Notes under the pieces: generated by a model
Database searches by the model: none
Seen by the model: the letters and a program-made list of their open reading frames with translations, nothing else
What the model was told of the DNA's origin: nothing
Program-made: the position numbers and the translations under genes
DNA from: Myxococcota bacterium
Lineage (GTDB): Bacteria > Myxococcota_C > UBA6777
Direction of reading: 5' to 3'
DNA length: 25,114 nucleotides
NCBI GenBank assembly: GCA_023150835.1
Contig: JAKLKB010000007.1
Location: 62,001 to 87,114, forward strand
In this document: piece after piece, positions 1 to 25,114 of the stretch
How the letters are laid out: each line of letters opens with the position of its first letter
Position numbering within the stretch: position 1 is the stretch's first letter

Positions 1-1
1 G

Positions 2-838
2 ATTGCAGATCATCAAGAACAGAGCGAAAAGCCAGAGATTCTGGGCTTTGGAGCGGAAACGAAGCCAGCGCCAATTGAAACAGATGCACAAAGTCCTCGT
101 GCGGAAAACGCAGCATCCACCGCGCAACTTGCACACGCATCGCAAGATGCGGACTCAGCAAAAGCTCGCGCAAGATATCACGCGCCTCGATCAACGGCAT
201 CTGCGCCAAAGCCTGCACCAAACGCTCCAAACGCACCGATGTTGCGCCTTCTCGGATCATCCGCGCCATCTTCGGGACAGCTTCTGCTACCTGCCAACGC
301 CCCAAGGTCTCCATCGCAAGATGCTGGCAGCGCTGTTGCGGAGAATCCAACATCTCCAAAAATAACCTTGCGCTTCGTGGATGCGGATACAGCGCAAGAC
401 AAGACAACACTTCCAAGCGCATCTGTACAGGCACCGAAGGATCGGACGCGATCACGCACAACAGATCGAACGCACGCAGCGACGCCAACGCCCGAAGCAA
501 CGCACGTTGCGCCTCCAACGAGACTGGCAACGCATCCAAAGCCCGCTTCAACAACGGTACGGCTTTCGACTCCCCCAGCGCTTGCATCCCCATCGCTCCC
601 GCGCTCCAAGCCTCTTGATACAAACACTCACAGAAAAAGATCCACGCCTGCACACGATCTTCTTCGATCAGTCTGCGCGCTGTATCCTCCGAAGGAGCCG
701 CCATATAACGCGACGCCAGATGACGCCAATGCTCTGTTCCGCCTTCCCATGCGAACGCTGCCATCTTCTTTCAAACCTTTTTCTTTCAGAAGCGACGCCG
801 TCGGTGGGGTGGGGTTGAAACCCCACGCCCCGCCATAG
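2..838 (+). CDS. 5'-partial hypothetical protein, Ala/Pro/Ser/Thr-rich low-complexity C-terminus
   Basis: Frame 2 is open from base 2 to TAG at 836-838 (track ORF 239..838 is its distal part). No recognisable domain. The last codons read into repeat module X. Confidence 0.5.
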   Translation: MADHQEQSEKPEILGFGAETKPAPIETDAQSPRAENAASTAQLAHASQDADSAKARARYHAPRSTASAPKPAPNAPNAPMLRLLGSSAPSSGQLLLPANAPRSPSQDAGSAVAENPTSPKITLRFVDADTAQDKTTLPSASVQAPKDRTRSRTTDRTHAATPTPEATHVAPPTRLATHPKPASTTVRLSTPPALASPSLPRSKPLDTNTHRKRSTPAHDLLRSVCALYPPKEPPYNATPDDANALFRLPMRTLPSSFKPFSFRSDAVGGVGLKPHAPP

Positions 839-946
839 AGCCTTGCCCCCTTGACCCCGTGTTGGCGGGGCGATCGAGGGTGTTTCAAACAAACGGCACA
901 GCCGCTTGAAGCTCTGCGAACACGGCTTTTTTTGTCAACTGCGTCA
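809..946 (+). repeat. Dispersed palindromic repeat, module X, copy 1
   Basis: GTGGGGttgaaaCCCCAC...CCCCTTGACCCCG...GCCGCTTGA...GCGAACACGGCTTTTTT...AACTGCGTCA. Aligns with 15156-15293 and four other copies. Confidence 0.85.
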
Positions 947-3900
947 CTTCTCTTCTTTTCTGCGTTTCTGTTTTGCTTTTTTTCCTCGCTTGGTCTGTGT
1001 GCTTTTGGCTTGTTTGGTCTTGGGTGGATCTTCGGCCTTGGGTTCGGCCACAAAGGTCAACTGGGCTTGGACTTTGCGCTTGTCTTGCGGGGGGAAAAAC
1101 TTGCGCCCACGCAGCTTCCATAAGAAACAGTCACCGAATCCTTCGGGAAGCGTCGAAGCATCGAGATGGGTGGTTAGTGCGCGCCCATAGCCGCTGATCT
1201 GCAAAGATACGGTGGCTTGGCCTTCTTCGAGGGAGGTTGTTTTTGAGGGCGATGCTGCGGGCTTTTTCTCCGCAGCGTAGCGCTTGCGCATCTGGCGATA
1301 ACACACCGAAAGCGACAAGAGGCGGGCTTCGACGGACTGTTTGAATTTCTCACGGTCGATCACGCCCTTCACACGCACAGAAATCAAACGCACCCGCCCC
1401 TCGGGCAAGACCAGCGGCTTGGTGCGGTATCTTTGATAACGACGACGGATGGAATAGCCACGATAAGGCATCGAACAGGGGGCTGCTTGCGCTAAAAATT
1501 CCGCCGAAGAACGGGCCGATTGAGCAGACCAAGCGGCTGCATCGGTTTGCGCAAAAGCCTTCGCCCCACCGAGATCACCGCCCCACACCCACAACAAAGC
1601 GATCCCTGTGAGACTTGCCGCACGACCAAAGATCCGCACCCGCCGCAAAAAGATATCCAGCAAAAACAAGCAAAGCGCCAAAAACACCAGATACGGCCAC
1701 AAGGGTTTGTGCGCAAGCAAGCGCTCATCAGACTTCCGCGCCCAGATATCGGACTCTTTGGGTTCAAAGAACCCACCGCCCACTTGGGCCGCCGCACGAA
1801 GGCGCGGGATATCGGGACTCGCGCTCAGCCACTCCGCAGGATACGAAAAAGAAGCTGAAGCCTGCGAACGACCGACCGTTTGGCCGTTGCGCTTAAAGGT
1901 GGCTTTGATCACATAAGCTCCGTGGCTCGTCGCGGGGAAGGTTCCTTCGTAAAACCCGGGTCCTGTTTGACGCATCGTCGCTTTGACAGATCGCAGTTTG
2001 GGATCAAGGATCGTCGCGAGACCATCGAGCTTATCGATAAAAACGCCGTTGTTGTCGATCGCATCGACCGTCAAATAACCGATCCCATCGCGGATCGTCG
2101 CTTTCATCCGAAGCTCACGACTTGGCCCTTGGCGCATATACTCACGGATCGTCTGCGCCCAAAACTGCCCATACCCCCGCCAAGGCAACCACTGCACCGA
2201 CCATCGGTTTTTAACATCCGAAGTAAAGGCCGCCACGTTGCCCAAACCCACGCGCCAATGCGCCAACAACGGCTCTCCAAGATCCGTACTCAAGATCACT
2301 TGCGCTCCGCGCTTCGGCTTTGTGGAGACATAACCAAGCAGATACGGCGCAGAAGAAAAATCCAAGCCTCGGATCGCCTGTGCGCGGGCATTCAAAACAC
2401 GCGGTCGGAAGGGTTCTTCCACAAACGATGATCGGCTCACCTTGCTCGTCTCCTTCGTAAAGATCTTGGGGATGCTGTAGACATCGTTGGTCGCATAAAA
2501 ACGCCCGCTTCCTTGTTGCGCCATCTGCTGCAAGATATCGACGCGACTCCCTGCGCCTACAGCCACCGTCGAGATCGTCATGCTTTCGGCGGTCATCATC
2601 TGCACCACTTCCAAGATGCTCGACGGCGATTCCGAAGGCGCACCATCCGTCAACAAGATCACATGCTTGACCCGCGCATTGACTCCCGACAGCATCGTAT
2701 GCGCCATCCGTAGGGCCGGAATGAAGTTCGTCCCACCGTCCGAACGCAAACGGCCAATGTCGTAAAGGATCCGAGACTTGTTGCTTGCAGACTGCATCGC
2801 AACCAACTCTTCGGACTGGTGATTAAACGCCACCACTCCGACATAATCGTTGTCCCCCAGTAGCCGCACCGTCGCTTTCGCAGCATCCCGCGCCAACGCG
2901 ATCCGATCGCTTCCCATCGAACACGACTTGTCGATCACCATCACCAACGCCAACGACGGCGACTCTTTCTTCTTTTCGATATCCAAACGCACCGGCAAGA
3001 TCTTTTCCATCTGTGTCTGAAAATATCCCCCCGGGCCAAAGCTATTTTCCCCGCCCACCATGATCAAACCACCCCCCAGATCGCGAACATACGCCTGCAT
3101 CAAGCTCATCTGACCCGTAGAAAGCTGATAGGCCGGTATATCGGACAACAGCACCAGATCATAACGCTCCAGATCCGCCAGACGCGAAGGGACACCGTAC
3201 CCACTTCTCACTTCCACAGAAAACTTCTCTTTTTGCAGCGCTTGCGTCAGATAATGCGCTCGTTCGGGCGTCCCCTCCAAGTACAACACACGTGGTTCGC
3301 CCAAGATCGAAGCCGCTCGCACAAAAAAGTTGTTTCCTCGAAAACGATCACGACGTGGGCGGATAATCGCCTGAAACGACGTAGCCCCCGCTTCATCGAC
3401 TTGGGCCTTAAAACGCACTTGATTGATGCCTTTGACCAGATCCACACGGCGCGCTGCAAACACAAACCCGTCCTTGTAAATCACCAAAGGCACCGCCTTG
3501 TCCGCGTAGGTTGAAAAGATCTGCACGTCCATGTGAAAAGGCGCACGAAGGCGGATATTCTCGGGGATACGCACATCTTGGATCAAGACTTCATCGGGAT
3601 AAGGGCCTCGGATCGCCACCGTCGACAGTTTGATACCGAGCCGTTTGGCCCGCGCTGCTTCTTGCAGCAAACTCCCCTGTGTCTCCCGACCATCCGAGAT
3701 CAACACCATCCGACGGATCGTATCCGCCGGAAAGATCCCGTATGCGTGGCGGATCGCCGCTTGGAGATTCGAGGCATTCTCGTTTTTGTGCCGCTTGATC
3801 TGCGGGGCTTTTTTCTGCTCTCCCTTTAACAGGCGTGTGCTCGAAGAAAAAGTCAAAACACGGATATCATCTTTTCCTTTTCGACTTTTCCACAATGTAT

Positions 3901-4204
3901 CGATGTACTCTTGCGCCTTCATCAAGGCGGCCCCCGGCACAGACGGCGAGACATCCACCAACACCACCACCGCCATCCGATCGCTGTAGCTGCGGCTCGC
4001 AAGGCCCGAAACCGACAGCGCCAACAACGCGATCACCAACGCACGCGCCAAAAAAGACAACGCTTGTTGAAATCGACTGAGGTCCACAAGAGAAAAACGC
4101 TGTACCAATAAAAGCAGCGGGATCAGCAACAACAACCACAACCACGATGGCTGCGTCAGACTGATCTCCTCCCAGCGGAGGTGGACAAGCTCGTTTAGAT
4201 CCAT
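944..4204 (-). CDS. Membrane-anchored VWA-domain protein (N-terminal double TM, VWA, glutamine-amidotransferase-like DUF1355 region, second VWA, C-terminal TM) with extra AgmX/PglI (TonB-C-like) C-terminal domain
   Basis: 1086 aa. MIDAS motifs DVSPS and DKSCS. GGGLIMVGGENSFGPGGY and GLGNVAAFTSD motifs. Last gene of the MoxR operon. Tail has CY...G.ATVSLQISGYG...DCFLWKLRGRKFFPP. Confidence 0.9.
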   Translation of the reverse strand: MDLNELVHLRWEEISLTQPSWLWLLLLIPLLLLVQRFSLVDLSRFQQALSFLARALVIALLALSVSGLASRSYSDRMAVVVLVDVSPSVPGAALMKAQEYIDTLWKSRKGKDDIRVLTFSSSTRLLKGEQKKAPQIKRHKNENASNLQAAIRHAYGIFPADTIRRMVLISDGRETQGSLLQEAARAKRLGIKLSTVAIRGPYPDEVLIQDVRIPENIRLRAPFHMDVQIFSTYADKAVPLVIYKDGFVFAARRVDLVKGINQVRFKAQVDEAGATSFQAIIRPRRDRFRGNNFFVRAASILGEPRVLYLEGTPERAHYLTQALQKEKFSVEVRSGYGVPSRLADLERYDLVLLSDIPAYQLSTGQMSLMQAYVRDLGGGLIMVGGENSFGPGGYFQTQMEKILPVRLDIEKKKESPSLALVMVIDKSCSMGSDRIALARDAAKATVRLLGDNDYVGVVAFNHQSEELVAMQSASNKSRILYDIGRLRSDGGTNFIPALRMAHTMLSGVNARVKHVILLTDGAPSESPSSILEVVQMMTAESMTISTVAVGAGSRVDILQQMAQQGSGRFYATNDVYSIPKIFTKETSKVSRSSFVEEPFRPRVLNARAQAIRGLDFSSAPYLLGYVSTKPKRGAQVILSTDLGEPLLAHWRVGLGNVAAFTSDVKNRWSVQWLPWRGYGQFWAQTIREYMRQGPSRELRMKATIRDGIGYLTVDAIDNNGVFIDKLDGLATILDPKLRSVKATMRQTGPGFYEGTFPATSHGAYVIKATFKRNGQTVGRSQASASFSYPAEWLSASPDIPRLRAAAQVGGGFFEPKESDIWARKSDERLLAHKPLWPYLVFLALCLFLLDIFLRRVRIFGRAASLTGIALLWVWGGDLGGAKAFAQTDAAAWSAQSARSSAEFLAQAAPCSMPYRGYSIRRRYQRYRTKPLVLPEGRVRLISVRVKGVIDREKFKQSVEARLLSLSVCYRQMRKRYAAEKKPAASPSKTTSLEEGQATVSLQISGYGRALTTHLDASTLPEGFGDCFLWKLRGRKFFPPQDKRKVQAQLTFVAEPKAEDPPKTKQAKSTQTKRGKKAKQKRRKEEK

Positions 4205-4218
4205 GATTTCTCAGCACC

Positions 4219-6570
4219 TTATACAGTAAGGCGGCGGTTGTAAGTCCACCACTCGATGCTTAGCAACACCAACGCCAGTAACAAAAGAAACAGCCAGATC
4301 GGGCGTGGGATCGGGATACGGAAACCTGCGATATCAAACTCCGTTCGCAACGCTTCTTGCTGCTTTTTCTTCGCCTTCTTCTCAAGCGCCGCCAACATCT
4401 GACGCGGTTGGATCGTGGATTCTTGCACATCCGCAAGATTCGCACCCAGCCACTGCTCAAATCCCGGAGCCGAAAGACGATAAAATCCTGCATACTTTCC
4501 TGCAAACGTCACCTGTCCGTCTCGAACGGGGATCTCCACAGCGGGTTGCCCTGCTTCTTTGGGCATCTCGATACGCACTTGGTTCACGTTCGCAGGCAGA
4601 TCGATCTCCCAAAGCTCCCCTGTCACCCGCGTCGTCGGTGGTTCGGGCCGTCCACCGCGCACCATCCATTGGATCGCGTTGCGCACAAACAGCGGAAACG
4701 CTACACGCAAGGGCAGATCCGTTTCGCGCAAAGAAAAGCCGATCACCATACTGATCCGATCTTTCTCTTTGCGCGCCAGAATCAACGGATCAGTAAAGGC
4801 TCCCACCAACACGATATCATTGGGTTGTTTTGTCAGCCGCACCGCCCGTGCGATGTTGATATCGCTCATCGTCACAAACTGCATTACAGGGTGCGATTGC
4901 CGTTGCTCCGTCACCAAGGGCTGTTTCAACATCTTTTCGGGATCGCGCACCACCTCAAACGGCGTTCCTTGTTCGGGCGGATCAAAGAACAGAAAACGCC
5001 CTTCTCGCGGAAGCGTCGGCGGCGCGCAACGATTAAAGATCACGATATCAAAACGGCCTTGTGTTGTCGGATAAGCCGCGCAGGTGACGTTGCGATAAGA
5101 GATCTGAGGATCCGAAAGCAACGCCGCGTGAAGATAGAGGTTTTCGTCACTGACCATCAAAACGGAAGGAGGCTCTGTTTTGGGTAGGACTGCATACGCC
5201 CGATTGTCGGCCTCAAAGTGATCTTTTCCTTGCTTGATCACCAAACGCGCTTCGAGTTTTTGCCCTTGTGCCAAGAGTTTGGGAAATGTCTTGCGCAGGC
5301 GCTCTCCTGCGCGCATCTGCATCTGCACGCTTTCCACAATCAAATCATTGACATACAGGTCCAAAAAGCCCGAAGCAGGCTCTTTGGAAAAATTCTGAAC
5401 CTCGATATACGCCGCAAAGTGCAAAGGATGTTCGGGTTGACGGCGTGCGCTGAGTGCCACGATCCCGACGTTGTCGGCGCTTTTTCCGATGCTTACAAGG
5501 CGAAACGGCGGCAGCTTTCGTGCGGCTTCGACTTCGCTTGTGTAGGCGCTGAGATCGAGTTTTCGTTCGATGCCTTCGGGAAGTTCGATCTCACGGCGAG
5601 GGGGAGGCTGGCGTGCGATGGTTTTTCGCCCTTTTGCTTTGGCGGCCTTTCCTCGACGCACCCGTTTCTTTCCTCGACGCACCCGGCCTTTGCGTGCGGT
5701 TGTTTTTTTCTTTCGCTTGCTTGTACTTTTTCTTTTACTTGTTCGCTTCTTTTTCTTGCTGGCTTTTTTTCGTGGCGAAGGCGGGCGTTGTTGGGTGGGT
5801 TCTCTTTGGGTCGCGGCCCTTGGTTCGATGTCTTTCGATGGAGACGCATCTTTCGGACGTGCGGTGTCTTTGGGGGAAACAGCGGCGCGAGACTTGGGTT
5901 CAAGCGCGGGAGAAGACGGCGACTTTTTTTGGTCAGGCAACGGTTCGAGCAGATCTTCGTGCAACGAACCCAAAGCACCGTCCGATATCACAAGGATCTC
6001 ACCGCGCTTGCGCCCGATCAGCGCATCTTCGGCCAACCACAGCGCCCGTCGCAGATCGGACGAAGTATCCGAAGCCTTGAGATGGTCGATTTGTCGCCGC
6101 AATAGCGCCTTGTCGGTCGTAAAGGGCGTGAGCGGGATGACTTCGCGATCCATCGCAACCAACATCATCCGATCTTGCCCAACCAAGGAGCCCACTTGGC
6201 GTAGGGCCTCTTCTTTGGCAGACGCAAAGCGCGTGGTCGAGCCTTCTTGGGCTTTCATGCTTGCCGAAGTATCCAACACCACCACCAGATTGCGACCGCT
6301 CAAAAGCTCCGCCCGTAGGCGCGGATCCGCCAAAGCCAACAGCAACAGCCCCCAAAAAAACAACTGCAACAGCCACGAGATCAAGCGCTTTAATCGCTCA
6401 AAAAGGCTCTGGTATTGCTTGCGTTGCACGACACGATGCCACAACGGAAGATAAGGAACCACCAACTGACGCCGCCGCAAACGCAACAAATACAACAGGC
6501 TGATCACACCCAAACCCGCGAGACCCAAGCCCATCAGCCACGGTGTCGAAAGCCCTGCCAAGGAGATCAT
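4219..6570 (-). CDS. BatA-type N-terminal double-TM and VWA domain protein with Lys/Arg-rich insert
   Basis: 783 aa. BatA-like N-terminus ending LALADP, MIDAS DTSASM, ISDG, C-terminal TM ending IEWW..RR. ATG overlaps the DUF58 stop (ATGA). Confidence 0.9.
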   Translation of the reverse strand: MISLAGLSTPWLMGLGLAGLGVISLLYLLRLRRRQLVVPYLPLWHRVVQRKQYQSLFERLKRLISWLLQLFFWGLLLLALADPRLRAELLSGRNLVVVLDTSASMKAQEGSTTRFASAKEEALRQVGSLVGQDRMMLVAMDREVIPLTPFTTDKALLRRQIDHLKASDTSSDLRRALWLAEDALIGRKRGEILVISDGALGSLHEDLLEPLPDQKKSPSSPALEPKSRAAVSPKDTARPKDASPSKDIEPRAATQREPTQQRPPSPRKKASKKKKRTSKRKSTSKRKKKTTARKGRVRRGKKRVRRGKAAKAKGRKTIARQPPPRREIELPEGIERKLDLSAYTSEVEAARKLPPFRLVSIGKSADNVGIVALSARRQPEHPLHFAAYIEVQNFSKEPASGFLDLYVNDLIVESVQMQMRAGERLRKTFPKLLAQGQKLEARLVIKQGKDHFEADNRAYAVLPKTEPPSVLMVSDENLYLHAALLSDPQISYRNVTCAAYPTTQGRFDIVIFNRCAPPTLPREGRFLFFDPPEQGTPFEVVRDPEKMLKQPLVTEQRQSHPVMQFVTMSDINIARAVRLTKQPNDIVLVGAFTDPLILARKEKDRISMVIGFSLRETDLPLRVAFPLFVRNAIQWMVRGGRPEPPTTRVTGELWEIDLPANVNQVRIEMPKEAGQPAVEIPVRDGQVTFAGKYAGFYRLSAPGFEQWLGANLADVQESTIQPRQMLAALEKKAKKKQQEALRTEFDIAGFRIPIPRPIWLFLLLLALVLLSIEWWTYNRRLTV

Positions 6571-7454
6571 GCCAAAAAGCCTCCGCGCCGAAAGATGTCC
6601 AACACCAGATCTTCAAACGGCACTTGGATCGACGTCCGAAACAACGTGATCTCACTTTGCAAACAGTACTGCTCAAGCTCTTGACAGTATTGCTCAAATG
6701 CCTCTTGGTACGCTTTGATCAAACGCGGCGACAGCGTTGTCGTTAAGCGCTCGCCCGTCTCGTGGTCGATCAACTCGACATCTCCCCGAACATCGGGGTT
6801 TAATTCGCGTTCGTCAAACAGTTGGATCGCAAAGATATCGTAGCGAAAATAACGCAGATAATCGAGCGCTTGGCGGTAGCCCTTTTCATCGTAAAAGTCA
6901 CTCAACAACACCGCGATCCCGCGCCTTTTGCTTTGATGCACAAAGGCTTGAAGGCTATCCTCCATCCGCGTTCCTTTGGTATCAGGGATGCGCTCCAAGA
7001 ACTTGAGTACTTTAAAAATGTTGGGTTTTCCACGACTTGGGGGCAGCCGTCCTTCGACTTTTTCCCCAAACGTCAACAGGCTCACACGATCCAGATTGCT
7101 CAACGTGATGTACGCCAATGCCGCCGCCACACGCAGCGCATAATCTAGGCGGCTTGGTGTCCCCATCCGCATCGACGGGCTGATATCGATCAACAAGTAG
7201 ACATACAAGTCTTCTTCTTCTTCAAAAAGACGTAAGAATAACTTCTGAAGTCGTGCGTACAATGTCCAGTCGATGTGGCGAAGATCATCCCCCGGCATAT
7301 ATTCCCGATAATCCGCAAACTCGATCCCCGATCCCACTTTCCGACTTCTGCGCTCTGCGCGGTTCTGGCCGCTCAAGATCTTTTTGGAAATAAGATAAAG
7401 ATACTCCAGCTTTTCCAAAAATTCGTTTTCAAACAAACTGTCTGCCACCGACAT
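6567..7454 (-). CDS. DUF58 domain-containing protein
   Basis: 295 aa. GSGIEFADYREYMPGDDLRHIDW, DISPSM and LLSDF motifs. Downstream of MoxR. Confidence 0.95.
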   Translation of the reverse strand: MSVADSLFENEFLEKLEYLYLISKKILSGQNRAERRSRKVGSGIEFADYREYMPGDDLRHIDWTLYARLQKLFLRLFEEEEDLYVYLLIDISPSMRMGTPSRLDYALRVAAALAYITLSNLDRVSLLTFGEKVEGRLPPSRGKPNIFKVLKFLERIPDTKGTRMEDSLQAFVHQSKRRGIAVLLSDFYDEKGYRQALDYLRYFRYDIFAIQLFDERELNPDVRGDVELIDHETGERLTTTLSPRLIKAYQEAFEQYCQELEQYCLQSEITLFRTSIQVPFEDLVLDIFRRGGFLA

Positions 7455-7472
7455 CCCTCTCTTTTTAGGATA

Positions 7473-7727
7473 GGAGTGATACGATATTCGAGTGATCCAT
7501 GATCGAAGGATAGCGCGTAGACGCCCGACTGTTGGGCAGCCACACTTGTCTGCCCCTACGTTTTGCGATCACACGATGGGCGGATTTCGTATGACTTGTT
7601 GCCAAAAAAGCCGTGTTCGCGACCGTTCAAGCGACAGAGTCGTTGTCTTGAAAAACTTGCGATCTCTTCGCCAATACGGGGTCCATAGAGCCGCGCCAAG
7701 GAAGTGGGGCATGGGGTGAAACCCCAC
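7473..7727 (-). repeat. Composite repeat X+Y inside the MoxR operon
   Basis: Reverse complement aligns collinearly with 15156-15414 (GGAGTGATACGATAT, GTAGACGCCC, GGGCAGCCAC..CTGCCCCTAC, GCGGATTTCGTATGAC, CCGTGTTCGCGA, GGGGTGAAACCCCAC). Confidence 0.85.
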
Positions 7728-7802
7728 CCCATCTGTCCAACTGCGTAAGTCCATTCGGCTCGACGCAGCCGACACCAGCGCTCGCCCGCCGTGTTGCGGG
7801 TG

Positions 7803-8804
7803 TTAGCGCTCCATCTCGGGGACAGCGTCCAGCAATCCTTGTAAGATGCTGTCATGGCTGACATTTTTATCCGCCTCTCCTTCAAAGCTCAAGATAATGC
7901 GGTGACGCAAAGCCAGCTTTGCGACGAAGCGGATATCTTCGTTGGACACCGCAAAACGACCTTCGATCAAAGCACGTGCTTTTGCGCCCAACAAGATCGC
8001 CTGTGCGCCCCGAGGACTCGAACCAAAGCGCACATAACGCTTGACGATCGGCGGTGCTTTGGGCGCTTCGGGATGGGTGGATTCGACGATCCGCACGACA
8101 TAATCGCGGCGCAACCGATCGACTTCGACTTCACGAATCAGCTTTTGCATCTCGATGATGCGATCCCCCGTAATCACGGGACTTACCGAAGGAAACACCG
8201 TCCCTGTGGTTTGCTCCAAGATGCGGTGCATATCGTCGCGGGTGGGGCGCGGGACGTTCAGCTTAAACAAAAAGCGGTCAAGCTGCGCTTCGGGGAGCGG
8301 ATACGTCCCTTCCATCTCGATGGGGTTTTGGGTCGCCATCACCAAAAAAGGCTCTTTGAGCCGATGGGTCTGGCGGAAGATCGTGACGGAGTGTTCTTGC
8401 ATGGCTTCGAGCATCGCCGACTGGGTCTTGGGGATGGCGCGGTTGATCTCGTCCGCCATGACGATGTTTGCGAAGATCGGCCCTTGAATCAGCTTGTACT
8501 CGCGCTGTCCGCCCTCTCCCTCCACGATCATGTTCGTGCCCAAGATATCCGCAGGCATCAAGTCCGGCGTGAACTGGATACGACTAAACGTCAGTCGCAT
8601 CGCTTCGGACAACGTCTTCACAAGCAACGTCTTTCCAAGGCCCGGTGTCCCTTCAAGCAGAACATGCCCCCCCGAAAGCATCCCCAACATCACGCCGCGC
8701 ACGATCTCTTTTTGTCCTACAATAACTTTCCCGATCTCTTCTTCTAAACGCAACAAATCCTGACGAAATGTATCGACCATCGCTGCGACTGATGCTTGCG
8801 CCAT
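7803..8804 (-). CDS. moxR: MoxR family AAA+ ATPase
   Basis: 333 aa. Walker A GTPGLGKT, RIQFTPDLMPADI, Walker B ADEINR, ATQNPIEMEGTYPLPEAQLDRF. Confidence 0.96.
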   Translation of the reverse strand: MAQASVAAMVDTFRQDLLRLEEEIGKVIVGQKEIVRGVMLGMLSGGHVLLEGTPGLGKTLLVKTLSEAMRLTFSRIQFTPDLMPADILGTNMIVEGEGGQREYKLIQGPIFANIVMADEINRAIPKTQSAMLEAMQEHSVTIFRQTHRLKEPFLVMATQNPIEMEGTYPLPEAQLDRFLFKLNVPRPTRDDMHRILEQTTGTVFPSVSPVITGDRIIEMQKLIREVEVDRLRRDYVVRIVESTHPEAPKAPPIVKRYVRFGSSPRGAQAILLGAKARALIEGRFAVSNEDIRFVAKLALRHRIILSFEGEADKNVSHDSILQGLLDAVPEMER

Positions 8805-9032
8805 TCCCTAACTCCCGTCTCGTTTGCGACCTTGCTTTCGTGCGCAAAGGCCCCAAAGCCTCGCACGTCTGACAACCGCGCCAAGTTAGCACTCGCGATC
8901 CCACCGGTCAAGCCAACCACTTTTCACCCGAAGACCGCTCCACCACAAGGTCATCCCCACTCCCAAACGCCCTTCCATCGCTCACGATCTAATCTCCCCA
9001 CCTCTCCACATTGGGCTTCCTTAGATTCGGCT

Positions 9033-9407
9033 TGATACGATATCCGAGCGATGTGTGATCGTAAGATATTGCGTAGACGCCCGATTCTTGGGCAGCCACA
9101 GGGGGCTGCCCCCATACGCGCCTTGTTAAGGTGCAAACACCGGATAGTCTAGCCTGATCGCCGTTTCTTTTTCTCCCCCCCTCAATCCCCCCGTGAACGG
9201 GGGGAAGTTGGAACGGGCAGCGTCTGCGTCTCGTGCAAACAGCGTGCGTCATGAAAAAACAAAATCCCCGATGCTTCCGACTTTCGCTCCCTCCCCTGTT
9301 CACGGGGGAGGGCTGGGGTGGGGGGGCCAACAAGCGCTTCACCTAACGCCTATGGGGGCTGCCCCTACACCGTTACGGTTGCACGCCCTGCGGATTTCGT
9401 ATGACGC
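9033..9407 (-). repeat. GTAG-REP module Y, interrupted by a MITE
   Basis: Removing 9113-9365 restores GGGCAGCCACAGGGGGCTGCCCCTAC, the exact reverse complement of 15327-15352. Flanks also match (TGATACGATAT, GTAGACGCCC, CGGATTTCGTATGACGC). Confidence 0.85.
9113..9354. mobile_element. Non-autonomous MITE, IS4 family IS231/IS186-like ends, 242 bp
   Basis: Imperfect TIRs CATACGCGCCTTGTTAAG and (reverse complement) CATAGGCGTTAGGTGAAG. 11-bp direct repeat GGGGCTGCCCC at 9102-9112 and 9355-9365. Near-identical second copy at 24978. Confidence 0.8.
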
Positions 9408-9421
9408 CATCCGATGGTGTT

Positions 9422-9540
9422 GTGGGGTTGGAACCGCACACCCCGCAAGGGAACTCCGTCCCCTTGACCCCGTATAAATGGGGCGATCAGCGTTTTTCAA
9501 ACCCACAACACCGCCGCTTGAACGTCCGCGAACACAGGGG
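9422..9540 (+). repeat. Module X copy
   Basis: GTGGGGTTGGAACCGCAC ACCCCGCAAGGG...CCCCTTGACCCCG...GCCGCTTGAACG..CGCGAACACAG. Confidence 0.85.
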
Positions 9541-9620
9541 TATTTTGCCCACAAGTCCGCCCGATCAACCATCATGCCCTTTGAGTACCCGAAAAAACCG
9601 AGGTTTTTATCGGAAAGTTT

Positions 9621-11381
9621 TTATTGTCTCTTGCGTTGGAGACGTCGTCGGATCTTTTCTGTGGCACGCTGCAACTCGGGGATACGAAACAACACCGCGA
9701 GGCAAAAGAACAATCCCCCCCCCAAGCCGATCACGCCGGTTATCCACACCAAACGCGGAACCATACCGAGCGAGCGATACGGCTCCCACCACAGCCCCAC
9801 ACACAACACCAAGGCCATCCCCGCCGACGCCAACGACACCTGCCCTGTGAGTTTCCAAAAGCCAAGCATCGGAAGTTCTCCCAATCGTCGACGCAAGGCC
9901 ACCAACGACAACACCACGCTGATCAACGCAGTTGCGGCATTTGCAAGCGTCAACCCAAAAGCCCCCCACCGAAAACCAAAAGCAAATACCCACGACAACG
10001 CGGCATTCAAAACAAACGAAACAAACGCGATCCTGACGGGAGTTCGGGTGTCTTTGAGCGCATAAAAACCGGGCGTGATGTTTCGCAACATCGCCACAAA
10101 CAACAAACCACACGCCGCTGGCGCGAAGATATGCGCGCATTGGGCCACATCATAATGCGTGAATTGCCCACGCTCAAACAGCAACGAAACGATCGGTTCG
10201 CGCAACACCAACAAGCCGATCGCTGCGGGCAAACAGACAAAGATCACACCGCGAATCCCAAAACCAAATACATCGCGAAAACCATCCCAATCGGACTTTT
10301 CCGCACGCGCCGCCAACGCAGGCAGATTCACCGTCGCAAAAGCCACCGCGATCACTCCAAGCGGCAACTCCGTGAGACGATCCGAATAATACAAGTACGT
10401 CATCGCACCCGTCGGCAAAAACGATGCAAAAGCCCGACTCACCAACAAATTCAACTGATAGATCCCCAAACCGATCAACGTCGGCCCCATCAACAACAAG
10501 ATCTCTTGGATCGCTGGGTGTTTTGGCTGCCAAGACCACCCAAACCGAATCCCCAAACGCCACCACGCCACCACCTGCAACATCCATTGTAAGATCCCCC
10601 CCACCAAAACCCCTACAGCCATCGCCGTCACCGCGATGGATTCATGAAAGATCCGATGCGCATAAAGCGCACAAGCAATCATCCCTAGATTCAACATCAC
10701 AGGCCCCAATGCAGGGGCCGCAAAATGGCCGCGTGTATGCAACAAGCCGAACCAAAAAGCCGAGACACCCGCCAAAAACAAAAATGGAAAAACGATCCGT
10801 GTCAAATAGATCGTCATCTGCAATTTTGCGCCAACAAACCCCGGCGCAAACAACTTCACCAACCAAGGCGCAGCCCACACACACAAGACCGTCACACACG
10901 CCAAGACCAACACAAACAGCGTAAAGACCGCGCTATAGGCTTTGCGCTGCTCCTCTTCCGACTTTTCCTGATAGCCTGAAAACACAGGAACAAAGGCCGT
11001 CGACAAGATGCCCTCGGCAAGCAAACGCCGCAACAAGTTCGGTAATGTAAAAGCCAGAAAAAAAGCGTCCGTTGCACGGCGATCAAACAGCGCCGCAAAG
11101 ATCATATCACGCGCCAAACCCGCCACACGCGACAACATCGTCGCCAAACCCACGATCCCCACGGATCGCCAACCTCCACCCTTCTTTGCTGTTTGGGCGT
11201 TCGCGCTCGTAGGCTGCGCCGAGAGCGGAGGCGTCTGTTCTATCCCTGACGGTGCGGCTGTTTCTATCGGACCGCTCGGATCTGTCGATGTTTCTGCGGG
11301 TGCGCTTTGTGCGGTGGGTGTTTCTGTCGATGCGCTCGAATGGATCGGTGTATCTGTTTTGGATGGGACTTCTTTGGTCAT
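9621..11381 (-). CDS. murJ: Lipid II flippase MurJ (MviN)
   Basis: TMLSRVAGLARD, AFTLPNLLRRLLAEG, YSDRLTELPLGV, LFERGQF and FYALKDTRTPV motifs. GGAG RBS upstream. About 65-aa low-complexity N-terminal extension. Confidence 0.96.
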   Translation of the reverse strand: MTKEVPSKTDTPIHSSASTETPTAQSAPAETSTDPSGPIETAAPSGIEQTPPLSAQPTSANAQTAKKGGGWRSVGIVGLATMLSRVAGLARDMIFAALFDRRATDAFFLAFTLPNLLRRLLAEGILSTAFVPVFSGYQEKSEEEQRKAYSAVFTLFVLVLACVTVLCVWAAPWLVKLFAPGFVGAKLQMTIYLTRIVFPFLFLAGVSAFWFGLLHTRGHFAAPALGPVMLNLGMIACALYAHRIFHESIAVTAMAVGVLVGGILQWMLQVVAWWRLGIRFGWSWQPKHPAIQEILLLMGPTLIGLGIYQLNLLVSRAFASFLPTGAMTYLYYSDRLTELPLGVIAVAFATVNLPALAARAEKSDWDGFRDVFGFGIRGVIFVCLPAAIGLLVLREPIVSLLFERGQFTHYDVAQCAHIFAPAACGLLFVAMLRNITPGFYALKDTRTPVRIAFVSFVLNAALSWVFAFGFRWGAFGLTLANAATALISVVLSLVALRRRLGELPMLGFWKLTGQVSLASAGMALVLCVGLWWEPYRSLGMVPRLVWITGVIGLGGGLFFCLAVLFRIPELQRATEKIRRRLQRKRQ

Positions 11382-11521
11382 GTTCTACACGCTCCTTTGG
11401 CGGTGCTTATGGCTCGCTCGTGCTTGTAGCATATCCCCCCGAAAAGGCGCAAAAAGCACACAAGTCCTCTGCCGCGATCAGGTGGGCGTGACGCCGTTGC
11501 CCCAAAAAACCACGTTCTGCG

Positions 11522-11830
11522 CTACTTGGTGATGGCGGTACACATCTTGTCTTTGCACGCGATCTTGTCGAGCACCATGCAGTCATAAGCGCAGGTTTCT
11601 TTGTAGCCCTTCAACAAAGCGCGGATAGACTCAGCATCTTTCTTGTGGACGACCACATAGCAACCAAAAGGGCACTTGCTACCGACGTTTTCACAATCTT
11701 GATCTGCCGCGCAGGTTCGGGCTTTTTCGATCTCTTGTTGGATCGCGTCTTTGCTCATCCCACACGCGGCCCCCCAAAGCATCCCTGCGATCCCACAAAC
11801 CATCCAAAGCGCCCGACGTACCGATACCAT
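11522..11830 (-). CDS. Small Cys-rich putative lipoprotein (102 aa)
   Basis: ATG at 11830 preceded by GGGAGG. Basic N-region, hydrophobic stretch, lipobox-like GAA-C. Eight further Cys (CAADQDC, CPFGC, CAYDC, CKDKMC). Confidence 0.75.
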   Translation of the reverse strand: MVSVRRALWMVCGIAGMLWGAACGMSKDAIQQEIEKARTCAADQDCENVGSKCPFGCYVVVHKKDAESIRALLKGYKETCAYDCMVLDKIACKDKMCTAITK

Positions 11831-11846
11831 GCAACACCTCCCTTGT

Positions 11847-13496
11847 TCACGAAGGGCTGACTTGGCTTTTCTGTTGCAAAGCCCCCGTGTGTCCGCCTTG
11901 TTGGGACGCTCGCACAAGCTCTGCATAAAAGTCCCTCAAGCCCTTGCCAAAAAGCTCGATCACGACCTTCTTTCGACGCACAAATCGCGCCCCAAACCGC
12001 TCCGTCAACGAGATATCCCGCAAAGCTTCTAAGGCTTCTTTTCCTGCCTTCGCTCCTTCTAGCGCCGCTGTGATCCGCCCGATCCCTGCCAAACAGCCAA
12101 ACCATTCTTCCAACTCCAGATCCGAGACCTGCGCAGGCAAGATCTGCGTCCCTCGCTGATACAACAACAGCGCCTCTTCCAAAGCCCCCTCTTGTTCGAG
12201 ACGCCCTCCAAGACGCCGATGGCACGAGATCAAGGTCTCCGAACAAGCACAAGCCGCGTACAGATGATGACGTGCGATCTCTTCGTCCCCCCGGTCTTGA
12301 TAGATCGCTGCTAACGCAAGATGCGAAAATGCATTGTTCGGATCTTTTTCTAGCGCATACAAGAAATACTCTTCGGCTTGCAACACCCCTTCCAGCCGCG
12401 CCGCCAACCACCCCCGAATGTGCAAGATCCGACTGTCCAAACGGCCTGCCGCCAGCACAGCATCGCAAAGAGCCGCCACTTCGGCCAAGCCGTCTTCTGT
12501 GTAAGCCGCGTCTCGCCGCCCTCGCAACAGATCCACCAACTCGTCCTCTTCGAGCAACAGCGCTTCCTCCACAGAAGACGCCGTGATCAAGATCAACAAC
12601 ATATTGGCCTCGGCAGCCCGTCCCACCTCGCCGATCCCTCGATAGTGTTGCGAAAAACGCCGCAGCGGGGCCGCCCATTGGGGATAACGGTACGGACGAA
12701 GGCGGCGGATCGCCCGAAGCACCGCTCCCACCGTCGCCTTGATCGGTGCGTCCGCTTGTTCGGGGTTGCAAGCCGCAAGAAAGTCAAAAAACACCTGTAC
12801 ACCTTCGTAATAGGCACTTTCCACAAAGATCCCTGCCGCTTCTTGGAACAAAGACAACGAGCGAAGATCCATCAGATAACGCTCTTCAAGCGCTTCGTAC
12901 AAAAGCTGCTCGATCGCATAACATCCCGTCTTTCCGAGGCTTGCAAGTTCGCGCAGAGACAGGCTCATCTCTTCAAAGCCGTATCCGGGAGCATTCAACC
13001 AAAGCTGAAAGCGCACACGCTCCATCCCATGTTCCAACGCCGCTTTTCGCTGCGTCGGACGCTCCGCCGAGGCCCACGTCGGATCTTGCCAAAACTGCCG
13101 CAACAGCTCCATACGACGGCGAATCAACGGCTGATAGTACGCAGGAGCCAACAGATCTTCCAACACAGGCAAGATCTCCACGCGGCTTTGTGAGGCCGCT
13201 GCCAGTCGAAGCGCATCATAACGCAGCGCAAGTTGCATCTCGGTGCGCAAGATGCTCTCCAAACCTTCGGCGATGTGGGTATGCTCGACCAAGAGAGATT
13301 CAAAACGAGCTTGGTGTTCTTCGCGGTTGAGTCCCGCCCCATCGGAGCGTTCGTTTAGCATCGTGCGCAGCCAGTCAAAATAAGCCGACACAAGGCCATC
13401 TTGCTCTACATTCTTGGCTTGTTTGTCGGATGCTGCGGATTCTACAGCTTTTTGTATCTGTTCTTCTGCCATGTGCGCTTTCTCGCTTTCCGTCAT
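11847..13496 (-). CDS. TPR-repeat-containing hypothetical protein
   Basis: ~550-aa helical ORF with TPR-like segments (AEEYFLYALEKDPNNAFSHLALAAIYQDRGDEEIA; GALEEALLLYQRG). Start uncertain (13499 TTG, 13496 ATG or 13472 ATG). Confidence 0.75.
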   Translation of the reverse strand: MTESEKAHMAEEQIQKAVESAASDKQAKNVEQDGLVSAYFDWLRTMLNERSDGAGLNREEHQARFESLLVEHTHIAEGLESILRTEMQLALRYDALRLAAASQSRVEILPVLEDLLAPAYYQPLIRRRMELLRQFWQDPTWASAERPTQRKAALEHGMERVRFQLWLNAPGYGFEEMSLSLRELASLGKTGCYAIEQLLYEALEERYLMDLRSLSLFQEAAGIFVESAYYEGVQVFFDFLAACNPEQADAPIKATVGAVLRAIRRLRPYRYPQWAAPLRRFSQHYRGIGEVGRAAEANMLLILITASSVEEALLLEEDELVDLLRGRRDAAYTEDGLAEVAALCDAVLAAGRLDSRILHIRGWLAARLEGVLQAEEYFLYALEKDPNNAFSHLALAAIYQDRGDEEIARHHLYAACACSETLISCHRRLGGRLEQEGALEEALLLYQRGTQILPAQVSDLELEEWFGCLAGIGRITAALEGAKAGKEALEALRDISLTERFGARFVRRKKVVIELFGKGLRDFYAELVRASQQGGHTGALQQKSQVSPS

Positions 13497-13560
13497 CAAG
13501 CCGCATCCGGCCTCAAACCGTTCCTTGACCGATCCGTTTCCGCGCAGCTTGCCAAGATCT

Positions 13561-13656
13561 GCCGCACAAAGTCAAGGCGACCCCGCCGCACAAAGCCAAG
13601 GCCACCCCCTCGCACAAAGCCAAGGCCACCCCCTCGCATAAAGTCAAGGCCGCATC
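13561..13656 (+). repeat. 24-bp tandem repeat, 4 copies, in divergent intergenic region
   Basis: Units GCCGCACAAAGTCAAGGCGACCCC, GCCGCACAAAGCCAAGGCCACCCC, CTCGCACAAAGCCAAGGCCACCCC, CTCGCATAAAGTCAAGGCCGCATC. Confidence 0.85.
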
Positions 13657-13767
13657 GCTGCACAAACACACTGCACCCACACACAAGCCGATGCGCTAGA
13701 CAGATCCGACCGCACATCCTAGGATGACGACCGCCCACAAACCCCGCACCCAAAGAAGGAAGCCGCG

Positions 13768-15126
13768 ATGACCTCCGAAACGCCCTCTCACCAACCTTGG
13801 TGGCCCCCAAAAGAACGCAGCCAGACCGTGATCACGCTCGCCCTCCCGATCATCGGGGGGATGCTCTCCCAAAATGTGATGAACCTTGTAGACACCGCGA
13901 TGGTCGGGCATTTGGGAAACAATGCCCTTGCAGGCGTTGGGATGGGCAGCTTCGCCAACTTTATGGCGAGTGCTTTCATTATGGGTGTCTCTGTGGGTGT
14001 CCAAGCGATCGCCGCACGACGGCTCGGTGAAGGCCGCGAAAGCGAAACCGCCATCGGACTCAATGGTGGACTCCTGCTTGCGCTGCTTCTTGGTATCCCG
14101 TCTGCGCTCGTGCTTTTTCTGCTGACGCCCAGCTTTTTTCCCTACTTGATCTCCGACCCTGCCGTGATCGCCATCGGCATCCCTTACTTTCAATCTCGAC
14201 TGATCGCCTTGCCCGGCGTCGGGATGAACTTCGCCTTTCGTGGTTATTGGAATGGTGTCAATCGCTCAAGTATCTACATGCGCACGATCATCGTGATCCA
14301 TGCAACCAACCTTTTCTTGAACTGGGTGCTGATCTACGGAAATCTCGGGATGCCCGCCTATGGGGCCACAGGTGCGGGTGTCGCCACCACCATCGCAACC
14401 TACATCGGCACCCTTTACTACTTTTGGCAAGGCTTCTCTTATGCCCGCCCTTCGGGCTTTTTTCGTGGCCTTCCTGACAAAGAAACCTTTCTCAACACCG
14501 TACGCTTGACCATCCCCAACGGGCTGCAACAATTCTTCTTTGCCGCCGGAATGACCGTCTTTTTCTGGATTATCGGAAAAGTCGGAACACGCGAACTCGC
14601 GGCCTCAAATGTATTGATCACTCTGATGCTTGTGGGTTTGCTGCCGTCGATCGGCTTTGGCTTGGTGACGACTTCGCTTGTGGGACAGGCCCTCGGTCGA
14701 AAAGACCCCGAAGATGCGGTGCGTTGGGGATGGGATATCGCCAAGATCGCGGGTGTGCTGCTGTTTCTCTTGTCGCTACCGGGTGTATTCTTTCCCGATC
14801 TGATGCTCAACGTCTTTCTCAAAGATCCTCTCACCCTCGAACTTGCACGCATCCCGCTCCAGCTTCTTGCCCTCACTCTTTTCATCGAAGCCGTTGGCCG
14901 GATCTTTATGCACGCCCTGCTTGGAGCGGGTGACAGTGGTCGTGTGATGCGTTACTCGATCTTTCTTCAATGGGGTATCTTTCTTCCTTGCGCCTACATC
15001 ACAGGCCCTTTGCTCGGCTTTGGGATGCTCGCGATCTGGAGCGGCCAGATCGTCTATCGCGTCGCTCTCACCGTCGTCTTCGCCGCCTTTTGGCACGATG
15101 GTTCTTGGAAAAGGATCCAGCTCTAA
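13768..15126 (+). CDS. MATE family efflux transporter
   Basis: 452 aa. LALPIIG, VDTAMVGHLG..ALAGVG, NLFLNWVLIYG.LGMPAYGATGAGVAT and LVGQALG motifs. About 12 hydrophobic segments. Confidence 0.95.
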   Translation: MTSETPSHQPWWPPKERSQTVITLALPIIGGMLSQNVMNLVDTAMVGHLGNNALAGVGMGSFANFMASAFIMGVSVGVQAIAARRLGEGRESETAIGLNGGLLLALLLGIPSALVLFLLTPSFFPYLISDPAVIAIGIPYFQSRLIALPGVGMNFAFRGYWNGVNRSSIYMRTIIVIHATNLFLNWVLIYGNLGMPAYGATGAGVATTIATYIGTLYYFWQGFSYARPSGFFRGLPDKETFLNTVRLTIPNGLQQFFFAAGMTVFFWIIGKVGTRELAASNVLITLMLVGLLPSIGFGLVTTSLVGQALGRKDPEDAVRWGWDIAKIAGVLLFLLSLPGVFFPDLMLNVFLKDPLTLELARIPLQLLALTLFIEAVGRIFMHALLGAGDSGRVMRYSIFLQWGIFLPCAYITGPLLGFGMLAIWSGQIVYRVALTVVFAAFWHDGSWKRIQL

Positions 15127-15155
15127 CAACGCGTGGTGCAGTGGGATGGTCTTTG

Positions 15156-15414
15156 GTGGGGTTGGAACTCCACGCCCCGCAAGGGACCACAGGCCCCTTG
15201 ACCCCGTTTTGGCGGGGTGATCGACGGTGTTTCTCACCAACAGCGCAGCCGCTTGAGCGTTCGCGAACACAGCTTTTTTTGGCAACTGCGTCATACGAAA
15301 TCCGCCCGTTGCGTGATCATAAAAATGTAGGGGCAGCCCCCTGTGGCTGCCCAAGCACAGGGCGTCTTCGCGCTCTCCTTCGATCACAGATCACTCAAAT
15401 ATCGTATCACTCCG
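15156..15414 (+). repeat. Composite repeat X (15156-15293) plus GTAG-REP module Y (core 15327-15352)
   Basis: Most complete copy. Y core GTAG-GGGCAGCC-ccctgt-GGCTGCCC followed by GGGCGTCT. Sits at the left edge of the AT-richer island. Confidence 0.88.
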
Positions 15415-15485
15415 ACGAAGAAAAAAGAGAACATATCTCCTTTCACGTGCCCGAGTATGAAAGGCAGGTTGCTATAAACACGGCG

Positions 15486-16175
15486 CTATTGTTCACTTGG
15501 CCTTACGATATTGAGTATATGATTCTTATAGATTTGCGGCATCAATTCCAGCACGAGTTCTTTTCCTAAAATTTCAGACTCTTGTGTGATCTCAGTAAGC
15601 AATTCGATTGTAAGGCACTCGATGGCTTGCTCGGAGATGGGTGCATAACTCAAATGCCAAGGCTCAGGATACATACCACCTCTATCGTATTTATAGGGGC
15701 GAAAGAAGCCGAACCGTTCGATATTTTCGTCCAACCAACCATGCAAAGAGTAGAAAATCCCGCTCTCTTTGACTTCTTCGGGTAACAGCTTCGGTTGATA
15801 GCCTTCAGGCATGACGGCCCCATCGATCACGTCGATCTCAGTACCCCAATGATGACGGCTACCACCCGGCAAAGCAGACCAGTTGAGGATGCAGTCGATG
15901 ATTTGAAGCTCAGACAAAGACGAATATTCGTACGGATTACCTTCGATATCATACAAAGGCTTTTTGCCGCGAAACTTCTGATTCCAGATGCGCAACTGGG
16001 TGTCGTAGTCACGAAATGAACTAAACGGCAACAGGTCAAATCCATCTTTTTGCGCTGCGATACGCATCTCTAAAAAAGCCTGCGCAGCTTCTTGATGGGC
16101 AGCAAACCTCGGCTGCTCCATCTGAACGACATGTGTTCTTTCTCGGCCTGTGATTTCGAGTTCGTTAAAGAGCAT
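15486..16175 (-). CDS. M15 family zinc metallopeptidase (D-alanyl-D-alanine carboxypeptidase, VanY-like fold)
   Basis: SSFRDYDTQ, WSALPGGSRHHWGTEID (SxHxxGxxxD) and EPWH motifs. GGAGG upstream. Confidence 0.92.
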   Translation of the reverse strand: MLFNELEITGRERTHVVQMEQPRFAAHQEAAQAFLEMRIAAQKDGFDLLPFSSFRDYDTQLRIWNQKFRGKKPLYDIEGNPYEYSSLSELQIIDCILNWSALPGGSRHHWGTEIDVIDGAVMPEGYQPKLLPEEVKESGIFYSLHGWLDENIERFGFFRPYKYDRGGMYPEPWHLSYAPISEQAIECLTIELLTEITQESEILGKELVLELMPQIYKNHILNIVRPSEQ

Positions 16176-16201
16176 ACCTTACACCTCCCACCGCTGCGCT
16201 T

Positions 16202-16513
16202 CTAACGCCGCGCCTTACGATCAATCTGAAGCGCAGCGGAAACAGCCTCCACCAACTTCGCCGCCTCAGGATCATAGACATAGTCGGTAATCGTTCCGTC
16301 CTTGATGCGATCGACGACCTCATCGATCACAAACAAAGGAACGAGGAACCATTCTTGGGGCTGCGCTGGATGACCGAAGCGGTCGTTGATGGTAATGTCC
16401 GATCGGGCTGGCGCAAGCAGCCTGTGGAATAGGCTCTCCATACGAGTGCGGTTAATTCCTGCAAGCTTGTAGATCGCTACTACTTGGACTTTTGCTAAAA
16501 GATAATGTGTTGG
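16202..16513 (-). pseudogene. 3' remnant of a YeeC-like GIY-YIG (T5orf172/MUG113) nuclease gene
   Basis: PTHYLLAKVQVVAIYKL..INRTRMESLFHRLL...DRFGHPAQPQEWFLVPLFVIDEVVDRIKDGTI matches my recollection of the YeeC C-terminus. The upstream part of the track ORF is repeat DNA. Confidence 0.75.
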
Positions 16514-16592
16514 GCGCTTGGACTTGCCAGCGAGAGCGAGCGCGAAACCTTCCCTTGCGTCGGTCTTTCCGAACAAATCGAAGCGGTGTTCT

Positions 16593-16716
16593 CCTGAAAC
16601 CTCCTGCCCTTCGGAAAGTGAACATGCTTGCCCGCGTATCTCCCCTTGCCTCCGAATTCCACGAACATTCTCACGCGATTCTTTCCTGAAACGCCCTGCC
16701 CTTCGGGGTTTGAACA
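16593..16716. repeat. Island 32-bp repeat, copies A (16593-16624) and B (16685-16716), within ~92-bp degenerate tandem units
   Basis: CCTGAAACCTCCTGCCCTTCGGAAAGTGAACA vs CCTGAAACGCCCTGCCCTTCGGGGTTTGAACA, 26/32 identical. Confidence 0.8.
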
Positions 16717-16814
16717 TCCAGCGCGAAATAGTCTTCTTGCTTCGAAACCTCCCGACTTGCCTACGCTTTGGAAGAAGTTAGCTTACGCAATAAACGAACT
16801 TACCAAAATATTGC

Positions 16815-16842
16815 TTGACATCAAAACAACTTTAATTACAAT
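16815..16842 (+). promoter_or_regulatory. Candidate sigma70 promoter
   Basis: TTGACA-N16-TACAAT pointing toward the EVE-MTase-REase operon. Confidence 0.45.
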
Positions 16843-17099
16843 GTAAAAGCTTTATTTTTTTACTAGACATTAAAAATAAAAGAAAAGGAATTTAATTTGA
16901 TTGGGTATACCTATTCTTATTGATAGTACCCATTTTTATCGTTCGACTATATCAAATTAAAGGAATTTTTCTTCTTTTTGTCGAATTATTTTTCATAATG
17001 CTTCCTTTGCTATTTGTTCATTTTTATGAGTTACTTACACCTGCTCTAAAACATACAGCAGAGCCTTTGCATTCCACGAACAATTCAAACCGAATATCG

Positions 17100-17131
17100 C
17101 TTGAAACTTCCTGCCCTTCGGAGTTTGAACA
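17100..17131. repeat. Island 32-bp repeat, copy C
   Basis: CTTGAAACTTCCTGCCCTTCGGAGTTTGAACA, 27/32 to copy A. Flanks TTCCACGAACA and TTGCCTCCG are also shared. Confidence 0.8.
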
Positions 17132-17339
17132 GATTTTTCTGCGTTGTTCTTTTTGCCTCCGCATCAATCTGGTGCTCTTGTCGTTGTTGTTTTCGTCAAT
17201 TTTCAACGTTAAGATAGCAACAAAATAATCATCTCTCAAAAAATCCTTGACAGCAGAACGGCTCTTGGTGTAAAGATGCCCGGAGAAGCTGATGTTGATT
17301 CCTTAACAAAGAACAAACAAAAATGAAGCAAGGCTCGAT

Positions 17340-17765
17340 ATGAAATTTTGGATACTTAGCACCAATCAAGACAATTTAGATATTACTTTAAAATATAAAG
17401 TTTTTGGACTTTCTTCAAAAAAAAGAGCTTCTTTTAACAAAATACAGCAAGAAGATAACGTCGCTTTTTATGTCAGCAGAAAATCAAATGAAAAAACAAG
17501 CTTTCAAATTCAAAAATTTCTTTGCTTGGCTTCAGTCAAAGAAAAGCACGAAAGTGACCAAATTTTATGGAAACAGGAAGAAGATACATTTCCTCTAAGA
17601 TTAGTTCTAGGTGAGATAAAAAAAACAGATATTTTAGCTCCTCCTCTCATTTGTGATTTTTCCGTTGTCAAAAATCCCCTTTACTGGATGTTGCCTTTCC
17701 GATCTGGTGTGACTGAGATATCACAAACAGACTGGTCTTTGTTGCTCGATGCCATGAAAGGTTGA
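17340..17765 (+). CDS. Standalone EVE-domain (PUA-like) protein
   Basis: 141 aa. MKFWI start, FG.....R..FNKIQQEDNVAFYV, W...EDTFPLR, GVTEISQTDWSLL: the pattern of DUF55/EVE proteins. Confidence 0.75.
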   Translation: MKFWILSTNQDNLDITLKYKVFGLSSKKRASFNKIQQEDNVAFYVSRKSNEKTSFQIQKFLCLASVKEKHESDQILWKQEEDTFPLRLVLGEIKKTDILAPPLICDFSVVKNPLYWMLPFRSGVTEISQTDWSLLLDAMKG

Positions 17766-17768
17766 AAC

Positions 17769-18569
17769 ATGATGAATAACTTACAAAATTTTATGAATCA
17801 AATAATTTGCGGCGATTGCCTCGATATAATGAAACAAATGCCATCCAATTCAGTGGATCTAGTTGTCACAAGTCCGCCATATAATTTAAAAAATTCAACC
17901 GGAAATGGAATGAAAGATGGCAGAGGTGGCAAATGGTCAAATGCTGCTCTTATCGAAGGTTATAGTCACTACGACGATAACCTGCCACACGAAGAATATG
18001 TCGAATGGCAAAGACAGTGCATTAATGAAATGATGAGAATTTTACATGAAGATGGAGCTATATTCTACAACCACAAATGGCGAGTTCAAGGCGGCTTATT
18101 GCAAGACCGGCATGATATTGTATCAGGTTTTCCCGTAAGACAAATTATTATTTGGAAAAGAAAAGGAGGAATAAATTTTAATAAAGGATATTTTCTTCCC
18201 ACATACGAAGTGATATATTTGATTGCAAAAAAGGGATTTGAATTAGCGCCGAAAGCAAATAGTGTTGGAGATGTTTGGGAATTCACACAAGAATTAAACA
18301 ATGAACATCCTGCTCCATTTCCGTTGGCCTTACCCGAACGGTGTATTTCATCTACTCTTGCAAAAACAATATTGGATCCCTTTTCGGGTTCTGGAACAAC
18401 TGCTCTGGCAGCCAAAAAACTGGGACGTAACTTCATCGGAATCGAAATATCACCGCTGTACTGCGAATCTTCTAAGAAAAGATTAGCTTCTGGCTCTTCC
18501 ACCTTCGAGTTGACTTCTACTGAAGAACCACAGAAGGCTCAGCTCTCTTTACTGGACATGGGAAAATGA
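17769..18569 (+). CDS. Beta-class site-specific DNA methyltransferase (N6_N4_Mtase, SPPY, probably N4-cytosine)
   Basis: IICGDCL, DLVVTSPPY, HPAPFP, ILDPFSGSGTT, GRNFIGIEI. Confidence 0.95.
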   Translation: MMNNLQNFMNQIICGDCLDIMKQMPSNSVDLVVTSPPYNLKNSTGNGMKDGRGGKWSNAALIEGYSHYDDNLPHEEYVEWQRQCINEMMRILHEDGAIFYNHKWRVQGGLLQDRHDIVSGFPVRQIIIWKRKGGINFNKGYFLPTYEVIYLIAKKGFELAPKANSVGDVWEFTQELNNEHPAPFPLALPERCISSTLAKTILDPFSGSGTTALAAKKLGRNFIGIEISPLYCESSKKRLASGSSTFELTSTEEPQKAQLSLLDMGK

Positions 18570-18570
18570 A

Positions 18571-19359
18571 ATGAAAACCTATACAAAAGAAAGCTTGATT
18601 CAGGAATTACAACAAATTCGGGAAATTGGATGGCACGAAAGTATCAGAACAGGAAAAGGCAGAAATGATGGATCTGTGGGGAATACCTTAGAACAGCTTT
18701 TGGGAATAGAAGAAAATAACCTGCCTATCCCCAACGCTTCTGAGTGGGAGCTAAAAGCCCAAAGAATCAACACTAGCAGCCTTACAACATTGTTCCATAT
18801 GGAGCCTTCGCCTAGAGCTTTAAAATTCATTCCTTCTATTCTTTTGCCTATTTATGGTTGGGAACATCAAGAAGCTGGTGAGAAACATTCGAAAGCAGAA
18901 AAAAGCTTCCGCCAAACAATTAACGCGAATAGCTTTTCTAGTAGAGGCTTTTCTGTGTTTGTGAATAGAGAGGAAGAAAAAATAGAAATTATATTTGATT
19001 CTGAACGTGTTGATGAATCGCATCAGGGATGGCTGAGTGAAGTGATTGAAAAAGGAGGAAAAACACTTCCAGAAACTCCATATTGGGGATTCAAAGACAT
19101 TTTTCACAAAGTAGGCTCTAAACTCCATAATTGCTTTTTTATACAAGCTGAATCAAAGCAAGAAAATAATAAAGAATATTTTTATTATAAAAATATTTTA
19201 ATGTTGAAAAACATTTCTTTAGAAAAATTTATTGATGCAATAGAAAGTGGTTATCTATATATTGATTTTGATGCTCGTACTGGCCATAATCATGGAACAA
19301 AATTTCGTATACGAGAGAAAAGTATTCCCGATTTATACGAGACCTCGATCTCTTATTAA
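18571..19359 (+). CDS. MvaI/BcnI family restriction endonuclease
   Basis: GSVGNTLEQLLGIEENN..IPN..EWELKA, TTLFHMEP and IDFDARTGHNHGTKFRI motifs. Starts 1 nt after the MTase stop. Confidence 0.9.
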   Translation: MKTYTKESLIQELQQIREIGWHESIRTGKGRNDGSVGNTLEQLLGIEENNLPIPNASEWELKAQRINTSSLTTLFHMEPSPRALKFIPSILLPIYGWEHQEAGEKHSKAEKSFRQTINANSFSSRGFSVFVNREEEKIEIIFDSERVDESHQGWLSEVIEKGGKTLPETPYWGFKDIFHKVGSKLHNCFFIQAESKQENNKEYFYYKNILMLKNISLEKFIDAIESGYLYIDFDARTGHNHGTKFRIREKSIPDLYETSISY

Positions 19360-19430
19360 AGCAAGTTCTTTTGAGTTTCAAACATTCTATCGTTGTCCTC
19401 ATCCCACCAAATATTCCAACGTACTCTGCT

Positions 19431-19462
19431 CCCCAAACCTCGCGCCCTTTGGGAGGTGAATA
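19431..19462. repeat. Island 32-bp repeat, copy D
   Basis: CCCCAAACCTCGCGCCCTTTGGGAGGTGAATA, 24/32 to copy A. Nearby TGTGTCGGTCTTTCCAAA (~19564) matches TGCGTCGGTCTTTCCGAA (~16556). Confidence 0.6.
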
Positions 19463-19719
19463 TCTCACATCTCATTGTTTCTGCAATTTCAAACACTTAC
19501 CACAACGCTAAAGCAAAAAGTTTGAGCATTTAGGCTCGCCACAGCGAGTGAAGATTCATCGATTGTGTCGGTCTTTCCAAATATTTCAAACGAATCACCA
19601 AAAGTCTTTGAATATTAAGCAGCTACAAAAATCTTGCTAAAACCTCTTGATTTTTGTTGTGCGTCTTGTAAATTTTATGTTTCAACTTTTGCCACCCTGA
19701 CAGCGAGGCTTGTTGCACG

Positions 19720-20823
19720 TTGATATTGTCAAAACAAATTTCTCTATTTGAGCAACCAGCAGAACAAGTTTCTGTGAAAGACTTTTCACAACCGTCTTCT
19801 AAAAAGTTTCCAAAAACGCGGTACCAAGGAAGCAAATACAAACTGTTGCCGTGGTTAAAAGAAAATTTGGAACGAATTGATTTTGCAACAGTTTTGGACG
19901 CATTTGGAGGAACAGGTTCCGTTTCATTCCTCTTCAAACAGATGGGAAAAACAGTTTACTACAACGATATACTGCAATTTAATTTTCTTACTGGAAAAGC
20001 TCTCATCGAAAACAACATTGAAACGTTGAACACAAACGACATTTCTCTTTTGGTATCGAAAGATGCTAATTTCTCTTATTTAAACTTTATAGAATCGACA
20101 TTTCCGGACATTTACTACACAAACGAAGAGAATCAATGGCTTGATATTTTACTGCAAAATATTTCAAAATTAAAAAACGAATACAAACAAGCTCTTGCTT
20201 TTTGGGCATTATTTCAATCATGTATTATCAAACGACCTTACAACCTCTTTCATAGAAAAAATTTGTATGTTCGAACCTCTGAGGTAAAAAGATCTTTTGG
20301 AAACAAAAAAACTTGGGATACTCCTTTTGAGCAGCATTTTTTCAAGTTTATAAAAGAAGCGAATCAAGCGATACTTGATAACAAAAAACGAAACAAAGCC
20401 TACAACCAAGACGCCCAACAATTAAACCTTTCCCCTGATTTAGTATATATTGATCCTCCTTATATTCCAGCAAAAGGCACATTAACTTTCTATCGAGACT
20501 TCTATCATTTTTTGGAAGGAATGACTGACTATCATAATTGGCCAAAATATATTGATTTTGAATCGAAACATAAAAAACTTTTTTCGATTTCTTCACCTTG
20601 GGAGAATAAAGAGAATATCACTTTCGCATTCAAGGAACTTCTCGAAAAATATAAAGATTCTATCCTCGCAATTTCTTATCGAATTGATGGGATTCCTAGT
20701 ATCGAAGAAATAAAAAAAGCATTATCCTATTTAAATAAAAAGGTGACTGTACAAGAAATCGACTACAAATACGTTCTGTCTACAAAAAGCGACAGCAAAG
20801 AAGTACTCATCATCGCGGAGTAA
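19720..20823 (+). CDS. D12-class (alpha group) N6-adenine DNA methyltransferase
   Basis: RYQGSKYKLL, VLDAFGGTGSVS, YND and DLVYIDPPY motifs. TTG start is uncertain. Confidence 0.92.
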   Translation: MILSKQISLFEQPAEQVSVKDFSQPSSKKFPKTRYQGSKYKLLPWLKENLERIDFATVLDAFGGTGSVSFLFKQMGKTVYYNDILQFNFLTGKALIENNIETLNTNDISLLVSKDANFSYLNFIESTFPDIYYTNEENQWLDILLQNISKLKNEYKQALAFWALFQSCIIKRPYNLFHRKNLYVRTSEVKRSFGNKKTWDTPFEQHFFKFIKEANQAILDNKKRNKAYNQDAQQLNLSPDLVYIDPPYIPAKGTLTFYRDFYHFLEGMTDYHNWPKYIDFESKHKKLFSISSPWENKENITFAFKELLEKYKDSILAISYRIDGIPSIEEIKKALSYLNKKVTVQEIDYKYVLSTKSDSKEVLIIAE

Positions 20824-20829
20824 AGAGAT

Positions 20830-20871
20830 GGGCTCATGTTGTGTTAAGACCTCAAAACACAACATGAGCCC
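20830..20871. terminator. Perfect 16-bp stem hairpin after the D12 MTase
   Basis: GGGCTCATGTTGTGTT-aagacctcaa-AACACAACATGAGCCC. No clear U-tract, so the terminator role is tentative. Confidence 0.5.
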
Positions 20872-20977
20872 CTTGCAAAACAACAAGGCGGTTATTCTAG
20901 GTTTCTCTTTATCAATTGCGTCGCTCCTATGGAAAAAGCACTTGCGTTCCTCCTGACCGCGTGCTATCTCTTCACTT

Positions 20978-21009
20978 ACCGAACGGTCAGTTTTAAGAGA
21001 CCGACTGGT
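20978..21009. promoter_or_regulatory. Candidate tandem TetR operators
   Basis: ACCGAACGGT (20978-20987) and ACCGACTGGT (21000-21009), 22 bp apart, just upstream of the TetR gene. Confidence 0.55.
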
Positions 21010-21046
21010 TAATACACAACGAAGCATATGAAAACAAAAGGAGATC

Positions 21047-21694
21047 GTGTTGTCAGGAGACGCACGAGAGCAAGTGATCAAGATCGCGATGCGATGTTTT
21101 GCGGCCCAAGGATACGAAGGGACTTCACTACAGTGGATCGCCGAAGAGATGGGTGTGACGAAGTCTGCGATCTTGCATCATTTTTCGAGCAAAGAGCAGT
21201 TGCGGATGGCGGTATTGTCGTCGATCTTGGCGCATTGGAAAGAGACATTACCTCGGGTGCTGTTGGCGGCGACGGCGGCGAGTCGGCGTTTTGATGCGGT
21301 ATTTGATGCGTTGTACAGTTTTTTTTCGGAAGATCCGGATCGTGCGAAGTTGATCTTGCGCGAGACGATGGATCGCCCGGAAGAGACGAAGGTGTTGTTG
21401 CGAGAGCAAGTGCGGACGTGGCTGGATGTGATCGCGGCCTATATTCGGGAAGGTCAAGAAAAAGGCCGGCATCATGGGGACGTGGATGCGGATCTGTACG
21501 TATTTTTGATCTTGCGCTGCGTGTTGGCCGTCACAGCTTCGGTCGGATTATCCGAGGCTTTGTACGGATCTGACGCCGCACAACGCCAAGCCCGCGAGAT
21601 GGCGCGTATCGCCAAGATCAGCCTGTTTCGCCAAGCCGACGAAAGCGAACGCGAGAACACATACGCCAAAGGGCGCGAGGTCGATCCGCCGTAG
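21047..21694 (+). CDS. TetR/AcrR family transcriptional regulator
   Basis: A..CFAAQGYEGTSLQWIAEEMGVTKSAILHHFSSKEQL HTH. AGGAGA RBS; start is GTG 21047 or TTG 21050. Confidence 0.95.
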   Translation: MLSGDAREQVIKIAMRCFAAQGYEGTSLQWIAEEMGVTKSAILHHFSSKEQLRMAVLSSILAHWKETLPRVLLAATAASRRFDAVFDALYSFFSEDPDRAKLILRETMDRPEETKVLLREQVRTWLDVIAAYIREGQEKGRHHGDVDADLYVFLILRCVLAVTASVGLSEALYGSDAAQRQAREMARIAKISLFRQADESERENTYAKGREVDPP

Positions 21695-21720
21695 AGGCGT
21701 ATTGAGGATGTCCAAGGTTG

Positions 21721-21844
21721 AAAAACGCCGTGTTCACGGCCTTTGGAGATAGCGGCGTGGTTGGTTTGAAAAACGCCCGTTCACCCCAACAATATGGGGT
21801 CAAGGGAGCCGCGCTTCCTTGCGGGGCGTGGGGCAGCGCCCCAC
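21721..21844 (-). repeat. Module X copy between tetR and acyl-CoA dehydrogenase
   Basis: CCGTGTTCAC...TTTGAAAAACGC...GGGGTCAAGGG...CTTGCGGGGCGTGGGGCAGCGCCCCAC. Confidence 0.85.
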
Positions 21845-21875
21845 AAAAGTAAAGTAAAGAAGAAAGGATTGATCG

Positions 21876-23789
21876 ATGGCGAATTTTTATACAGATAATG
21901 AAGACTTACTCTTTTATATGCGAGATGGTGTGGATTGGGCCTCGCTGGTGGAGATTACCGAGTACGGATTCCGGACTGCGGAGGGCTACAAGGATGTGAA
22001 AGAGGCGTTGGCGTCTTACCACGAGATCGCCGAGATGGTGGGGGATTTGATTGGGAACGAGTTGGCCCCACGTGCGGCCAAGATCGACGCCGAGCATCCG
22101 AGCGTGAAAGATGGCGAAGTGGTCGAAGGTCGAGCGATGCGGGATATCTTCAAAAAGATGCGCGAAGCAGAGTTGCATCGTTTGTGCTTGCCGCGAGAGT
22201 TGGGGGGATTGAATGCCCCGCTGATGGTGTATTTTTTATGTGGCGAGATGATCGCACGTGCGGATGTTTCGTCGATGACGCACTTCTCTTTTCATGGTGG
22301 GATGGGGCTTGCGATGTTGGCCTTTTCGATCCACGAAGGCACGACGCGATTTGATACAAAGCAAGCCCAGATCGCACAAACGCGCTTTGAAAAAGAGATC
22401 GAAGAGATCGCCAGCGGCAAAGCGTGGGGCTGTATGGATATCACAGAGCCCGACGCAGGTTCGGATATGGCGAAGTTGCGCGCACGAGCCGAACAAGATG
22501 CCGAAGGGAATTGGTACATCACGGGACAAAAGATCTTTATCACTTCGGGGCATGGGAAATATCACTTTGTGATCGCACGAACCGAACCCGCCGCACGCGA
22601 AGAAGATACATTTGCCGGACTCAAGGGGCTTTCGATGTTTCTGGTCAAAGCCTATGAAGACTTGCCGGGTGGCAAGCGCGAGCGGTATGTGACCATTGAG
22701 CGCGTCGAAGAAAAGCTCGGACATAACGGCTCTGTGACGGCTGCGCTGTCGTTTGAACGCACACCTGCGGCGTTGATCGGCAAGCGCGGTGAGGGCTTTC
22801 GCTATATGCTCACGTTGATGAACAATGCACGAGTCGGCGTAGGATTCGAGAGCATCGGCCTGATGGAAGCGGCGTATCGGATGGCTTGCGCCTATGCAGA
22901 AGAACGCCATTCGATGGGCAAAGCCATCGGACGTCACGAGATGATCGCCGATTATCTGGACGAGATGAAAACAGATCTCCAAGCGATCCGCGCTCTTTGC
23001 GTCACCGCAGCCTACCACGAAGAGATGTCGCAAAAGCTCCGTTTGCTCGAACGTTTCGGCGAAGAGATGAGCGAGTCCGAACGTCAGCGCGTGCGCAAAG
23101 ATCAACCACGCCACCAACGCATGGCCCGCCGCCTGACCCCCTTGCTCAAATACATCGCCGCAGAAAAGGCCGTCGATCATGCCCGTCGTGCCGTACAGAT
23201 ACATGGCGGAGTTGGATACACCCGCGAATACGGTGCAGAAAAGCTCCTGCGCGATGCGATGGTGCTTCCGATCTACGAAGGGACCAGCCAGATCCAATCC
23301 TTGATGGCGATGAAAGACACGCTCACGGGCATCTTGCAACACCCCCGCGAATTTGTCACACGCCAAGCCAAAGCCCGACTTCAATCCATCTCCGCCGAAG
23401 ATACGCTTGTTCGGCGTGTCGCCAAGATCCAAGTGTTGTCCTTGTCAGCCCAACAGCACTTGATGACACGCACGATCTTCGCGAAGCTCAAGCAACTTCC
23501 TGAAAAGCCCTTCTCAGCGTGGTTTGAGACGCTCTCCAAAGACTGGGATCCCAAGCGAGACTTTGCGATGGCAATGCTTCATGCCGAACGACTGACGCGG
23601 ATCTTGACCGATGAAGCGATCTGCGAAGTCTTGCTCGAACAAAGTCAAAAACACACCCAACGCCGCGCCCTGCTCTCGGCATGGTTGGATCGCGCAGAGA
23701 CCCGATGCCGCGGGCTTTACGACGAGATCGTTTCGCTCGGAGAAGACCACCTCGCACGCTTGCAAGGCCAAGATCGGGAGGCTCAATGA
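21876..23789 (+). CDS. Acyl-CoA dehydrogenase family protein
   Basis: ITEPDAGSD, ITGQKIFITSG, EEKLG, MNNAR, VQIHGGVGY..EY..EKLLRDA...PIYEGTSQIQ. Confidence 0.96.
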   Translation: MANFYTDNEDLLFYMRDGVDWASLVEITEYGFRTAEGYKDVKEALASYHEIAEMVGDLIGNELAPRAAKIDAEHPSVKDGEVVEGRAMRDIFKKMREAELHRLCLPRELGGLNAPLMVYFLCGEMIARADVSSMTHFSFHGGMGLAMLAFSIHEGTTRFDTKQAQIAQTRFEKEIEEIASGKAWGCMDITEPDAGSDMAKLRARAEQDAEGNWYITGQKIFITSGHGKYHFVIARTEPAAREEDTFAGLKGLSMFLVKAYEDLPGGKRERYVTIERVEEKLGHNGSVTAALSFERTPAALIGKRGEGFRYMLTLMNNARVGVGFESIGLMEAAYRMACAYAEERHSMGKAIGRHEMIADYLDEMKTDLQAIRALCVTAAYHEEMSQKLRLLERFGEEMSESERQRVRKDQPRHQRMARRLTPLLKYIAAEKAVDHARRAVQIHGGVGYTREYGAEKLLRDAMVLPIYEGTSQIQSLMAMKDTLTGILQHPREFVTRQAKARLQSISAEDTLVRRVAKIQVLSLSAQQHLMTRTIFAKLKQLPEKPFSAWFETLSKDWDPKRDFAMAMLHAERLTRILTDEAICEVLLEQSQKHTQRRALLSAWLDRAETRCRGLYDEIVSLGEDHLARLQGQDREAQ

Positions 23790-23859
23790 TCTCTCTGAAC
23801 GATACACAAACGCCGATCAATCAGCCTTTTCCAGCAAGACTTCAAACGGGAGGTGCGGG

Positions 23860-24849
23860 ATGAGATGGTCTTATTTGCAGCATCTTGGGAGCCAATGGCC
23901 CGTCATCCGAGCGATGGGCCTTGCTGTGCTTTCTGGAGCCAAAAGCCACTCGACGCAAGATCCCGAAACACCCGGACCTTGGTTCGAGGCTACGCTTCCC
24001 CCTCGAAGCGAAAAGCTGCTTCAAGATATCGTCCGTTGGTCTGGGGGAGATCCTTCGGTGTATCGGGGCATCACACCCGCATATCTGTTTCCGCAATGGA
24101 GTTTTCCCCTCGTCACCGAAGCCATGCGCACACTGCCCTATCCGCTCACACGCATCCTGAATGCGGGCTGCCTCTTGCGCTTCCACGCCGCCTTGCCTGC
24201 AAACCAACCGCTGCGATGCCGCACACGACTTCTCCAGATCGAACCCACCCCCAAAGGAAAGCGCTTTACAGTCGAGATCGAAACAGGCACAACCGAGACA
24301 CCCCAAGCCCTGTACGCGGCGTTGCAAACATTCTTGCCCCATCCGAAAACAGCGCAAGACAAAGACAAACATCACAAAGAAAACACCGAGAAAAACATCG
24401 AGAAAAAAGAGTCTTTGCGTGTTCCTCTCGATGCACGAGAGATCCATTTTTTAGATCTCAAGGCCGATGCAGGAACCAACTTTGCTCTATTGACGGGCGA
24501 TATCAACCCGATCCACTGGTTGCCCTTGTACGCCAAGATCGCGGGATTTTCACGGTGCATCTTGCACGGATTCGGAACCCTTGCCCTCACCTACGAAGCC
24601 CTTCATCGCAACTTATTGTCGGGCAAGACCGATGCCTTGCAAGAGCTTGAAGTGCGCTTCCGTAAGCCGCTCACTCTCCCCAAACGTGTCGGGATCTACA
24701 CCAACGAAGCACAAGAGCTCTTTGTCGGCGATGCACCCGGTGGAACGGTCTATCTACAAGGCCGCTTTTCCATGAAACCCACCGAACCTTCGACATCTTC
24801 GACATCTTCGACATCTTCGACATCTTCGGAAATACCCGATGCTTCGTAA
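23860..24849 (+). CDS. MaoC-type double hot-dog (R)-enoyl-CoA hydratase/dehydratase
   Basis: FALLTGDINPIHW...A..AGF..CILHG hydratase-2 motif. ATG 23860 follows GGGAGG. Confidence 0.88.
   Translation: MRWSYLQHLGSQWPVIRAMGLAVLSGAKSHSTQDPETPGPWFEATLPPRSEKLLQDIVRWSGGDPSVYRGITPAYLFPQWSFPLVTEAMRTLPYPLTRILNAGCLLRFHAALPANQPLRCRTRLLQIEPTPKGKRFTVEIETGTTETPQALYAALQTFLPHPKTAQDKDKHHKENTEKNIEKKESLRVPLDAREIHFLDLKADAGTNFALLTGDINPIHWLPLYAKIAGFSRCILHGFGTLALTYEALHRNLLSGKTDALQELEVRFRKPLTLPKRVGIYTNEAQELFVGDAPGGTVYLQGRFSMKPTEPSTSSTSSTSSTSSEIPDAS
24788..24828 (+). repeat. 9-bp in-frame tandem repeat (CTTCGACAT x4.5) encoding (SST)n tail
   Basis: Read directly from the sequence. Confidence 0.9.
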
Positions 24850-24865
24850 TCACCCAATTTTCCCC

Positions 24866-24977
24866 CCGTGTTTGTGCAAGTTCAAGCGGTGCGGAGGTTT
24901 GTTTGAAAAGCAATGATCACCCCGCCGATACGGGGTCAAGGGGGCCGCGACCCCTTGCGGGGTGTGGGGCGTTGCCC
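24866..24977 (-). repeat. Module X copy, terminal hairpin interrupted by the MITE
   Basis: CCGTGTTTG...TTCAAGCGG...GGGGTCAAGGGG...CCTTGCGGGGTGTGGGGCGTTGCCC. Confidence 0.85.
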
Positions 24978-25114
24978 CATACGCGCTAGGTTAAGCGCTT
25001 GTTGGCCCCCCCACCCCAGCCCTCCCCCGTGAACAGGGGAGGGAGCGAAAGTCGGAAGCAGCGGGGATTTTGTTTTTTCATGACGCACGCTGTTTGCACG
25101 AGACGCAGACGCTG
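24978..25114. mobile_element. Second copy of the MITE, truncated by the window end
   Basis: Reverse complement of 9218-9354 with 4 mismatches in 137 nt. TIR CATACGCGCTAGGTTAAG, preceded by GGGCGTTGCCC. Confidence 0.82.

Follow-up and report, generated by a model that had tools for sequence, protein, structure and literature searches.

Organization of the locus

The window, i.e. the whole stretch of 25,114 nucleotides that was analysed, comes from the genome of a Myxococcota bacterium (assembly GCA_023150835.1, contig JAKLKB010000007.1). Three adjacent genes lie on its forward strand, encoding a standalone EVE protein of the PH1033/UPF0310 type (141 aa; 17340..17765, +), a DNA methyltransferase of the beta-class N6_N4 type that carries an SPPY motif and is probably N4-cytosine specific (MTase, 266 aa; 17769..18569, +), and a Type II restriction endonuclease of the monomeric-type MvaI/BcnI family (REase, 262 aa; 18571..19359, +). 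Both the list of open reading frames and the letters at the junctions confirm that these co-directional genes are separated by gaps of 3 and 1 nt, and the operon-like packing described in the first-pass annotation is thus upheld. The EVE-MTase junction reads TGA-aac-ATG and the MTase-REase junction TGA-a-ATG, each with a Shine-Dalgarno-like purine run 6–7 nt before the ATG. A short MTase-REase gap is typical of related cassettes (24 nt or less, or overlapping, in 69 of 76), and the unusual element in the spacing of the trio is the 3-nt gap between EVE and the MTase.

A scan for terminator-like sites between the three genes found none. In addition, contigs from RNA libraries span both junctions, namely: 17641–17968 for EVE/MTase and 18337–18668 for MTase/REase. 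The 5′ half of the EVE gene, the D12 MTase gene (see below) and the flanks have no RNA-library contigs, which is uninformative because the runs were selected using positions 17200–19500. The promoter scan returned 12 candidates against 12.3 expected from shuffled sequences, i.e. not above chance. The EVE gene probably shares a transcript with the MTase and REase genes, and its translation is probably coupled to theirs.

The trio lies on an imported low-GC segment

By blastn, contig C221 of the sister species G001 aligns to the window at 11521–15124 and 20880–21848 with 89–91% identity, and no part of the window between these two blocks is aligned. The window thus carries a 5.75-kb insertion relative to G001 (15125..20879), at a place where G001 has about 337 bp separating a MATE gene from the upstream region of a TetR gene. 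Within the insertion is a foreign segment of low GC content (16718..20830; 0.33–0.41, with flanks at 0.55) that contains the EVE, MTase and REase genes, whose individual values are 0.33, 0.39 and 0.35, respectively, vs. 0.55 for the genome. The cassette reached its host by horizontal transfer on this low-GC segment, and the import is recent.

The same segment carries a D12-class (Dam-like) adenine MTase (19720..20823, +); no partner nuclease was found adjoining it. Directly after this gene, at the right edge of the segment, is a perfect 16-nt inverted repeat (20830..20871). At the left edge lies a low-GC 71-aa ORF (17024..17239, −), a gene fragment in which positions 17063–17164 are 70–75% identical to part (16556–16716) of a neighbouring T5orf172-like gene. 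In the latter ORF (16202..16717, −), the match to the T5orf172/MUG113 (GIY-YIG-like) domain is confined to the C-terminal half of that domain. Furthermore, a gene for a VanY-type D-Ala-D-Ala carboxypeptidase (15486..16175, −; GC 0.46) falls within the insertion and outside the low-GC segment.

The 141-aa protein has an EVE fold

The Pfam EVE family (PF01878) matches residues 2–137 of the 141-aa protein with an E-value of 6.7e-6 and 26.6 bits (cut-off 23), which taken by itself would make for a weak assignment. Comparison with the sequences of solved structures gives PH1033 (1wmm, E 1.3e-10) and MJECL36 (2p5d, E 2.7e-5), while the NCBIfam model PRK00809 matches at E 2.3e-14, under that model's own cut-off. 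The AlphaFold model has a pLDDT of 95.6 and a pTM of 0.89, and its top Foldseek match is again PH1033 (1wmm, TM 0.88). After PH1033 and MJECL36, the Foldseek matches are YTH readers of m6A in RNA, followed by other EVE proteins (2eve, 1zce), THYN1 and VcaM4I (6yex). The sequence matches, the confident model and the Foldseek result together uphold the earlier assignment of this protein to the EVE/PUA-like fold.

All seven of the residues conserved in the family (D39, Y44, P85, R87, F109, W116 and D131) are present, and the conserved aromatic and acidic pocket of the protein is predicted to accommodate a flipped-out modified base. The protein is single-domain and unfused, with the domain occupying residues 2–137 of 141 and stop codons on both sides. 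A role as a controller (C-protein) was considered for EVE and ruled out, since it has the EVE fold and matches no HTH family.

The MTase and REase form an autonomous cassette

The 266-aa protein matches Pfam N6_N4_Mtase (E 7e-44), and its best solved relatives are named DNA cytosine-N4 methyltransferases (8s9n, E 1.6e-39). Judging from the SPPY motif and the names of these relatives, its product is probably m4C. The 262-aa protein matches Pfam MvaI_BcnI (PF15515, E 1e-67). Nucleases of this family cut as a monomer, one strand each time. The alignment with R.MvaI is weak (E 8.5e-18, 64 bits over 244 residues) and places E41, E60 and K62 of the window REase opposite Glu36, Glu55 and Lys57 of MvaI. 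Asn55 aligns with MvaI Asp50, and this Asn is invariant in 77/77 members of the subfamily.

A survey of 80 related loci, whose REases are 51–64% identical to that of the window, shows an N6_N4 MTase adjoining the REase in 78. None of the 80 contains an EVE gene by tblastn, phmmer (E≤10) or a family HMM (E≤10). In 67 of these loci the sequence extends 500 bp or more beyond the start of the MTase gene on its upstream side, and no PUA-like Pfam domain is found among the 130 ORFs upstream of the related cassettes. Likewise, none of the four whole genomes that have the cassette contains an EVE of the window type. The upstream neighbours are a mixture of housekeeping, integrase and toxin-antitoxin genes, and at seven loci the cassette lies −8 to +17 nt behind genes for LexA, Cmk, ArgRS, CobQ-like or PALP proteins. 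The MTase-REase pair is therefore an autonomous, widely transferred two-gene cassette that has no need for EVE. The first-pass annotation had pointed out that EVE sits where a controller gene often does; that slot proves to be empty in this cassette family, an HTH_3 domain being present in 1 of the 130 upstream ORFs.

As an approach to the recognition site, site avoidance was examined across the 80 host loci, where neither CCWGG (779 observed vs. 705 to 977 expected) nor CCSGG (630 observed vs. 615 to 757 expected) is consistently depleted. As a separate observation, CCWGG is nearly purged from the genome of the window's host (observed/expected 0.02), and this purge is older than the arrival of the island. 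To account for the CCWGG purge, the host genome was searched for EcoRII-C; there was no match, and the controls were likewise silent.

Relatives of EVE and their genomic neighbours

A word-indexed protein search with EVE returned two clusters only. The exhaustive protein search gave 47 matches, among which only EVE's own cluster scored better than 1e-30, and no close relatives were found in genome_contigs, JGI metagenome contigs, IMG/VR or phage records. The closest relative, and the sole close one, is P0002 (60% identity), which comes from a single Logan contig. The best non-self relative of the MTase is P0050 (81% identity, with the C-terminal tail shared), which likewise comes from a single Logan contig, and the length given for each is exactly 1802 bp. 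By this equality of size alone, P0002 and P0050 probably lie on one contig; two further MTase matches also agree in size, apparently by chance, namely: P0084 at 1802 and P0161 at 2807. According to the first-pass annotation, its reading would be refuted if the linkage were unique to this genome. For this restriction family the linkage is nearly so, with EVE in 0 of 80 related loci, and falls short of full uniqueness because of the probable second EVE-MTase contig and of archaeal cases in which EVE adjoins MTases of other families.

These archaeal cases come from one archaeal phylum. EVE-family proteins occur in 103 of its 401 genomes, with at most five matches per genome. Among the best-scoring loci, which are not independent of one another because they are kin and were chosen by score, standalone EVEs have restriction or MTase neighbours in 31 of 64 (restriction-type in 9/29 and 22/35 of two sets). 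The neighbouring systems include type I, IIG, ISP, III, BREX, DUF499/SNF2, Mrr and GmrSD, and the nucleases further include DpnII-like, HincII-like and SacI-type enzymes. A DNA MTase lies within two genes of EVE at 15 of the 64 loci. At three (L108, L152 and L154), EVE lies directly upstream of a co-directional N6_N4 MTase gene and within 20 nt of it, as in the window. Many archaeal copies are located beside housekeeping genes (L094, L095, L112, L114, L116, L117 and L119), and in a quick tree the window EVE and the archaeal EVEs form separate clades.

Other relatives, whose surroundings are known and which resemble the window EVE at similar identity, are not among the sequences in this tree; they neighbour regulators and not restriction-modification (RM) systems. 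Their neighbours are MarR and rhodanese in two Priestia plasmids, MarR in one Chondrinema plasmid, and WYL-HTH in the congeneric genome G002. Finally, the window's own genome encodes a second EVE on contig C7, beside DUF499 and DUF1156 MTase genes, which is the published arrangement.

Possible roles of EVE at the locus

The idea put forward at the outset, that EVE may be a satellite reader of the restriction system, is upheld as the reading that we prefer, tentatively and with a likelihood somewhat short of even. The core of the locus would be an ordinary, self-sufficient Type II cassette composed of a beta-class, probably N4-cytosine MTase followed by an MvaI/BcnI-family nuclease, and EVE would be an accessory satellite, dispensable to the pair. 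EVE would bind DNA whose bases carry a modification different from the one that the cassette itself makes, and may in this way give a sensor of modified DNA to a system whose targets are otherwise unmodified sites only. Any contact of EVE with the MTase or REase, the base that it reads and any effect on restriction are inferred; the first-pass annotation conjectured that EVE might redirect or activate the nuclease on modified phage DNA. Such a role matches the one that Bell, Wolf and Koonin proposed for the EVEs of type I and DUF499 systems (PMC7641849). A functional link is made plausible by the secure fold, the full set of conserved residues and the foreign composition that EVE has in common with the cassette within the insertion; by the RNA contigs that cross the junctions, the lack of terminator-like sites between the genes and the probable P0002/P0050 contig; and by the restriction and MTase neighbours of the archaeal EVEs together with the host's second EVE at a DUF499/DUF1156 MTase locus. 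Against it stand the EVE-free related cassettes, the unrelated genes found upstream of them, the separate clade of the window EVE and the relatives that neighbour regulators.

A rival explanation, doubtful yet a serious contender, is that EVE is a passenger functionally unrelated to the RM pair. A promoter-less cassette would have inserted behind EVE in a low-GC donor and the two would have been transferred together later, and the tight spacing would reflect the way in which the cassette habitually draws on transcription from the gene in front of it. Consistent with this, EVE is missing from all 80 related cassettes and all four whole host genomes, seven cassettes lie −8 to +17 nt behind unrelated genes, the upstream neighbours being varied in general, and EVE relatives on bacterial plasmids and in G002 keep company with MarR or WYL regulators rather than RM genes. 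A passenger accounts less well for the probable second EVE-MTase contig, with its proteins at 60% and 81% identity, for the recurrence in archaea of EVE genes followed by N6_N4 MTases of unrelated subfamilies, or for the strong enrichment of the EVE family for restriction and MTase neighbours. It is also conceivable, if unlikely, that EVE is a sensor of methylation state, reading either the N4-methylcytosine made by the cassette or sites that are hemimethylated. It might then act in the place of a controller, reporting how fully the host is methylated and so timing or restraining the nuclease, whose action would be delayed until methylation of the host. Alternatively, it might bring the MTase to hemimethylated sites for maintenance methylation, a bacterial counterpart to SRA-DNMT1 coupling, in which the SRA domain of UHRF1 guides DNMT1 to such DNA. 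In tight co-directional pairs (in the window and at L106, L108, L152 and L154), EVE always abuts the MTase and never the nuclease gene, which agrees with this role, as do the virtual lack of controller genes in the cassette family and the described fusions of EVE-like DCD readers with MTases that precede a PD-(D/E)XK nuclease (PMC7641849). However, the cassette has established itself without EVE at 80 other loci, EVE is not accompanied by a DNA-binding or activation domain, and one pocket would need to read several marks because the associated systems differ in theirs (m6A for type I, BREX and D12).

Least probable, by a little, is a regulatory or housekeeping role that has nothing to do with DNA restriction, with EVE as a reader of a modified RNA base or as a binder of modified nucleosides or nucleotides. 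The YTH m6A-RNA readers that come next to PH1033 and MJECL36 in fold, the archaeal copies beside housekeeping genes and the bacterial relatives whose operons contain MarR, rhodanese or WYL regulators would suit such a role, but EVE lies on foreign DNA beside three DNA-modification and restriction genes, and its family fits accessory defence better than housekeeping because it is patchy and multi-copy (103/401 genomes, up to five per genome).

The consequences of these readings differ. If EVE is a satellite of the cassette, a free-standing base reader can join the simplest restriction system, a monomeric Type II nuclease that has no motor or scaffold, and the action of the reader would be unusually easy to dissect because only three small genes are involved, one of them optional. 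The association of EVE with restriction would also widen to Type II, IIG, III, ISP and BREX neighbourhoods, as the archaeal survey suggests. Should EVE be a passenger, the locus would amount to a mobile RM cassette of the ordinary kind and would show that a 3-nt gap is no proof of a common function. If EVE reads the cassette's own mark, it forms with the MTase a reader-writer pair, a protein-level stand-in for the missing controller gene.

Comparison with known systems

The first-pass annotation considered the trio a candidate for an undescribed defence system, a claim that finds no support: the 2020 paper of Bell, Wolf and Koonin had described standalone EVE proteins adjoining type I RM and COG1743/DUF499/SWI2-SNF2 systems, and proposed that they steer the nuclease to modified nucleic acids (PMC7641849). 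The trio is a modest Type II variation on this known theme of an EVE beside a restriction system, and not a new kind of defence. Like the EVEs in that report, the window EVE is single-domain and stands beside a restriction system that owns its MTase. Unlike the systems described there, the one in the window is a Type II cassette of two genes whose nuclease is of the monomeric-type MvaI/BcnI family, there is no translocase or ATPase, the host is bacterial, and EVE leads the operon at 3 nt from the MTase (PMC7641849). Type II RM systems are absent from the main text of that paper, which does describe DCD-MTase fusions followed by a PD-(D/E)XK nuclease, and whose authors call EVE-MTase fusions "extremely rare" (PMC7641849). 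The DCD-MTase systems have in common with the window the order of reader, MTase and PD-(D/E)XK-fold nuclease, whereas their reader is a fused DCD domain and that of the window a separate EVE protein.

The MvaI and BcnI systems (PMC1874612, PMC3001055) share with the window the nuclease family and an adjoining MTase, which in the window is probably of the N4-cytosine type. MvaI has a Glu-Asp-Glu-Lys active site with the metal-binding Asp50, whereas the subfamily of the window REase has Asn at the position of Asp50. MvaI is blocked by m4C and has a second, modification-dependent specificity, and among the papers listed on these systems neither MvaI nor BcnI is described together with an EVE. The Type IV EVE-nuclease fusions, namely VcaM4I (EVE-HNH) and EVE-McrB, have a reader fold in common with the window EVE. 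They are single polypeptides that cut modified DNA only and have no MTase; the trio was considered as such a modification-dependent Type IV system and rejected, because it includes an MTase and its reader is a protein of its own. In contrast to these fusions, the reader in the window is a free-standing protein beside a modification-blocked Type II pair.

Gene organization and expression of the trio

The three genes of interest lie on the plus strand as abutting, co-directional ORFs, namely: the EVE gene (17340-17765, 141 aa), the MTase gene (17769-18569, 266 aa; Pfam N6_N4_Mtase, E 7e-44) and the REase gene (18571-19359, 262 aa; Pfam MvaI_BcnI, E 1e-67). The 3-nt and 1-nt gaps given in the first-pass annotation agree with both the coordinates and the junction sequences, which read TGA-aac-ATG for EVE/MTase and TGA-a-ATG for MTase/REase, and a short purine run is found at Shine-Dalgarno distance 5′ of every start. 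Contigs from metatranscriptome libraries span the EVE/MTase junction (17641-17968) and the MTase/REase junction (18337-18668). These operon-covering contigs, which come from two studies and may reflect DNA carry-over, are compatible with a single transcript for the trio. PADLOC matched the trio to its Type II MTase and REase models only, and the EVE protein gave no significant match to PADLOC models.

The 141-aa protein has an EVE/PUA fold

The full-length Pfam EVE match is weak (E 6.7e-6, 26.6 bits vs. a cut-off of 23). The proposed EVE/PUA fold is nevertheless upheld by sequence similarity to PH1033 (1.3e-10) and MJECL36 (2.7e-5), both of solved structure, by an AlphaFold model (pLDDT 95.6), and by Foldseek, in which PH1033 ranks top (TM 0.88), ahead of YTH m6A readers, canonical EVE structures, THYN1 with 5mC DNA and the EVE-HNH enzyme VcaM4I. 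In a 42-member family alignment, D39, W116 and D131 are invariant and Y44, P85, R87 and F109 nearly so; the window EVE retains all seven. A population variant at position 17489 (T>G) gives N50K, and another member of the protein's own cluster carries P85T in a column that is >90% conserved.

Besides the EVE's own cluster, a word-indexed protein search returned a single relative, P0002 (60% identity). An exhaustive search of 1.84 billion representatives gave 47 matches, at 23-48% identity except for the own cluster. Judged by these searches, the window EVE is nearly alone in sequence space, and in a quick tree it forms with P0002 a long-branched pair, in a clade apart from the archaeal one.

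P0002 is known from a single Logan contig of 1802 bp. The top non-self match of the window MTase, P0050 (81% identity over 98% of length; 506 bits, runner-up 453), shares a C-terminal tail with it and likewise comes from one 1802-bp Logan contig. That length would accommodate a 144-aa EVE together with a 268-aa MTase and leave about 555 bp over. From the equal contig sizes, P0002 and P0050 are probably a second EVE-MTase adjacency; two other MTase matches, P0084 (1802) and P0161 (2807), have the sizes of EVE-cluster contigs, apparently by chance.

The MTase-REase cassette is autonomous

The MTase contains an SPPY motif, and its closest relatives of known structure carry the deposited name DNA cytosine-N4 methyltransferase (8s9n, 1.6e-39). 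The nuclease matches R.MvaI (8.5e-18) and R.BcnI (1e-8). The MvaI active-site residues Glu36, Asp50, Glu55 and Lys57 (PMC1874612) align by HMMER with E41, N55, E60 and K62 of the window REase. Residue 55 (18733-18735), opposite the metal-binding Asp50 of MvaI, is Asn in all 77 subfamily members compared (drawn from the window and L002-L081), which marks it as characteristic of the subfamily rather than as damage to the window copy; E41, E48, E58, E60 and K62 are also invariant in the 77. Since these nucleases are almost always paired with an MTase, the Asn55 subfamily is presumably active.

A search with the nuclease yielded 80 related loci, spread over many phyla of bacteria and archaea (nucleases 51-64% identical). 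An N6_N4 MTase lies just upstream in 78 of them, with a gap of ≤24 nt or an overlap in 69 of the 76 loci with a resolved MTase ORF. The EVE-MTase-REase trio did not recur among these loci: EVE was found in 0/80 by tblastn, by phmmer (E≤10; 2353 ORFs) or with an HMM built from the 42-row family alignment (E≤10), and at least 500 bp of sequence upstream of the MTase was present in 67/80 loci. Four whole genomes with the cassette contain no such EVE anywhere. Among 130 upstream ORFs, a Pfam scan detected MurJ, SecA, ArgRS, LexA, Cmk, ribosomal proteins, integrases, ParE, AbiU2 and TIR, among others, no PUA-like domain, and HTH_3 once. The cassette is thus autonomous and lacks a controller gene at the site where one often sits. 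It often follows closely on an unrelated gene of the same orientation, at -8 to +17 nt in seven of the related loci when the longest MTase ORF is taken; therefore tight upstream spacing alone is not evidence of shared function.

The trio resides in an inserted low-GC island

GC content falls to 0.33-0.41 over about 16.7-20.8 kb, compared to 0.55 in the flanks. In the sister species, G001, the syntenic contig aligns at 89-91% identity on either side of 15125-20879 and has only about 337 bp in its place. Besides the trio, this insertion encodes a VanY peptidase and an incomplete T5orf172-like gene, of which a second, low-GC fragment lies at the border of the foreign segment. The low-GC segment also contains a D12-class adenine MTase (19720-20823) with no nuclease gene found beside it, separated from the REase by 360 nt of non-coding sequence. 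Neither a tRNA nor an integrase was found within the window. This DNA turns up again in the metagenomes of five or more other studies (≥0.9 of sampled words) and is therefore not an assembly accident.

T5orf172-like gene fragments form a 69-88 nt repeat in three copies, 62-75% identical (16556-16716 and 17063-17164), at the left boundary of the low-GC segment, where DNA contigs of other samples break; the genome contains 18 occurrences of its 12-nt core. An intergenic family of about 100-150 nt (71-81% alike), common to the window and the sister-species contig, is present at 809-944, 7598-7752, 9413-9521, 15141-15270, 21722-21848 and 24863-24970.

The host genome (G000) has 151 CCWGG (MvaI) sites in 7.56 Mb where a Markov model predicts about 6,900 and base composition about 19,600; at an O/E of 0.022, this is by far its most avoided 5-mer, and the window has none. 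G001 has 0 in 23.9 kb (59 expected), the congener G002 is partly depleted (22 vs. 71 expected), and G004 and G005 are not depleted. No MvaI/BcnI nuclease was found in G001-G005 (64-94% complete). As G001 also lacks the island, the purge is older than the cassette, which does not account for it. The host's phylum is represented in the collection by only six species genomes, of 5-11 Mb. A second host MvaI/BcnI-family nuclease (E 6e-41; G000:C103:20113-20748, L086) adjoins a 414-aa N6_N4 MTase beside a DDE transposase, with no EVE alongside. In addition, the window flanks have about 3.5 times as many GATC sites as expected, and among 4-mers G000 avoids CCGG most strongly.

Neighbourhoods of the wider EVE family

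The host encodes a second EVE (176 aa) on another contig, C7 (L091, 1-7870), divergent from a 1029-aa DUF499 protein and near a DUF1156/N6_N4 MTase, an arrangement already published by Bell et al. as EVE-associated DUF499 (Hma/BREX-related). The G002 family member adjoins a WYL-HTH regulator and not an RM system.

In one archaeal phylum, the family occurs in 103 of 401 genomes, with up to five matches per genome. The archaeal loci are kin from this one phylum picked by score, so that the following fractions are descriptive only: restriction-type neighbours lie within 1.5 kb in 9 of the 29 best-scoring loci of one set (type I systems in four loci and DUF1156 or DUF499 in two; the others are BrxL, Mrr and a DpnII nuclease accompanied by an N6_N4 MTase) and within two genes in 22 of 35 in another (type I, Eco57I/MmeI-type IIG, type ISP, type III, BREX and SNF2-PLD systems; GmrSD, Mrr, HincII-like and SacI nucleases; D12 and N6_N4 MTases), while a DNA MTase lies within two genes in 15/64. 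In 3/64 (L108, L152 and L154), EVE directly precedes an N6_N4 MTase of the same orientation, with no more than 20 nt between them; these MTases belong to a different, permuted subfamily from that of the window. Toxin-antitoxin, DUF365, YgjP-like and transglutaminase-like genes are other frequent neighbours; a transglutaminase-like protein of about 340 aa repeatedly follows or flanks EVE (L097 and L102, also L125 and L127).

Bacterial plasmid relatives (22-30% identity; 3/9 records examined) lie in MarR/rhodanese or MarR operons. These contexts and the separate-clade placement of the window EVE count against a general EVE-restriction link.

Possible roles of EVE and comparison with known systems

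A functional tie between EVE and the cassette is plausible, because the genes share a foreign composition, the pair has a probable orthologous repeat, and the family shows an affinity for MTase-bearing restriction systems. We tentatively favour EVE as an accessory reader for the cassette, at somewhat short of even chances. None of the 80 sister cassettes has an EVE, however, and its bacterial relatives lie in regulator contexts; this makes it nearly as likely that EVE is a passenger, functionally unrelated to the cassette, and we give that explanation about one chance in three. A self-mark reader or regulator seems improbable. An RNA or nucleoside role appears slightly less probable still.

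The accessory-reader proposal has precedents. Bell, Wolf and Koonin describe standalone EVE proteins as "regularly found" by type I RM systems, mostly archaeal, and as accompanying the COG1743-DUF499-SWI2/SNF2 nuclease system; they also note a PD-(D/E)XK nuclease after DCD-MTase fusions, and they predict that EVE discriminates modified DNA for the nuclease, with the host-protecting MTase mark not read by EVE (PMC7641849). In their main text, "Type II" occurs in reference titles only, and in the available text of a 2025 review EVE figures solely as a domain fused into modification-dependent enzymes (PMC12707154). "EVE domain" occurs in none of the 12 papers listed out of 75 matched by a full-text search that combined it with type II restriction, MvaI or BcnI. 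The view of the trio as an undescribed defence system is not supported, since the concept of a standalone EVE beside restriction is already in print (PMC7641849); within the literature searchable, it is the Type II instance that appears not yet to be.
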